Virus genome (UHGV): UHGV-0177677
From: a virus
Direction: 5' to 3' (one strand)
DNA length: 38,330 nt
Made by a program: the position numbers and the translations under genes
The notes under the pieces: model-generated
The model's database searches: none
The model's input: the letters and a program-made list of their open reading frames with translations, nothing else
Told to the model about the DNA's origin: nothing
Shown here: positions 1 to 38,330 of the stretch, one piece after another
Position numbering within the stretch: position 1 is the stretch's first letter
Layout: each line of letters starts with the position of its first letter

Positions 1-49
1 TTAGCAAGACTGTGTACATTTGTACACAATTGCAGAGAGAGGAAATGAC

Positions 50-586
50 ATGCGTCGCGCTAACGATCCGCAACGGCGAGAAAAAATTATCCAGGCCACG
101 CTGGAGGCGGTGAAACTTTACGGAATACATGCTGTTACACACCGCAAAATTGCTACCCTTGCCGGGGTGCCGTTGGGATCGATGACCTACTATTTTTCAG
201 GAATTGATGAGTTGTTGCTGGAGGCGTTCAGCCGTTTTACTGAGATCATGTCCCGGCAATATCAGGCATTTTTTAGCGATGTTAGTGATGCTCCAGGCGC
301 ATGCCAGGCTATCACCGATATGATCTACAGCTCACAGGTCGCAACGCCGGATAATATGGAGCTGATGTACCAGCTCTACGCGCTGGCCAGCCGAAAACCG
401 CTCTTAAAAACGGTAATGCAAAACTGGATGCAGCGCAGTCAACAAACGCTCGAACAATGGTTTGAACCCGGAACCGCCCGCGCGCTTGATGCGTTTATTG
501 AGGGAATGACGCTGCATTTTGTCACCGACCGTAAGCCGCTATCACGCGAGGAGATTTTGAGGATGGTTGAGAGGATTGCTGGGTAG
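50..586 (+). CDS. rcdA: TetR-family transcriptional regulator, host gene (YbjK/RcdA-like)
   Basis: Translation from ATG at 50 ([15 protein letters not shown]...) has an N-terminal TetR-type HTH and matches the E. coli YbjK/RcdA sequence as I recall it. The track ORF starts upstream at 20. Stop TAG at 584-586, just before the att core. Confidence 0.85.
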
Positions 587-590
587 TAGA

Positions 591-616
591 TAAATTTCAG
601 GCAACAAAAAACCCAT
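591..616. repeat. attL core (26-bp direct repeat taaatttcaggcaacaaaaaacccat)
   Basis: Identical 26-mer recurs at 35490-35515. Lies 5 bp after the rcdA stop and next to int. Confidence 0.8.
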
Positions 617-630
617 TTATGTAAATGGGT
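603..630 (-). terminator. Rho-independent terminator downstream of int (phage-supplied half of the split host terminator)
   Basis: Stem acccattta / taaatgggt at 611-630, followed on the minus strand by a T-run (plus-strand A-run 603-610). Confidence 0.5.
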
Positions 631-690
631 TAGTGAAAACAACGACTTGCAAGATAATCAATAAGTTAGGTTGGTGGTCAGTGGTGGTTA

Positions 691-1743
691 TTACGGGGTA
701 ATGCCAACCGCTGCCGCCACTTTGTCGCCACTTGGCAGCGTTGCCAGAGGATTGAAACGGAGCGCCGTTTCCAGATGATCCGGTGCCAGATGTGCGTAAC
801 GCATAGTCATTTTTATATCGTGGTGTCCGAGAATTTTTTGTAAGGCCAGAATGTTTCCACCCGACATCATGAAGTGCGCCGCAAACGTATGGCGCAGAAC
901 GTGTGTGAGTTGACCGCGAGGGAGCACGATAGACGTTTTTTCCATCACGGATAAAAATTGAAAATAGCAGTCTGTGAAGAAATTGAACCCATCAAGCGCC
1001 ATGATCTCTTCGTAAAGCTCTTTACTGATAGGGATGCTTCTGTTTTTCTTCCCCTTCGTTCTTACAAAGGTAATTCGGTATTTGGTCACCTGTGAACGAG
1101 TAAGATTTACGGCTTCTCGCCAGCGTGCGCCTGTGCTTAAGCATATCTTAACTACCAGTGCCAGAATTGGGTCCTGACGTTTGCAATCAGCCAGTAATTC
1201 AACAATCTGCTCATGGGTAAGCCATGCCATCTCTTTTTCTGCGATGGTGAATTTTCGCATGTTCTCCAGTGGGTTCGGATACGACCATTCGCCCAGGCGG
1301 GATAGTTCGCTAAAAACACTACTTAGATAGCTTTGCTCCAGGTTAATGGTGACCGGGCTTGCTCCTTTCTTCCATTTCTCGCTGAAGTAGATCTCACCTG
1401 TCAGGCGTTTATCTCGATAGTGGGCAAACATTTTAGAGGTTAGATCAGTTGCAAGGGGATTGCCCAGAGCGTCAACCATCAGCAGCAATTTGTCATAGAC
1501 ATGCTGCCCAGCAGTCAGTGATTTACCATGTAGTTTGAACCATAGCTCAACCACGTCTTTCAGTGTTCGACGATCCACTGATTCACCTAGCCAGGGCTTT
1601 GCTTCGGTTTCTTCCATCGTGTGACGCTCAAAAGCCAGTGCTTCGCCTTTGGTGGCGAATTGTTTACGCACACGACGCCCACTACGTCCGGCGGGGTAAC
1701 ATTCGCAAAGCCATTTTCCTGTGGTGAGTTTTCGTACAGCCAT
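691..1743 (-). CDS. int: Tyrosine integrase (P2 Int family)
   Basis: Translation MAVRKLTTGKW... with C-terminal tyrosine-recombinase motifs (HVLRHTFAAHF, MRYAHL). ATG at 1741-1743; the track ORF extends further upstream to 1821. Confidence 0.9.
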   Translation of the reverse strand: MAVRKLTTGKWLCECYPAGRSGRRVRKQFATKGEALAFERHTMEETEAKPWLGESVDRRTLKDVVELWFKLHGKSLTAGQHVYDKLLLMVDALGNPLATDLTSKMFAHYRDKRLTGEIYFSEKWKKGASPVTINLEQSYLSSVFSELSRLGEWSYPNPLENMRKFTIAEKEMAWLTHEQIVELLADCKRQDPILALVVKICLSTGARWREAVNLTRSQVTKYRITFVRTKGKKNRSIPISKELYEEIMALDGFNFFTDCYFQFLSVMEKTSIVLPRGQLTHVLRHTFAAHFMMSGGNILALQKILGHHDIKMTMRYAHLAPDHLETALRFNPLATLPSGDKVAAAVGITP

Positions 1744-1931
1744 AAAAAATGCCCTCCAATAGAGAGCATTTTTACTGTATGTATAACCAGTGTCAATGTA
1801 TGAAATCCTGCGACCATACATCTTACTGAAGCCATAATGAAGTAGGCTATTCTTTTTGCTATGTGATCATGTAACTTTTGCGGTTAACCTGTGGCTCATT
1901 TTTATTTTAGGCGCAGATATAAAAGCAAAAG

Positions 1932-2123
1932 TTATCGTGAGTTTTTAGTACAGATTTTTTTGGATTTACTAATAGTTCCATCATTGCAAACGAATTTGCC
2001 ATCAGAGGTACAGTGAGAAACACCTCCCTTTTTCCCTGAGCAGGGATAATTTCTAGCATAGGTAGCTAGTGGGTTTAATAACAAAGAACATGACAAAACC
2101 ACAAAAAATACCTTACCAAGCAT
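1932..2123 (-). CDS. Small secreted/lipoprotein-like Cys-rich peptide (moron, unknown function)
   Basis: 63 aa with a hydrophobic N-terminal signal ([16 protein letters not shown]...) followed by a Cys-containing hydrophilic tail. AT-rich, located between int and cI. Confidence 0.35.
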
Positions 2124-2138
2124 AATTTCCTCCCGGTA

Positions 2139-2714
2139 CTATTTAACATACTTGACTGTTAAACTTATAATTTTACCAATTATTTCAATGTCTTCTATCT
2201 TACATTCAAAGGCTCTGTTTCCACCCTCGACGAAGATTCTTCCACCGGGTAAACGAGTAATGTCACGGATCGTTATTTCGCCATCAATACTTATTACCCA
2301 TTTACCATCACGTATATCATCAAATTCCTTATCACAAATAAATTCAGAATTATTATCTGTGATTACAAAAAGATTCTTGAATGCCGACGGTAGAAATTCT
2401 CTATCGAAAATATAAAAACCGTCTTCACACAAGGCCCCATCAGATAATACATATTTAGCAACTTCCATAGTATTTGTATTACCTGAAGTTTGCTTTGAAC
2501 CATGCCCGGTTGTGAGCCAATTAAGCGAGGTGCCTGTTTCAAGGGCGCACTGGATTACCCATTCTGCTGGGAATGAGTCACGCATGTAGCGTGTGGCGAG
2601 TGTACTTTTAGAGATTCCTAAATGATCGCACAACGCCTGTCGAGTCTTGAATCCATAAGCTTCTACCATGCGCTCTATGGCGCCTCGTCCGCCTTTCTCC
2701 AAATTCATGGTCAC
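2139..2714 (-). CDS. cI: Immunity repressor, phage 186 CI-like
   Basis: 191 aa; N-terminal HTH (AYGF...LCDHLGISKSTLATRYMR, CALETG..NWLTTG) and overall resemblance to 186 CI at the same length. Divergent from apl/cII. Confidence 0.8.
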   Translation of the reverse strand: MTMNLEKGGRGAIERMVEAYGFKTRQALCDHLGISKSTLATRYMRDSFPAEWVIQCALETGTSLNWLTTGHGSKQTSGNTNTMEVAKYVLSDGALCEDGFYIFDREFLPSAFKNLFVITDNNSEFICDKEFDDIRDGKWVISIDGEITIRDITRLPGGRIFVEGGNRAFECKIEDIEIIGKIISLTVKYVK

Positions 2715-2732
2715 TCCAAGTGAACTTTTATC

Positions 2733-2761
2733 TTGACGATTTCACCATGCGATCGTATGTT
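2733..2761 (+). promoter_or_regulatory. Candidate lytic promoter pR (TTGACG-N17-TATGTT)
   Basis: -35 TTGACG at 2733-2738, 17-bp spacer, -10 TATGTT at 2756-2761, in the cI-apl intergenic region and oriented toward apl/cII. Confidence 0.45.
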
Positions 2762-2833
2762 TATGGTGTTCACAAAATACAAACGATCCGTATTCGTCCT
2801 GATTAATCATCATTAAACGAGGAATGTTGCATC

Positions 2834-3055
2834 ATGAGACCTAACATTTCAATCACTCTTACCACGCCTCATGTGACTATTGAACGCTATAGCGAGCTGA
2901 CAGGGCTATCCATCGATACCATCAATGACATGTTGGCTGATGGACGCCTTATCCGTCACCGTCTGCGCAAAGATAAAAAACGCGAAAAAGTGATGATCAA
3001 CATAGCAGCAATGACCGTTGATGCGCTTTCAGAATGCAATCTAAACCTTAATTAG
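2834..3055 (+). CDS. apl: Apl/Cox-like excisionase-regulator (small HTH protein)
   Basis: 73 aa, first gene of the rightward early operon, HTH-like segment ([21 protein letters not shown]). Position matches 186 apl. Confidence 0.55.
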
Positions 3056-3081
3056 TTCGATTCTGAAATACATCAGAGGCA

Positions 3082-3597
3082 TTGACCATGTTTGATTACC
3101 AAGTTTCCAAACATCCACATTTTGATGAAGCCTGTCGTGCATTTGCACTGCGCCACAATCTGGTGCAACTGGCAGAACGTGCAGGCATGAATGTGCAGAT
3201 TCTGCGGAACAAGCTGAACCCAGCTCAGCCTCATTTATTAACCGCACCAGAAATCTGGCTGCTTACCGATCTGACTGAAGATTCAACGCTGGTAGATGGT
3301 TTTCTGGCACAGATTCATTGTCTGCCATGTGTACCGATTAATGAGGTGGCAAAAGAGAAACTGCCACATTACGTCATGAGTGCAACCGCAGAGATCGGGC
3401 GTGTTGCTGCAGGTGCGGTGTCTGGCGATGTAAAAACCTGTGCCGGTCGTCGTGATGCTATCAGCAGCATTAACTCTGTAACACGACTGATGGCGCTGGC
3501 GGCTGTTTCATTGCAGGCCCGTTTACAGGCTAATCCTGCGATGGCGAGTGCAGTTGATACCGTGACTGGCCTCGGTGCTTCATTTGGTTTGCTGTGA
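3082..3597 (+). CDS. cII: CII-like establishment regulator (phage 186 CII homologue)
   Basis: 171 aa; strong resemblance to 186 CII ([18 protein letters not shown]...NPAM.S.VDT..G.GASFGL). Confidence 0.8.
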
Positions 3598-3604
3598 GGT
3601 GCTT

Positions 3605-3805
3605 ATGCTGACGAAAGAACCATCATTTGCATCGCTGCTGGTTAAACAAAGCCCGGCAATGCATTACGGTCACGGCTGGATCATGGGGGAGGATGGTAAA
3701 CGCTGGCATCCGTGCCGTTCACAAGATGAATTGCTGGCAGAACTATCTACGAAAAAACGGGGGAACAAATGGCTATTGAAGGCACTGCGGCGACTGTTCC
3801 ATTAA
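3605..3805 (+). CDS. Hypothetical early protein (position of 186 fil)
   Basis: 66 aa from ATG at 3605 with RBS tgaggtg, immediately after the cII stop. No recognisable motif. Confidence 0.4.
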   Translation: MLTKEPSFASLLVKQSPAMHYGHGWIMGEDGKRWHPCRSQDELLAELSTKKRGNKWLLKALRRLFH

Positions 3806-4110
3806 GCCCCGGTGAACGCCTGAATGGACTTAATCACATTGCGGAGTTAAGGGCGAAAGTTTTTGGCCTGAATATTGAGTCAGAGCTTGAGCGGTTTATT
3901 AAAGATATGCGTGATTCACGGGATATTAATAGCGAACAAAATAAACGGGCACTGGCTGCCATATTCTTTATGGCAAAAATTCCAGCTGAACGTCATAGCA
4001 TCAGCATTAATGAGCTGACCACTGACGAAAAGCGGGAGTTGATTAAAGCAATGAATCATTTTCGTGCAGTGGTGAGCTTATTTCCCAGACGGCTAACCAT
4101 GCCGAATTAA
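3769..4110 (+). CDS. Hypothetical early protein
   Basis: 113-aa ORF with RBS gggga, in the early operon. Confidence 0.45.
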   Translation: MAIEGTAATVPLSPGERLNGLNHIAELRAKVFGLNIESELERFIKDMRDSRDINSEQNKRALAAIFFMAKIPAERHSISINELTTDEKRELIKAMNHFRAVVSLFPRRLTMPN

Positions 4111-4177
4111 CCAACTAATGAAATTAATGGCGTAAACCCGCCGGGCATCCCTTTATCTAAGTTCAGGAGAATTGATT

Positions 4178-4411
4178 ATGCGTAATATTGAAACCCTCTC
4201 GACCAAAACCGGACCGGATGACGCAGGGCTTAATATTTTACTGACAGAGGCTCGTCTGGAAGAACGCCGGGCAAGGGCTGAAGCAATGGCAGCTCGCCTT
4301 GATAGCCTGGCGTGTCATATCACATCCCGCCAGCTAACCCACGTCGAAGCGGCAGAACTGCTTCGTGTGACTGCTGAAGCAATCCAGAACGAAGCGCAGG
4401 AGATCCACTAA
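4178..4411 (+). CDS. Hypothetical early protein (P2 orf80-like position)
   Basis: 77 aa from ATG at 4178 with RBS aggaga. Its stop overlaps the next start (TAATG). Confidence 0.45.
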   Translation: MRNIETLSTKTGPDDAGLNILLTEARLEERRARAEAMAARLDSLACHITSRQLTHVEAAELLRVTAEAIQNEAQEIH

Positions 4412-4638
4412 TGGCTGATGCAATGGATCTCGTACAGCAGCGCGTTGAAGAAGAACGCCAACGCCATATCCGTGCTGCCCGTGCCAAAACGCCGGGCGTG
4501 TCCCGCGTGCTTTGCATTGAGTGTGAAGCGCCAATTCCGCCAGCACGCCGCCGTGCCATTCCGGGTGTGCAGCTTTGCATTACCTGTCAGGAAATCGCAG
4601 AGCTGAAAGGCAAACATTACAACGGAGGTGCTGTATGA
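4411..4638 (+). CDS. TraR/DksA-family C4 zinc-finger protein
   Basis: 75 aa with CxxC...CxxC (CIECEAPIP...CITCQ), a typical phage TraR-like protein. Confidence 0.7.
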   Translation: MADAMDLVQQRVEEERQRHIRAARAKTPGVSRVLCIECEAPIPPARRRAIPGVQLCITCQEIAELKGKHYNGGAV

Positions 4639-5492
4639 GCACCATCCTGAAATGGGCGGGAAATAAAACTGCCATAATGTCCGAACTAAAAAAACATCTT
4701 CCTGCTGGCCCGCGACTGGTTGAACCTTTCGCGGGTTCCTGTGCTGTGATGATGGAGACGGATTATCCCAGCTATCTGGTTGCGGATATTAATCCTGATT
4801 TAATCAACCTCTATAAAAAGGTTGCCGCTGATTGTGAATCGTTTATATCTCGCGCCAGAGTTTTATTTGAGATCGCAAACAGGGAGGTGGCTTATTACAA
4901 CATAAGGCAGGAGTTTAATTACTCAACTGAAATTACTGATTTCATGAAAGCGGTATATTTCCTGTATCTCAATCGTCACGGTTACCGTGGTTTATGTCGC
5001 TATAACAAGAGCGGGCATTTCAACATTCCCTACGGTAATTATAAAAATCCGTATTTCCCTGAAAAAGAAATTCGCGCATTTGCAGAAAAGGCCCAGCGAG
5101 CAACGTTTATCTGCGCCAGCTTTGATGAAACGCTGGCGATGTTGAAGGCGGGGGATGTGGTGTATTGCGATCCGCCGTATGACGGTACGTTTTCCGGCTA
5201 TCACACTGACGGCTTCACTGAAGATGACCAGTATCACCTGGCATCTGTTCTTGAACATCGGTCATCAGAAGGACATCCGGTCATTGTTTCTAACAGTGAC
5301 ACATCCCTGATCCGTTCGCTGTATCGCAATTTTACTCACCACTACATCAAGGCAAAACGCAGCATCGGTGTGGCAGCTGGCGAGGGTAAATCAGCAACAG
5401 AAATCATTGCTGTTTCCGGGCCGCGCTGCTGGGTGGGATTTGATTATTCGCGTGGCGTGGATAGTTCTGCCGTGTACGGAGTACGTGCATGA
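4635..5492 (+). CDS. dam: DNA adenine methyltransferase (Dam-like, GATC-type N6-MTase)
   Basis: [11 protein letters not shown]... start, AdoMet motif (PFAGS), catalytic DPPY (CDPPYDG). ATG at 4635 with RBS ggagg. Confidence 0.85.
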
Positions 5493-7903
5493 GTCATGCC
5501 GATATGAACAACTGCTGCGGCTTTAACGAAGCTGCCGCATCGTTCTCATGGAACAGCTCGAAAAAGGCCATTAACCCTTATCTGGACCCGGTGGAAGTTG
5601 CGCCGGTTTCTACGCTTTCAAATCTGATCACTCTGTACGCTGCCGATAACGAGCAGGAACAGCTGCGCCGTGAGGCGCTGAGTGATCAGGTCTGGGAGCG
5701 TTATTTCTTTAATGAATCCCGTGATCCTGTCCAGCGCGAAATGGAACAGGATAAGCTCATTAGTCGGGCAAAGCTGGCGCATGAGCAGCAGCGTTTTAAT
5801 CCGGATATGGTCATTCTGGCGGACGTCAACGCCCAGCCTTCCCATATCAGCAAGCCGCTGATGCAACGTATTGAATACTTCAGCAGCCTGGGCAGGCCAA
5901 AGGCTTATTCCCGCTATTTACGTGAGACGATTAAGCCATGTCTGGAACGACTGGAGCATGTACGCGACAGTCAGCTATCTGCATCTTTTCGCTTTATGGC
6001 AAGCCATGAAGGGCTGGACGGCCTGCTGATCCTGCCTGAAATGAGTCAGGATCAGGTGAAACGCCTGTCCACCCTGGTAGCTGCGCATATGAGTATGTGC
6101 CTTGATGCCGCTTGTGGCGATTTGTATGCCACCGATGACGTTAAGCCAGAAGAAATCCGCAATACATGGGAAAGGGTGGCAGCGGAAACCCTGCGTCTGG
6201 ATGTCATCCCGCCTGCGTTTGAGCAACTCCGTCGGAAAAGAAACCGCCGTAAACCCGTGCCCTATGAACTCATTCCGGGGTCGCTGGCGCGTATGTTGTG
6301 CGCCGACTGGTGGTATCGGAAATTATGGAAGATGCGTTGCGAATGGCGGGAAGAGCAGTTGCGTGCTGTCTGCCTTGTCAGCAAAAAAGCATCTCCCTAT
6401 GTCAGCTATGAAGCCGTGTTGCATAAACGTGAGCAGCGCCGTAAGTCGCTGGAGTTTTTCCGTTCTCATGAACTGGTGAACGAAGACGGCGACACGCTAG
6501 ACATGGAGGATGTGGTAAACGCCAGCAGCAGCAACCCTGCGCATCGCCGCAATGAGATGATGGCCTGTGTTAAAGGTCTGGAGCTTATCGCGGAAATGCG
6601 CGGTGACTGCGCCGTTTTCTACACCATCACCTGTCCGTCACGTTTCCATTCCACGCTAAATAACGGCAGGCCCAACCCGACCTGGACAAATGCGACGGTA
6701 AGACAAAGCAGCGATTATCTGGTCGGTATGTTTGCTGCATTTCGTAAGGCGATGCACAAAGCCGGGTTGCGCTGGTATGGCGTGCGGGTGGCTGAGCCGC
6801 ATCACGACGGTACAGTTCACTGGCACCTGTTGTGTTTTATGCGCAAAAAAGACCGCCGCGCCATCACTGCATTACTGCGTAAGTTTGCCATCCGTGAAGA
6901 CCGCGAGGAGCTGGGCAATAACACTGGGCCGCGCTTTAAGTCTGAGTTGATTAACCCGCGCAAAGGTACGCCAACAAGCTACATCGCGAAATACATCAGT
7001 AAGAACATTGACGGGCGTGGTCTGGCTGGCGAGATCAGCAAGGAAACGGGGAAATCCCTGCGTGATAATGCTGAATACGTTAATGCCTGGGCGTCTCTGC
7101 ATCGTGTTCAGCAATTCCGCTTCTTTGGCATTCCGGGGCGTCAGGCTTACCGTGAACTGCGATTGCTGGCTGGTCAGGCGGCAAGGCAACAGGGGGACAA
7201 AAAAGCAGGTGCGCCGGTACTGGATAACCCGCGCCTTGATGCAATCCTGGCTGCTGCTGATGCTGGTTGTTTTGCCACCTACATCATGAAGCAGGGCGGC
7301 GTACTGGTTCCCCGCAAATATCACCTGATCAGAACCGCTTATGAAATCAACGAAGAGCCGACCGCCTATGGCGATCACGGCATTCGTATTTATGGCATCT
7401 GGTCACCCATTGCAGAGGGCAAGATCTGCACTCATGCAGTGAAGTGGAAAATGGTTCGTAAGGCCGTTGACGTTCAGGAGGCGGCAGCCGACCAGGGCGC
7501 TTGCGCCCCTTGGACTCGTGGCAATAACTGTCCCCTTGCTGAAAATTTGAACCAACAGGAGAAAGATAAATCAGCTGATGGGGACACCAGAACGGATATT
7601 ACCCGCATGGATGACAAGGAGTTGCACGATTTTCTGCACAGTATGAACAAAAAAGAGCGCCGGGAACTGGCTACAAGGTTACGCCTGGTGAAACCGAAAC
7701 GGCGTAGAAACTACAAACAGCGAATTACAGACCATCAACGACAGCAGCTCGTCTATGAACTGAAGTCCAGAGGATTTGATGGCAGCGAGAAAGAGGTAGA
7801 TTTACTCCTTCGCGGTGGCAGTATTCCGTCAGGAGCAGGCCTGCGTATCTTCTATCGGAACCAGCGTCTGAAGGAAGATGATAAGTGGCGGAACCTGTAT
7901 TAA
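5489..7903 (+). CDS. A: Replication initiation protein A (rolling-circle nickase, P2 gpA family)
   Basis: 804 aa; conserved gpA-like motifs ([32 protein letters not shown]). Start overlaps the dam stop (ATGA). Confidence 0.9.
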
Positions 7904-7997
7904 TTACGCGGGTTAACAATTCGTGCTCTTAATAATACCAGGCATATCAGGCCGATGAACGTAAAAAAACGTTTTACATCAGTAAGATTATTATATA

Positions 7998-8013
7998 CTG
8001 TAAATATAAACAG
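7998..8013. promoter_or_regulatory. LexA box (SOS operator) CTGTaaatataaACAG
   Basis: Exact CTGT-N8-ACAG with AT-rich centre (tactgtaaatataaacagtg), about 45 bp upstream of the ORF at 8056. Candidate -35 TTTACA at 7973-7978. Confidence 0.7.
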
Positions 8014-8055
8014 TGGTTATGTATACAGTATTGCTTTGGTGTTATAGGAGGAAAG

Positions 8056-8244
8056 ATGCAGGACTATTTTTTGGAGTCTTTGAAGCTCCAGCGCATTGAT
8101 TTTTTTCTTAAGCTTGTAGCGGCTAGTGAGTGTAGTGATGAAGAGAAGGGGCTGGCCCTGCAGTGGGTTTCTGAACTGACAGATGAACTCATGGCAAAAA
8201 TCAGAACCCACGAATACAACCGCTCAATGGATGTCATCAGCTGA
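8056..8244 (+). CDS. Small SOS-controlled protein, candidate Tum-like antirepressor
   Basis: 62-aa ORF with RBS aggagg, directly downstream of the LexA box and upstream of the DinI-like gene. Position mirrors the 186 tum operon; the assignment is not sequence-proven. Confidence 0.4.
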   Translation: MQDYFLESLKLQRIDFFLKLVAASECSDEEKGLALQWVSELTDELMAKIRTHEYNRSMDVIS

Positions 8245-8254
8245 GGTGACTTTT

Positions 8255-8488
8255 ATGCGCATTGAAATACTGATCGATAAAGAGCAGAAGATTAGCCAGT
8301 CTACACTGGACGCCCTTGAATCCGAGCTTTACCGCAATCTGCGCCCCCTGTATCCCAAAACGGTAATTCGTATCCGCAAAGGTAGCTCTAACGGTGTGGA
8401 ACTGACCGGACTGCAACTGGACGAAGAAAGAAAACAAGTGATGAAAATTATGCAGAAGGTGTGGGAAGACGACAGCTGGCTGCATTAA
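8255..8488 (+). CDS. DinI-family protein
   Basis: Translation from ATG at 8255 (MRIEILIDKEQ...VWEDDSWLH) follows the E. coli DinI pattern (MRIEVTIAK...TWESADDWF). The track ORF starts upstream at 8183. Confidence 0.8.
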   Translation: MRIEILIDKEQKISQSTLDALESELYRNLRPLYPKTVIRIRKGSSNGVELTGLQLDEERKQVMKIMQKVWEDDSWLH

Positions 8489-8647
8489 GAAACGTTGCTG
8501 GCGTCTGAAATTGCTTCTGGCGTCAGCAAGGTTGAACAACGAGTACAGTGAGGCGTTAGGTGTGGCGTTTATTTGATGAGTGAACGCCCGTTCTGCGACA
8601 GGTTTGGAGATTAAGGTTGAAACTACGGGCAAAATACCATCTTTTTC

Positions 8648-9073
8648 CTACTTAATTGAGTCCAGTAACAAGTTACAGTTACTCTCATTGTAGAGAGAAC
8701 GAGCAATTAGTGTTACCTGCTTTCCATTCATTCCCGGCTTATCCCATAACACAGCTTCTTGCGACGCCACAAATTCAGCATAATCAATTATGCGTTGTTC
8801 GTGATCTGGTTCCTCATAGCCAAAGTATGAGAGCGCATCGTTGTAAGCGTGGTAAGCTGCTTTCTGTAATATCTTGATATCGGCTGTAGGTACTTGCTCC
8901 GTGTAGCTAGGATCTAATTGTGTGCTACTGCCATAGAATGCACATGAAAGGTAAGATATTGATTTCTGTTGAGCTTTAGTTCCTTTCTCATAGTTTTTAG
9001 CTGTTACCGCCTGAACTGGGACGCTAACAAAGCTTGCAACCAGAATTAAAATTAATACGTAAAAGCTTTTCAT
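8648..9073 (-). CDS. Secreted/periplasmic hypothetical protein (moron)
   Basis: 141 aa with a signal peptide (MKSFYVLILILVASFVSVPVQA). Opposite strand to the neighbouring phage genes, relatively AT-rich. Confidence 0.5.
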   Translation of the reverse strand: MKSFYVLILILVASFVSVPVQAVTAKNYEKGTKAQQKSISYLSCAFYGSSTQLDPSYTEQVPTADIKILQKAAYHAYNDALSYFGYEEPDHEQRIIDYAEFVASQEAVLWDKPGMNGKQVTLIARSLYNESNCNLLLDSIK

Positions 9074-9345
9074 TTTGACCTCAGCCGAAACGTTAGAGAG
9101 ACTATCGAAGTTTGTAAAACCCGTGGCGATTCAGTTTGAGATCCTCCCCCTTACATGATTTTTAATCAAATATATGCTTTTGTAAGCATACCTGTTAACC
9201 GAATTATTCATTTTTAGAGATCTTCCGACATACTGATTATGCCCGCTGAGGAGTTCACCTTGCGTAAAGTCCGATTCGCTTTACTCGTCTGTGCATGTCT
9301 ATGCTGCATGAGATTGCATGATCGTTTGAGGATCGTTTTTGCTAA

Positions 9346-9371
9346 GGCCCGCCAGAACTGGCGGGCTTTTG
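9346..9371 (+). terminator. Rho-independent terminator-like hairpin
   Basis: gcccgccag / ctggcgggc stem followed by TTTT at 9367-9370. Confidence 0.4.
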
Positions 9372-9415
9372 CGTAGATTATGCACCTGCATGAAAACCAC
9401 TACATAAAGCGGGCA

Positions 9416-9434
9416 GGCGTGGCGGGGATACGAG
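9416..9434. other. Putative cos site (cohesive-end sequence)
   Basis: GGCGTGGCGGGGATACGAG: the first 13 nt equal the start of the 186 cohesive end as I recall it (GGCGTGGCGGGGAAAGCAT; P2 GGCGAGGCGGGGAAAGCAC). Confidence 0.45.
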
Positions 9435-9577
9435 CGCGCGCTTAGATGAAAACATGCGCTGTTAGACAGAAGATAGTCTTAGACTTGAAAGCACTCCTAT
9501 ACCTGGGTAAGTTATTGGAATACTCCCATTGATCTCCCGAAGACGACCTTGTGTTGCAATTTCAACAGGTAATTAAG

Positions 9578-10684
9578 ATGACAGGAAATGTCCCAGTAGT
9601 ACTTAGTGAAGCAGAAATGAAATCCATTTTGACACTAATCACGAGATTTCCATGGAACGTGGCAAAACCTGTTATTTCAGCTCTTGGATTAGCTCGTGGT
9701 AAAGGTAGAGATGCTACTCATGGAAAAATACTGGAAGAATTAACAGAATTAAAGGAAAAGAATTTAAATAAATTTAATGATATCATAAGGTCTGTAAATA
9801 ATTTGATATTTGGTCAATTGGTCTACGGTGATAAAGCTTTTTTTTGTTTATCAGTAGACAACCAAATAATTTCCTCGCTAACAAAGGCTATGAAATTAAA
9901 GTGGGATTTATCTGAACAGCCTTCTGTCGCCTCAGATGTAATCCTTTCTGAGCAGGAAATTAATGCGTCGGGGAAGAATAAAATAAACTTAGTTCATTAT
10001 TCTGAGAGCAATAATCAGGCTTTAGCTCTATTTAGTTCCGTTAGAGAGCAAAAAATTAGAGAGCGGATTTCGCCTAAAAGTTTACCGCAGTACAGTGGCT
10101 ACGAAGAGATCATTGCTACTAAAAAAGAAAAGCATCAATGTTTTGATGTGTGCATTTTTAATAAGACCAACTCTACTATCTCTATTTTGATAGATGCAGG
10201 TATTAATACAATAGGTGAGAGCGTCTTGTTTGCAAAGAGTACTGTAGTAAGAGAACTTTATAATATTATAGGTGCTGAGTTTGCATCAAAAGAAAGAGAT
10301 TTCTTTCCCTTGATTGAACCAATCTTTAAGCAAGATCAAAAACCATACTCAACTCTTAATTATAAAGTTTTTGAGCTTTCATTCCTTACCCCTGAAGGGA
10401 CAACACATAAGGAAAGGAAAACTGACTCCACTAAAGATTTGAGACAAGATATCTTCAATCAAGAAGGTATTAAAGCCGTAGGCAATATCGGACTTTATAG
10501 GATAGGCATCAGGGTTGAGCGAACAAATCCTTTACTACAGTTAGCGGACAATGTAGAACTTACTATACCAGGAACGCTAAGACGGTACCTTGGTGGAAGC
10601 TCTGGTTCACCAGTGAATTTTGCTATACTTAGTAAATGTATCTCTCGTGATGATTTCGAAACGCTTACGAAGCTGATACTATAG
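9578..10684 (+). CDS. Hypothetical protein, gene 1 of AT-rich three-gene accessory cassette
   Basis: About 368 aa from ATG at 9578 (the track ORF uses GTG at 9551). No recognisable motif. Strongly AT-rich. Confidence 0.6.
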   Translation: MTGNVPVVLSEAEMKSILTLITRFPWNVAKPVISALGLARGKGRDATHGKILEELTELKEKNLNKFNDIIRSVNNLIFGQLVYGDKAFFCLSVDNQIISSLTKAMKLKWDLSEQPSVASDVILSEQEINASGKNKINLVHYSESNNQALALFSSVREQKIRERISPKSLPQYSGYEEIIATKKEKHQCFDVCIFNKTNSTISILIDAGINTIGESVLFAKSTVVRELYNIIGAEFASKERDFFPLIEPIFKQDQKPYSTLNYKVFELSFLTPEGTTHKERKTDSTKDLRQDIFNQEGIKAVGNIGLYRIGIRVERTNPLLQLADNVELTIPGTLRRYLGGSSGSPVNFAILSKCISRDDFETLTKLIL

Positions 10685-10696
10685 CTGGAGACAAAA

Positions 10697-11125
10697 ATGA
10701 AGGATGCTAACTTGGCAAAGACTATACAAGACATATGCTCAGAACGCCCAGAAGTGGGAGTTTTGGCGTGCATGTTTTATGAAAAACTTGCTAAGTTAGC
10801 AGCTCGCTCTCCTAATATATTCATTAGTTATAACCTTTTATTTGATATAGCGATTTCGAATAAGGGGGGCGCTAAAGTGGATGAGCATGATATTTACTTG
10901 GCTATCCAAGTTTTGTGTAATCCAAAAGTTAATTTTTTGAAATTAAACTATCAATTTATAGACGATGGTTTCGATCCAGTTAATATAAGCATTGCGGACG
11001 TGATTGATGCTGAAGATAATCAAGGTTTAGAGCATCCATATACTGGTGAGATTGTGCCAGACTACAAAAAATATGTATTTCCTTTCTTTACAGTTATTAA
11101 TTTCACAAAGGAAGGGGCGTACTAA
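10697..11125 (+). CDS. Hypothetical protein, gene 2 of the accessory cassette
   Basis: 142 aa, RBS ggaga, 12 bp after gene 1. No recognisable motif. Confidence 0.6.
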   Translation: MKDANLAKTIQDICSERPEVGVLACMFYEKLAKLAARSPNIFISYNLLFDIAISNKGGAKVDEHDIYLAIQVLCNPKVNFLKLNYQFIDDGFDPVNISIADVIDAEDNQGLEHPYTGEIVPDYKKYVFPFFTVINFTKEGAY

Positions 11126-11772
11126 TGCTTACAAGTCTGGATGATTTGGAGAAAAACTTTCATTTGCAGAAGGTTCACTTTGCCATTCAAAGGATTCAAT
11201 TTGCGTTGGAGTCCTATTCTAATTTCAACAGTCTTGTTCGAAAGGAGCTGGATTACGCTGTAAGTAAATTAGAGCAAAATGGCAATAAAATTAACTTTGA
11301 TCTCTCTGAAGATCAGTTAACTCTATATTTGCTTTCGTATGTTGAAAATAGATATCTGGGGCTCGAAGCCAGTCACGAGAAGAACCAGAGAGGACATTGT
11401 GATATATCTATTACCCTTGCAGATTATATCTGGCATGGGGAAGCTAAAAAACATTCTTCATATTTATATCTTTTTAAAGGTTATGCACAACTTACCGAGC
11501 GGTATAGTACTGGGACTATAAATAGCTCTTCGGGTGGTTTAATTATTTATACGAAAAACGCTTCCTGTTCTGACATGATGGATTCATGGAAAACATTCTT
11601 ATCAAAGAATGCACCTAGGATTCATGCTTGTAAATCCGTTAATATTATTGATTGCCCAAAAAACCCCTTGGTTTTTTATAGTCAGCACCTTCATACTGTA
11701 AGTAAGCTGGATTATCAAGTTGTGCATTATCCTGTATCATTACATCATAAACCTATAGACCCTGATCTATAG
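11125..11772 (+). CDS. Hypothetical protein with possible PD-(D/E)xK nuclease-like motif, gene 3 of the accessory cassette
   Basis: 215 aa; start overlaps the gene 2 stop (TAATG). Segment GHCDISITLADYIWHGEAKK fits D-x12-E-x-K. Confidence 0.55.
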   Translation: MLTSLDDLEKNFHLQKVHFAIQRIQFALESYSNFNSLVRKELDYAVSKLEQNGNKINFDLSEDQLTLYLLSYVENRYLGLEASHEKNQRGHCDISITLADYIWHGEAKKHSSYLYLFKGYAQLTERYSTGTINSSSGGLIIYTKNASCSDMMDSWKTFLSKNAPRIHACKSVNIIDCPKNPLVFYSQHLHTVSKLDYQVVHYPVSLHHKPIDPDL

Positions 11773-11807
11773 GTTAGCTTTTGCGGGCTTATTCAGCTAT
11801 TTGAGAG

Positions 11808-12848
11808 TTATTGCTCAATTGAGAGCTGATACGCTTCAAAATTTATTACTTTTTCCTCAATCCATTCGTTCAGTTCGCACATACGTTTCTGCAATGGCTG
11901 CAGTTCGTTACGTACAAAAACGCGAGCGGCTTTTTCCACATCCCCAAACCCCCCGACATTATTAGGCATAATCCCCATCATTTGCGGCGGCACGCGATGC
12001 GCTGCCATCATGTCATCCCGACTCACGTTCTTGATGTTAAGAAATTCATCCTTCGCCGCGACTTCTGACAATGGGATGATCTGAAGCCCGTCTTTTTTAC
12101 CGTTAGGCGAGTACATAAACAAGTTGCGGAAGTTGCCTGGACCTTTGGCGCTTTTCATTGCGTTGCGGAGGTTGTTCACATCCTCCTGGTTTTGCGCGGC
12201 ATCGGTCATGTACATGATGAAGCCTGCATGACTACCGTTAATGTAATACTTCCGGCGGAACAGCGTGGCGGACTCGTTGAGCAGAGCGGACGGAATGGCA
12301 GAAAGATAACCGGGCAGGCCGTAGATCTCCTGGTTGATGTCCGGTTCCAACAGATGAAAGATGCTGCCTTTCGTGAACTGATACGGCTGGGTTGTCATAC
12401 CGTATTGCACAAACCAGTAGGTATCCAGGTCTAACCCGCGTCGGGTGTATTTTGCCAGCGCAGGCTCAAGAGCGATGACCTCTCCGAAGCGGTTCGTGCG
12501 TTTTTCCAGGTAGGCGTTACCAAAAACCAGATAGTCCTGTACAAAACGCGAAAAAGCCTGCTGGCTGAGCAGCGGGTGAGGGATGTAGGTGCTGGTCAGA
12601 ATGTTGCATTTCACCGCAATTGGTGAACTGTGATGCACGGCAGCGCGGAAGGTGCGCGCCAGTCCGTCAAAGCTGACAGGAGGCTCATACCAGCGATCTG
12701 TCTGTACGCATTCCACATAGTCCAGCAGTTCGCGGCGGTCAAGTACAGGAACGGGATCACCGAAGCTGAATGCTTCGGCTGAAGTCTGGCTTTTATGCTT
12801 GAGCTGATTCGTCGCCGCAGCGCGGTTTTTCTTACTCTTTCCCATCAA
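11808..12848 (-). CDS. Q: Portal protein (P2 gpQ)
   Basis: 346 aa, MMGKSKKNRAAA... P2 Q-like N-terminus. Adjacent to and overlapping the terminase gene. Confidence 0.9.
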   Translation of the reverse strand: MMGKSKKNRAAATNQLKHKSQTSAEAFSFGDPVPVLDRRELLDYVECVQTDRWYEPPVSFDGLARTFRAAVHHSSPIAVKCNILTSTYIPHPLLSQQAFSRFVQDYLVFGNAYLEKRTNRFGEVIALEPALAKYTRRGLDLDTYWFVQYGMTTQPYQFTKGSIFHLLEPDINQEIYGLPGYLSAIPSALLNESATLFRRKYYINGSHAGFIMYMTDAAQNQEDVNNLRNAMKSAKGPGNFRNLFMYSPNGKKDGLQIIPLSEVAAKDEFLNIKNVSRDDMMAAHRVPPQMMGIMPNNVGGFGDVEKAARVFVRNELQPLQKRMCELNEWIEEKVINFEAYQLSIEQ

Positions 12849-14611
12849 AAAATCTCCACAATATTGCTGGTATTGGCGGACTCGCCCTGCAGCGGTTCGT
12901 TAAACAGTGCGTGCATCGTTGCCCAGGCCAGATCGGCGTGGCTGGCTTCTTCGCTGCGGCTGGCTTCATAGGTCGGGCGGTTGCCACTGGCGGTGGTGGC
13001 GCGACGGATTGCCATAAATGACTGCGCTATGTCGGTGTGTCCGGCGTCAAACTCCAGACGACGGTGACTGATAATGTCGTAGGCTTTGAGTACCAGTGCG
13101 TTTTTAACGTTGGGGTTGTAGACAAACTCCCGGACGGCAGGAAAGAACGCTTTCACGTTCTCGTAAACCCCGTGACCGACACCTGTTGAGTCGATGCCGA
13201 TATAGGTCACGTTGTACTGTTCGGTCAGTTTTTTGATGGCGTCAGCCTGGGCGCGGAAGTCCATCCCGCGCCACTGGTGACGCTCAAGAATGCGAAACTT
13301 ACCGCCTGGCACGGCTGGCGGTGCCACCACCACGCATCCGGCGCTGTCGCCGTTCTGCGTACCTTTCGCCGGGTCATAACCGATCCACACTTCGCGCCAG
13401 CCAAACGGGCGCAGTGCCAGTGCATGAAAGTCGGTCCAGACTTCCCAGCTGTCCACCATGCACGCCTGCAGCTCGCTGAGCGGAAACACGGACGCGAGAT
13501 CGTCCACGAACTCGCACATCAGCAGGTTCTGGTATTCGTCCGGGCTGTACTCCATGCGCAACTGGTCAAGGTCGAACAGGTTGCAGCCGCCGCGCACCGC
13601 ATCTTCCACGGTGACTATCTGGCGGTATTGCCCGTCTGCGCACAGCAGGCCGGGGGCCAGATTGCTGTGGGACAGGTCGATGTCCACCTTATCGGCTTTG
13701 TTGCGCCCACGGTTGAACAGCGCACCGGACCAGAACGGATAAGCACTGTGTGTCAGACTGGATGGCGTGGAAAAATAGGTCTGTCGCCATTTTTTGTGAA
13801 TAGCCATACCGGAAGCCACTTTGCGCAGCTCCTGGAATTTCGGTATCCAGAAATATTCATCCAGATACAGGTTGCCGTGGTAACTCTGGGCCGTGCGGGC
13901 ATTGGTGCCGAGGAAGTAAAGCGTGGCCCCGTTGGGAAGCACCATCGGATCGCCTTTCAGTTCCACATCCACTTCTTTGGCGAAGTCGATGATGTACTGC
14001 TTAAAGACGTGGGCCTGTGCCTTGCTGGCGGAAAGGAAAATCTGGTTACGTTCGGTAAGCAGGGCGTCAATCAGGGCTTCACGGGCAAAGTAAAAGGTCG
14101 CGCCGATCTGGCGTGACTTCAGCAGGTTGCGGATGCGGTTGGTTTTTCCGGCTTCCCACCAGTGGCGCTGGTAGTTGAACATGGAGGAATGGAAGATTTC
14201 TTCCAGCTTCTCAATCTGTTCATCGGTGAAGACATTCTTTTCCGGCTGGCGGCGCGGGCCTTTGTTGCGGTTGGCGACGTTAGGGTTTAAGTCAGCTTCG
14301 TTGCCGCCATTGTTAAACTTGCCGATCCGCGCGTGGCGCTCAGACTGGCGCGCCAGCAGGTCAATCTCTTTGAAATCTTTCCCTTCTTTGTGCTCCTTCA
14401 TAATGAGCTGGCAGTAGCGTGCGGCGGTGGTGAGCTGCATCTGATCCAGCGGCCCATAGTCACCCCACTTGTCGCGTTTTTTCCAGCTGTGAACGGTTGC
14501 AACTTTCTCGCCCAGCATTTCAGCAATGCGGGCAACGCGGTATCCCTGAAAGTACAGCAGCATGGCCTGCCGACGGGGATCGAGATCTGCGGGTGTCAGT
14601 GTGGTGTTCAT
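12845..14611 (-). CDS. P: Terminase large (ATPase) subunit (P2 gpP)
   Basis: 588 aa, P2 gpP-like length and position, divergent from O. Confidence 0.9.
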   Translation of the reverse strand: MNTTLTPADLDPRRQAMLLYFQGYRVARIAEMLGEKVATVHSWKKRDKWGDYGPLDQMQLTTAARYCQLIMKEHKEGKDFKEIDLLARQSERHARIGKFNNGGNEADLNPNVANRNKGPRRQPEKNVFTDEQIEKLEEIFHSSMFNYQRHWWEAGKTNRIRNLLKSRQIGATFYFAREALIDALLTERNQIFLSASKAQAHVFKQYIIDFAKEVDVELKGDPMVLPNGATLYFLGTNARTAQSYHGNLYLDEYFWIPKFQELRKVASGMAIHKKWRQTYFSTPSSLTHSAYPFWSGALFNRGRNKADKVDIDLSHSNLAPGLLCADGQYRQIVTVEDAVRGGCNLFDLDQLRMEYSPDEYQNLLMCEFVDDLASVFPLSELQACMVDSWEVWTDFHALALRPFGWREVWIGYDPAKGTQNGDSAGCVVVAPPAVPGGKFRILERHQWRGMDFRAQADAIKKLTEQYNVTYIGIDSTGVGHGVYENVKAFFPAVREFVYNPNVKNALVLKAYDIISHRRLEFDAGHTDIAQSFMAIRRATTASGNRPTYEASRSEEASHADLAWATMHALFNEPLQGESANTSNIVEIF

Positions 14612-14657
14612 GGCACAAACCTACAGCCTTGAATGAAGGCTTTCCCCGCCTGCGGTT

Positions 14658-14675
14658 TGTGTGGTTGTCGGTACA
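14658..14675. promoter_or_regulatory. Late-promoter activator site TGT-N12-ACA (Ogr-type) in the P/O divergent region
   Basis: TGTgtggttgtcggtACA, centred about 55 bp upstream of the P start codon. A second, imperfect TGT-N12-ATC lies about 58 bp upstream of O. Confidence 0.55.
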
Positions 14676-14753
14676 AATACCCCGCATTGTTTCACTGCCC
14701 CTATCACCGCAACCATAAGGCTCCAGTAAGTTTTTTCTAACGGAGCACGGCTC

Positions 14754-15587
14754 ATGACAGTGAAAGCAAAGCGTTTTCGCATCGGGGTGGAAGGTGCCAC
14801 CACCGACGGGCGCGAAATCCAGCGTGAATGGCTGGAACAGATGGCAGCCAGCTACAACCCGGCGGTGTATACCGCGCTGATTAACCTTGAGCACATCAAG
14901 TCTTATCTGCCGGACAGCACCTTTAACCGCTACGGCAAGGTGACGGCGCTGTTTGCTGAAGAAATCACGGAAGGTCCGCTGGCAGGCAAGATGGCGCTGT
15001 ATGCCGACGTTGAGCCAACGGAGTCCCTGGTGGAACTGGTGAAAAAAGGCCAGAAATTATTCACCTCTATGGAAGTCAGCCCGAAGTTCGCTGATACGGG
15101 CAAAGCCTACCTGGTCGGCCTGGCTGCCACTGATGACCCTGCCAGTCTGGGTACGGAAATGCTGACATTCAGCGCCAGTGCAGCCCATAACCCGCTGGCA
15201 AACCGCAAGCAGAATCCTGCCAATCTCTTTACCGCTGCAGAGGAAACGGTGATCGAACTGGAAGAAGTCCAGGACGACAAACCGTCCCTGTTTGCCCGCG
15301 TCACGGCGCTGTTTACCAAAAAAGAACAGTCCGATGACGCCCGGTTCTCTGATGTGCATAAGGCCGTGGAGCTGGTCGCCACTGAGCAGCAGAACCTGAG
15401 CGCACGCACCGAAAAATCCCTGTCTGAGCAGGAAGAACGCCTGTCTGAGCTGGAGACTGCCCTGCAGGCACAGCAAACCGCCTTTAACGAACTGGTGGAC
15501 AAGCTGAGTCATGAAGACAGTCGCCAGGACTACCGCCAGCGTGCAACAGGCGGTAACGCCCCCGCTGACACTCTGACCAATTGCTGA
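14754..15587 (+). CDS. O: Capsid scaffolding protein (P2 gpO)
   Basis: 277 aa with P2 gpO-like motifs (FRIGVEG.T.DGR, INLEH, YLVGLA.TDDPASLGTE, ATGG...TNC end). Confidence 0.9.
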   Translation: MTVKAKRFRIGVEGATTDGREIQREWLEQMAASYNPAVYTALINLEHIKSYLPDSTFNRYGKVTALFAEEITEGPLAGKMALYADVEPTESLVELVKKGQKLFTSMEVSPKFADTGKAYLVGLAATDDPASLGTEMLTFSASAAHNPLANRKQNPANLFTAAEETVIELEEVQDDKPSLFARVTALFTKKEQSDDARFSDVHKAVELVATEQQNLSARTEKSLSEQEERLSELETALQAQQTAFNELVDKLSHEDSRQDYRQRATGGNAPADTLTNC

Positions 15588-15603
15588 TGGAGCACAAAAC
15601 CCG

Positions 15604-16662
15604 ATGAAGAAGAATACCCGCTTTGCTTTTAACGCTTACCTGCAGCAGCTGGCGCGTCTGAACGGTGTGGCAGTTGAAGAACTGTCCAGCAAGTTCACCG
15701 TGGAGCCGTCTGTGCAGCAGACGCTGGAAGACCAGATCCAGCAGTCCGCCGCTTTCCTGACGCTGATTAACGTCACGCCAGTGACTGAGCAGTCCGGTCA
15801 GCTGCTGGGGCTGGGAGTTGGCAGCACCATTGCCGGAACCACTGACACCACCGCGAAAGAGCGTGAACCTGTCGATCCGACGCTGATGGTCGATGTGGAA
15901 TATAAATGCGAGCAGACCAACTTTGACACGGTGCTGACCTACGCGAAGCTGGACCTGTGGGCGAAGTTTCAGGATTTCCAGGTGCGCATCCGTGACGCCA
16001 TCGTGAAACGTCAGGCTCTGGACCGCATCATGATCGGCTTTAACGGCGTGAAGCGTGCGAAAACCTCCAACCGTAGCGAAAACCCGCTGCTGCAGGATGT
16101 GAACAAAGGCTGGCTGCAGAAAATCCGTGAAGATGCACCGGATCACGTCATGGGCAGCACCACCACGGGCGGTGAAACCACACCGGGTGCGGTGAAAGTC
16201 GGGAAAGGTGGCGAATATGCCAACCTGGACGCCGTGGTGATGGATGCCGTCAATGAGCTTATCGATGTGGTCTACCAGGACGATGACGATCTGGTGGTGA
16301 TTTGCGGTCGTGAACTGCTGTCTGACAAGTATTTCCCGCTGGTCAACAAAGAGCAGGAAAACAGTGAAAAACTGGCTGCCGATATGATCATCAGTCAGAA
16401 ACGCATGGGTGGCCTGCAGGCCGTGCGTGCGCCGTTCTTCCCGCCGAATGCACTGCTGATCACCCGTCTGGATAACCTGTCCATCTACTGGCAGGAAGAC
16501 ACCCGCCGCCGCTCAGTTATCGACAACCCGAAACGTGACCGGATTGAAAACTTTGAATCCGTTAACGAAGCCTATGTGGTTGAGGACTACCGCTGCGCCG
16601 CACTGGTGGAAAACATCCAGATTGGCGACTTCAGCGCCGCCGCAGCAGAAACCGGAGCGTAA
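15604..16662 (+). CDS. N: Major capsid protein (P2 gpN)
   Basis: 352 aa, position and P2 N-like sequence. Confidence 0.9.
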   Translation: MKKNTRFAFNAYLQQLARLNGVAVEELSSKFTVEPSVQQTLEDQIQQSAAFLTLINVTPVTEQSGQLLGLGVGSTIAGTTDTTAKEREPVDPTLMVDVEYKCEQTNFDTVLTYAKLDLWAKFQDFQVRIRDAIVKRQALDRIMIGFNGVKRAKTSNRSENPLLQDVNKGWLQKIREDAPDHVMGSTTTGGETTPGAVKVGKGGEYANLDAVVMDAVNELIDVVYQDDDDLVVICGRELLSDKYFPLVNKEQENSEKLAADMIISQKRMGGLQAVRAPFFPPNALLITRLDNLSIYWQEDTRRRSVIDNPKRDRIENFESVNEAYVVEDYRCAALVENIQIGDFSAAAAETGA

Positions 16663-16665
16663 TCC

Positions 16666-17316
16666 ATGAGCCTGAGTCCCGCACGGCAGCATCGCCTGCG
16701 CGTTCAGGCTGAACAGGCCGCCCGTGAGGGCGGCAGTGTTCGCCACGTGTCGGGCTATGACCTGATGCTGCTGCAACTGGCGGAAGACCGCCGCCGTCTC
16801 AAGGGCGTTCAGTCCACGGTGAAAAAAGCGGAAATAAAGGTGGAGCTGCTGCCGAAATATGCCGCCTGGGCGGAGGGCGTTCTGGCTGCCGGAGGCGCTC
16901 AACAGGATGACGTGCTGATGTACGTGATGCTGTGGCGCATTGATGCCGGAGATTATGCCGGGGCGCTGGAGATCGGGCGTCATGCCCTGCGTCATGGCTG
17001 GGTGATGCCGCTGGGTAACCGCAACGTGCAGACCGTGCTGGCAGAGGAAATGGCAGACGCGGCGCAGAGCGCAATGCTTGCTGCCACCGGCTTTGATGCC
17101 GATCTGTTGCTGCAGACGCTGGAGCTGACAGACGGTCTGGATATGCCGGATCAGTCACGGGCGCGTCTGCATAAAGCGATTGGCGCGGTCCTGAGTGAAG
17201 GCAATCCGGCGTCTGCCCTTAATCATCTCAACCATGCGTTACAGCTCGATCCCCGCTGTGGCGTGAAAAAAGACAAACAGCAGCTGGAGCGCAGACTGCG
17301 CAATGACAGCCGCTGA
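16666..17316 (+). CDS. M: Terminase small/endonuclease subunit (P2 gpM)
   Basis: 216 aa, follows N as in P2. Confidence 0.8.
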   Translation: MSLSPARQHRLRVQAEQAAREGGSVRHVSGYDLMLLQLAEDRRRLKGVQSTVKKAEIKVELLPKYAAWAEGVLAAGGAQQDDVLMYVMLWRIDAGDYAGALEIGRHALRHGWVMPLGNRNVQTVLAEEMADAAQSAMLAATGFDADLLLQTLELTDGLDMPDQSRARLHKAIGAVLSEGNPASALNHLNHALQLDPRCGVKKDKQQLERRLRNDSR

Positions 17317-17411
17317 CAGAACGTGCCCCCGCGCACGGGCGGCACGGGGTGGCGAAAGGCACTGCCACATCAAAACCCCGTCCACCGCCCTCTATTTCAG
17401 GAGAAAGCAGC

Positions 17412-17876
17412 ATGAAGTTTGTTGCGCCAGAACAGGCACCGGAACAGGCGGAAATCATCAGAAATACGCCGTTCTGGCCTGATGTGGACCTGTCGGAGTT
17501 TCGCAGTGTCATGCGCACTGACGGCACGGTGACGCAGCCGCGTTTAAAGCAGGTTGCGCTGTCGGCAATTTCGGAGGTCAACGCAGAGCTGTATGAGTTT
17601 CGCAGACGCCAGCAGATGCTGGGGTATGCCTCGCTGGCAGAAGTCCCGGCGGAACAACTGGACGGCAAAAGCGAGCGCATTCAGCACTATTTCAACGCGG
17701 TTTACTGCTGGGCACGCGCCATGCTCAACGAACGTTACCAGGACTATGACGCCACGGCATCCGGTGCGAAGCGAGGCGAGGAACTGGCGGAAGCAAGCGG
17801 TGATTTATGGCGTGACGCCCGCTGGGCCATCAGCCGGGTGCAGGATGCGCCGCACTGCACAGTGGAGCTTATCTGA
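17412..17876 (+). CDS. L: Head completion protein (P2 gpL)
   Basis: ATG at 17412 with RBS caggagaaag (the track ORF extends upstream to 17349). PFWPD.DL.EFR motif as in P2 L. Confidence 0.8.
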   Translation: MKFVAPEQAPEQAEIIRNTPFWPDVDLSEFRSVMRTDGTVTQPRLKQVALSAISEVNAELYEFRRRQQMLGYASLAEVPAEQLDGKSERIQHYFNAVYCWARAMLNERYQDYDATASGAKRGEELAEASGDLWRDARWAISRVQDAPHCTVELI

Positions 17877-18082
17877 TGAAAGTGCGTGCGCATCAGTATG
17901 ACACGGTGGACGCACTTTGCTGGCGTCATTACAGGCGCACGCAGGGTGTCACGGAGCAGGTACTGAAGGCAAATCCGGGGCTTGCCGAATACGGCCCCTT
18001 TTTACCTCACGGGCTGCAGGTGGAGCTGCCGGACATTCCGACCACCACCACCACCGTGCAGACCGTCCAGCTATGGGACTGA
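17876..18082 (+). CDS. X: Tail protein X (P2 gpX)
   Basis: 68 aa, closely resembles P2 X (DT.DA.C.R.Y.RT.GV.E.VL.ANPGLAE...LPHG..VELPD). Confidence 0.85.
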   Translation: MKVRAHQYDTVDALCWRHYRRTQGVTEQVLKANPGLAEYGPFLPHGLQVELPDIPTTTTTVQTVQLWD

Positions 18083-18085
18083 ATT

Positions 18086-18301
18086 ATGACGCTTGAGCGA
18101 ATCAGCGCCTTTATCACGTATTGCATCGCCGTCGTGCTGGCCTGGCTGGGCGATTTGTCCATCAAGGATGCCTCAACGCTGGGCGGCCTGATGATTGGTG
18201 TGCTGATGCTGGCTATCAACTGGTACTACAAACATAAAGCCTACCAGCTTCTGCGCGACGGGCAGATCTCGCGGGAGGACTATGAATCCATCAATCGTTA
18301 A
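18086..18301 (+). CDS. Holin, pinholin-like (two TMDs)
   Basis: 71 aa with two hydrophobic segments and a charged C-terminus, immediately upstream of the endolysin. Confidence 0.7.
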   Translation: MTLERISAFITYCIAVVLAWLGDLSIKDASTLGGLMIGVLMLAINWYYKHKAYQLLRDGQISREDYESINR

Positions 18302-18794
18302 ACGCTGCCTTGTCGGGGCCGTGCTGGCTATTGCAGCTACGTTGCCGGGTTTTCAGCAGCTTCACACCTCCGTGGAGGGGCTGAAACTAATTGCCGATTA
18401 CGAAGGCTGCCGTCTGCAGCCGTATCAGTGCAGTGCAGGTGTCTGGACCGACGGCATTGGTAATACATCGGGCGTCATTCCCGGCAAAACAATCACGGAA
18501 CGACAGGCAGCAGAAGGGCTGATTTCCAACGTGCTGCGTGTGGAGCGGGCACTGGAAAGGTGTGTGAAGCAACAGCCGCCGCAAAAGGTGTATGACGCGG
18601 TGGTGTCGTTTGCCTTCAACGTGGGAACGGGCAATGCCTGCAGTTCCACACTGGTGAAATTACTCAATCAGCGGCTCTGGGCGGATGCGTGCCGACAGTT
18701 GCCGCGCTGGGTTTATGTTAAAGGTGTGTTTAATCAGGGGCTGGATAACCGCCGTGCGCGGGAGATGGCCTGGTGCTTACAGGGAGCAAACTGA
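18282..18794 (+). CDS. Endolysin, phage lysozyme-like with probable N-terminal SAR segment
   Basis: 170 aa; weakly hydrophobic Gly/Ala-rich N-terminus (LVGAVLAIAATLPGF), then a lysozyme-like E...D...T segment (EGLKLIADYEG...TDGIGNT). Confidence 0.75.
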   Translation: MNPSIVKRCLVGAVLAIAATLPGFQQLHTSVEGLKLIADYEGCRLQPYQCSAGVWTDGIGNTSGVIPGKTITERQAAEGLISNVLRVERALERCVKQQPPQKVYDAVVSFAFNVGTGNACSSTLVKLLNQRLWADACRQLPRWVYVKGVFNQGLDNRRAREMAWCLQGAN

Positions 18795-18795
18795 A

Positions 18796-19173
18796 ATGAA
18801 AAAGAAAGTAATCAGCGGGCTGTTTTTGATGTTATGGATAGCTCTGTTAATCGCCGCAATGGTGTATCCGCAGGGGATTTTTCCGGTACTGGCAGCATCT
18901 GGTGTCTGGGTAGCCTGTCTGCTGACATGGGCAGTAATTCCGGTAGCACTGGCTGCGTTAATTAAGAACGGCCCGCTCTGGCAGGAGTTGAGGGCATCTT
19001 TGCTGAAGAAAATTACCCGAAAAGAAAACGTATTTATCAGCTGGATGATGCGATTGCTGATTGTCGTCAGTCTCGCCTGGACGGGGTGGGCTATTACCCT
19101 GGTCTTTTATCTGCTGACCGTTATTGCCTTCTGGATCACCCGTAATCAGATGGCGCAACAGGTAGCAGCATGA
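18796..19173 (+). CDS. Lysis-associated membrane protein (LysA-like)
   Basis: About 125 aa from ATG at 18796; multi-pass membrane protein in the lysis cassette. Confidence 0.55.
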   Translation: MKKKVISGLFLMLWIALLIAAMVYPQGIFPVLAASGVWVACLLTWAVIPVALAALIKNGPLWQELRASLLKKITRKENVFISWMMRLLIVVSLAWTGWAITLVFYLLTVIAFWITRNQMAQQVAA

Positions 19174-19598
19174 ACCGGTTGCTGCTGGTTGTGCTGGCGT
19201 TATTACTGGCGGCGCTGGGCTGGCAGACGTGGCGGCTGGCTGATGCCAGCCAGACCATCAGCACGCAGGCAGACGAGCTTCGGAGCAAAAGCCAGGCACT
19301 GGCAAAGAGTAACAGCCAGCTGATCAGCCTGTCCATTCTGACTGAAACCAATAACCGGGAGCAGGCGCGGCTCTATGCCGAAGCAGAACAGACCAGCGCA
19401 CAGCTGAGACAACGACAACGCCGGATCGAGGAACTGAAACGTGAGAACGAGGATTTACGCCACTGGGCTGATACTCCTTTGCCTGCTGACATTATCCGGC
19501 TGCGGGAACGTCCGGCACTCACCGGAGGTGCAGCTTACCGTCAGTGGTTGTCCGCGAGTGACGCCGTGTCGGCTGGAGCAGGCAGCACCGCGCACTAA
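19170..19598 (+). CDS. lysB: i-spanin (LysB/Rz-like)
   Basis: 142 aa with N-terminal TMD then a coiled-coil, charged periplasmic domain. Confidence 0.7.
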   Translation: MNRLLLVVLALLLAALGWQTWRLADASQTISTQADELRSKSQALAKSNSQLISLSILTETNNREQARLYAEAEQTSAQLRQRQRRIEELKRENEDLRHWADTPLPADIIRLRERPALTGGAAYRQWLSASDAVSAGAGSTAH

Positions 19599-19731
19599 CG
19601 GTGATCTGAATGCGTTGCTGGATGAAACGGAGGCCGCCTGGGCGGTCTGTGCAGACAAAGTGGACATGATTATTGCGTGTCAGGAGCGAAACAGTGAACA
19701 AACCACAATCCCTGCGCCACGCCCTCAATAA
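19441..19731 (+). CDS. lysC: o-spanin lipoprotein (LysC/Rz1-like), nested in and extending past lysB in another frame
   Basis: 96 aa, lipobox LTLSGC, Pro-rich mature part. 96 aa equals the P2 LysC length. Confidence 0.65.
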   Translation: MRTRIYATGLILLCLLTLSGCGNVRHSPEVQLTVSGCPRVTPCRLEQAAPRTNGDLNALLDETEAAWAVCADKVDMIIACQERNSEQTTIPAPRPQ

Positions 19732-20125
19732 AGCGGTGCCTTATGTCCGCAATAACCCGGACAAACTGCATCTGTTTGTGGATAACGGTTCGCTGGTTGC
19801 CACGGGGGCCAGCTCCATGTCATGGGAGTACCGCTACACCCTGAACGTGGTGATTGAGGATTTCAGCGGCGACCAGAATCTGCTGATGGCCCCGGTTTTG
19901 CTGTGGCTGCGTGATAACCAGCCCGATGCCATCAATAACCCGGCGTTACGGGAAAAGCTATTCACCTTTGAGGTGGATATTCTGCGCAACGATGTCTGTG
20001 ATATCAGCCTCAACCTGCAACTGACGGAGCGTGTGCTGGTCAGCACTGACGGCAGTGTGTCGAGCGTTGAAGCTATAGCGGAACCTGATGAACCTGAAGA
20101 AATGTGGACGGTGAAACGTGGCTGA
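19694..20125 (+). CDS. R: Tail completion protein (P2 gpR)
   Basis: P2 R-like sequence. Probable GTG start at 19694 with RBS caggag; the track ORF begins at 19673. Confidence 0.8.
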   Translation: MNKPQSLRHALNKAVPYVRNNPDKLHLFVDNGSLVATGASSMSWEYRYTLNVVIEDFSGDQNLLMAPVLLWLRDNQPDAINNPALREKLFTFEVDILRNDVCDISLNLQLTERVLVSTDGSVSSVEAIAEPDEPEEMWTVKRG

Positions 20126-20570
20126 ACTGCAGAAAGTGGACGACTGGCTGAGTGCCTTGCTGGCGAATCTGGAGCCAGCCGCAAGAAGCCGCATGATGCG
20201 CCAGCTGGCGCAGGAACTACGCCGGACACAGCAGCAAAATATCAGAATGCAGCGCAATCCAGATGGCAGCAGTTATGAACCGCGACGGGTAACAGCACGC
20301 AGTAAAAAAGGCCGTATCAAACGTCAGATGTTTGCAAAGCTGCGCACCACAAAATACCTGAAAACTTCCGCCAGCGCCGACTCTGCCAGCGTGCAGTTTG
20401 AAGGCAAGGTACAGCGCATTGCCCGTGTTCACCACTACGGATTGAGAGAGCGGATAGGTAAAAGAAGCAAAAGTATTAAATACCCAGCTCGCAGATTGCT
20501 GGGACAAACCCAAGAGAGTAACCAGATAATTCTAAACACTCTCTTGAGGTGGATGACAAAAGATAACTAA
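20118..20570 (+). CDS. S: Tail completion protein (P2 gpS)
   Basis: 150 aa, GTG start; position and P2 S-like length. Confidence 0.8.
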   Translation: MAELQKVDDWLSALLANLEPAARSRMMRQLAQELRRTQQQNIRMQRNPDGSSYEPRRVTARSKKGRIKRQMFAKLRTTKYLKTSASADSASVQFEGKVQRIARVHHYGLRERIGKRSKSIKYPARRLLGQTQESNQIILNTLLRWMTKDN

Positions 20571-20573
20571 ATT

Positions 20574-22094
20574 CTAAGCTGGGGTTATCAGAGTATCAAT
20601 TCTCTTGATATCTGCAGCCGTTGCGTGAGGGCATTTTTTCAGGATGTTTAGCCATTTTTTATCTCTGGGTTGGTATTCTAAGTCACCATCGGTTTCAAGT
20701 TTCGAAAGAATGCCAACAATATCACTGTGGCTAATCCAATCTTGTTTTTCTTTAAATACATTCCATGTTGCCCAGCACTTCCCTATTTCAGATGGGGACG
20801 ACCATCGCATAATTTCTATTATATGGGATATTTTTTTGTCGAAACTTTCAGTGCCGGGGCTAGGGCTTATTCTTAAAATGTTAGAGAAAGGTACTTCAGC
20901 ATAGTTGAAGTCCCAAACCCCTTCTGTTTCGATGCACATTTTGACAACAGAAGCATGAAAATCTTGACGTATAAGCTCGTCAGGGTAACCGTGATTGTTG
21001 CTAAGTGTTATGACTACATTAACTAAAGCATCGAACTCTCTGTAGGGGATAATATTGTCTGGAGAAAGAAGTTTTCCGCCGAATTGAATGTACAATATTG
21101 GTTTCTTTAGAATGTCAATTATGGCTTTTGTCACGGCCCAGCTTGCAGCTCTTTGAGGACATAAGGCTTCTAGTTCCGCTTTTTTATTTTTTTTTCCTTT
21201 CGTAACGGTATCCATTACAGTTTTTATTTTGGGAAGAACATGTTCGTGCTCAAGGTTGAAACGATGAGGTGATTCTTTAAAGGATTTATATTCCTGAGAT
21301 AAATCTGCAAGGAAGTCTTCTATGGTTGCTTTAATCAGGTGTATATTTTTTGATTTAAATAAATACTTTGTCTCCTCGAAAGTTAAAGGGTTTGCATCTG
21401 GGTGAATTACCATGAATGCTGGCGGGTTTTTTCCATGCAGATGTGCTAATGCTTCTTCATAAAGGAAACCTATATTGGGGTCGGTTAAGCTGTAACCGAT
21501 GAATATAGGGGACATTTCTGAAAACAATGTGTAAATTTTTCGGCTAAGATAAGTGTCTTCGCGCTGAAAAGAAAAGTATTGACTTTGTGTTATAACAATC
21601 GAATCAGGTTTTCCGACGTCACCATGAATTTTGAAGATATTTTTCCCTTTTGTTGATACTTTAGGGAATGGATCCTTTCTGATGATTTTATTTGCCATAT
21701 GCTCAAATGTTTCTTCAAGCACCTCATCCCAGTTAGTTGTTACAATTGTATTGGGAGCGAAGAGTTTGAATCTTTTAAGCCATCTTGGTTCTTTAGTTTC
21801 TGTTTTTAAATCTATAATCGTCCTGGCAACGAGCGAATTGAAATCATATTCTTTTATTGATGATTCACTCATCGCATAACTTAAAAGTAATTCTGCAGCA
21901 CGCAGAGGCTGTGATGAATCTAATTTTAACGGGTACTCTATTCGCTTTGCTATTTCTTCAAGTACGGCCCCCCAACTTGGATATCCGAAATTGTACGAAA
22001 ATCCAGAGCCAATCCAGAGGAAATAACTCTTTGAAAATACTGATGATAATAGGGATTTTTTATTTTCTGAAGATAATTGATCTAAGCAACTCAT
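20574..22094 (-). CDS. SIR2-like domain protein (ThsA/DSR-type N-terminal SIR2 plus unknown C-terminal domain); candidate NADase defence effector
   Basis: Motifs WIGSGFS, TTNWDEVLEE, KIHGD, FIGYSLTDPN match the defence-associated SIR2 family. Likely start is ATG at 22092-22094 with RBS ggaagga (the track ORF extends to 22163). AT-rich, opposite strand, inserted between S and V. Confidence 0.8.
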   Translation of the reverse strand: MSCLDQLSSENKKSLLSSVFSKSYFLWIGSGFSYNFGYPSWGAVLEEIAKRIEYPLKLDSSQPLRAAELLLSYAMSESSIKEYDFNSLVARTIIDLKTETKEPRWLKRFKLFAPNTIVTTNWDEVLEETFEHMANKIIRKDPFPKVSTKGKNIFKIHGDVGKPDSIVITQSQYFSFQREDTYLSRKIYTLFSEMSPIFIGYSLTDPNIGFLYEEALAHLHGKNPPAFMVIHPDANPLTFEETKYLFKSKNIHLIKATIEDFLADLSQEYKSFKESPHRFNLEHEHVLPKIKTVMDTVTKGKKNKKAELEALCPQRAASWAVTKAIIDILKKPILYIQFGGKLLSPDNIIPYREFDALVNVVITLSNNHGYPDELIRQDFHASVVKMCIETEGVWDFNYAEVPFSNILRISPSPGTESFDKKISHIIEIMRWSSPSEIGKCWATWNVFKEKQDWISHSDIVGILSKLETDGDLEYQPRDKKWLNILKKCPHATAADIKRIDTLITPA

Positions 22095-22128
22095 AAGAAT
22101 CCTTCCAAAACAGATTTGATGATCATCT

Positions 22129-22146
22129 TGTGTGGGTGACTGCACA
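22129..22146. promoter_or_regulatory. Late-promoter activator site TGT-N12-ACA upstream of V (P_V)
   Basis: TGTgtgggtgactgcACA, part of the palindrome TTGTG-N10-CACAA, about 55 bp upstream of the V start codon. Confidence 0.6.
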
Positions 22147-22192
22147 AACCTCTTTAATATCACTGTCGTTTACGATAGGCAATGATTTCCAT

Positions 22193-22771
22193 ATGAACGC
22201 ACAACTAACCGAAATCATGCGCCTTATCACCAACCTGATCCGCACCGGCACCGTGACCGAAGTGGATCGGGAAAACTGGCTTTGCCGGGTGAAAACAGGC
22301 GACCTCGAAACCAACTGGATTAACTGGCTGACGCTGCGTGCCGGTGGTGCCCGTACATGGTGGTGTCCGTCGCCGGATGAGCAGGTGGTGGTGCTGAGCA
22401 TGGGGGGCAATCTGGAAACCGCTTTTGTGCTGCCCGCCATCTACTCCAGTCAGTTTGCGCCTCCGTCGGATTCCGTGGACGGCTGCGTGACGGAGTACCC
22501 GGACGGCGGCAGGTTTGAGTACGAACCCGCCACCGGGCGATGGTACGTCCGGGGTATCAAATCCATGGTGATCGAGGCGGCAGACAATATCACCCTCAAA
22601 ACCGGTCAGTTTGTGGTGGAGGCTGACACCACGCGCATCAACAGCGAGGTGGTGATCAATGGTGGCGTCACCCAAGGCGGCGGCGCGATGAGTTCCAACG
22701 GAGTCGTGGTTGACGACCATGAGCATACTGGCGTCCTGAAAGGCGGCGATACAACCGGAGGCCCGGTATGA
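22193..22771 (+). CDS. V: Baseplate spike/assembly protein (P2 gpV)
   Basis: ATG at 22193, MNAQLTEIMRL...; P2 V-like throughout. Confidence 0.9.
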   Translation: MNAQLTEIMRLITNLIRTGTVTEVDRENWLCRVKTGDLETNWINWLTLRAGGARTWWCPSPDEQVVVLSMGGNLETAFVLPAIYSSQFAPPSDSVDGCVTEYPDGGRFEYEPATGRWYVRGIKSMVIEAADNITLKTGQFVVEADTTRINSEVVINGGVTQGGGAMSSNGVVVDDHEHTGVLKGGDTTGGPV

Positions 22772-23127
22772 CGCTTTATATCGGGATGAACAATACCAGC
22801 GGTAAAGCCATTACTGATATTGACCATCTGCGCCAGTCGGTGCGGGACATTCTGCTGACACCGCAGGGTAGCCGTATTGCCCGTCGGGAATATGGTTCTC
22901 TGCTGTCGGCACTGATAGACCAGCCACAAAATCCGGCATTACGCCTGCAGGTCATGTCGGCAGTGTATGTGGCGCTGAGTCGCTGGGAGCCACGGCTGAC
23001 GCTGGATTCCATCACCATTAACAGCAATTTTGACGGTTCAATGGTGGTGGAGCTGACCGGGCGGCGTAATAACGGTGTGCCTGTTTCCCTTTCCGTATCA
23101 ACAGGAGCAGAGAATGGCAGTGATTGA
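22768..23127 (+). CDS. W: Baseplate protein (P2 gpW, gp25-like)
   Basis: 119 aa, P2 W-like, start overlaps the V stop. Confidence 0.9.
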   Translation: MTLYIGMNNTSGKAITDIDHLRQSVRDILLTPQGSRIARREYGSLLSALIDQPQNPALRLQVMSAVYVALSRWEPRLTLDSITINSNFDGSMVVELTGRRNNGVPVSLSVSTGAENGSD

Positions 23128-24022
23128 CCTTTCGCAGTTGCCTGCGCCGCAGATTGTGGATGTGCCGGACTTTGAGACGCTGCTTGCCGCACGCAAGGCA
23201 GAATTTGTGGCGCTTCATCCGAAAGATGAACAGGAGGCTGTGATGCGTACGCTGGAACTGGAATCTGAACCCGTCACCAAATTGTTGCAGGAGAACGCTT
23301 ACCGTGAGTTGCTTCTGCGCCAGCGCATTAACGAAGCCGCGCAGGCGGTAATGGTGGCTTACGCGATGGGCGGCGATCTTGACCAGCTCGCCGCCAATTA
23401 CAACGTGAAACGCCTGACGGTGACACCTGCTGATGATGACGCTGTGCCGCCCGTTGCAGCAGTGATGGAAAGCGATGAAGCGTTACGCCTGCGTGTGCCT
23501 GCAGCCTTTGAGGGGCTTTCAGTTGCGGGACCAACTGCCGCTTATGAATTTCATGCCCGAAGCGCCGACGGTCGGGTGGCGGATGCCAGTGCAACCAGTC
23601 CGGCACCTGCAGAGGTGGTGCTGACTGTCCTTAGCCGCGAAGGCGACGGAACAGCAGAAAAAGACTTGCTGGATGTGGTGGAGAAAGCCCTGAACAGTGA
23701 GAACGTCCGCCCGGTGGCTGACCGTCTGACGGTTCGCAGCGCAGAAATCATCCCGTACCGTGTGGAAGCCACCATTTTTCTTTATCCGGGACCGGAAGCA
23801 GAGCCGGTAATGGCAGCGGCAAAAGTCAGCCTGCAGAGGTACATCGCCAGTCAGACGCGGCTCGGTCGGGATATTCGCCGTAGTGCTATTTGTGCCGCGC
23901 TGCATGTTGAGGGTGTTCAGCGTGTGGAACTGGCTTCACCGCTGGCTGATGTGGTCCTGAACAAAACACAGGCCGCATCATGTACGCAGTGGAGCGTAAC
24001 CAACGGAGGAACGGATGAATAG
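23114..24022 (+). CDS. J: Baseplate protein (P2 gpJ)
   Basis: 302 aa from ATG at 23114 (MAVIDLSQLPAPQ); the track ORF starts at 23075. Confidence 0.9.
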   Translation: MAVIDLSQLPAPQIVDVPDFETLLAARKAEFVALHPKDEQEAVMRTLELESEPVTKLLQENAYRELLLRQRINEAAQAVMVAYAMGGDLDQLAANYNVKRLTVTPADDDAVPPVAAVMESDEALRLRVPAAFEGLSVAGPTAAYEFHARSADGRVADASATSPAPAEVVLTVLSREGDGTAEKDLLDVVEKALNSENVRPVADRLTVRSAEIIPYRVEATIFLYPGPEAEPVMAAAKVSLQRYIASQTRLGRDIRRSAICAALHVEGVQRVELASPLADVVLNKTQAASCTQWSVTNGGTDE

Positions 24023-24620
24023 TCTGCTGCCACCGGGTTCAACTTCACTGGAGCGCCGACTGGCGCAGACCTGTAGCGGGATTTCTGATCTGCAGGTGCC
24101 GCTGCGTGACTTGTGGAATCCGGCTACCTGTCCGGTCAGCTTCCTGCCTTATCTCGCCTGGGCGTTCTCTGTGGATCGCTGGGACGAGGGCTGGACAGAA
24201 AGCGTCAAGCGCCAGGTGGTGAAGGATGCTTTTTATATTCATCAGCATAAAGGGACCACCAGTGCCGTGCGTCGGGTGGTGGAGCCGTTCGGCTTTCTGA
24301 TCCGCATTATTGAGTGGTGGCAGACCGGAGAGACACCGGGCACGTTTCGTCTGGATATCGGCGTGCAGGACCAGGGCATCACTGAAGATACCTATCTGGA
24401 ACTTGAGCGACTGATAAGCGATGCCAAACCATGTAGCCGTCACATGATCGGCATGTCCATCAATCTGCAGACCAGCGGTCCGCATTGGGTGGGTGCCGCC
24501 AGCTATCTTGGCGAAGAAATCACGATCTATCCGTATATCAACGAAACAATTATTTCTGGCGGCACCGCGCATGAAGGCGGGGTGGTCCATGTTATTGACA
24601 CAATGAGAGTGAATCCATGA
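24015..24620 (+). CDS. I: Baseplate/tail protein (P2 gpI)
   Basis: 201 aa, P2 I-like, overlaps J and H. Confidence 0.85.
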   Translation: MNSLLPPGSTSLERRLAQTCSGISDLQVPLRDLWNPATCPVSFLPYLAWAFSVDRWDEGWTESVKRQVVKDAFYIHQHKGTTSAVRRVVEPFGFLIRIIEWWQTGETPGTFRLDIGVQDQGITEDTYLELERLISDAKPCSRHMIGMSINLQTSGPHWVGAASYLGEEITIYPYINETIISGGTAHEGGVVHVIDTMRVNP

Positions 24621-26122
24621 GCACAAAATTTTATACCCTGCTGACGGATATTGGCGCGGCGAAACTTGCCAGCGCCGCCGCGCTCGGTGTGCCTTTAAAA
24701 ATTACCCATATGGCGGTCGGCGATGGCGGAGGGACATTGCCAACGCCGGACGCAAAGCAGACTGCACTGGTAAATGAGAAACGCCGGGCTGCGCTGAATA
24801 TGCTCTATATCGACCCGCAGAACAGCAGCCAGATTATTGCTGAACAGGTGATCCCTGAAAACGAGGGCGGTTGGTGGATACGTGAAGTGGGCCTGTTTGA
24901 TGAGTCCGGAGCATTGATTGCCGTGGGCAACTGCCCGGAAAGCTATAAGCCGCAACTGGCTGAAGGCAGCGGGCGCACCCAGACCGTGCGCATGGTGCTG
25001 ATTACCAGCAGCACGGACAATATCACCCTGAAAATCGACCCTGCCGTAGTGCTGGCAACCCGCAAGTATGTGGATGACAAGGTACTGGAGCTGAAAGTGT
25101 ACGTGGATGACCTGATGGCAAAACATCTTGCCGCACAGGACCCACATTCACAGTATGCGCCAAAAGCCAGCCCGACATTTACCGGAACCCCCAAAGCGCC
25201 AACGCCAGCGGCAGGGAATAACACCACGCAGGTTGCGACCACCGCGTTTGTTCAGGCGGCACTGACGGCCCTTATTAATGGTGCGCCAGCCACGCTGGAC
25301 ACGCTAAAAGAAATAGCCGCAGCCATTAACAATGATCCGAATTTCAGTACCACCATTAACAATGCGCTGGCACTGAAAGCGCCGTTGTCGAGTCCGGCAC
25401 TCACCGGAACGCCAACAGCACCTACTGCGGCACAGTCGGTCAACAATACACAGATTGCCACCACGGCTTTTGTGAAATCGGCGATTGCGGCAATGGTGGG
25501 TTCTGCACCTGCTGCACTGGATACACTGAACGAACTGGCGGCGGCACTGGGGAATGATCCGAACTTTGCCACGACAATGCTTAATGCGCTGGCAGGTAAA
25601 CAACCGCTGGACAATACGCTGACTAATTTGAGTGGAAAGGATGTAGCTGGTCTTCTCGCATACCTTGGTTTGGGAGAAGGTGCTCCTGCTATTGGCGTTC
25701 CGTTCTTCTGGCCCTCCGCTGCAATGCCAAATTCTGTCATCGACAGCTGGTCCGGTATGGTGTTTTTGAAGTTCAACGGCGCGAAATTCTCTGCCACTGA
25801 TTATCCTGTGCTGGCGAAAGTGTTTCCTTCGCTGGTATTACCTGAAGCCCGCGGTGATTTCATTCGTATCTGGGATGACGGGCGAGGTGCAGACGGTGGT
25901 CGCGAATTATTAAGCTGGCAGGCAGCTACAAACTTTTCTCAGCGTGCCGGAAATATAGGCGAAGGTGCGGGACACGCAATTAACTTTCATGATGGCATCG
26001 CCGGAAATCAGCCAGGATTTTCACGATTTAATTTCACCAGTAACTCTGTGGGTGATGGTGTGAATTTTGTTGCTGTCAGACCGCGAAATATTGCATTTAA
26101 CTTTCTGGTGAGGGCTAAATAA
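24617..26122 (+). CDS. H: Tail fibre protein (P2 gpH), currently expressed variable C-terminus
   Basis: 501 aa; conserved N-terminus (MSTKFYTLLTDIGAAKLA...), internal tandem collar-like repeats, C-terminal part inside the invertible segment. Confidence 0.9.
   Translation: MSTKFYTLLTDIGAAKLASAAALGVPLKITHMAVGDGGGTLPTPDAKQTALVNEKRRAALNMLYIDPQNSSQIIAEQVIPENEGGWWIREVGLFDESGALIAVGNCPESYKPQLAEGSGRTQTVRMVLITSSTDNITLKIDPAVVLATRKYVDDKVLELKVYVDDLMAKHLAAQDPHSQYAPKASPTFTGTPKAPTPAAGNNTTQVATTAFVQAALTALINGAPATLDTLKEIAAAINNDPNFSTTINNALALKAPLSSPALTGTPTAPTAAQSVNNTQIATTAFVKSAIAAMVGSAPAALDTLNELAAALGNDPNFATTMLNALAGKQPLDNTLTNLSGKDVAGLLAYLGLGEGAPAIGVPFFWPSAAMPNSVIDSWSGMVFLKFNGAKFSATDYPVLAKVFPSLVLPEARGDFIRIWDDGRGADGGRELLSWQAATNFSQRAGNIGEGAGHAINFHDGIAGNQPGFSRFNFTSNSVGDGVNFVAVRPRNIAFNFLVRAK
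25653..25678. repeat. Left recombination (crossover) site of invertible tail-fibre segment
   Basis: TTCTCGCATACC-TT-GGTTTGGGAGAA, a 26-bp imperfect palindrome inside H. 15 nt (TTGGTTTGGGAGAAG) are the exact inverted repeat of 27488-27502. Confidence 0.65.
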
Positions 26123-26715
26123 TGAAACCTGTTTTTGATGAAAATGGGCTGGCTACAGTGCCGGGCGATATGCGTTGTTTTTATTATGATGCAGAAACAT
26201 CTGAGTATACGGGCTGGTCTGATGAATATATTAATACTGGCGTAAGTATGCCCGCCTGTTCCACTGGTATTGACCCTGGCGAAAACATTCCGGGAAAAGT
26301 GGCAGTATTTACGGGTAAGGGATGGAGCCATGAAGAAGACCATCGCAATGAGACCGTTTACTCAACTGAAAATGGCGCAGCTGTTACAGTGGATTATATC
26401 GGTGCCATCAAAGACGGTTATGTCACGCTTTCACCGTTAACGCCATACGATAAATGGGATGGTGAGAAATGGGTGACGGATACCGAGGCACAGCATAGCG
26501 CCGCAGTAGAAGCGGCAGAAGCACAGCGCCAGTCGCTGATTGATACTGCAATGGCTTCCATCAGTCTGATTCAACTGAAATTGCAGGCCGGACGTAAACT
26601 GACGCAGGCAGAAACAACTAGACTTAACGCTGTGCTGGATTACATTGACGCGGTGACGGCAACAGATACCAGCACCGCGCCGGATGTCATCTGGCCTGAA
26701 CTGCCGGAGGTGTAG
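26122..26715 (+). CDS. G: Tail fibre assembly chaperone (P2 gpG, Tfa)
   Basis: 197 aa, Tfa C-terminal motif (LDYIDAV...DTSTAPDVIWPELP). Confidence 0.85.
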   Translation: MKPVFDENGLATVPGDMRCFYYDAETSEYTGWSDEYINTGVSMPACSTGIDPGENIPGKVAVFTGKGWSHEEDHRNETVYSTENGAAVTVDYIGAIKDGYVTLSPLTPYDKWDGEKWVTDTEAQHSAAVEAAEAQRQSLIDTAMASISLIQLKLQAGRKLTQAETTRLNAVLDYIDAVTATDTSTAPDVIWPELPEV

Positions 26716-27127
26716 GCCATTCAATATCTGGAGCACTGGAGGTATCCACCAGTTCCAGTGCGTCCAGGTAATCCAGCCACAAATTATATTGCGCCAGTTC
26801 CTCACCGTTCAGACGACCAATAGCCGCCTTACCAGGCCATTGTTTACTGTTCATATAATCGTTGGCCTGATTAATCAGTTGCTGCTTTTCCTGTTCGGCT
26901 GCAGTAATCTGTTCCTCATGTGTTGGTGGTGGAATTTCAGACCATGCAGGAAAACCATTTTCTCCAGCGATACGGATTTTTCCTTTCGGCGGTAATCCGG
27001 AAAACTCAATATACACTTGCTCATCAACTTCAACAGCATCATCTGGCCATGAGTCAGCTTGAGTGTAATCCTCTTTCATCTCCAGCGGATAGAAAGAGTT
27101 TGTAGTCGCGGAATATATGTAATTCAT
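26687..27127 (-). CDS. Alternative tail fibre assembly chaperone (Tfa') in inverted orientation
   Basis: 146 aa, C-terminus LDYLDALELVDTSSAPDIEWPTPP parallels gpG. Convergent with and overlapping the 3' end of G. Confidence 0.75.
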   Translation of the reverse strand: MNYIYSATTNSFYPLEMKEDYTQADSWPDDAVEVDEQVYIEFSGLPPKGKIRIAGENGFPAWSEIPPPTHEEQITAAEQEKQQLINQANDYMNSKQWPGKAAIGRLNGEELAQYNLWLDYLDALELVDTSSAPDIEWPTPPAVQAR

Positions 27128-27148
27128 TTTTCACTCCATATAGCTAAA

Positions 27149-27499
27149 TTAACAGCCTAACGCTAAAAATGAAGCGCCGAGGCCTGGTTGGTTGGCTCTG
27201 GTAATAAACTTAACTGGGTCGGCACTAAAACCTGCACAGGCAATATAACCAACAGCCCCGCTATCTGGTGTGTAGTCTTGTGAGACCAAAACACGCAGAC
27301 ATCTGTTTGGAAATGCAATCGGGAAATGAGTTACTAAATCTTTAGGAATGTCTGTAGTACCGATTGATCCCCATTGAAGAATCAAACCGGATGGCAATTT
27401 TTGATACCCAACACTTGAAACAGAAAGCATGAAGCTACCCATATCCGGTATCTGATTATCTCCTGTGCCCACATCCCTTTTCGCCGCTTCTCCCAAACC
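27149..27499 (-). CDS. Promoterless alternative tail-fibre C-terminal segment (H'), expressed only after inversion
   Basis: Minus-strand ORF encoding ...[16 protein letters not shown]...[11 protein letters not shown].... Its 5' end coincides with the right crossover site and shares the LGLGE junction with H. Confidence 0.6.
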
Positions 27500-27513
27500 A
27501 ACGTTTAAGAAAA
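27488..27513. repeat. Right recombination (crossover) site of invertible segment
   Basis: TTCTCCCAAACC-AA-CGTTTAAGAAAA, hix/gix-like 12-2-12 architecture; inverted repeat of the site in H. Confidence 0.65.
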
Positions 27514-27568
27514 TGCAGAGATTACGGCTAACTGGCATCATCTCCGGTTTTTATTCAGGGGGATGATC

Positions 27569-28135
27569 ATGCTTATTGGCTATGTACGCGTGTCAACAAA
27601 TGACCAGAACACCGATTTGCAACGTAATGCACTGAACTGCGCGGGATGTGAGCGGATTTTTGAGGATAAAATCAGTGGCACTAAGTCCGACAGACCGGGG
27701 CTGAAAAAACTGCTCAGGACACTATCGGCAGGAGACACGCTGGTTGTCTGGAAGCTGGACAGGTTGGGGCGCAGTATGCGGCATCTTGTTACGCTGATAG
27801 AAGAGTTGCGCCAGCGTGGTGTGAATTTCAGAAGCCTGACTGACAGTATTGATACCAGTACCCCAATGGGCCGTTTCTTTTTTCATGTCATGGGTGCCCT
27901 GGCTGAAATGGAACGCGAACTGATAGTTGAACGTACCAGGGCAGGGCTGGCTGCAGCTCGTGCTAAAGGCAGAGTAGGTGGACGCCGTCCTAAGTTGACC
28001 ACCGAACAGTGGGCACAGATTGGACGTTTACTCGAGGCCGGAGAATCAAGACTGCGTATTGCACTGATTTTTGATGTAGGCGTTTCTACCATTTATAGAA
28101 AATTTCCGGCAAATAAGAGCAATGAATCTCCCTGA
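27569..28135 (+). CDS. Serine recombinase DNA invertase (Pin/Gin/Cin/Hin family)
   Basis: MLIGYVRVSTNDQNTDLQRNAL... with catalytic Ser and C-terminal HTH; near-identical in pattern to e14 Pin as I recall it. ATG at 27569 with RBS caggggg. Confidence 0.9.
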   Translation: MLIGYVRVSTNDQNTDLQRNALNCAGCERIFEDKISGTKSDRPGLKKLLRTLSAGDTLVVWKLDRLGRSMRHLVTLIEELRQRGVNFRSLTDSIDTSTPMGRFFFHVMGALAEMERELIVERTRAGLAAARAKGRVGGRRPKLTTEQWAQIGRLLEAGESRLRIALIFDVGVSTIYRKFPANKSNESP

Positions 28136-28173
28136 ATCAGCATTATTTTGATTATCCCTGCAAGCAGACAAAT

Positions 28174-28191
28174 ACCGTCATTTTGTGTGAA
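28174..28191. promoter_or_regulatory. Late-promoter activator site TGT-N12-ACA upstream of FI (P_F)
   Basis: TGTgtgaataacggtACA in the invertase-FI intergenic region. Confidence 0.55.
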
Positions 28192-28277
28192 TAACGGTAC
28201 AACTGCGCTTAGCTGTTTGTCAGGCACAATCACTTCAACATAGGGCGAAGCCTAATCCAATCAGGAGGTTCGCCACT

Positions 28278-29450
28278 ATGGCTCAGGATTACCACCACGG
28301 GGTGCGCGTTGTTGAAGTCAACGAAGGCACCCGATCCATTACCACGGTGAGCACCGCCATCGTGGGTATGGTCTGCACGGGCGATGATGCCGATGCAAAA
28401 ATGTTTCCTCTTAATAAACCCGTGCTGATCACTGATGTGCTGACTGCCAGCGGTAAAGCGGGTGAGTCCGGCACGCTGGCCCGTTCGCTGGATGCCATCG
28501 CTGACCAGGCAAAACCCGTGACCGTTGTTGTGCGTGTGCCGCAGGGTGAAACGGAAGAAGAAACCACGACCAATATCATCGGCGCAGTGACTGCTGAAGG
28601 TAAAAAAACAGGTATGAAAGCCCTGTTATCTGCCCAGTCACAGCTCGGCGTTAAACCGCGCATTCTCGGTGTGCCAGGCCACGACACCAAGGCGGTAGCT
28701 ACTGAGTTGCTGGGCGTGGCGCAAAGCCTGCGTGGGTTTGCTTACCTGTCAGCGTATGGCTGCAAGACTGTGCAGGAGGCGATCACTTACCGCGAAAACT
28801 TCAGCCAGCGCGAAGGGATGCTGATCTGGCCTGACTTTACTGGCTGGGATACGGTGCTGAATGCCGAAGCAACGGCTTATGCCACCGCCCGTGCGCTTGG
28901 TCTGCGTGCCAAAATTGATGATCAGACCGGATGGCACAAAAGCCTGTCCAATGTGGGCGTTAACGGTGTCACTGGAATTTCTGCTGATGTGTTCTGGGAT
29001 CTGCAGGACACGGCAACCGATGCTGGACTGCTGAACCAGAACGACGTCACCACCCTTATCCGCAAAGACGGTTTCCGCTTCTGGGGTTCCCGCTGCCTGA
29101 GTGATGACCCGCTCTTTGCCTTCGAAAACTACACCCGCACGGCGCAGGTGCTGATGGACACGATGGCAGAAGCACACATGTGGGCAGTGGACAAACCGCT
29201 GAACCCGTCGCTGGCGCGCGACATTATCGAGGGCATCCGCGCCAAAATGCGCAGCCTGGTCAGTCAGGGGTATCTCATTGGTGGTGATTGCTGGCTGGAC
29301 GAGTCGGTGAACGACAAAGACACTCTGAAAGCCGGAAAACTCACCATCGACTACGACTACACGCCAGTGCCGCCACTTGAAAACCTGATGTTGCGTCAGC
29401 GCATCACCGATCAGTACCTGGTGAATTTCGCCAGCCAGGTCAGCGCGTAA
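28278..29450 (+). CDS. FI: Tail sheath protein (P2 gpFI)
   Basis: 390 aa, [13 protein letters not shown]... P2 FI-like. Confidence 0.9.
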
Positions 29451-29459
29451 GGGGACAAC

Positions 29460-29975
29460 ATGGCTTTACCACGCAAATTAAAACACCTGAACCTGTTTAA
29501 CGACGGGAACAACTGGCAGGGGATCGTTGAGTCGCTGACGCTGCCGAAATTCACCCGCAAATATGAGAAGTATCGCGGCGGCGGAATGCCGGGGGCAGTG
29601 GATGTGGATCTGGGGCTTGATGACAGTGCGCTGGACACAGAATTTTCCATTGGTGGTACTGAACTGCTGCTGTTTAAGCAGATGGGCAAAGCCACGGTGG
29701 ATGGCATCCAGCTGCGCTTTACCGGCTCTATCCAGCGTGACGATACCGGGGAAGTGCAGGCCGTGGAGCTTGTGGTGCGTGGACGTCACAAAGAAGTGGA
29801 TTCCGGTGAGTGGAAGACGGGCGAAAGCAACACCACCAAAGTGACCAGTACCAACAGCTACGCGAAGCTGACCATCAATGGTGAGGTGCTCTATGAAGTG
29901 GACCTTATCAACATGGTGGAAATTGTGGACGGTGTGGACCTGATGGAAGCGCACCGCAACGCCCTCGGCCTCTGA
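29460..29975 (+). CDS. FII: Tail tube protein (P2 gpFII)
   Basis: 171 aa, follows the sheath gene. Confidence 0.9.
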   Translation: MALPRKLKHLNLFNDGNNWQGIVESLTLPKFTRKYEKYRGGGMPGAVDVDLGLDDSALDTEFSIGGTELLLFKQMGKATVDGIQLRFTGSIQRDDTGEVQAVELVVRGRHKEVDSGEWKTGESNTTKVTSTNSYAKLTINGEVLYEVDLINMVEIVDGVDLMEAHRNALGL

Positions 29976-30029
29976 TGTATCTGAACGGCGCGGGATACCG
30001 CGCCAGAACCCAATTTACAGGACAGCAAA

Positions 30030-30332
30030 ATGAGCGATAAGCAGACTGAAAAGACCATTCAACTGGATACCCCTATCAAGCGCGGTAAAACAGAAATCAC
30101 CGAAATTGTGCTGCGTAAACCGCAGTCCGGTGCGCTGCGCGGTACACGCCTGCAGGCCATTATGGATATGGATGTGAACGCGATGATGACCGTGATCCCC
30201 CGTATCTCCAGCCCGGCACTGACCGCACAGGAAATTGCAGAGATGGACCCGGCAGATCTCACTGCCATGTCGGTTGAGGTTGTCACTTTTTTGTTGAAGA
30301 AGTCGGTGCTTGCCGGTTTACCGACAGCCTGA
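30030..30332 (+). CDS. E: Tail assembly chaperone (P2 gpE)
   Basis: 100 aa, directly upstream of the tape-measure gene; contains a slippery heptamer near its 3' end. Confidence 0.85.
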   Translation: MSDKQTEKTIQLDTPIKRGKTEITEIVLRKPQSGALRGTRLQAIMDMDVNAMMTVIPRISSPALTAQEIAEMDPADLTAMSVEVVTFLLKKSVLAGLPTA

Positions 30333-30466
30333 CGGTTGACGATCTGGTGGCAGATATTGCCACCATCTTTCACTGGCCGCCATCCGTTACTGGCGTTATG
30401 CCGCTGACCGAAGTGCTGGAATGGCGGTATAAAGCGATTCAGAGAAGCGGGGCCAACGATGAGTGA
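30030..30466 (+). CDS. gpE+E' fusion made by programmed -1 frameshift
   Basis: Slippery T_TTT_TTG at 30287-30293 in the E frame. The -1 frame then stays open to TGA at 30464-30466 (…VEEVGACRFTDSLTVDDLVADIATIFHWPPSVTGVMPLTEVLEWRYKAIQRSGANDE). Confidence 0.6.
30287..30293 (+). other. Programmed -1 ribosomal frameshift slippery heptamer (T TTT TTG)
   Basis: X_XXY_YYZ motif in the correct register of gpE, followed by an open -1 frame. Confidence 0.6.
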
Positions 30467-33400
30467 TAATAACCTGCGCCTGCAGGTCATTCTTAATGCG
30501 GTTGACAAACTCACCCGCCCATTCCGTGCTGCACAGGCCAGTTCGAAAGAGCTGGCTGGCGCAATCAGAAACTCCCGTGACGCATTAAAGCAACTCAATC
30601 AGGCGGGTAACAGCCTGGAAAAATTTCGCAAGCTGCAGGTCGATAACAAGAAGTTAGGCGACAGGCTGAACTATGCCAGACAGAAGGCTAATTTGCTTAG
30701 CTCTGAGCTGGAGTCGATGGAACAACCATCACAACGGCACCTTGTGGCTTTAGGTCGGCAAACGCTGGCAGTCCAACGCCTGGAAGAACAACAAAAATAT
30801 TTGCAGAAGCAAACGGCGCTTGTGCGTGCAGAACTGTACCGGGCGGGAATTTCTGCGAAAGATGATGCGGGAGCAACTGCCCGTTTAGCCCGTGAAACAT
30901 CACGTTATAACCAGGAACTGTCGAAACAGGAGGCGCGGCTGAAGCGACTGGGGGAAGCTCAGCGCAGGATGAATGCAGCGCGTGCCAGTTATGCTCGTTC
31001 TCTGGAGGTGCGCGATCGCATCGCAGGAGCCGGAGCCACCACCACGGCTGCAGGGCTGGCAATGGGGACGCCAGTGATGGCGGCAGTAAAAAGCTATACC
31101 AGCATGGAAGATGCCATGAAAGGTGTGGCAAAGCAGGTCAATGGTCTGCGTGACGATAATGGCAACCGCACTGCACGTTTTTATGAAATGCAGGATGCCA
31201 TCAAAGCTGCCAGCGAACAGTTGCCGATGGAAAACGGTGCGGTGGACTTCGCCGCACTGGTTGAAGGTGGTGCGCGCATGAACATCGCAAACCCTGACGA
31301 CAGCTGGGAAGACCAGAAACGTGATCTGCTGGCCTTCGCCAGCACGGCAGCAAAGGCGGCAACAGCCTTTGAGTTGCCTGCGGATGAACTGTCAGAAAGT
31401 CTGGGGAAAATCGCCCAGCTCTACAAAATCCCTACCCGCAATATTGAACAGCTCGGTGATGCGCTGAACTATCTGGATGATAACGCCATGTCGAAAGGGG
31501 CAGACATCATTGATGTCATGCAACGTCTGGGCGGTGTGGCTGATCGTCTGGATTATCGTAAAGCGGCGGCGCTGGGTTCCACCTTCCTTACACTGGGCGC
31601 TGCGCCAGAGGTTGCAGCCAGTGCAGCAAACGCGATGGTGCGTGAATTGTCCATTGCCACCATGCAAAGCAAGAGTTTCTTTGAAGGGATGAATCTGCTG
31701 AAACTCAATCCTGAAGTGATTGAAAAGCAGATGACGAAGGATGCGATGGGAACCATCCAGCGCGTGCTGGAGAAGGTGAACGCACTGCCGCAGGATAAGC
31801 GTCTGTCTGCCATGACCATGTTGTTTGGTAAAGAGTTTGGCGATGACGCGGCGAAACTGGCAAACAACCTGCCGGAACTGCAGCGTCAGTTAAAACTGAC
31901 AGCGGGCAATGATGCGCTCGGCTCCATGCAGAAAGAATCCGACATCAACAAGGATTCACTTTCTGCGCAGTGGTTGCTGGTCAAAACCGGAGCACAGAAC
32001 ACCTTCAGCAGCCTGGGCGAAACGCTGCGCCAGCCGCTGATGGATATTCTGTACACGGTGAAAAGCGTCACAGGGGCGTTGCGTCGCTGGGTGGAAGCTA
32101 ACCCGGAACTGACAGGCACACTGATGAAAGTAGCCGCTGTGGTGGCTGCCGTTACCGTGGGCCTCGGCACCTTAGCGGTGGCGCTGGCTGCAGTGCTGGG
32201 GCCGCTGGCAGTGATCCGTCTGGGATTCTCTGTGCTGGGTATCAAAACGTTACCTTCCGTTACGGCAGCAGTAACTCGAACCAGCAGCGCGTTGTCCTGG
32301 CTGGCTGGCGCACCACTGGCACTGCTGCGACGCGGGCTTGCTTCATCGGGCAACGCCGCAGGTTTACTTACTGCGCCGTTGTCGTCTTTGCGCCGCACGG
32401 CATCACTGACGGGAAATGTCCTGAAAACGGTAGCAGGTGCGCCGGTTGCACTTTTGCGGTCTGGATTATCCGGTTTACGTGCGGTTGCTGTGATGTTTAT
32501 GAATCCACTGGCAGCACTGCGCGGTGGACTGGCTGCCGCAGGCGCGGTGCTGCGTGTGCTGGCATCCGGTCCGCTGGCGATGCTGCGCGTTGCCCTGTAT
32601 GCCGTATCTGGTCTGTTAGGTGCTCTGCTCAGTCCGATAGGTCTTGTGGTTACTGCACTGGCGGGCGTGGCGCTGGTTGTCTGGAAATACTGGCAACCCA
32701 TCACCGCATTTCTCGGTGGCGTGGTGGAAGGATTCAAAGCGGCGGCAGGTCCCATCAGTGCTGCATTCGAACCGCTTAAGCCCGTGTTCCAGTGGATTGG
32801 CGACAAAGTACAGGCGTTGTGGGGCTGGTTTACTGATCTGCTGACGCCCGTTAAGTCGACCTCTGCCGAACTGCAGAGCGCAGCGGCAATGGGGCGACGA
32901 TTCGGGGAGGCGCTGGCGGAAGGGCTGAATATGGTCATGCATCCGCTGGACTCGCTGAAATCCGGCGTTTCCTGGTTGCTGGAGAAACTTGGCATTGTCA
33001 GTAAAGAGGCCGCAAAGGCAAAACTGCCGGAAAGCGTGACGCGTCAGCAACCTGCGACGGTGAATACAGACGGTAAAGTGATGATGCCATCAGGTGGTTT
33101 TCCATCATGGGGATATGGTTTTGCGGGGATGTATGACAGCGGTGGGTATATCCCGCGCGGGCAGTTTGGCATTGTCGGTGAGAACGGGCCGGAAATTGTT
33201 AACGGCCCGGCAAATGTGACCAGCCGGAGAAATACAGCTGCACTGGCTGCCGTTGTTGCCGGAATGATGGGCGTTGCTGCCGCGCCTGCAGAGCTTCCGC
33301 CGTTACATCCTTTGGCACTTCCCGCGAAAGGCGGCGAAGCGATGGTGAGTCGTGCAGCCACTGTGCCGCCCGCTCAACGGATTGAGGCACCGACGCAGAT

Positions 33401-33536
33401 CATCATCCAGACGCAGCCAGGACAAAGTGCGCAGGATATTGCGCGGGAGGTGGCCCGACAGCTTGATGAACGTGAACGCAGGCTGAAGGCAAAAGCCAGG
33501 AGTAACTACAGCGATCAGGGGGGATACGACGCATGA
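30459..33536 (+). CDS. T: Tail tape measure protein (P2 gpT)
   Basis: 1025 aa, coiled-coil N-terminus and Ala/Gly/Leu-rich hydrophobic central region. Confidence 0.9.
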   Translation: MSDNNLRLQVILNAVDKLTRPFRAAQASSKELAGAIRNSRDALKQLNQAGNSLEKFRKLQVDNKKLGDRLNYARQKANLLSSELESMEQPSQRHLVALGRQTLAVQRLEEQQKYLQKQTALVRAELYRAGISAKDDAGATARLARETSRYNQELSKQEARLKRLGEAQRRMNAARASYARSLEVRDRIAGAGATTTAAGLAMGTPVMAAVKSYTSMEDAMKGVAKQVNGLRDDNGNRTARFYEMQDAIKAASEQLPMENGAVDFAALVEGGARMNIANPDDSWEDQKRDLLAFASTAAKAATAFELPADELSESLGKIAQLYKIPTRNIEQLGDALNYLDDNAMSKGADIIDVMQRLGGVADRLDYRKAAALGSTFLTLGAAPEVAASAANAMVRELSIATMQSKSFFEGMNLLKLNPEVIEKQMTKDAMGTIQRVLEKVNALPQDKRLSAMTMLFGKEFGDDAAKLANNLPELQRQLKLTAGNDALGSMQKESDINKDSLSAQWLLVKTGAQNTFSSLGETLRQPLMDILYTVKSVTGALRRWVEANPELTGTLMKVAAVVAAVTVGLGTLAVALAAVLGPLAVIRLGFSVLGIKTLPSVTAAVTRTSSALSWLAGAPLALLRRGLASSGNAAGLLTAPLSSLRRTASLTGNVLKTVAGAPVALLRSGLSGLRAVAVMFMNPLAALRGGLAAAGAVLRVLASGPLAMLRVALYAVSGLLGALLSPIGLVVTALAGVALVVWKYWQPITAFLGGVVEGFKAAAGPISAAFEPLKPVFQWIGDKVQALWGWFTDLLTPVKSTSAELQSAAAMGRRFGEALAEGLNMVMHPLDSLKSGVSWLLEKLGIVSKEAAKAKLPESVTRQQPATVNTDGKVMMPSGGFPSWGYGFAGMYDSGGYIPRGQFGIVGENGPEIVNGPANVTSRRNTAALAAVVAGMMGVAAAPAELPPLHPLALPAKGGEAMVSRAATVPPAQRIEAPTQIIIQTQPGQSAQDIAREVARQLDERERRLKAKARSNYSDQGGYDA

Positions 33537-34018
33537 TGATGGTGCTGGGATTGTACGTGTTTATGCTGCGCACCGCGCCGTATCAGGAACTGCAGTATCA
33601 ACGCAGCTGGCGACATGCGGCAAACAGCCGGGTAAACCGACGTCCGTCCACGCAGTTTCTGGGACCGGACAACGACATGCTGACGCTTTCCGGTGTTCTT
33701 ATGCCGGAGATAACAGGTGGCAGGCTGTCGTTGCTGGCACTTGAGCAGATGGCAGAACAGGGGAAAGCATGGCCCCTGATTGAAGGCAGCGGCACGATTT
33801 ACGGCATGTATGTGATTGAGGGACTGAATCAGACTAAAACGGAGTTTTTCCGCGACGGTATGCCGCGCCGGATTGAGTTCACTCTGTCGCTCAAACGGGT
33901 GGATGAATCCCTGTCCGATATGTTCGGTGATCTCAGTGCGCAGCTGAATAATCTGCAGGACACGGCAACGTCTGCCTTAAGCGATATCAGTAAAACGGTG
34001 GGAGGGCTGCTGTCGTGA
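33533..34018 (+). CDS. U: Tail protein (P2 gpU)
   Basis: 161 aa, start overlaps the T stop. Confidence 0.85.
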   Translation: MMMVLGLYVFMLRTAPYQELQYQRSWRHAANSRVNRRPSTQFLGPDNDMLTLSGVLMPEITGGRLSLLALEQMAEQGKAWPLIEGSGTIYGMYVIEGLNQTKTEFFRDGMPRRIEFTLSLKRVDESLSDMFGDLSAQLNNLQDTATSALSDISKTVGGLLS

Positions 34019-35115
34019 ATTTCAGCTCTGAACTGCTTAACAAAGGCAACAAAACTCCGGCATTCAGCATCAGTATTGAAGGCAGGGATATCACCACTGT
34101 GCTGGACAACCGCCTGATGGGGCTGACGCTGACGGATAACCGGGGCTTTGAAGCAGACCAGCTTGATCTGGAGCTGGACGACGCCGACGGAAAAATCGTG
34201 CTGCCGCGCCGTGGTGCGGTCATTACGCTGGCGCTGGGCTGGAAGGGGCAGCCGCTTTTCCCGAAAGGAGCATTCACGGTGGACGAGATTGAACACACTG
34301 GCGCACCGGACCGCCTGACTATCCGGGCGCGAAGTGCTGATTTTCGTGAAACCCTGAATACCCGCCGTGAAAAATCGTGGCACAAGACCACCGTTGGGGA
34401 AGTGGTGAAGGAAATAGCTGCGCGGCACAAACTGAAGATGGCATTGGGTGAAGACCTGTCGGATAAACCCGTGGAGCATATAGACCAGACCAATGAGAGT
34501 GACGGCAGTTTTCTGATGCGGCTGGCGCGCCAGTACGGTGCTATTGCGTCGGTGAAAAATGGCAATCTGTTATTCATCCGGCAGGGACAGGGTAAAAGCG
34601 CCAGCGGTAAACCACTGCCGGTGATCACTATCACACGGAAGGACGGCGACAGTCACCGCTTTACCCTGGCAGATCGCGGAGCCTACACGGGCGTAATTGC
34701 CAGCTGGTTGCATACCCGCGAACCCGCGAAGAAAGAAAGCACCACGGTGAAGCGTAAGCGCAGGACTAAGAAGCAGAAGAAAGAGCCGGAAGCGAAGCAG
34801 GGCGATTACCTGGTGGGGACGGATGAAAACGTGCTGGTACTTAATCGCACTTATGCCAACCGGAGCAACGCCGAACGAGCGGCGAAAATGCAGTGGGAAC
34901 GCCTGCAACGCGGTGTTGCGTCATTCTCGCTACAACTGGCGGAAGGTCGGGCAGATCTCTACACGGAAATGCCTGTGAAGGTCAGTGGCTTTAAACAGCC
35001 GATAGATGATGCGGAATGGACCATTACCACCCTGACACATACTGTCAGCCCGGATAATGGTTTTACGACCAGTCTGGAGCTTGAAGTGAGGATTGATGAT
35101 TTCGAAATGGAATGA
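34015..35115 (+). CDS. D: Tail protein / late control gene D (P2 gpD)
   Basis: 366 aa, position and P2 D-like sequence. Confidence 0.9.
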   Translation: MNFSSELLNKGNKTPAFSISIEGRDITTVLDNRLMGLTLTDNRGFEADQLDLELDDADGKIVLPRRGAVITLALGWKGQPLFPKGAFTVDEIEHTGAPDRLTIRARSADFRETLNTRREKSWHKTTVGEVVKEIAARHKLKMALGEDLSDKPVEHIDQTNESDGSFLMRLARQYGAIASVKNGNLLFIRQGQGKSASGKPLPVITITRKDGDSHRFTLADRGAYTGVIASWLHTREPAKKESTTVKRKRRTKKQKKEPEAKQGDYLVGTDENVLVLNRTYANRSNAERAAKMQWERLQRGVASFSLQLAEGRADLYTEMPVKVSGFKQPIDDAEWTITTLTHTVSPDNGFTTSLELEVRIDDFEME

Positions 35116-35205
35116 TTCTTCGCAATGGAGAACTTTTAAGTTTGCAAAATGGAATAATGCGGTATCATTATTGTGAATTTAGCAAAAATGGGGAGAACTC
35201 GAAAA

Positions 35206-35424
35206 ATGATGATTTGCCCACTGTGTGGAAGTGCCGCCCATACTCGCAGCAGTTTTCAGGTATCTTCATTGACCAAAGAGCGTTACAACCAGTGCCAGAA
35301 CATTAACTGCAGCCATACTTTTGTTACCCATGAAACTTTTGTTCGTTCGATTGCAACGCCAAAAGAGTCAAATCCGGTTCAGCCGCATCCAATGAAATCA
35401 GGACAGGTGGCGCTCTCTCTTTGA
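35206..35424 (+). CDS. ogr: Late gene transcriptional activator, Ogr/Delta zinc-finger family
   Basis: 72 aa from ATG at 35206 (the track ORF starts at 35173): MMICPLCGSAAHTRSS...KERYNQCQNINCSHTF matches the P2 Ogr pattern (CPLC...RY.QCQN.NCS.TF). Confidence 0.85.
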   Translation: MMICPLCGSAAHTRSSFQVSSLTKERYNQCQNINCSHTFVTHETFVRSIATPKESNPVQPHPMKSGQVALSL

Positions 35425-35489
35425 CGCTGCCGCCATTTTGTCGCCATCGTTAAAAAACAGTGTTTCTAACATCATGATTTTAAACAGCT

Positions 35490-35515
35490 TAAATTTCAGG
35501 CAACAAAAAACCCAT
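35490..35515. repeat. attR core (26-bp direct repeat)
   Basis: Identical to 591-616. Confidence 0.8.
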
Positions 35516-35547
35516 CAACCTTGAACCGAAATGGCGGGGTTGATGGG
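35505..35547 (-). terminator. Rho-independent terminator of host ybjL (overlaps att core)
   Basis: Stem cccatcaacc / ggttgatggg at 35511-35547, followed on the minus strand by TTTTTTG. Confidence 0.55.
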
Positions 35548-35660
35548 CTCCACAAAATGGGGACATCAAAGAAAAGCAGTGGCACTAATTAAGACTGATG
35601 CCCTGCGGAAAAGTTCTGCGGTTGTGCAAAAAAAAATTCATTTTCAGGGCAACTTCAGTT

Positions 35661-37346
35661 TTATCCTAATCCTGGCCATACCATGACGATGATTGTCCCT
35701 GCCAGCGTCAGCAGGACGTTGGCGATTGCATAGGTGCCCGCATAGCCCAGCGCCGGGATGTTACTGCGAGCTGTATCACTGATGATCTCCATTGCCGGCG
35801 CGCAGGTGCGTGCGCCCATCATTGCGCCGAACAACAGTGCGCGGTTCATTCGCAATACATAAGCACCGAACAAGAAACAGATAACCACTGGCACAAGACT
35901 GACAATCAATCCGGCAATCAACATCTGACCGCCAATCGCGCCCAGGCCGTTATTAATACCGCTACCGGCGCTCAGACCAACGCCTGCCATAAACACCATT
36001 AAGCCGAACTCTTTCACCATGCTTAATGCACCCTGCGGAATGTAACCGAAGGTCGGGTGGTTAGCGCGCATAAATCCCAGCATAATTCCGGCGAATAACA
36101 ACCCGGCAGCGTTCCCCATGCCGAAACTGAATGTGCTGAACTGGAAGGTGATCATCCCGATCATCAGCCCAATAACAAAGAAGGCGCAGAATGCCAGCAA
36201 GTCAGTGACCTGGCTGTGAATCGAGATAAAGCCGATGCGATCGGCGATGGTTTTTACGCGACGGGCATCGCCGCTGACTTGTAAAACGTCACCTTTGTTA
36301 AGCACGACGTTGTCATCTATCGGCATCTCAATCTGGCTACGAATGACGCGGTTAAGGAAGCAACCGTGATCGGTCAACTTCAGTTGTGCGAGACGTTTGC
36401 CCACGGCGTTATGGTTTTTAACGACCACTTCTTCAGTGACGATACGCATGTCGAGAAGGTCACGATCGAAAACTTCTTTGCCGTTACGGAAGCTGGGATC
36501 GAGTCGTGCGTGGGCGTCGGGATAGCCTACCAACGCTATTTCATCGCCCATTTGTAGCACAGCATCACCGTCTGGATTCGCCAGAATCCCGTTACGTCGA
36601 ATACGTTCAATGTAGCAGCCAGTTTGTCGATAAATACCCAGTTCACGCAGATTTTTGCCGTCGGTCCAGGCCACCAGCTCCGGGCCGACGCGGTAGGCGC
36701 GGATCACCGGTAAATAAACCTTACGGTTGGCATCAGTGTCCAGGCCACGTTCGCGGGCGATTTGCTGGGCGCTGGTCTGTAAGTCCTGATGCTGCAATTT
36801 CGGCAAGTAACGCGCACCAACAATCAAACTCACCAGACCGATTAAATAGGTTAAGGCATACCCGAGGCTCAGATTATCCAGTGCCAGTGAGAGCTGCCTG
36901 CTTTCCATGCCGGAATGACGCAGTGTATCGCCAGCACCGACCAGAACCGGTGTCGACGTCATAGAGCCAGCTAACATACCGGCCGTCAGGCCAATATCCC
37001 AGCCAAACAGCTTACCTAACCCTAAGGCGATCACCAGCGCACTGCCAACCATCACCAGTGCTAACATTAGGTAATTTTTCCCATCGCGAAAAAAAATGGA
37101 AAAAAAGTTCGGTCCGGCTTCGACCCCGACGCAGAAAATAAACAGCATAAAGCCAAGATTAAGCGCGTCGGTGTTAATGCTGAAATGTTGTTGGCCTAAT
37201 AACAGCGATACGACTAAAACGCCAATGGAATTACCCAGTTGGATCGAACCAAGTCGTAATTTCCCGAGACATAGCCCAAGCGCGAGGACCACAAATAATA
37301 ACAGAATGTAATTCCCATTTAACAATTCGGCGACGTTTATATTCAC
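35661..37346 (-). CDS. ybjL: Putative transporter YbjL (AAE-family, two TrkA-C-like domains), host gene
   Basis: 561 aa, multi-pass membrane protein; sequence and gene neighbourhood correspond to E. coli ybjL. Confidence 0.9.
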
Positions 37347-37615
37347 GGAGGCTAACTTCTTGTTTACTAGTAAGCTGTTGAAAGAAATGGTAATTTACGA
37401 TAATGTTTTTTACCAGAATTCAGGGCGCAGATTCATTCAGCGCACCTAAACGATAGTAAAGTAACAATATATTTTACTAGTGTAATCACATTAGGTATCA
37501 ACGGCTATATGAATTGCGTTGGCCTATATTAGCATGGAATGCGAAGCGGCTTTATCTTACTGAACGCCACACTGGCGAAAAATGTGTTCGATAGACGCAG
37601 TGTCAGGAGGAACGA

Positions 37616-37993
37616 GTGAAACATAAACAACGTTGGGCGGGGGCAATCTGCTGTTTTGTCCTCTTCATTGTGGTGTGTCTTTTTCTGGCGACGCACATGA
37701 AAGGCGCTTTTCGGGCTGCCGGGCATCCTGAAATCGGTTTGCTATTTTTCATTCTTCCTGGTGCAGTTGCCAGCTTCTTTTCACATCGTAGAGAAGTCCT
37801 GAAACCTCTGTTTGGCGCAATGCTGGCGGCACCCTGTTCGATGCTCATTATGCGGCTGTTTTTTTCACCGACGCGCTCATTCTGGCAAGAGCTGGCATGG
37901 TTATTAAGTGCGGTGTTCTGGTGTGCGCTGGGGGCATTGTGTTTCTTATTTATCAGTAGTTTGTTTAAACCACAGCACAGAAAAAATCAATAA
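37616..37993 (+). CDS. ybjM: Inner membrane protein YbjM, host gene
   Basis: 125 aa hydrophobic protein between ybjL and grxA, as in E. coli K-12. Confidence 0.75.
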   Translation: MKHKQRWAGAICCFVLFIVVCLFLATHMKGAFRAAGHPEIGLLFFILPGAVASFFSHRREVLKPLFGAMLAAPCSMLIMRLFFSPTRSFWQELAWLLSAVFWCALGALCFLFISSLFKPQHRKNQ

Positions 37994-38012
37994 AGCCCTC
38001 AACGCGAGGGCT
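37994..38012. terminator. Hairpin terminator between convergent ybjM and grxA
   Basis: agccctc-aacgc-gagggct stem-loop directly after the ybjM stop; T-run on the minus strand. Confidence 0.5.
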
Positions 38013-38022
38013 TGTCAGACGA

Positions 38023-38295
38023 TCAGGCGTCCAGATTCTCTTTCGCCCATGCAGCAAAATCGGTATAGCCGCCGATATGTTGCTGATCGACAAAAATCTG
38101 CGGCACGGTTTCTACGGGTTTACCTGCCTTTTGTTGTAGATCTTCTTTAGTGATCCCTTCCGCACGAATATCTACATACTGATACTGGAAATCATCGCGT
38201 TCATTGCTCAATTTCTCAGCCAGATCTTTTGCACGCACACAGTAAGGGCAACCCGGACGACCAAAAATAACGGTTTGCATTATTTCTCTCCTCAT
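38023..38295 (-). CDS. grxA: Glutaredoxin 1, host gene
   Basis: MQTVIFGRPGCPYCVRAKDLAEKL... with CPYC active site; matches E. coli GrxA. Confidence 0.9.
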   Translation of the reverse strand: MRREIMQTVIFGRPGCPYCVRAKDLAEKLSNERDDFQYQYVDIRAEGITKEDLQQKAGKPVETVPQIFVDQQHIGGYTDFAAWAKENLDA

Positions 38296-38330
38296 AGATT
38301 TATGCCTGTAATGATCACGCTAAAATGTAT

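What the first reader, a model, noticed from the sequence alone, without database searches (positions are those of the whole stretch)
7960..8488. Perfect LexA box controlling a two-gene module (small ORF plus DinI-like)
CTGTaaatataaACAG at 7998-8013 overlaps the promoter of a 62-aa ORF and a DinI-family gene. By analogy with the 186 tum operon this is the likely SOS-induction switch, with the 62-aa product a candidate antirepressor, and the DinI-like protein could modulate RecA. The two ORFs together total about 140 aa, close to the 146 aa I recall for 186 Tum, so they may be a split form of a single tum-like gene.
Basis: partly seen in the sequence, partly recalled or inferred. Interest (0 to 1): 0.45.

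Follow-up and report, generated by a model that had tools for sequence, protein, structure and literature searches.

The report
LexA-controlled split tum (tumA/tumB) operon
This is the DNA-damage switch of a Fels-2/186-type P2-like prophage: a LexA-repressed promoter driving a small antirepressor gene and a DinI-like gene. The arrangement is already described for phages Fels-2 and PSP3 and is present in about a fifth of complete E. coli genomes, so it is real but ordinary.

Summary
A LexA box (TACTGTAAATATAAACAGTG, 7996-8015) lies 58 nt upstream of a 62-aa ORF (8056-8244), which is followed by a 77-aa DinI-family gene (8255-8488), just downstream of the gpA-like replication gene of a 186-type prophage.

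The DinI-like protein aligns with 186 Tum residues 71-145 (41% identity). The 62-aa protein is a remote homologue of the Tum N-terminal antirepressor domain by profile searches and hhalign, though not by BLASTP.

Both proteins are 98-99% identical to Fels-2 STM2728 and STM2726.1. [quoted passage not shown] It is therefore already known.

Refinements:
- The two ORFs are in different frames, each with its own Shine-Dalgarno sequence, so this is not a broken gene.
- The fused form is seen only in the 186-type clade.
- TumA-only phages exist.

One new observation: the identical TumA accompanies at least five or six CI types whose HTH domain is conserved and whose C-terminal domain is not. This suggests a broadly acting antirepressor.

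The parts
7973..7978 (+). Putative -35 hexamer TTTACA of the p95-like SOS promoter
   Evidence: Read from the sequence. 17-bp spacing to TACTGT. Same layout as the annotated 186 p95 promoter, TTCACA-18 bp-TACTGT. Not called by the generic sigma-70 scan, because the -10 matches only 3 of 6 positions. Inferred.
7996..8015 (.). LexA operator (SOS box) TACTGTAAATATAAACAGTG; core CTGT-N8-ACAG at 7998-8013. Its left half, TACTGT (7996-8001), doubles as the putative -10.
   Evidence: 17/20 to consensus; 0 of 100 shuffles. Conserved position in 78 of 83 close relatives. An equivalent box lies 36-59 nt upstream of Tum/TumA in 186, PSP3, Fels-2, ESSI-2, ev040 and YenM_06.16-2. 186 annotates the equivalent site as a LexA binding site.
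8046..8051 (+). Shine-Dalgarno sequence AGGAGG of tumA
   Evidence: Sequence; 4 nt before the ATG at 8056.
8056..8244 (+). tumA-like gene: 62-aa candidate antirepressor (Fels-2 STM2728 orthologue, phrog_698)
   Evidence: 98.4% identical to Fels-2 STM2728. Remote homologue of 186 Tum 1-70 and PSP3 TumA. AlphaFold model is a two-helix hairpin (H5-23, H28-61), mean pLDDT 85.5.
8233..8250 (+). Small hairpin spanning the tumA stop codon and the tumB Shine-Dalgarno sequence (GAGG 8243-8246)
   Evidence: One site found against 1.2 expected by chance, so it may be fortuitous. A possible role in translational coupling is speculation.
8255..8488 (+). tumB-like gene: 77-aa DinI-family protein (Fels-2 STM2726.1 orthologue)
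   Evidence: PF06183 E 6.8e-23. phrog_189 positions 71-148 of 151. 41% identical to 186 Tum 71-145. 78% identical to PSP3 TumB and 98.7% to Fels-2. E. coli DinI 1GHH E 2.8e-6, with the C-terminal acidic helix aligned.
8491..8533 (+). Strong hairpin just after tumB; possible end of the operon, but no U-tract
   Evidence: RNA fold. Not called as an intrinsic terminator. The next gene (8648-9073) is on the opposite strand.
2139..2714 (-). cI: 186-type immunity repressor, the presumed target of TumA
   Evidence: PF07022 (CI HTH) E 2.8e-33 plus PF16452 (CI C-terminal domain) E 2.7e-27. The Peptidase_S24 hit is below its cut-off (16.3 against 23.3 bits). It lies beside apl-, cII- and fil-like genes.

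Best explanation
The region is the SOS-induction operon of a Fels-2/186-type P2-like prophage. In the lysogen, a LexA dimer occupies the box at 7996-8015, which covers the -10 element and the likely start site of a p95-like promoter, keeping tumA-tumB silent. DNA damage activates RecA and LexA cleaves itself, so the bicistronic mRNA is made. TumA (62 aa, a helical hairpin) binds the 186-type CI repressor, which has no autocleavage domain, and stops it binding its operators. The early lytic promoter then fires and the prophage is induced. TumB (77 aa, DinI-like) binds RecA filaments and tunes the strength or duration of the SOS signal; it is accessory rather than essential. Shown here: the sequence features, the homologies, the gene context and their conservation. 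Shown by others for close relatives: LexA dependence of Fels-2 lysogeny, 186 Tum acting as an antirepressor, and PSP3 tumA assigned to UV induction. Inferred: that this particular TumA binds this CI, and the role of TumB.
For: LexA box. Promoter layout identical to the annotated p95 of 186. TumA homologous to the Tum N-domain and to PSP3 TumA. TumB corresponds to the Tum C-domain and to DinI. Position directly after the gpA-like gene, as in 186, PSP3 and Fels-2. CI is 186-type and shows no credible S24 protease domain. Literature: Tum inhibits CI and is expressed from LexA-regulated p95 (PMC7708051). [quoted passage not shown] Fels-2 has the same 20-mer box and proteins 98-99% identical. Phages with a LexA box and TumA but no DinI gene (ESSI-2, ev040, YenM_06.16-2) indicate that the induction function resides in TumA.
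Against: No experiment exists, in the papers I could read, for the phrog_698-type TumA itself; the PSP3 assignment is a personal communication quoted second-hand. Homology to the Tum N-domain is remote: BLASTP finds nothing and the hhalign probability is only 76%. The -10 element is weak (3 of 6) and the generic promoter scan does not call it. The identical TumA occurs with CI proteins only 37-58% identical to this one, which a strictly cognate antirepressor-repressor pair would not predict.
Confidence: 0.8

Rival explanations
1. The module is an SOS-induced accessory ('moron') pair. It modulates host RecA through the DinI-like protein, with a small protein of unrelated function, and does not control prophage induction, which would be triggered some other way.
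For: DinI homologues are common LexA-regulated cargo in other prophages, where deleting them does not affect induction (Gifsy phages, PMC3121763). RefSeq and INPHARED label the 62-aa gene 'hypothetical protein'. TumA is not matched one-to-one with a CI type.
Against: CI has no cleavage domain, so another SOS-responsive inducer is needed. TumA is homologous to the proven antirepressor domain of 186 Tum and to PSP3 TumA. TumA with a LexA box is retained in phages that lack the DinI gene. Loss of LexA is lethal in LT2 because of Fels-2.
Confidence: 0.1
2. The two ORFs are the debris of a fused tum gene broken by mutation (a pseudogene), and the prophage is no longer SOS-inducible.
For: 186 and 78 of 80 close 186-type relatives carry a single 146-aa gene. 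The sizes add up (139 against 146 aa).
Against: Each ORF has its own Shine-Dalgarno sequence and ATG. The pair lies in different frames, and the 20-nt junction is identical in 80 of 83 loci. The same arrangement occurs in 1125 of 5426 complete E. coli genomes and in functional phages: Fels-2, RE2010, and PSP3 with named tumA and tumB genes. TumA is 100% conserved across 80 IMG/VR loci while neighbouring DNA varies. 186 itself makes the DinI-like part separately from an internal GTG start.
Confidence: 0.03
3. The LexA-like palindrome is a chance match, or is bound by a different regulator, and the operon is not under SOS control.
For: The bare CTGT-N8-ACAG pattern is expected 0.6 times per window. 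Five of 83 relatives lack the perfect core, and in one a group II intron separates the box from tumA.
Against: A 17/20 match to the full consensus appears in none of 100 shuffles. A box lies at the equivalent place in seven divergent phages whose flanks show little or no similarity. The equivalent 186 site is the annotated LexA operator of p95. The genetics of Fels-2 point the same way.
Confidence: 0.04

Closest known systems
Fels-2 prophage STM2728 / STM2726.1 (Salmonella LT2), the 'split tum' of Bunny et al. 2002 as cited by Lemire et al. 2011
   Same: Same position after the gpA-like gene. Identical 20-mer LexA box 58-59 nt before the ATG. TumA 98.4% and TumB 98.7% identical. Same 10-nt spacer and +1 frame offset.
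   Different: The CI repressor differs: 70% identity in the HTH domain but only 26% in the C-terminal domain. The downstream cargo genes also differ.
PSP3 tumA / tumB (NC_005340; tumA annotated 'UV induction of prophage')
   Same: LexA box, then a 60-aa tumA, then a 77-aa DinI-like tumB. TumB is 78% identical.
   Different: TumA belongs to a different subfamily (phrog_1993 against phrog_698) at about 20% identity. PSP3's two genes are in the same frame, separated by one stop codon and 3 nt. The box is 38 nt from the start codon.
Coliphage 186 p95-tum operon (Tum, 146 aa)
   Same: A LexA-repressed promoter whose -10 is the TACTGT half of the box. An N-terminal antirepressor module plus a C-terminal DinI-like module. 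The same genome position and the same type of CI, Apl and CII switch.
   Different: In 186 the two modules are one polypeptide, with nested internal starts that also yield the DinI-like part alone. The operon continues into orf97, which is absent here.
Gifsy-1/2/3 dinI-gfoA/gftA operons of Salmonella
   Same: A LexA-controlled operon pairing a DinI homologue with a small antirepressor that inactivates a non-cleavable repressor (PMC3121763).
   Different: The gene order is reversed (dinI first). The antirepressors and repressors are unrelated in sequence, and the phages are lambdoid. TumB is only about 33% identical to the Gifsy DinI homologues.

Membership tests
LexA-regulated (SOS) promoter | 16-bp CTGT-N8-ACAG palindrome with an AT-rich spacer, close to the 20-bp consensus TACTGTATATATATACAGTA | tested here: met
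   17/20 match at 7996-8015. Unique in the window, and 0 of 100 shuffles give a match.
LexA-regulated (SOS) promoter | The operator overlaps the core promoter or transcription start of the regulated gene | tested here: inconclusive
   TTTACA-17 bp-TACTGT mirrors the annotated 186 p95 promoter, but the generic scan does not call it and no transcription start data are available.
LexA-regulated (SOS) promoter | The site is conserved in front of orthologous genes while the flanks diverge | tested here: met
   A box lies 36-59 nt upstream of Tum/TumA in seven phages from five genera. It is kept in 78 of 83 close relatives.
LexA-regulated (SOS) promoter | LexA binds, and the gene is derepressed on DNA damage | not testable with these tools
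Tum / TumA antirepressor (186 Tum N-domain, PSP3 TumA) | Sequence homology to the Tum N-terminal domain | tested here: met
   Remote but consistent and in register. Tum 1-70 against phrog_698, E 6.7e-6. ORF62 against phrog_8554, E 2.4e-8, and phrog_1993, E 2.2e-3. The Yersinia 'tum protein' bridges all four families. hhalign E 2.2e-5, probability 76%. BLASTP is negative.
Tum / TumA antirepressor (186 Tum N-domain, PSP3 TumA) | First gene of a LexA-box operon immediately downstream of the gpA-type replication gene in a P2-like phage | tested here: met
Tum / TumA antirepressor (186 Tum N-domain, PSP3 TumA) | The phage has a 186-type, non-autocleaving CI repressor | tested here: met
   PF07022 plus PF16452; the Peptidase_S24 hit is below its cut-off.
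Tum / TumA antirepressor (186 Tum N-domain, PSP3 TumA) | Binds CI and blocks operator binding; its expression induces the prophage | not testable with these tools
   Known for 186 Tum and reported for PSP3 TumA through a personal communication. Not tested for this subfamily in any paper I could read.
Fused Tum (single 146-aa polypeptide, as in 186) | N-domain and DinI-like domain in one open reading frame | tested here: not met
   A TGA stop at 8242-8244, a 10-nt spacer and a new ATG at 8255 in a different frame (offset 199 nt). This is the tumA/tumB form.
DinI family (PF06183) | Pfam DinI domain above the gathering threshold | tested here: met
   81.2 bits against 24.2; residues 14-76 cover profile positions 1-63 of 63.
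DinI family (PF06183) | Conserved C-terminal acidic helix that contacts RecA in E. coli DinI | tested here: met
   The alignment to 1GHH covers residues 1-75, with KIMQKVWEDDSW aligned to EILQETWESADDW. That this helix is the RecA-contacting part rests on the title of reference 28 of PMC3121763.
DinI family (PF06183) | Binds RecA filaments and modulates the SOS response | not testable with these tools
   Inferred from family membership and from the 186 annotation 'modulates SOS induction'.

The most novel reading that the evidence does not exclude
The Fels-2-type TumA may be a 'master-key' antirepressor. The identical 62-aa protein sits in prophages carrying at least five or six different CI types, whose C-terminal oligomerisation domains are only 25-46% identical but whose HTH N-domains stay 67-100% identical, with a nearly invariant SKST(L/M)A.RY.RD.FPA.W.IQCALETG segment. 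That would mean TumA recognises the conserved DNA-binding domain and can induce heteroimmune Fels-2-like prophages in trans. Such cross-induction would be relevant to the E. coli genomes that hold two or three copies of the module. The alternative is that the pattern only reflects genus-level linkage and recombination breakpoints.
Probability: 0.35. Interest if true: 0.4.

Novelty: already known. Interest (0 to 1): 0.2.

Why it matters
This module decides when a very common family of E. coli, Salmonella and Klebsiella prophages leaves lysogeny after DNA damage, including damage caused by antibiotics. Recognising the 62-aa 'hypothetical protein' as tumA corrects an annotation gap that affects more than a thousand complete E. 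coli genomes. It adds no new biology, because the split tum arrangement and its LexA control were described for Fels-2 and PSP3 two decades ago. The one point that could repay an experiment is that a single invariant TumA accompanies many CI variants. That would predict cross-induction between co-resident P2-like prophages, as has been shown for the Gifsy phages.

Tried and rejected
- Pairwise BLASTP of ORF62 against 186 Tum, ORF62 against PSP3 TumA, and PSP3 TumA against 186 Tum found nothing. These N-domains are too divergent, so profile methods were needed.
- Searches for fused ORF62+DinI proteins found none. None of the 120 listed close relatives has a Pfam DinI hit. The 66 representatives found by phmmer against 1.84 billion proteins are nearly all 35-105 aa, and the few longer ones match only at their C-terminal ends.
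- The generic promoter and terminator scan does not call the p95-like promoter or a terminator after tumB. Rfam finds no RNA family in 7850-9600.
- TumA has no relative of solved structure in the PDB. I did not run a fold search on the model, because a two-helix hairpin would match indiscriminately.
- PADLOC and Pfam find nothing for the downstream cargo genes.
- I looked for one-to-one co-variation of TumA with CI and rejected it. The identical TumA pairs with many CI types. 186-type Tum likewise pairs with CI N-domains 43-100% identical to that of 186. Only a class-level association remains.
- Bunny et al. 2002 could not be read, so its content is cited through PMC3121763, PMC8072944 and PMC12626290.
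- Two comparative-genomics papers on P2-like and 186-type phages do not mention tum at all.
- I did not compute a LexA heterology index, because I did not have the reference frequency table.

Full report
**1. What is in the sequence**

The window is a P2-like (Peduoviridae) prophage with a 186-type lysis-lysogeny switch.
- It has an integrase (691-1821, minus strand).
- It has a CI repressor with the 186-type HTH and C-terminal domains (2139-2714, minus strand). The Peptidase_S24 hit is below threshold.
- These are followed by apl-, cII- and fil-like genes, a Dam methylase and an 804-aa gpA-type replication protein (5489-7903).

- The palindrome CTGTAAATATAAACAG is at 7998-8013. It is the only CTGT-N8-ACAG in 38 kb.
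- The bare pattern is expected 0.6 times per window, so on its own it proves nothing.
- The full 20-mer TACTGTAAATATAAACAGTG (7996-8015) matches the LexA consensus at 17 of 20 positions. No match of that quality occurs in 100 dinucleotide-preserving shuffles.
- A 62-aa ORF with a strong Shine-Dalgarno sequence (AGGAGG, 8046-8051) starts 58 nt downstream, at 8056.
- It ends at 8244. After a 10-nt spacer containing GAGG, a 77-aa ORF (8255-8488) begins in another frame.

**2. The two proteins**

The 77-aa protein is a clear DinI-family member.
- Pfam PF06183 scores 81.2 bits against a cut-off of 24.2.
- E. coli DinI (PDB 1GHH) matches at E 2.8e-6, with the C-terminal acidic helix aligned.
- In PHROGs it matches positions 71-148 of a 151-position profile. 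That profile evidently includes full-length Tum proteins.
- It is 41% identical to residues 71-145 of 186 Tum (E 3e-24). The alignment begins exactly at the internal GTG start that the 186 record annotates as 'truncated Tum - modulates SOS induction'.

The 62-aa protein has no Pfam family and belongs to phrog_698, of unknown function. BLASTP against 186 Tum finds nothing. Profile methods do find a relationship:
- The N-terminal 70 residues of 186 Tum hit phrog_698 at E 6.7e-6, residues 7-44 on profile positions 7-44.
- ORF62 and Tum-N both hit phrog_8554 (2.4e-8 and 3.3e-12) and phrog_1993 (2.2e-3 and 2e-23).
- phrog_1993 is the family of PSP3 TumA (E 2.7e-32).
- A 60-aa Yersinia phage 'tum protein' in phrog_8554 hits all of phrog_698, phrog_1993 and the N-terminus of phrog_189.
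- I built an alignment of clear ORF62 relatives and another of clear Tum-N relatives, independently. They align by hhalign over 41 columns in register (3-43 against 3-43), E 2.2e-5, probability 76%.
- The shared motif is roughly (E/Q)R(I/V)(D/E)hhh+h...C...(D/E)+..AL.h(I/V).E(L/I).
- AlphaFold models ORF62 as a two-helix hairpin at mean pLDDT 85.5.
- A phmmer search of 1.84 billion representatives finds only 66 relatives, nearly all of them 35-105 aa.

**3. It is the Fels-2 / PSP3 'split tum'**

- ORF62 is 98.4% identical to Fels-2 STM2728, annotated 'hypothetical protein'. The DinI-like protein is 98.7% identical to STM2726.1, whose annotation already notes similarity to PSP3 TumB.
- Fels-2 has the same 20-mer box, 59 nt from the ATG.
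- PSP3 annotates the equivalent genes as tumA ('similar to 5' end 186 tum; UV induction of prophage') and tumB.
- Lemire et al. 2011 (PMC3121763) state that Tum looks like a fusion of an antirepressor with DinI. [quoted passage not shown] They cite Bunny et al. 2002 and a personal communication from G. Christie.
[quoted passage not shown] That is the behaviour expected of a LexA-repressed antirepressor.
- I could not read Bunny et al. itself.
- For 186, induction through LexA-regulated p95 and inhibition of CI by Tum is standard (PMC7708051).

**4. Promoter and operator**

- The best promoter reading is -35 TTTACA (7973-7978), a 17-bp spacer, then -10 TACTGT (7996-8001).
- This is the architecture annotated for 186 p95 (TTCACA, 18 bp, TACTGT), where the -10 is the left half of the LexA site.
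- The generic scan does not call it, because TACTGT matches TATAAT at only 3 of 6 positions. The promoter is therefore inferred by analogy.

Comparative evidence for the operator is good.
- 186, PSP3, Fels-2, Cronobacter phage ESSI-2, Escherichia phage ev040 and Yersinia phage YenM_06.16-2 represent five genera.
- All have TACTGT-N8-ACAGT 36-59 nt before the start of their Tum or TumA gene, although outside the closest pairs the surrounding DNA shows little or no similarity.
- I compared 83 loci carrying this tumA: the window, two phage records and 80 IMG/VR loci. The identical 20-mer is present in 69, single-base variants in 9, and the perfect core is lost in 5.
- In 69 distinct aligned sequences, the promoter and box vary less (mean minor-allele frequency 0.004-0.009) than the 5'UTR just downstream (0.054).
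- After tumB there is a strong hairpin (8491-8533) without a U-tract, and the next gene is on the opposite strand. Here the operon is just two genes; the 186 orf97 is absent.

**5. Split or fused?**

- In the window and in Fels-2 the two genes are offset by 199 nt, so they lie in different frames. In PSP3 the offset is 186 nt, so they share a frame and are separated by one stop codon; tblastn reads straight through.
- Each gene has its own ribosome-binding site. The 20-nt junction is identical in 80 of 83 loci.
- The module occurs in 1125 of 5426 complete E. coli genomes, annotated 'hypothetical protein | DinI-like family protein'.
- It is therefore not a decayed gene.
- Fused 146-aa Tum is found in 78 of the 80 IMG/VR loci closest to 186, but only in that clade.
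- Short stand-alone proteins of 63-78 aa that are 75-95% identical to the 186 Tum N-domain, several of them named 'Tum protein', also exist. Their genomic context was not examined.
- ESSI-2, ev040 and YenM_06.16-2 carry a LexA box and TumA with no DinI gene at all.
- 186 still translates the DinI-like part separately from an internal GTG preceded by AAGGAGG.
- This distribution fits 186 Tum being a fusion of two genes, as Lemire et al. suggested, at least as well as the reverse. I did not build a phylogeny, so the direction remains open.

**6. An observation beyond the finding**

All 80 IMG/VR loci retrieved with the ORF62 family alignment encode a 100% identical TumA, and their gpA (95-99%) and CII (92-100%) are also conserved. 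Their CI proteins, however, fall into at least five or six types that are 37-100% identical to the window's. Apl varies with them.

Splitting CI by domain gives the following:
- The HTH N-domain (residues 7-72) stays 67-100% identical, with a nearly invariant SKST(L/M)A.RY.RD.FPA.W.IQCALETG segment.
- The C-terminal domain (93-191) falls to 25-46% identity.
- The operator regions are not alignable between types.

Phages with other Tum or TumA types (186, PSP3, YenM_06.16-2, ESSI-2) have CI N-domains only 39-59% identical to the window's. None of the 80 loci with 186-type Tum has a Fels-2-type N-domain; the best is 51%.

This suggests that TumA recognises the conserved DNA-binding domain and could act across CI types. 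Two things weaken the argument:
- 186-type Tum also accompanies CI N-domains that range from 43% to 100% identity to that of 186.
- The class-level association could simply reflect genus-level linkage.

I rate this reading at about 0.35.

**7. Verdict**

The feature is the tumA-tumB SOS operon of a Fels-2-like prophage. It works like the 186 p95-tum operon and is a member of the already described split form. It is common and already known, so interest is low. The practical value is an annotation correction: the 62-aa 'hypothetical protein' is tumA. There is also a modest testable idea about a broadly acting antirepressor.

Noticed in passing
L005:6031-8001 (IMGVR_UViG_2634166506_000002): A group II intron of about 1.95 kb is inserted on the coding strand between the LexA box (6031-6049) and tumA (8001), inside the 5'UTR of the SOS-induced mRNA. 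Evidence: Rfam RF02005 at 6083-6308, 186.6 bits, and a 495-aa reverse transcriptase/maturase ORF at 6413-7900 with a YADD motif. The box and tumA are otherwise intact.
   Followed up: partly
L009, L021, L026, L041, L045, L068, L080 (cI genes); also PSP3 cI in L089:1219-2079: Some CI repressors in these otherwise near-identical prophages are 308-318 aa long and carry two tandem copies of the CI HTH N-domain. PSP3 CI (286 aa) has the same layout.
   Followed up: no
window 2139-3055 compared with L005-L084: The cI-apl immunity cassette is exchanged as a mosaic block: CI is 37-100% identical and Apl ranges from absent to 100%. The flanking cII, gpA and tumA stay 92-100% identical. The window's own CI type is at most about 56% identical to any CI in the INPHARED phage collection, although it occurs in IMG/VR loci.
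   Followed up: partly
window 8648-11772: This is a cargo block between tumB and the next long ORF (11808-12848, minus strand), which by its position relative to the equivalent locus of phage vB_EcoM-813R9 is probably the portal gene; I did not test that ORF. The block holds a 141-aa signal-peptide protein on the minus strand (phrog_7437) and three plus-strand genes of 377, 142 and 215 aa (phrog_12777, 11490, 9664). All are of unknown function, with no significant Pfam hit and no PADLOC hit. Related phages carry different cargo at this position.
   Followed up: partly
window 8255-8488 compared with L005-L084: tumB occurs as two allele groups, 94-99% and 83-87% identical to the window's protein, next to an invariant tumA. 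This suggests a recombination breakpoint at the tumA-tumB junction.
   Followed up: no
window 8233-8250: A six-pair hairpin (GTCATCAGCTGAGGTGAC) spans the tumA stop codon and the tumB Shine-Dalgarno sequence and is followed by TTTTAT. It may couple or limit tumB translation, or it may be chance: one site found against 1.2 expected.
   Followed up: no
E. coli complete genomes: Some genomes carry two or three copies of the tumA-tumB module, 7 places are on plasmids, and RefSeq annotates tumA as 'hypothetical protein' throughout.
   Followed up: no

Follow-up and report, generated by a model that had tools for sequence, protein, structure and literature searches.

The 19-nt sequence GGCGTGGCGGGGATACGAG, at positions 9416-9434 (+ strand) of the 38,330-bp stretch of viral DNA analysed here (the window), is very probably the functional cos of an intact 34.9-kb prophage of E. 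coli, a member of the P2 family of the Fels-2/186 type, as judged from its sequence and its setting. The exact 19-mer has been recorded before, as have cargo genes between cos and the portal gene Q, and the finding is an ordinary one. The features that mark a P2-family cos are found together here: a homologous 19-mer, the 55-bp core that surrounds it, a single copy located between genes A and Q, and the cognate gpP and gpM.

The prophage is bounded by a 26-bp direct repeat, TAAATTTCAGGCAACAAAAAACCCAT, at 591-616 and 35490-35515, which gives it a length of 34,899 bp. The host flank is the ybjL-ybjM-grxA region of E. coli. The 3' end of the sRNA gene rybB (RybB, 35502-35580, - strand) falls within the right att repeat, so integration takes place in rybB and rebuilds the end of the gene. 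Full-length family matches were obtained for int, CI, A, Q, P, the scaffold O, the capsid N, M, sheath, tape measure, D and the tail fibre. The homologue of replication gene A (Pfam Phage_GPA) occupies 5489-7903, next to a Dam-type methylase gene of the prophage at 4575-5492. On the other side of cos, the portal gene Q (11808-12848, - strand) matches Pfam Phage_portal with E = 1.4e-17 and is named phage portal protein in RefSeq. It is followed by the gene for the large terminase subunit, the gpP homologue and expected cutter of cos (12845-14611, - strand; Pfam Terminase_6N, Terminase_6C and Terminase_5). The small terminase subunit, the gpM homologue expected to recognise cos, is encoded at 16666-17316 (+ strand; Pfam Phage_term_smal, E = 2e-40).

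With no sign of decay in this gene set, a working cos is the simplest reading. The site could instead be a relic, a cos homologue with no present function in a prophage that has lost the capacity for induction or packaging. Prophage decay is common, and a Serratia element described below (L254) that keeps cos, the same cargo triad and Q with most of the phage lost shows that remnants of this kind exist. In the window, however, both att repeats are in place 34.9 kb apart, every major gene tested has a full-length family match, and the conserved region around cos departs from the consensus of 131 relatives at hardly any conserved column. A relic is improbable on these grounds.

The cohesive-end sequence and the cos core

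The first-pass annotation had picked out this 19-mer from its resemblance to the cohesive ends of phages 186 and P2 over the first 13 nt. The agreement is exact for 186 (GGCGTGGCGGGGAAAGCAT; 15/19 over the whole sequence), and with the P2 end, GGCGAGGCGGGGAAAGCAC, it is 12/13 over the first 13 nt and 14/19 overall. The difference is concentrated in positions 14-19 of the overhang, which read TACGAG here versus AAGCAC and AAGCAT in P2 and 186. The cohesive-end features annotated in the P2 and 186 records served as reference ends, as did the first bases of the P4 record, which correspond to them.

The 19-mer is the sole match to itself in the window at up to 3 mismatches. A search of the whole window found no second copy of the 13-nt core at 0-1 mismatch. 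A second cos-like site was sought across the window, including the sequence beside the Q stop; the only candidates, at 5449 and 17770, have 2 mismatches and are at chance level. Between the cargo genes and the Q stop there are only 35 bp, too few for an alternative cos, and this spacer contains no significant hairpin.

The likeness to P2-family cos sites extends to both sides of the 19-mer. The 55-bp core characteristic of the family (Ziermann and Calendar 1990, as quoted in passages of PMC5694545 and PMC3931495) lies at 9387-9441 on the + strand, where it runs from TGCATGAAAACC to AAGCGGGCA, then through the 19-mer, and closes with CGCGCGC. It is identical to the core of SEN8 at 54/55 positions, of 186 at 44/55, of P4 at 43/55 and of P2 at 42/55. 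The set against which the candidate was to be compared (P2, P4 and 186) thus bears out its identification as a cos homologue, and SEN8 is closer than any of them. Elements kept in all five core sequences compared are TGCAT-AAAACC and AAG-GGGC in the left flank and GCGCGC in the right flank. Phages 186, P2 and P4 share with the window the architecture of this core with its 19-nt 5' cohesive ends, the location of cos between gpA and Q, and terminase genes of the same type.

That so short a motif might be nothing other than a chance match in G+C-rich sequence has a negligible probability. A match of this quality is expected 0.01 times per window, the homology spans 55-151 bp, and the site recurs at the same position and in the same orientation relative to Q in relatives of the prophage. 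In 142 loci that carry a relative of the window Q, a cos core follows Q in the same orientation, and 106 of these loci have the exact 19-mer.

The closest known site is that of SEN8, a Salmonella phage of the genus Felsduovirus. The SEN8 record starts with the identical 19-mer, annotated as "putative cos site", and the genome announcement of this phage names the 19-mer as cos; the assignment was made at annotation, not by end mapping. That announcement is also the only paper in which the exact 19-mer was found, and the literature search returned no experimentally determined termini for Fels-2-type phages or for the exact 19-mer.

A further record with the same cos is OM835953.1 (L007, "Klebsiella phage KP12 clone KP12_3"), a 34.8-kb genome of the P2/Fels-2 type that also carries the same cargo at 99.3% identity. 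It is filed under Vequintavirinae; most likely a prophage was co-induced and its taxonomy line misassigned.

The conserved island and packaging

Conservation around cos reaches well past the 55-bp core. The region around the core was aligned from loci carrying a relative of the window portal gene, and in the 131 unique relatives column conservation is near-complete over 9291-9441 (151 bp, + strand) and at background just outside both borders, where the flanks are unrelated. Within this island, 125 bp precede the 19-mer on the gpA side and only 7 bp (CGCGCGC) follow it towards Q. Alignments found by BLAST in phage records end at about the same borders. SEN8 and Fels-2, the latter a Salmonella Felsduovirus and the type phage of the lineage, have a conserved island of 150 bp in common with the window.

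Two kinds of element are found within the island. The first is a set of four TGCATG hexamers, all in the same orientation (+ strand), that begin at 9292, 9305, 9315 and 9387 and together span 9292-9392. The window has nine copies of this hexamer in all, so that a 110-nt stretch of the cos flank, with an expectation of 0.03, contains four of the nine. Their positions are highly conserved in relatives, one of them is inside the 55-bp core, and TGCA(T/A) motifs occur at corresponding places in 186, P2 and P4. The repeats are candidate recognition elements for the small terminase subunit.

The second element is a G+C-rich hairpin (9344-9369) followed by TTTT, together 9344-9373 on the + strand. 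It has a folding energy of -24.6 kcal/mol (z = -4.2 versus shuffles), is conserved in relatives, and aligns with the stretch of 186 annotated as terminator t95b, of which it is the positional homologue. A consensus terminator scan did not return this hairpin, and a search of Rfam with the cos region and its surroundings gave no RNA family. From its position and its 186 counterpart, the hairpin probably stops rightward transcription of the SOS operon before it reaches cos.

In phage lambda, cos consists of a nicking site, cosN, and a set of terminase-binding repeats, cosB, and the overhang is 12 nt. The island could have an analogous layout, with a nicking site flanked on one side by short repeats that may bind the small terminase subunit. 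The two sites have no sequence relationship, however, the overhang predicted here is 19 nt, and the repeats are on the side that would become the right end of the virion DNA.

The genes that precede the island on the gpA side vary. Upstream of cos is a DinI/Tum-like gene (RefSeq start 8255, end 8488). Next comes a cargo gene for a 141-aa protein with a signal-peptide-like N-terminus (8648-9073, - strand), which belongs to PHROG 7437, a family of unknown function. This gpA-side slot holds a different gene in each of KP12, Fels-2 and SEN8. Searches of Pfam, PADLOC and NCBIfam with the gpA-side ORFs gave nothing. An ORF of 131 aa at 8237-8632 (- strand) was set aside as probably not a gene, since it shares its sequence in part with the DinI-like gene of the other strand, no family matches it, and RefSeq leaves it unannotated.

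These observations bear on how much of the island serves in packaging. It is possible, though we rather doubt it, that only the 55-bp core is the packaging signal and that the distal 95 bp (9291-9386) is kept as the terminator or end of the SOS (tum/DinI) operon. The distal segment, with three of the TGCATG copies, also contains the hairpin that aligns with the annotated 186 terminator, and P2 and P4 share only the proximal core with the window. Against this, the island is conserved whatever gene precedes it, as the differences among KP12, Fels-2 and SEN8 make clear; the hexamers are strongly over-represented and conserved, with one in the core itself; and 186 has the same motif pattern as the window.

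By homology with P2 and 186, the terminase (gpM plus gpP) would recognise the conserved island after excision and replication of the prophage. Staggered nicks would then be made between 9415 and 9416 on the top strand and between 9434 and 9435 on the bottom strand, the positions being those of the homologous sites. The product would be a linear virion chromosome with 19-nt 5' overhangs of the sequence GGCGTGGCGGGGATACGAG. Its right end would carry gpA, the DinI-like gene, the 141-aa cargo gene and the 125-bp conserved flank. With nicks at the predicted positions, the left end would start with the three-gene cargo operon, followed by Q. The placement of three genes (2.4 kb) at the extreme left end of the virion DNA, proposed earlier on the condition that the site was real, would follow from a cos homologue at 9416-9434.

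A true cos could also be cut at other positions than those of P2 and 186, to give a different overhang length or a shift of a few bases. Positions 14-19 of the overhang are unlike those of P2 and 186, and a related Serratia phage has been reported with a 12-nt overhang, GCATTGCGCGCC (PMC7556043), so overhang length is not fixed among cos phages. The sequences that abut both predicted nicks (GCGGGCA on the left, CGCGCGC on the right) are nevertheless conserved with P2, P4 and 186, and a displaced cut is very improbable, even more so than a relic. Nicks at the homologous positions are the preferred reading.

Distance between cos and Q

From the last base of the 19-mer (9434), 2,373 bp extend to the Q stop codon (lower coordinate 11808), and three + strand genes lie in between, in agreement with the earlier estimate of about 2.4 kb and three extra genes. 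The first-pass annotation had contrasted this with P2, where it placed the end of Q roughly 100 bp from cos, and had considered the location of the cassette unusual. The closeness in P2 is correct and the figure slightly low: the P2 record has 167 bp between cosL (1-19) and the Q CDS (187-1221), and the distance in 186 is 176 bp. P2 carries its own cargo (tin, old) on the gpA side of cos. The view that the location is unusual does not hold for the lineage to which this prophage belongs.

A survey was made of 67 loci from species-representative genomes and 75 viral contigs, each with a relative of the window Q. The median gap between cos and Q was 1,650 bp in the genome loci and 1,689 bp in the viral loci, with a range of 104-5,352 bp, and gap lengths take many distinct values across the 142 loci. 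Gaps of at least 300 bp were found in 56/67 genome and 74/75 viral loci, and shorter ones in 11/67 and 1/75. As a control, the same survey was carried out on the 80 closest relatives of P2's own Q. There the gap was 156-170 bp in 77/79 (Q about 169 bp from cos), and 1.4-1.9 kb in the other two. Tight spacing therefore belongs to the P2 lineage proper, and the window is typical of its own, Fels-2-type lineage; the contrast with P2 is real, but it is a difference between lineages.

Named members of the lineage have genes in the same place. Between cos and Q, Fels-2 carries a single gene of 1.7 kb and SEN8 a pair of genes. On either side of cos, these Salmonella phages have other cargo genes than the present E. 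coli prophage. The interval between cosL and Q had earlier been suggested as a hotspot for foreign genes in P2-like phages (PMC5694545, the relevant passage of which cites Dodd and Egan 1996 and Nakayama 1999). More broadly, the whole gpA-gpQ interval around cos has been described as a defence hotspot (Rousset et al. 2022, PMC9122126), and the interval beside cos as the main one of P2-like phages (PMC9122126, PMC13586616). In those papers the two sides of cos are not treated separately.

Cargo placement in the survey splits by lineage, between the close P2 relatives (loci L173-L252) and the Fels-2-type loci (L008-L167). The Fels-2-type relatives have a median of about 1.7 kb from cos to Q and cargo on the gpA side as well. 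Two of the surveyed loci come from assemblies with unexpected labels, L067 (a MAG labelled Bacillota bacterium) and L069 (a Chryseobacterium sp. assembly). Their Q homologues are 94% and 65% identical, respectively, and both have typical enterobacterial cos cores; contamination or mis-binning is the probable explanation.

The survey adds a modest quantitative point to the hotspot literature: cargo on the Q side is routine in Fels-2-type phages, whereas close P2 relatives keep Q beside cos. The island is a fixed point with swappable cargo slots on both sides, of which the cos-to-Q slot is the usual cargo position of this lineage. The fixed 151 bp between the two slots can therefore serve as a practical anchor for extracting each slot separately in hotspot surveys.

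The three-gene cargo operon

The cos of this prophage is ordinary; it is possible, and we say so tentatively, that the operon beside it is not. Its three genes encode a protein with an RdgC-type fold, a 142-aa protein, and a BamHI-like nuclease with no methyltransferase. Cargo gene 1 (9578-10684, + strand, from the RefSeq start) encodes 368 aa with a predicted RdgC/RexA/CENP-N-type fold and belongs to PHROG 12777, of unknown function. Cargo gene 2 (10697-11125, + strand) encodes the 142-aa protein and belongs to PHROG 11490, likewise of unknown function. Cargo gene 3 (11125-11772, + strand) encodes 215 aa with a predicted BamHI-type PD-(D/E)xK nuclease fold. The G+C content of the three genes is 32-38%, versus 51-61% in the neighbouring core genes. 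A promoter scan gave no + strand promoter at threshold upstream of the operon.

All three proteins are listed as hypothetical in RefSeq and in the KP12 record, and none has a match in Pfam, PADLOC or NCBIfam. Their RefSeq protein accessions are not mentioned in the searchable papers. Profile and sequence searches against PDB sequences returned nothing useful for the cargo, with no PDB sequence match for gene 2. The AlphaFold2 models are confident (pLDDT 86 and 91, the lower value for gene 1), and Foldseek comparison of the gene 1 model with the PDB gave RdgC (2owl, E = 1e-6) and CENP-N (E = 5e-4), together with a likeness to the CENP-N/L pair. The group of proteins with this fold also includes lambda RexA (PMC11077077), which was not among the top 50 PDB structure matches of gene 1. 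Given a fold of the RdgC/RexA/CENP-N type in the model, gene 1 probably encodes a DNA-binding protein.

The distribution of the operon is quite different from that of the cos beside it. Of 5,426 complete E. coli genomes, 1,274 contain the cos island and only 6 the cargo. Two E. coli strains, GW-AmxH19 (NZ_CP048647) and CU532-9 (NZ_CP082776), are 100% identical to the window over 9291-11810, a segment that takes in both the cos island and the cargo. Further afield, the ordered triad recurs at about 41-64% protein identity in elements of Rosenbergiella, Plesiomonas, Serratia and Providencia, and in relatives the gene 2 homologue is always located between genes 1 and 3. In other prophages it occupies the same cos-Q slot, at about 43-65% identity: L042 (Rosenbergiella), L058 (Plesiomonas), L098 and L162.

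The triad has also been detected outside complete prophages. In a contig of Providencia manganoxydans (JBGAAG010000015.1; L253, 6001-8224) it is inside a P4-like satellite, in the order integrase, Toprim primase, triad, Psu, Delta, with a cos core at 10623-10641. The cassette thus occurs in helper phages and satellites alike. In Serratia ureilytica (L254, 3836-9284) all that is left of a prophage at the same ybjL/ybjM locus is cos with the triad, Q and an Ogr-like gene; beyond cos, on the side away from the triad, there are a PRTase-CE gene and a NADAR gene. Cargo seems to have been retained here after the phage was lost.

The setting of the triad resembles that of cargo in the gpA-gpQ hotspot of P2-like phages, where hypervariable, AT-rich genes beside cos differ between otherwise similar prophages. 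The slot is variable here too, with gaps of 104-5,352 bp among relatives and unrelated sequence past the border of the island. The triad differs from the cargo described in that hotspot in that it has no PADLOC family or published function; searches of PADLOC, Pfam and NCBIfam with the three proteins assigned none of them to a known anti-phage family.

The cassette was compared with two known kinds of system. As in Type II restriction-modification, an endonuclease fold of the PD-(D/E)xK type is predicted (gene 3). No methyltransferase accompanies it: genes 1 and 2 have no methyltransferase domain in Pfam, and the gene 1 model has an RdgC-type fold. The Dam-type methylase at 4575-5492 is also found in KP12 and Fels-2 and so is not part of the cassette. 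For a Rex-like system, the gene 1 model points to the fold group in which RexA has been placed, and a polytopic membrane partner like RexB was not seen; no hydrophobic stretch of membrane-helix length was seen when the translations of genes 2 and 3 were read by eye. With neither a methyltransferase nor a membrane partner in the cassette, the operon is neither a standard restriction-modification system nor RexAB.

A nuclease-based anti-phage function is plausible from the position of the operon and the modelled folds, which makes the triad a candidate for a new anti-phage system. By homology, the cos described here would fix the ends of the virion genome and the gene order for a common type of E. 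coli prophage, and in itself matters little. The cargo operon is the only lead worth following, and it is a reasonable candidate for a defence-system screen.

Follow-up and report, generated by a model that had tools for sequence, protein, structure and literature searches.

The gpA-gpQ hotspot of P2-like prophages was defined by Rousset et al. 2022 (PMC9122126) and spans both sides of the cos site. Protective loci described from this hotspot of P2 are old/tin, DUF4238, 3HP and DprA-PRTase, and of the new P2-hotspot loci only 3 out of 8 tested were protective, with a small phage panel (Rousset et al. 2022, PMC9122126). For the equivalent P4 hotspot, a 2026 census gives protection by 6 of 8 randomly picked unknown loci. 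Among the P2-hotspot systems, Rst_3HP ('hp + hp + hp', E. coli E1114) protects against phage P1 (PMC9122126). Outside the hotspot, two DNA-binding proteins are relevant for the comparison made here: RexA and RdgC both bind DNA without sequence specificity, RexA binding dsDNA as a dimer, and the RdgC protein of E. coli modulates RecA. RdgC is a ring-forming dsDNA-binding protein.

Here we analysed a P2-like prophage within a virus genome of 38,330 nucleotides (UHGV-0177677, the whole of which we call the window). Between cos and the portal gene Q, inside the gpA-gpQ hotspot, it carries a cassette of three genes, A, B and C (Table 1), which is a strong candidate for a new defence system. With a probability of about one half, we read the cassette as a self-contained and mobile three-gene anti-phage defence that is lysogenic cargo of the hotspot. 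Its place among loci with demonstrated protection speaks for this reading.

Table 1. Features in and around the three-gene cassette, with positions counted in the window.
Feature	Position	Strand	Product length	Remarks
cos site, P2-type	~9400-9445			left edge of the variable cargo slot
Non-coding stretch ahead of gene A	9446-9577	+		own promoter presumably here
Gene A	9578-10684	+	368 aa	RdgC-like fold; proposed DNA-binding sensor/scaffold
Gene B	10697-11125	+	142 aa	conserved, acidic; proposed adaptor or nuclease regulator
Gene C	11125-11772	+	215 aa	PD-(D/E)xK, BamHI-like fold; proposed effector
Portal gene Q	11808-12848	minus		convergent with the cassette

The left boundary is set by the cos site, the only stretch of positions 9400-11800 that is common to ~1,240 E. 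coli genomes and many P2-like phages; in phage Cartapus it is annotated as 'putative cos site, homologous to the cos of P2 phage'. Since the likeness to other P2-like phages stops right after cos, the non-coding region upstream of gene A was assigned to the insert. GC content is 0.36 across 9446-11807 and GC3 of the cassette is 0.29-0.33, compared to a GC content of 0.53 in repA and 0.55 in the portal/terminase region and a GC3 of 0.58-0.61 in the flanks. The sharply AT-rich block of the preliminary description was thus confirmed, and its composition (36% versus 53-55% GC) points to foreign cargo. The same description had placed the block where P2 carries old and tin. This holds for the gpA-gpQ hotspot as such, but not for the exact position, as old/tin of P2 lie between the P2 gene A and cos, that is on the other side. 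A DinI-like gene is found beyond cos, on the side opposite to the cassette.

Direct reading of the sequence revealed, at ~9347-9370, a GC-rich hairpin with a run of T after it, which would shield the cassette from transcription upstream. A consensus promoter scan gave no convincing strong sigma-70 site upstream of gene A, and no Rfam family was matched in or near the cassette. The ATG start of gene A, with an AGG ~8 nt upstream, is also the RefSeq start; an alternative GTG at 9551 would give a longer gene (9551-10684, 377 aa). After the stop codon of gene A comes CTGGAGacaaaaATG, so that a GGAG ribosome-binding site lies ahead of gene B, while genes B and C overlap in the sequence TAATG with GGAAGGGG just before the overlap. 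That is, three co-directional and tightly coupled ORFs of the sizes first described are present, including the TAATG junction.

Using PADLOC-DB 2.0.0, which includes the PD-T4, PD-T7 and PD-Lambda systems of Vassallo as well as PDC candidates, Hachiman, Lamassu, Shedu and Old, we obtained no match for A, B or C at an E value of 0.1 or better. When 70 diverse homologues of A were run through PADLOC, no model was matched by more than one member. Pfam and NCBIfam gave no match for any of the three proteins, and profile searches against PDB sequences found nothing with either narrow or broad alignments. The only database matches were PHROGs of unknown function, and all three families are currently annotated as hypothetical only. 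RefSeq lists the three proteins under WP_032254892, WP_042050665 and WP_042050668. Homology of A, B or C to morphogenesis or packaging proteins was not found. Nor was a description of the A-B-C trio found in the literature, of which naming after 2023 was only partly covered. The claim that the cassette matches no named system therefore stands for PADLOC 2.0.0, Pfam and NCBIfam, and Rst_3HP, Tin, RexA and RdgC proved unrelated by sequence or profile.

Protein C gave the clearest functional assignment. Motif and fold together place a catalytic D...(D/E)xK motif on a conserved alpha-beta core, which upholds the PD-(D/E)xK signature that had been noted as possible in the third protein. The active-site residues are invariant in all 28 of 28 divergent homologues, and from sequence and structure model protein C is predicted to be a catalytically intact PD-(D/E)xK nuclease, with D93, E106 and K108 as putative catalytic residues. 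In structure it comes closest to McrC and to BamHI-family restriction enzymes of Type II; the fold is BamHI-like and not that of the recombination nucleases lambda-Exo/RecE. Nucleases of the C family also occur alone, translationally coupled to Type ISP restriction-modification enzymes in two lineages. This association suggests that the effector is portable and acts jointly with a DNA-tracking partner.

For protein A, structure modelling indicated an RdgC-like fold with two methods and two libraries, and the monomer model comprises an additional N-terminal four-helix region of ~83 residues. At the level of fold, protein A falls into the RdgC/RexA/IML3 class that characterises the sensor of RexAB. 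The Pfam RdgC model (PF04381) matched neither protein A nor any of 70 diverse members of its family. In profile comparisons the hhalign probability was 0.1% for E. coli RdgC and 0.16% for lambda RexA, the latter again with no match in Pfam. The nearest viral structural matches come from phages and carry the annotation of recombination-associated RdgC. Phage homologues of RdgC are usually seen as recombination accessories, and this counts against a role in defence. Since protein 1 has an RdgC/RexA DNA-binding fold, the layout of sensor, adaptor and nuclease that had been suggested at the outset is plausible, the roles of A and B being proposed ones. In two loci gene A is broken by IS elements and B and C are nevertheless intact, which fits a function of A as activator rather than as restraint of the nuclease.

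Protein B matches phrog_11490 (E 6e-31). Its pI lies between 4.2 and 5.8 across 14 of 14 close homologues, and its FIDD and HPxTGE motifs are kept down to homologues of ~20% identity. The gene is always placed between A and C. No Pfam or PDB match was obtained for protein B, and a Pfam scan of 23 of its diverse homologues gave nothing consistent. As no fold can be assigned, the role as adaptor or inhibitor is a guess from charge, size and position.

Taken as a defence, the cassette would function as a DNA-sensing, nuclease-effector anti-phage system, as we infer from these features. Protein A would probably act as a dimeric dsDNA-binding clamp whose target is phage DNA on entry or during replication, or else a DNA-protein intermediate. 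Protein B would probably link A to the nuclease and hold the latter inactive in uninfected cells. Once activated, protein C would cut DNA, such that the phage genome is destroyed or the infection aborted.

We then looked at the distribution of the trio, with 418 clusters in the family of A. Wherever a locus offers enough sequence, it has the genes in the order A-B-C, on one strand and with overlapping junctions, and the unit can be followed down to ~20-25% identity, into Alphaproteobacteria and metagenomes. Besides P2-like prophages of Escherichia, Klebsiella, Plesiomonas and Rosenbergiella, it is found in Stx1a lambdoid phages at a cargo site between Q and stx1, where it runs on the strand opposite to the late genes. 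On a 6.1-kb Col plasmid, to which small plasmids on 104 contigs are related, the trio is the sole cargo besides a RelE/ParE toxin-antitoxin pair, and larger plasmids carry it as well. Further copies adjoin TraG/T4SS genes (a conjugative element) or an integrase and a SIR2-short pAgo system (an island). Among the carriers are clinically relevant prophages and plasmids of Escherichia, Klebsiella, Salmonella and Enterobacter, in addition to the Stx1a-converting phages. The recurrence check proposed in the preliminary description thus revealed a fixed unit in distant bacteria, on several kinds of mobile elements and in some cases next to known defence genes. Counting against a defensive role, many of the metagenomic neighbours in the inspected loci are ordinary housekeeping genes. 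Just 27 of 5,426 E. coli genomes carry the cassette, whereas ~1,240 have the cos sequence, so that the P2 life cycle can proceed without it.

The same distribution bears on an alternative in which the cassette is a toxin-antitoxin addiction module that stabilises its carriers, with C as toxin, B as antitoxin, A as regulator or third component, and defence as a secondary effect. We consider this rather unlikely, though it accounts for several observations: a small acidic protein encoded directly upstream of C with an overlap of 1-4 nt is the typical antitoxin-toxin layout, small Col plasmids carry the trio as their main cargo, and B and C persist together where IS elements knock out A. However, full-length A is kept with B and C in hundreds of clusters and over very great evolutionary distances, which would not be expected of a dispensable accessory, and the 6.1-kb plasmid already has its RelE/ParE pair. 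In addition, members of the C family attached to Type ISP enzymes occur without B, so B cannot be an obligatory antidote. Defence by abortive infection is also compatible with toxin-antitoxin function.

A classical Type II restriction-modification system was rejected, since no methyltransferase constantly accompanies the cassette. Such a gene adjoins the trio in ~2 of 10 inspected loci and is absent from the 6.1-kb plasmid; in the prophage studied here, a Dam-type methylase lies ~4 kb from the cassette, upstream of repA. The inconsistent adjacency would agree with a modification-dependent (Type IV-like) or a sequence- or structure-specific restriction complex, in which A and B recognise the target and C cleaves it, with neither a cognate methyltransferase nor killing of the cell. 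The structural proximity of C to BamHI-family enzymes and McrC, its association with Type ISP enzymes and the DNA-binding fold of A point in the same direction. Yet Pfam found no SRA, YTH, PUA or DUF3427-like modification reader in A or B, and the DNA binding of RdgC and RexA lacks sequence specificity. We regard this reading as improbable; the sole difference from the sensing and effector system preferred here is how the target is discriminated.

That the cassette is instead a DNA-metabolism or counter-defence module of the mobile element, for example an RdgC-like modulator of RecA/RecBCD with a nuclease that aids recombination, replication restart or nuclease evasion, is very doubtful: it would agree with the phage RdgC proteins matched by A, the effect of E. 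coli RdgC on RecA and the neighbouring SOS-related DinI-like gene, but conflicts with the rarity of the cassette relative to cos, its presence on tiny Col plasmids and at phage-free chromosomal sites, its orientation against the late genes in Stx phages, and the BamHI-like fold of C and its link to restriction enzymes.

If the anti-phage reading is confirmed, the cassette represents a new compact three-gene defence system of ~2.2 kb. A further-reaching version can be put forward only tentatively. An RdgC-fold clamp might serve as innate immune sensor on phage DNA or on replication and recombination intermediates and license a BamHI-like nuclease via a small acidic adaptor, the nuclease being a portable effector for unrelated DNA-tracking machines (the A-B pair or Type ISP translocases). 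The cassette would then be an undescribed system that phages, plasmids and islands have spread through the Proteobacteria, and a soluble, tractable relative of the sensing step of RexA. How lambda Rex senses infection has been a standing question for decades. By joining the RdgC/RexA DNA-binding fold to a predicted nuclease effector, the cassette would, as judged by fold, offer a soluble system for infection sensing. The nuclease family of C appears to be common to the cassette and to Type ISP restriction enzymes, and prophage cargo of this kind affects the prediction of host range in phage therapy.

Among the known systems, Rst_3HP resembles the cassette in being an operon of three genes from the gpA-gpQ hotspot of P2 whose proteins are without recognisable domains, and identity of the two was suspected at first. 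This was dropped, as no similarity was found to the sequences from Table S2A of PMC9122126. In comparisons of A, B and C with Hp1, Hp2 and Hp3 of E. coli E1114, the best blastp E value was at least 0.6 and phmmer scores were zero or below; family profiles gave hhalign probabilities of 0.1-2.1% against hp1-3. The proteins also differ in size (333/359/227 aa for Rst_3HP versus 368/142/215 aa), and Rst_3HP lies on the side of cos that faces the P2 gene A, according to its cloned sequence, whereas the cassette lies on the portal side. The shared hotspot is hence one of location only and no evidence of homology. The other P2/P4 systems tested by Rousset et al. (Table S2) are without A, B or C proteins. 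Against P2 Tin, the cassette family profiles reached hhalign probabilities of 0.1-0.2%, and neither Pfam nor PADLOC detected an OLD, Toprim or ABC-ATPase domain in the cassette proteins.

Hachiman consists of the nuclease HamA and the helicase HamB, and Lamassu of an SMC-like sensor, a nuclease and a small subunit. The cassette, in contrast, has no helicase, ATPase or SMC component, and the PADLOC and Pfam models for HamA, HamB and LmuA/B/C did not match it. Compared to the BamHI-family enzymes OkrAI, BamHI, BstYI and BglII, to which its identity is 5-11%, protein C has an N-terminal helical hairpin, and unlike these Type II enzymes the cassette comes with no methyltransferase of its own or consistently adjacent to it. 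RdgC (PDB 2owl) is encoded by a stand-alone chromosomal gene and lacks the extra four-helix region, whereas gene A always has B and C downstream.

A parallel in organisation is the RexAB exclusion system of phage lambda, which is likewise expressed from a prophage and combines a sensor with a separate effector; its RexA and protein A belong to one fold class, RdgC/IML3. The two systems differ in their effectors: RexB is a multi-pass membrane protein, whereas the effector of the cassette is a predicted soluble PD-(D/E)xK nuclease. In line with this, the highest 19-residue Kyte-Doolittle hydropathy values (1.43 for A, 0.90 for B and 0.52 for C) argue that all three cassette proteins are devoid of a transmembrane segment. 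In addition, the cassette possesses a third, acidic protein that has no counterpart in RexAB.

The prophage in the window is P2/186-like and is integrated beside rcdA. An identical prophage in E. coli CU532-9 supplies its gene content (RefSeq annotation): integrase, CI, CII, Fil, Dam methylase, replication endonuclease A and a DinI-like gene are followed by three hypothetical genes, portal Q, terminase P and the capsid, lysis and tail genes. The three hypothetical genes, A, B and C, form the cassette. For gene A, a GTG start at 9551 would give a longer ORF of 377 aa. A ribosome-binding site (GGAG) lies upstream of gene B, and B and C overlap as TAATG, preceded by GGAAGGGG. The cassette has a GC content of 36% (GC3 0.29-0.33) versus 53-55% (GC3 0.58-0.61) for repA, portal and terminase. 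Within 9400-11800, only the P2-type cos site is common to about 1,240 E. coli genomes and many P2-like phages, so the cassette lies in a slot bounded by cos and the convergent portal gene. This slot falls within the gpA-gpQ hotspot of Rousset et al. 2022 (PMC9122126). The preliminary description, which had placed three co-directional, coupled ORFs at 9551-11772 as an AT-rich block of a GC-balanced prophage, between cos and portal, is borne out.

Coordinates of the cassette, of other prophage features in the window and of C-family genes coupled to Type ISP enzymes (L003-L008, homologous loci compared with the window)
Feature	Position	Strand	Remarks
Gene A	9578-10684	+	368 aa, ATG start as in RefSeq
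Gene B	10697-11125	+	142 aa
Gene C	11125-11772	+	215 aa
P2-type cos site	9400-9445		cos annotation in phage Cartapus
Hairpin	9347-9370		just before cos
Hypothetical ORF	8648-9073	-	141 aa
Second AT-rich block	20574-22163	-	GC 0.36-0.40
RybB sRNA gene	35502-35580	-	Rfam match, 105 bits
Type ISP-coupled C genes	L003/L004 8001-8621; L005-L008, e.g. L005 7001-7624

Several other features of the prophage were recorded. The GC-rich hairpin GCCCGCC-AGAACT-GGCGGGC, followed by TTTT, recurs next to cos in the 3HP fragment that Rousset et al. cloned; it is not among the sites listed by the terminator scan and is probably a conserved terminator insulating the cos region. Between the DinI-like gene and cos, the ORF annotated as hypothetical has an N-terminal signal-peptide-like segment and no PADLOC match; it could likewise belong to the hotspot cargo, perhaps as a surface or exclusion protein. 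The second AT-rich block holds a SIR2-family gene (about 506-529 aa) inserted between tail genes S and V, which matches the PADLOC candidate PDC-S25 (9e-29) and ThsA-type SIR2 models; the prophage probably has a second hotspot here, with this gene as another defence cargo. Since RybB is a host chromosomal gene, the prophage's right end lies before about 35.5 kb, and the attachment site may be where GC falls, at 35.0-35.5 kb.

A possible PD-(D/E)xK signature had been suspected in protein C, and both alignment and modelling uphold it. Across 31 homologues, down to 33% identity, C retains an invariant GHCD...W..EAK(K)H core, an ED pair and an RY pair; E62, D63, G90, H91, D93, E106, K108, R126 and Y127 are each present in all 28 distinct sequences obtained from the retrieved loci. 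AlphaFold2 gave a confident model (pLDDT 92, pTM 0.87), whose structural matches continue, after the closest ones, with McrC and a set of defence nucleases (Can2, HamA, NucC, the LlaBIII nuclease domain and SduA). An N-terminal helical hairpin precedes the nuclease domain. Given the invariant core residues and these matches, C is predicted to be a catalytically intact PD-(D/E)xK nuclease. No transmembrane segment was found in A, B or C.

Nucleases of the C family are also found, with their active sites intact, where A and B are absent. Such solo genes are translationally coupled, through a 4-nt overlap, to the 3' end of a gene for a Type ISP restriction-modification enzyme of about 1,770 aa, both in Sneathiella and on a plasmid-like element from metagenomic data that has HipA toxin-antitoxin genes and ParAB on its flanks. 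This coupling suggests that C is a portable module partnering DNA-tracking proteins, and in these loci it may serve Type ISP enzymes as an accessory subunit not described so far.

In a confident model of protein A (pLDDT 87, pTM 0.84), alpha+beta domains come after a four-helix region that takes up about 83 N-terminal residues. In a viral structure library, Foldseek matched it to phage 'recombination-associated protein RdgC' entries (E 2e-8 to 6e-4, probability 0.99-1.0), with low TM-scores (0.3-0.46), as expected if domain orientations differ. RdgC forms ring dimers and binds dsDNA non-specifically, and its fold is common to the lambda exclusion protein RexA and the kinetochore proteins IML3 and CHL4; at the sequence level, no relation of A to RdgC or RexA was detectable. 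Exhaustive profile searching with A gave 418 cluster representatives at E <= 1e-3 (215 at E <= 1e-10), nearly all of 340-380 aa and matched over their full length. Protein B is acidic in 14 of 14 close homologues (pI 4.2-5.8, net charge -4 to -15) and keeps its FIDD and HPxTGE motifs at only about 20% identity; profile searches against PDB sequences and a Pfam scan of diverse homologues led to no fold or family assignment.

The preliminary description had proposed checking whether the trio recurs as a unit, and in defence islands or P2/P4 hotspots; it recurs as a unit, and some copies lie in P2-like prophages or in a small defence island. Using local HMMs on 27 metagenomic loci with distant A relatives and on the genome loci, we found A, then B, then C on the same strand wherever sufficient downstream sequence was available. 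Stop and start codons overlap in most loci, and B or C is absent only at contig ends. Contig counts for the window allele are similar (A 629, B 638, C 707), and a Bradyrhizobium trio of 352, 137 and 259 aa is homologous throughout (hhalign 98.2% for A and 97.4% for B, 38% identity for C). In two independent loci (L040 4812-7060 and L041 2063-3265), gene A is broken by a genuine insertion sequence, with B and C left intact. One of these elements combines 21-nt terminal inverted repeats with an IS5-like transposase and a kinase-like passenger gene; its counterpart has 29-nt inverted repeats. Loss of A is thus tolerated, so A is probably not what keeps the nuclease harmless, and these few cases fit A as an activator or sensor. 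Split A genes also occur in four other homologous loci (L015, L031, L043 and L044), through frameshifts or possibly assembly errors. A less likely reading of intact B and C beside a broken A is an addiction module of the toxin-antitoxin type, with B the antitoxin and C the toxin.

P2-like prophages of Escherichia, Klebsiella (phage KP12), Plesiomonas and Rosenbergiella carry the trio, which always abuts portal Q. A distant 350/130/221-aa trio lies on the opposite strand in Stx1a-converting lambdoid phages, between antiterminator Q and stx1AB (in seven phages, e.g. L046 4857-6964 in phage Stx1_499, LC567825). Apart from replication, mobilisation and RelE/ParE genes, the 6.1-kb mobilisable Col(Ye4449) plasmid pRGF99-1-6115bp of K. 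pneumoniae (NZ_CP075557, L047 48-2186) carries nothing but the trio; the small-plasmid A cluster is found on 104 contigs, mostly of about 6.1-6.4 kb, from Klebsiella and Salmonella. Leclercia, Pantoea and Enterobacter have the trio on larger plasmids. Of three further loci, one adjoins a TraG/T4SS coupling protein, one a phage tail gene and one a HerA-methylase operon. In a Bradyrhizobium island, the trio sits between an integrase and a SIR2-short pAgo system (PADLOC pAgo_I, 3e-85); in this B. yuanmingense locus (L002 1-3828), a 925-aa SIR2-APAZ-type protein and the short pAgo adjoin integrase and trio as a small defence island. The remaining neighbours are housekeeping genes. In E. coli, 27 of 5,426 complete genomes have the trio (6 of them this allele), a rarity that makes it dispensable for P2-like phages. 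Two further, unlikely readings are a modification-dependent, Type IV-like restriction complex, with McrC among the structural matches of C, and a recombination or counter-defence module serving the mobile element itself, with the RdgC-like fold of A on its side and the small Col plasmids and the dispensability of the trio for P2-like phages against it. Only about 2 of the 10 loci inspected have a neighbouring methyltransferase, on which ground a classical restriction-modification system was rejected.

No named system, as already noted from the sequence, and no named family could be assigned: A, B and C have no match in Pfam, NCBIfam or PADLOC-DB 2.0.0, and each matches one function-less PHROG (phrog_12777, phrog_11490 and phrog_9664). 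All database copies are labelled 'hypothetical protein', no Pfam or PADLOC family was matched consistently by 70 diverse A-family members, and the accessions and motifs do not occur in the literature texts searched. Rst_3HP, 'three genes with no clear predicted domain' in the same hotspot that protect against P1 (PMC9122126), is a different system, its 333/359/227-aa proteins being dissimilar to A, B and C by blastp, phmmer and profile comparison; the other systems in Table S2 of that study also lack all three. We found no description of an RdgC-like protein paired with a nuclease in defence in the literature searched, the 2026 P2/P4 census supplements and full DefensePredictor tables lying outside this scope. 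We rate the cassette as a candidate sensor-plus-nuclease defence system from unnamed protein families, with a naming negative that these limits and the 2023 date of PADLOC-DB 2.0.0 leave incomplete.

The cassette is a mobile, conserved operon that joins a nuclease with an invariant active site to an RdgC-fold partner and an acidic middle protein, and it resides in a validated defence hotspot, adjoining other immune genes. A, probably dimeric, would bind DNA and sense phage DNA or a replication or recombination intermediate, as has been proposed analogously for RexA; B would link A to C and restrain C; and activated C would cut DNA, so that the phage is restricted or the infection aborted. [quoted passage not shown] 2022, PMC9122126), and a 2026 P2/P4 census reports protection against 28 phages by 6 of 8 random, unassigned P4 loci. 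An anti-phage function is likely and the specific division of labour tentative; taken together they are the best explanation, with a probability of roughly 0.5. The sensor-adaptor-nuclease layout originally suggested is thereby supported at the computational level. New candidates for defence systems are no longer unusual; the present one is compact, structurally interpretable and widespread on medically relevant mobile elements, and it ties the RdgC/RexA fold to a tractable nuclease read-out.

Among known systems, membership in RexAB, Hachiman or Lamassu was rejected, as their sequence models are unmatched. RexAB shares the logic of an RdgC-fold sensor with a separate effector, but that effector, RexB, is a membrane protein, whereas the cassette encodes a soluble nuclease. 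In Hachiman and Lamassu, as proposed here, a DNA-surveying protein controls a PD-(D/E)xK nuclease; the cassette, however, would do so without a helicase, ATPase or SMC component.

Follow-up and report, generated by a model that had tools for sequence, protein, structure and literature searches.

The third gene of a three-gene cassette in a P2-like prophage (positions 11125-11772, plus strand) encodes a 215-residue protein that is predicted to adopt the PD-(D/E)xK (restriction-endonuclease) fold and is very probably an active nuclease, the sole enzyme of the cassette. We think it probable that this protein is the metal-dependent cleavage subunit of a cargo defense system located at the P2 hotspot, in which an RdgC-like protein would recognize DNA of an infecting phage and a small adaptor would dock the nuclease onto it.

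Results

The cassette occupies the cargo slot beside the cos-like site of a P2-like prophage

The window, a stretch of 38,330 nucleotides from the viral genome UHGV-0177677, is a P2-like prophage. Its integrase (691-1821) and CI repressor (2139-2714) are encoded on the minus strand; a Dam-type methylase gene (4575-5492) lies ahead of the gene for replication protein gpA (5489-7903), which is followed by a DinI-like gene and then by a cos-like packaging site (9400-9442). The 43 bases of this site are 100% identical to a segment of phage Cartapus annotated as 'putative cos site, homologous to the cos of P2 phage'. In the prophage, the cassette begins some 135 bp to the right of the cos-like site, and beyond the cassette are the portal gene Q (11808-12848) and the terminase gene (12845-14611), both on the minus strand; the ORFs beyond the terminase presumably encode capsid and tail proteins, by comparison with the annotation of Klebsiella phage KP12. 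The insert between the cos-like site and Q consists of three co-directional genes and has a GC content of 0.37-0.40, compared with about 0.55 in the ORFs downstream of it. A scan of the cassette for promoters and terminators returned none above shuffle expectation.

The interval between gpA and gpQ that adjoins cos is a known P2 defense hotspot (PMC9122126; PMC13586616), and KP12 carries the cassette in the same slot. The cassette is rare: of 5,426 complete E. coli genomes, 6 have it, and in at least 1,243 records the match to the query is confined to its cos-like left end of about 50 bp. In the E. coli genomes and in KP12 its genes are annotated, without exception, as three hypothetical proteins. 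The exact three proteins correspond to WP_032254892, WP_042050665, and WP_042050668, which Rousset et al., 2022 list as 'hypothetical' P2-locus cargo (Table S5; PMC9122126). Peptide strings from the cassette were absent from the tested-system tables of that paper, searches of the literature and supplements by RefSeq accession and peptide returned its catalogue table only, and the cassette was found neither in the DefensePredictor supplements nor by full-text accession searches.

The nuclease motif is conserved throughout a large family

The original prediction of a nuclease was based on a motif, an acidic residue and a hydrophobic strand ending in aspartate followed by 12 residues and E-A-K, that falls within the segment LEASHEKNQRGHCDISITLADYIWHGEAKKH (residues 80-110 of the protein; nucleotides 11362-11454). 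The spacing is present as described, with exactly 12 residues between Asp93 and Glu106-Ala107-Lys108. The aspartate itself is also present, but it does not end a hydrophobic strand; in the structural model it sits directly before strand β2 (residues 94-98). The motif alone is not beyond chance, because the bare pattern D-x(10-30)-[DE]-x-K arises in 70% of shuffles of the 215-residue protein and stricter, strand-aware versions arise in 3-10%. It is lifted above chance by conservation in the family together with the predicted fold.

A profile search over 1.84 billion cluster representatives (50% clustering) recovered a nuclease family of 685 representatives at E ≤ 1e-3, of which 300 reach E ≤ 1e-30; a first homolog search had returned 50 proteins with identities down to 34%. 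Conservation was counted on the best 150 of the 685 family members, which are 25-41% identical to the protein in the window. The 'PD' aspartate Asp93 (codon 11401-11403, plus strand, within GHCD) is invariant in 149/149 aligned sequences, and in the E-A-K triplet (11440-11448, plus strand) Glu106 and Lys108 are invariant (150/150 each) and Ala107 is nearly so (145/150). Gln122 and Tyr127 are each conserved in 150/150. The acidic residue proposed upstream of the aspartate was identified less well: Glu81 is unconserved, whereas position 85 is Asp or Glu in 135 of 149 relatives. Another acidic residue, Glu62 (codon 11308-11310, plus strand, within SEDQLT), had been overlooked and is invariant (148/148); on these sequence counts Glu62 and Glu/Asp85 are the candidate metal-site acids beyond Asp93 and Glu106. 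Asp100 is unconserved in the family. An alignment of 31 sequences gave a compatible set of invariant positions: Glu62, Asp63, Thr66, Gly90, Asp93, Trp103, Glu106, Ala107, Lys108, His110, Gly119, Arg126, Tyr127, and Tyr142.

The predicted fold resembles dsDNA restriction enzymes

Structure prediction had been named beforehand as the test on which the nuclease reading could fall. An AlphaFold2 model built on the family alignment (pLDDT 91.8, pTM 0.86) has a restriction-endonuclease-like core, and the reading survived. The model comprises an N-terminal helical hairpin (residues 5-51), a catalytic core (62-143), and a C-terminal α+β part (148-205). The elements of the core follow the order α-β-β-β-α-β: a helix that begins with Glu62 (62-73), three strands (80-83, 94-98, and 101-109), a second helix (113-127), and a final strand (136-143). 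Asp93, immediately ahead of β2, is in the canonical position in the model, and Glu106 and Lys108 lie on β3. The protein would thereby show the features that define the PD-(D/E)xK superfamily, the core fold with an aspartate at the start of β2 and (D/E)xK on β3, with these residues invariant family-wide.

The best structural matches of the model are dsDNA restriction enzymes of the BamHI/OkrAI/BglII group. These BamHI-like Type IIP enzymes (OkrAI 3odh, BamHI 1bam, BstYI 1sdo, and BglII 1d2i) are only 6-11% identical to the cassette nuclease, which has no sequence homology to them detectable by phmmer, profile hmmsearch, or Pfam and differs from them by its extra N-terminal helical hairpin. They differ also in setting: no cognate DNA methyltransferase is found next to the nuclease, the cassette consisting of proteins 1-3 only, and the Dam-type methyltransferase of the prophage, about 4 kb away, is taken to lie outside the cassette.

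DNA is the likelier substrate of the predicted nuclease because its structural neighbors cut dsDNA, its partners handle DNA, and its homologs in Bradyrhizobium have a Lys-rich tail that resembles histone H1 when inspected by eye. The PD-(D/E)xK superfamily also includes RNA-cleaving members, and a protein with the same fold could instead act on tRNA, rRNA, or mRNA as a translation-blocking abortive-infection toxin. This seems very improbable: the best structural matches are dsDNA enzymes, every partner identified is a DNA-handling protein, and the Lys-rich tail of some homologs suggests DNA binding.

Pfam, NCBIfam, and PADLOC gave no family match to the nuclease, and it matched no known nuclease when all PDB sequences were searched by phmmer and by profile hmmsearch. 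Pfam and NCBIfam likewise returned nothing for the two partner proteins. Sequence and profile searches of the PDB with proteins 1, 2, and 3 gave nothing meaningful; among the PADLOC-DB v2.0.0 HMMs, proteins 2 and 3 were without a match and protein 1 had only a chance-level match to Cas9 (E 0.2). PHROGs assigned the cassette proteins, the nuclease included, to families of unknown function only.

An RdgC-like protein and a small adaptor precede the nuclease

Protein 1 (9578-10684, plus strand) has 368 residues when read from the ATG at 9578, the start used by its homologs; the mechanically called ORF begins at a GTG at 9551. It has no family matches and no enzymatic signature. In fold searches its best structural match was RdgC, and its predicted structure, by which alone it is related to that DNA-binding protein, resembles RdgC; the corresponding hhalign comparison was insignificant (probability 0.2%). 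We propose that it is a DNA-binding sensor or targeting subunit. Protein 2 (10697-11125, plus strand; 142 residues) is an obligate neighbor of the nuclease and is referred to here as the adaptor. A GGAG lies just upstream of its ATG, and its TAA stop overlaps the ATG of the nuclease gene (TAATG). For protein 2, neither Pfam nor the PDB yielded relatives, even when a 30-sequence profile was used. No ATPase or other evident switch was found in the cassette, and when membership of the STAND/NLR-like systems was considered, an NTPase or NACHT module was found to be absent from its proteins.

The gene order is reminiscent of the PANGU operons, which combine a YejK-like nucleoid-associated protein with effectors (bioRxiv 10.64898/2026.04.06.716658): in both cases a gene for a non-enzymatic DNA-binding protein comes first and the effector gene or genes come after. 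A related mechanism could operate here, with a nucleoid-bound protein 1 being freed when a phage degrades the host chromosome and activating the nuclease via protein 2, leading to abortive infection. RdgC is annotated as nucleoid-associated, in the Cluster3 class of PANGU the nucleoid-associated protein gene is followed by two conserved hypothetical genes, and one of 27 protein 1 homologs gave a weak NA37 match (E 0.08). PANGU is defined on YejK-like proteins, however, and protein 1 has no significant match to NA37 or to any other Pfam family. Its hhalign probability against E. coli YejK was 0.1%, and two fold searches also argued against a YejK-like identity, with the YejK structure 9be2 absent from the top structural matches. 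Identification of protein 1 as YejK-like was therefore rejected. A PANGU-like mechanism would also leave the restriction-motor and NACHT versions described below unexplained, and the effector pair of the cassette differs from PANGU in attaching to restriction motors as well. We regard this mechanism as improbable.

The nuclease travels with the adaptor in diverse genomes

To define the genetic context of the family, the six-frame ORFs of every retrieved locus were searched with profiles of proteins 1, 2, and 3. The adaptor domain was encoded directly upstream of the nuclease in all complete loci except one (L028, described below). Among viral contigs, the adaptor was present in 62 of 63 loci and protein 1 in 60 of 63. 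When the search was instead started from protein 1 in metagenomes, an adaptor gene followed in 34/34 and a nuclease gene in 30/30 of the loci that reached far enough. Protein 1 was not found with other effectors; the metagenome scan gave the same trio only, and a viral scan with a close profile returned the same contigs only.

The three-gene form, with a protein 1 homolog (about 340-420 residues), a standalone adaptor (116-172 residues, mostly about 130-150), and the nuclease, was found in about 100 loci. Its hosts include Enterobacterales, Plesiomonas, Paracoccus, Bradyrhizobium, Neorhizobium, Alteromonas, a cyanobacterial MAG, and Ca. Schmidhempelia. Outside phage, the neighbors of the cassette include SIR2, integrase, kinase-helicase, PLD nuclease, HsdR-HNH, TerL, and TraI genes, surroundings that are typical of defense islands or mobile elements.

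About 60 of the loci with the cassette are on phage or prophage contigs, as would be expected if the nuclease served the prophage itself. Modulation of RecA-dependent recombination is a function of RdgC, and accessory genes for recombination are frequent in phages. The nuclease could accordingly modulate recombination or repair together with an RdgC-like RecA regulator, degrade host DNA, or be a selfish homing-type nuclease. Such a service would not account for the rare and patchy occurrence of the cassette among P2-like phages, its low GC content and position in a swap-prone defense hotspot, or the association of the same nuclease with restriction enzymes, NACHT STAND proteins, and non-phage defense islands, and we consider it highly improbable.

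The adaptor and nuclease are also attached to restriction motors, and the nuclease alone to STAND NTPases

Five distinct Type ISP enzymes (1763-1779 residues) have an adaptor as their C-terminal segment of about 130 residues, with the nuclease gene located downstream and overlapping the stop codon of the enzyme gene by 4 nt. Alignment of the Type ISP enzyme with LlaBIII covers residues 13-1626, and the adaptor lies beyond the aligned region, at about 1645-1776. The enzyme's own Mrr-type nuclease motif is intact, as judged by alignment of DTGxDLVA...AIQxKFY with LlaBIII. A second arrangement was found at locus L027, where an Eco57I-type methylase gene is followed by a gene for a ResIII helicase with a C-terminal adaptor and then by the nuclease gene. 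At L028, the nuclease gene overlaps the end of the gene for a 1249-residue HsdR in a Type I hsdM-hsdS-hsdR operon. This HsdR retains its HSDR_N nuclease domain and carries an extension of about 136 residues; the extension has no HMM match to the adaptor, and their hhalign probability is 12%.

Long, distant members of the family have a different architecture. Seven of nine are NTPases with NACHT and HEAT-repeat domains in which the nuclease is the C-terminal domain; of the other two, one is a HEAT-only fragment and one is without a Pfam match. The NACHT-HEAT fusions have no adaptor domain, and the catalytic residues are kept in all of them. Their matches begin at about profile position 21-39 (most at 31-39), so that the first N-terminal helix is largely or entirely missing from them. 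Loss of this helix from adaptor-less fusions would be expected if the N-terminal hairpin docks the adaptor.

These architectures bear on the proposal, also made from the initial inspection, that the third protein is the probable effector of its cassette. Indirect support comes from two directions: it is the sole cassette protein with a recognizable enzyme fold, and elsewhere it forms the last domain of NACHT-HEAT STAND NTPases or is added to restriction motors, a reuse that is the mark of an effector.

The same architectures also make credible an alternative function for the module, and we view this as the main rival to the tethering mechanism set out below. Protein 2 may mask a latent toxin, the nuclease, which would be freed when a phage attacks or inhibits its partner, either the RdgC-like protein or a restriction motor, with anti-restriction proteins being one possible means, and would then kill the infected cell. 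The PrrC anticodon nuclease, which is masked by the EcoprrI restriction enzyme, provides an analogy. The adaptor is encoded immediately upstream of the nuclease in an overlapping frame, as in toxin-antitoxin pairs, and this layout of overlapping stop and start codons and strict adjacency is compatible, at the level of sequence, with protein 2 being an antitoxin and protein 3 a toxin. Protein 1 lacks an enzymatic signature. The adaptor-bearing motors keep their own nuclease domains, so that a second cutter would be redundant for restriction but sensible as a back-up; the role of an extra cutter is thus not obviously needed, and these domains fit a guard or latent toxin at least as well. In contrast, the NACHT-HEAT fusions carry no adaptor domain, and masking by the adaptor is therefore no general requirement of the nuclease. 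On balance, we regard a guard function as possible but unlikely.

Discussion

The mechanism that we favor for the cassette is one of tethering and local activation. The RdgC-like protein 1, presumably a dimer, would recognize a DNA state or species made by an infecting phage. Protein 2 would dock the nuclease onto protein 1, probably via the N-terminal helical hairpin of the nuclease, and partner-driven proximity or dimerization would turn on DNA cleavage such that the competitor phage is blocked. The same logic would suit Type ISP or Type I motors when they collide and STAND proteins when they oligomerize. The predicted fold, the conservation of the catalytic residues, the synteny, the alternative architectures, and the hotspot location reported here were each computed, and the cassette is in our view a strong candidate for an anti-phage weapon.

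A broader reading, which we put forward tentatively, is that the adaptor and nuclease constitute a portable plug-in module for cleavage or guarding and that the phage cassette is a new three-component defense system with an RdgC-type sensor. The module would then be carried by Type ISP enzymes, a ResIII helicase, probably Type I motors, and the RdgC-like ring protein of the phage, with the nuclease alone being fused also to NACHT-HEAT STAND sensors; at least three or four unrelated DNA-surveillance machines may thus have acquired it. The sensor of the phage cassette might read the state of the DNA and not a sequence or a methyl mark.

Several known systems resemble the cassette in part. Unlike free-standing restriction-modification enzymes, the cassette nuclease is accompanied by an adaptor domain and by a partner that is a sensor or a motor. 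HamA (Hachiman), NucC (CBASS and type III CRISPR), Can2, McrC, and the Shedu protein SduA, which are nuclease effectors of multi-protein defense systems, belong to different sequence families from the nuclease studied here. The partners of the cassette nuclease are an RdgC-like protein and an adaptor of about 130 residues, unlike the helicases or cyclic-nucleotide sensors associated with effectors of these types, and no ligand-binding domain is evident. At L028 and at the Type ISP loci, as with PrrC and EcoprrI, the gene for a separate nuclease is linked, physically and genetically, to an ATP-dependent restriction enzyme. PrrC is an ABC-ATPase-linked anticodon nuclease and not a PD-(D/E)xK protein. 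The coupling also differs: the cassette-type nuclease would be joined to the motor by a dedicated adaptor domain at the motor's C-terminus.

The cassette likewise has the hotspot and the possession of three unannotated genes in common with the hp + hp + hp system, which we take to be the one named Rst_3HP. That system, from E. coli E1114, has been validated against phage P1 (Rousset et al., 2022; PMC9122126). When its proteins in Table S2A were compared by eye with the 368-, 142-, and 215-residue proteins of the cassette, they looked unrelated, and an identity of the two systems was rejected. What is new here are three unannotated protein families, a candidate RdgC-like sensor, and a portable adaptor-nuclease module that the cassette shares with restriction enzymes; grafting of an adaptor and nuclease onto restriction enzymes was not described in the literature that we searched.

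These findings offer a first clue to the function of a three-gene cargo at the P2 hotspot that was previously only catalogued, and of a large nuclease family (685 clusters at 50% identity) that is 'hypothetical' in all of the databases and records tested. Glu62, Asp93, Glu106, and Lys108, together with the boundaries of the adaptor, are ready targets for mutation. The presence of the adaptor and nuclease on Type ISP, ResIII, and possibly Type I enzymes suggests that these enzymes have a second layer, which may provide either extra cleavage or a guard against anti-restriction. If the cassette does defend its host, it would add a system with an unusual, non-enzymatic RdgC-like sensor.

Conserved residues of the probable nuclease and its homologs

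In the alignment of the target nuclease family, histidine and cysteine residues are conserved in addition to the catalytic set: His84 in 125 of 148 sequences (codon at 11374–11376 of the window), His91 and Cys92 in 135 and 80 of 149, respectively (codons at 11395–11400), His190 in 130 of 150 (11692–11694), and His201 in 147 of 149 (11725–11727). These residues may mark a second metal site. The Bradyrhizobium homologs P0041/P0042 (locus L003, 6001–6780) carry a C-terminal tail of ∼50 amino acids rich in Lys, Ala, and Pro (KKKRGAKKGAKKAGKK...), which may be an added DNA-binding element; by eye, the tail has a histone-H1-like appearance.

Neighbourhoods of related loci

The protein-1 gene of Klebsiella sp. 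I138 (L012, 6428–7557) is split into two overlapping ORFs of 145 and 233 amino acids, with the adaptor and nuclease genes intact; gene decay, a frameshift, or an error in the sequencing could account for the split. In Neorhizobium (L025), the three-gene cassette is flanked on one side by a Type I HsdR that bears an HNH domain at its N-terminus (8662–12285, minus strand) and on the other by a PLD-like protein and a fusion of a protein kinase to an SF1 helicase, an arrangement resembling a dense defence island. At locus L027, an 1817-residue multidomain protein (9072–14522) containing DUF4011, SF1 helicase (AAA_11/12), MTES_1575 REase, and GreA/GreB C-terminal domains lies just downstream of an MTase, ResIII-adaptor, and nuclease trio.

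Other genes of the prophage

A Dam-type D12 N6-adenine methyltransferase gene (4575–5492, plus strand) is positioned directly upstream of the gpA replication gene, which it overlaps. Between the DinI-like gene and cos is a 141-codon ORF (8648–9073, minus strand) whose product has a hydrophobic, signal-like N-terminus and matches phrog_7437, a PHROG of unknown function (E = 4e-99); phage KP12 contains a different gene of 678 nt in this slot. A 529-residue SIR2-like protein is encoded on the minus strand at 20574–22163, as indicated by matches to Pfam SIR2_2 (3.5e-26) and to PADLOC PDC-S25 (7.6e-29) and ThsA (7e-25). Its gene is inside an island of GC 0.37 within the presumed tail-gene region, and we interpret it as defence-type cargo, the second that this prophage carries besides the cassette.

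Follow-up and report, generated by a model that had tools for sequence, protein, structure and literature searches.

Invertible tail-fibre segments with invertases of the Gin/Cin/Pin family have been textbook knowledge since the 1980s. In phages Mu and P1 a constant fibre part is joined to one of two alternative tips, each accompanied by a chaperone of its own, and the 26-bp recombination sites follow the half-site pattern AAACC-NN-GGTTT. The segments measure 3 kb in Mu and 4.2 kb in P1; the invertase gene of Mu lies beyond the right site and reads outwards, whereas cin of P1 reads towards the segment and its 3' end is overlapped by cixL. Hin of Salmonella belongs to the same invertase family, and hixL and hixR are 26-bp sites that share one half and the core; Hin, however, lies inside its segment, and inversion moves a promoter and not a coding end. 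Min of p15B and a three-repeat P2-like EPEC locus are multi-site systems of this family that serve the same purpose, the exchange of fibre tips.

Two further systems are especially relevant here. The P segment of e14, about 1.8 kb long, comprises a constant fibre part, a site, a tip with its tfa, an inverted tfa' and tip', a second site and an outward-reading invertase gene (pinE), and co-existing orientations have been measured in single colonies. The element itself is what is left of a defective lambdoid prophage, and its fibre gene, StfP (209 aa), is truncated. The second system is a P2-prophage locus of EPEC E2348/69 (NC_011601.1, 2977580–2979467), a remnant from which the constant H region is missing. 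Measurements on single colonies revealed both orientations, the forward one at 93 ± 4%, and documented that these segments are present and active in P2-like E. coli prophages (Goldberg et al. 2014, PMC4272514). A 2024 preprint also notes invertases in the Z/fun hotspot (bioRxiv 10.1101/2024.10.15.618418).

The window considered here, i.e. the whole analysed stretch of 38,330 nucleotides (UHGV virus genome UHGV-0177677), harbors a locus of this kind in its tail-fibre region, very probably a two-state site-specific inversion switch of the Gin/Cin/Pin type. The switch is real but ordinary: its kind is already known and has been shown in close relatives, and the arrangement is common in annotated Peduoviridae.

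Recombination sites and the invertible segment

The following elements delimit the segment:

25653–25678, + strand: left 26-bp site, pix-like, with the core TT at 25665–25666, within the H reading frame
27488–27513, − strand: right 26-bp site, pix-like, with the core AA on the + strand at 27500–27501
25665–27501, no strand: invertible segment, 1,837 bp core to core, found inverted between identical flanks in AHB2 and in the NRZ14408 assembly pair

A repeat search identified inverted arms at 25653–25679 and 27487–27513 (27 nt, 81% complementary, 1807 nt between them), and the 15-mer TTGGTTTGGGAGAAG occurs in one exact copy per strand, at 25665–25679 (+) and 27487–27501 (−), against a chance expectation of 0.00 exact matches in 100 shuffles. 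Both searches confirm the pair of inverted, hix/gix-like 26-bp sites with a common 15-mer that had been reported in the preliminary description. In the 12+2+12 layout the left site reads TTCTCGCATACC TT GGTTTGGGAGAA and the reverse complement of the right site reads TTTTCTTAAACG TT GGTTTGGGAGAA; the core and the inner half-site are identical and the outer half-sites differ, as in hixL and hixR. The locus thus has what a serine invertase of this family acts upon, two imperfectly dyadic 26-bp sites in inverted orientation with an identical 2-bp core.

In e14 the corresponding sequences are CTCTCGAAAACC TT GGTTTGGGAGAA (left) and TTTTCATAAACG TT GGTTTGGGAGAA (right, reverse complement), with the same 15-mer; the left site of the window differs from pixL at three of the 26 positions, and the right site differs from pixR at one. 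Judging by these sequences, both sites belong to the e14 P-segment (pix) type. They share the half-site pattern of Mu and P1, with the core TT where gix has GA. The left site is identical in phages KP12, Cartapus and P2_T22; the EPEC locus has an identical right site and, at its left site, the same inner half and core. The pair as a whole is conserved across five related loci with differing cassettes, namely four Peduoviridae phages or prophages and the Phi06_2974 B contig.

A shufflon or another multiple-inversion system with three or more sites (Min, Rci) was considered and rejected: only two site copies were found in the window by a pattern scan and by a search allowing up to three mismatches in the 15-mer, which implies two states. 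Two strict patterns (a core-flank regular expression and a fuller one for the site) revealed no relic pix-like site in the H-G-Z region of P2.

Fibre gene, alternative tips and invertase

The genes in and around the segment are as follows:

24617–26122, + strand: H, full ORF of 501 aa, with the Pfam Phage_tail_fib N-terminal domain
24617–25664, + strand: constant part of H, aa 1–349 up to the crossover, with the Phage_tail_fib N-terminal domain at aa 1–150 (1.4e-65)
25667–26122, + strand: cassette A tip, the present variable C-terminus of H, about 150 aa, collar-type (StfE similarity, PHROG)
26122–26715, + strand: tfa-A, tail-fibre assembly chaperone of 197 aa (Caudo_TAP, 5.6e-28; phrog_105, 2e-85)
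26687–27127, − strand: tfa-B (tfa'), tail-fibre assembly chaperone of 146 aa, silent at present (Caudo_TAP, 4e-39)
27149–27499, − strand: cassette B tip, the silent alternative C-terminus of H, 116 aa from GLGE (Gp53-like_C, 6e-15)
27569–28135, + strand: Pin-family serine DNA invertase of 188 aa (Resolvase, 2e-53; HTH_7, 2e-14; phrog_125 DNA invertase, 1e-99)
27587–27658, no strand: putative Fis-binding enhancer, placed by its position, equivalent to that of the P1 cin enhancer

The constant part of H is 54% identical to aa 1–329 of P2 H, the homology stopping just before the left site, and it is the same in both orientation variants. PHROG tail fibre families match aa 212–501 of H. The cassette A tip is 41% identical to the variable part of e14 StfE and likewise 41% identical to the tail protein of the EPEC locus; its type was assigned from the identity to StfE and not from the Pfam Collar domain, the match to which was below the threshold (E = 0.012). 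It is directly followed by tfa-A, whose start overlaps the H stop codon and whose product is 63% identical to TfaE of e14 and 60% identical to its EPEC counterpart. The cassette B tip, contained in an ORF at 27149–27541 (−), lacks a start codon within the segment; PHROG fibre families match it with their C-terminal ends. It is directly followed by tfa-B, which is convergent with tfa-A, the 3' ends overlapping by 29 bp. Cassette B is close to that of EPEC (82% identity for the tip and 96% for Tfa), whereas cassette A has diverged. Compared with e14, Tfa-B is 59% identical to TfaP and the cassette B tip only 26% identical to StfP. The tips of Mu and P1 are unrelated to those of the window, U and U' being weakly similar to tfa-B. 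The two tfa genes also share an 18-nt imperfect inverted repeat.

An in silico flip at the core produces an in-frame H' of 466 aa. The left site therefore lies inside a fibre ORF whose constant part continues in frame into either C-terminus, with products of 501 and 466 aa, and the fusion of the constant N-terminus to the alternative tip holds as proposed; the annotations of AHB2 ('phage tail protein') and of NRZ14408 (CP158426) give the shorter form as an intact protein. The proposed LGLGE junction was correct for the two expressed forms, since the first base of the L codon (CTT) is contributed by the constant side, but not for the silent copy itself, which reads NVGLGE. Lack of fibre or Tfa homology in the inverted ORFs, named in the preliminary description as an outcome that would speak against a switch, does not apply in view of their Pfam and PHROG matches. 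The description of the alternative cassette as promoterless agrees with a consensus scan, which found no sigma-70-like promoter inside the segment and yielded two weak matches, both elsewhere and on the minus strand.

The invertase gene is located beyond the segment and directed outwards, like gin in Mu and pinE in e14. The program-made ORF begins at 27563, and the start given by RefSeq corresponds to 27569. Its product is 84.8% identical to PinE, 80% to the EPEC invertase (which is likewise followed by FI), 77.4% to Cin and 73.4% to Gin, so that the earlier assignment of a Pin-like invertase next to the segment is well founded. Residues 1–184 align with the Gin structure 3uj3 (E = 2e-92), with the catalytic Ser9 present and the motif YVRVSTNDQ conserved; M114, the wild-type residue in Gin that is V in the mutant crystal form, is retained. 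The DNA-binding domain of Hin (1hcr) matches at 6e-8. The protein thus combines the features of a small serine recombinase: about 190 aa, a resolvase domain, a serine near position 9–10 and a C-terminal HTH.

A Fis-binding enhancer may be located at 27587–27658, the stretch equivalent to cin nt 19–90, where the P1 record places the recombinational enhancer. Its identity is 88% with pinE and 78% with cin, little more than elsewhere in the gene, and conservation at its third codon positions is only slightly raised. When the first 140 nt of the invertase gene were scanned crudely for Fis sites (G-N13-C with an AT-rich centre), no match appeared in the window; the matches in gin, cin and pinE were inconsistent, and the scan is uninformative. 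At the positions of the best Fis-like matches in gin, the window has two 15-mers that end in T instead of the usual C.

Genomic setting and the two orientations

Three elements flank the module in the late region:

22129–22146, + strand: TGT-N12-ACA motif TGTGTGGGTGACTGCACA, putative Ogr-dependent late promoter P_V, upstream of V (regular-expression match)
28184–28201, + strand: TGT-N12-ACA motif TGTGTGAATAACGGTACA, putative late promoter P_F, upstream of FI (regular-expression match)
28278–29450, + strand: tail sheath gene FI, the right boundary of the G–FI interval (Pfam Phage_sheath_1, Phage_sheath_1C and Gp18_domIII_N; RefSeq)

The prophage is apparently complete, belongs to the 186/P2 family and is inserted between rcdA and ybjL of E. 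coli. Its P2-type gene order was read from the RefSeq annotation of a near-identical locus (99.98% identity over 33.7 kb, 100% in the fibre region) and includes Q, P, O, N, M, L, X, the lysis genes, R, S, V, W, J, I, H, G, FI, FII, E, T, U, D and ogr, placing it in Peduoviridae; the Pfam Tail_P2_I and sheath domains back the P2-type assignment, while the early region (CI, CII, Fil) is 186-like. The module occupies the Z/fun slot, as had been suggested, P2 having fun(Z) between G and FI. V starts at 22193 in the RefSeq annotation, and P_V, in the role established for P2 late promoters, would drive V-W-J-I-H-tfa. P_F is probably retained downstream of the inserted module; the P2 annotation likewise has an activator site upstream of FI. 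The consensus scan revealed no clear sigma-70 promoter for the invertase, and a weak hairpin with a T-run at 27530–27549 was discarded as being at chance level (six such structures found, 4.4 expected). Four hypothetical genes at 8648–11772 gave no matches with PADLOC and Pfam.

The phage backbone differs from those of Mu and P1, and unlike the P segment of e14 the module resides in an apparently complete P2/186-type prophage with a full H of 501 or 466 aa that carries the baseplate-binding N-terminal domain. The same order, I-H-tfa-(tfa'-tip')-invertase-FI, is found in other Peduoviridae: Escherichia phages 500465-1, Cartapus and P2 of O157:H43 T22, and Klebsiella phage KP12. Their sites are identical or nearly so and their invertases up to 98.9% identical (KP12), while their cassette pairs differ and 51–73% of the 3.7-kb query is covered, which shows that cassettes are swapped around conserved sites.

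Both orientations occur in nature, contrary to the possibility, raised in the preliminary description, that only one might ever be detected. The flipped sequence is present in E. coli AHB2 with 100% identity and 100% coverage, in a prophage that differs from that of the window by one mismatch in 21,063 bp on the left and by four mismatches and one gap in 10,844 bp on the right. In strain NRZ14408, which harbors a 94%-identical relative of the element, two assemblies of the one strain have the segment in opposite orientations between 100% identical flanks (7,063 and 6,791 bp). In both comparisons the collinear and the inverted alignments overlap only within 25665–25679 and 27487–27501, which places the crossover inside the sites. 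Of the complete E. coli genomes with a query coverage of 80% or higher, 13 have the window orientation and 17 the flipped one. For the window's own element the evidence is orientation polymorphism among separate isolates. The record KM389307 ('Phi06_2974 B'), which at first appeared by megablast to have the opposite orientation, proved by BLASTN to be a collinear, 84%-identical relative.

Proposed mechanism and alternative explanations

We propose that the late operon V-W-J-I-H-tfa is transcribed from P_V and that the constant N-terminal part of H (aa 1–349) ends in LGLGE, encoded across the left site. The Pin-like invertase would bind both 26-bp sites and cut at the shared central TT/AA; one pair of half-sites would then rotate by 180 degrees and be religated, inverting the 1,837 bp. 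If Gin, Hin and Cin are a guide, the reaction probably depends on host Fis occupying an enhancer within the 5' portion of the invertase gene. In the window orientation the operon would yield H with the collar-type tip, followed by the cognate Tfa-A, and in the other orientation the 466-aa H' with the Gp53-like tip, followed by Tfa-B; the cassette not in use lacks both a promoter and a start codon of its own. The flipping rate would be such that a population of lysogens holds both forms, and induction would release virions with either of two receptor specificities, a form of host-range bet-hedging.

The agent of inversion could be sought elsewhere in the host, among the Pin-family invertases of e14 (PinE), Qin (PinQ), Rac (PinR) or other P2-like prophages, the adjacent enzyme contributing little or being weakly expressed. 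Gin, Cin, Pin and Hin cross-complement, the sites barely differ from e14 pix, the Qin enzyme PinQ acts in trans to invert the P segment of e14, E. coli genomes matching the module have a median of two matching places, and the invertase gene lacks a clear promoter in the consensus scan. We nevertheless regard this explanation as distinctly unlikely: the adjacent ORF is intact, with Ser9 and full-length similarity to Gin, every related phage examined has an invertase linked to its sites, and CU532-9 and GW-AmxH19 have one matching place each at megablast sensitivity, so that no second close module is evident there. The chance that the locus is a fossil, with intact parts and no appreciable inversion now, the orientations in databases reflecting rare and old events, seems very slim. 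The putative equivalents of Fis sites do deviate from the usual G...C ends, but opposite orientations are seen in prophages one mismatch apart in about 21 kb and, between identical flanks, in the two assemblies of NRZ14408, the near-even split of 13 to 17 is the expectation for a freely flipping switch, and the related EPEC locus flips measurably within a colony. It is extremely improbable that the differences in orientation are assembly artefacts or products of RecA-mediated recombination between short inverted repeats. Assemblers can be confused by inverted repeats, and the tfa genes contain one of 18 nt; the breakpoints, however, lie exactly within the shared 15-bp core region in independent complete genomes, and the sites match a known invertase target. 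An identity of 15 bp is too short for efficient RecA recombination, and a repeat of this length, far shorter than the reads, would not cause misassembly.

A different question is whom inversion serves. It might benefit the lysogen, besides or instead of altering the host range of virions, if one orientation yielded a fibre-derived protein that blocked adsorption of unrelated phages. In e14, PinQ-driven inversion of the P segment leads to the formation of StfE2, which blocks T2 adsorption (NAR 2025 report), and the cassette A tip resembles the variable part of StfE at 41% identity. Against this, H lies in the late operon of an apparently complete prophage behind an Ogr-type promoter motif and should therefore be silent in the lysogen, the scan detected no promoter-like site inside the segment, and H has the full baseplate-attachment N-terminal domain, unlike the truncated StfP of e14; we consider such a benefit highly unlikely. 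It is similarly doubtful, though conceivable at a low probability, that the inversion switch has an additional activity in the uninduced lysogen, with one form of H, or its tip and chaperone, expressed at a low level and impeding the adsorption of unrelated phages (cf. StfE2 of e14), or with the invertase acting in trans on other pix-type sites and coupling several prophage switches. If so, the switch would also work at the level of the host, as a phase-variable element of defence or regulation.

For the two-state switch itself, users of this prophage or of tailocins derived from it should expect mixed fibre types, and in comparative genomics the two orientations should be treated as one allele. 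Such loci are handled wrongly in genome annotation: the silent tip appears as a gene in its own right or even as an 'integrase' fragment, and in one orientation the intact H is split into 'pseudogenes'. In the window orientation PGAP divides H into two pseudogene fragments, while the 501-aa ORF is intact.

The fibre module and its recombination sites

This feature is a tail-fibre switch of the Pin type, with two sites and two states, which confirms the original observation and supports its interpretation. Its open reading frames agree with the preliminary description, which had placed H and tfa ahead of an inverted tfa' and fibre tip and a serine invertase gene:

Open reading frames of the module
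24617-26122, tail-fibre gene H, 501 aa, with a Phage_tail_fib N-terminal domain
26122-26715, tfa
26687-27127, minus strand, tfa', convergent to tfa
inside ORF 27149-27541, minus strand, silent fibre C-terminus with a Gp53-like_C domain
27569-28135, resolvase-family gene
from 28278, FI tail sheath gene

The invertible segment carries the expressed tip with tfa (cassette A) and the silent tip with tfa' (cassette B). Within the constant part of H, aa 1-332 share 54% identity with aa 1-329 of P2 H, and this similarity ends just ahead of the site. The expressed tip is 41% identical to the variable part of StfE from e14, a defective prophage of E. coli K-12; its chaperone is 63% identical to TfaE, and for the silent chaperone the identity to TfaP is 59%. 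Together with the invertase and the sites, these identities mark the module as a relative of the e14 P segment, set in a P2-type tail operon.

The top inverted pair in the repeat search had arms at 25653-25679 and 27487-27513 (27 nt, 81% complementary). The 15-mer TTGGTTTGGGAGAAG occurs exactly once per strand in the whole 38-kb window, where no further copies were found with up to three mismatches allowed; the number of exact matches expected by chance, estimated from shuffles, was 0.00. This bears out the description of the sites as inverted and sharing a 15-mer. Laid out in the 12+2+12 format of invertase sites, they read:

Recombination sites
left site, TTCTCGCATACC-TT-GGTTTGGGAGAA
right site, reverse complement, TTTTCTTAAACG-TT-GGTTTGGGAGAA

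Their cores and inner halves are identical and their outer halves differ. Compared with the e14 pix sites, the left one has 3 differences and the right one 1 difference in 26 positions; the 15-mer is also present in e14, and gix and cix show the same half-site pattern.

A shufflon was rejected, since the mismatch-tolerant search and a pattern scan found just two sites in the window. The convergent 3' ends of tfa and tfa' overlap by 29 bp (26687-26715), and the two genes have in common an 18-nt inverted repeat (26634-26651 and 26760-26777, 89% complementary), which codes for the conserved C-terminal LDYIDA/LDYLDA motif; a third recombination site at this repeat was rejected, as it represents chaperone homology. 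In translation, the constant part of H shows a motif of about 45 aa in three tandem copies at 25150-25620 (…TAFV…AP..LDTL.E.A.A..NDPNF…), a stretch that also contains a short direct DNA repeat, D12. A portion of it has approximately 73-75% DNA identity with the constant part of P1 S and with P2 H, which fits the known mosaicism of fibre shafts.

Orientation of the segment in related prophages

The flipped sequence was built in silico by reverse-complementing 25665-27501. It codes for an in-frame fibre product, H', of 466 aa, in keeping with the earlier proposal that inversion fuses the constant N-terminus of H to the alternative tip. Among the complete E. coli genomes searched, isolate AHB2 has a full-length, single-piece match to the flipped sequence with 100% identity. 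Left of the segment, a comparison of the AHB2 prophage with the window shows a single mismatch over 21,063 bp; on the right, there are four mismatches and a gap over 10,844 bp, and only 25665-27504 is inverted. The overlap of the collinear and inverted alignments is confined to the 15-mer, so the crossover falls inside the sites. Strain NRZ14408, which has been assembled completely twice and independently, carries a relative with 94% identity; between the two assemblies the flanks (7,063 and 6,791 bp) show 100% identity, and the segment has opposite orientations. Both orientations thus exist in nature. Among complete genomes with at least 80% of the query covered, 13 have the orientation of the window and 17 are flipped.

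Such differences could also be produced by a fossil switch, by an assembly artefact or by RecA recombination over 15 bp. The presence of both orientations in near-identical prophages, together with the 13:17 split, argues against all three, while AHB2, NRZ14408 and this split are what an active switch predicts. The anatomy of the switch and its orientation polymorphism are direct observations; we infer its chemistry, Fis dependence, promoters and two host ranges.

RefSeq annotation of these loci contains artefacts caused by the switch. In genomes with the window orientation the intact 501-aa H ORF is broken into two "pseudogene" fragments, and the silent tip is named as a free-standing "gp53-like" CDS, the N-terminus of which crosses the recombination site; where the segment is flipped, it is the cassette A tip, then silent, that is annotated as "incomplete phage tail protein" or even "integrase".

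The invertase and the proposed mechanism

The invertase is 84.8% identical to e14 PinE, 77.4% to P1 Cin and 73.4% to Mu Gin, and over residues 1-184 it can be aligned to the crystal structure of Gin (E = 2e-92), the active-site serine being present. This is in line with its initial assignment as a Pin-like serine invertase. The Gin mutant that was crystallised (Met114 to Val) is Fis-independent. Since the invertase retains the wild-type Met114 where that mutant has Val, it would be expected, by analogy, to depend on Fis.

The standard inversion mechanism of the Gin/Hin/Cin family is the best-supported one. Invertase dimers would bind both sites, and the synapse would be assembled, as in Gin, Hin and Cin, by an enhancer that binds Fis and lies in the 5' portion of the invertase gene; the enzyme would then make staggered cuts at the TT/AA core, and subunit rotation would be followed by religation of the ends. 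The region that corresponds to the enhancer annotated in P1, a putative enhancer here, is only slightly more conserved than the remainder of the gene, and a crude scan of the 5' part for Fis motifs was uninformative.

A weak hairpin (27530-27549, plus strand), followed by TTTTATT, sits in the gap that separates the right site from the start of the invertase gene. Its strength is no greater than that of chance matches in the region; it could limit late-operon read-through into the invertase gene.

Prophage setting, known relatives and neighbouring genes

Two complete E. coli chromosomes match the fibre region at 100% identity. CU532-9 matches the window at 99.98% identity over 33.7 kb, and its RefSeq annotation describes a P2-family prophage that appears complete, has a 186-like early region and is inserted between rcdA and ybjL. 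Its genes run int, CI, CII, Fil ... A, followed by Q P O N M L X, lysis genes, R S, and finally V W J I H tfa ... FI FII E T U D ogr. Both V and FI are preceded by a TGT-N12-ACA motif (at 22129 and 28184, respectively) of the kind found in Ogr-dependent late promoters. As P2 has the order H, G, terminator, fun(Z) on the opposite strand, P_F promoter and FI, the silent cassette and the invertase occupy the Z/fun interval, the slot originally suggested. According to a 2024 preprint on phage hotspots, DNA invertases and inverted neighbouring genes are frequent in this hotspot of P2-like phages (bioRxiv 10.1101/2024.10.15.618418).

Annotation shows the same order, I-H-tfa-(tfa'-tip')-invertase-FI, in the Escherichia phages 500465-1, Cartapus and P2 of O157:H43 T22, classified as Peduoviridae, and in Klebsiella phage KP12, with identical or near-identical sites and different cassettes. 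Goldberg et al. (PMC4272514) measured both orientations side by side within single colonies, for e14 as well as for two loci of P2-like prophages in EPEC E2348/69. One of these loci, NC_011601.1 2977580-2979467, has a right site identical to that of the window, a cassette B with 82-96% identity and an invertase with 80% identity. The switch is a well-known kind of element with experimentally characterised close relatives, and its novelty is therefore low.

A 2025 paper reports that PinQ inverts the e14 P segment and that this yields a protein blocking T2 adsorption, which raises an extra role of the module in the lysogen by analogy. Such a role is improbable: a late-promoter motif precedes H, the prophage appears to be complete, and the search for promoter-like sites inside the invertible segment found none.

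Elsewhere in the window, four genes (141, 368, 142 and 215 aa) at 8648-11772, between a DinI-like gene and the portal gene Q, have no match in Pfam or PADLOC. They lie at the position of the P2 old/tin-type variable region and could form an undescribed accessory or defence cassette. A SIR2-family gene (20574-22094, minus strand, 506 aa; Pfam SIR2_2 3e-26, PADLOC PDC-S25 9e-29 and ThsA 6e-25) lies on the opposite strand between the virion-morphogenesis gene S and the baseplate gene V. The NRZ14408 relative (94% identical) has a different gene, of 867 nt, in this slot, and the S-V interval gives the impression of a variable site for cargo or defence genes.
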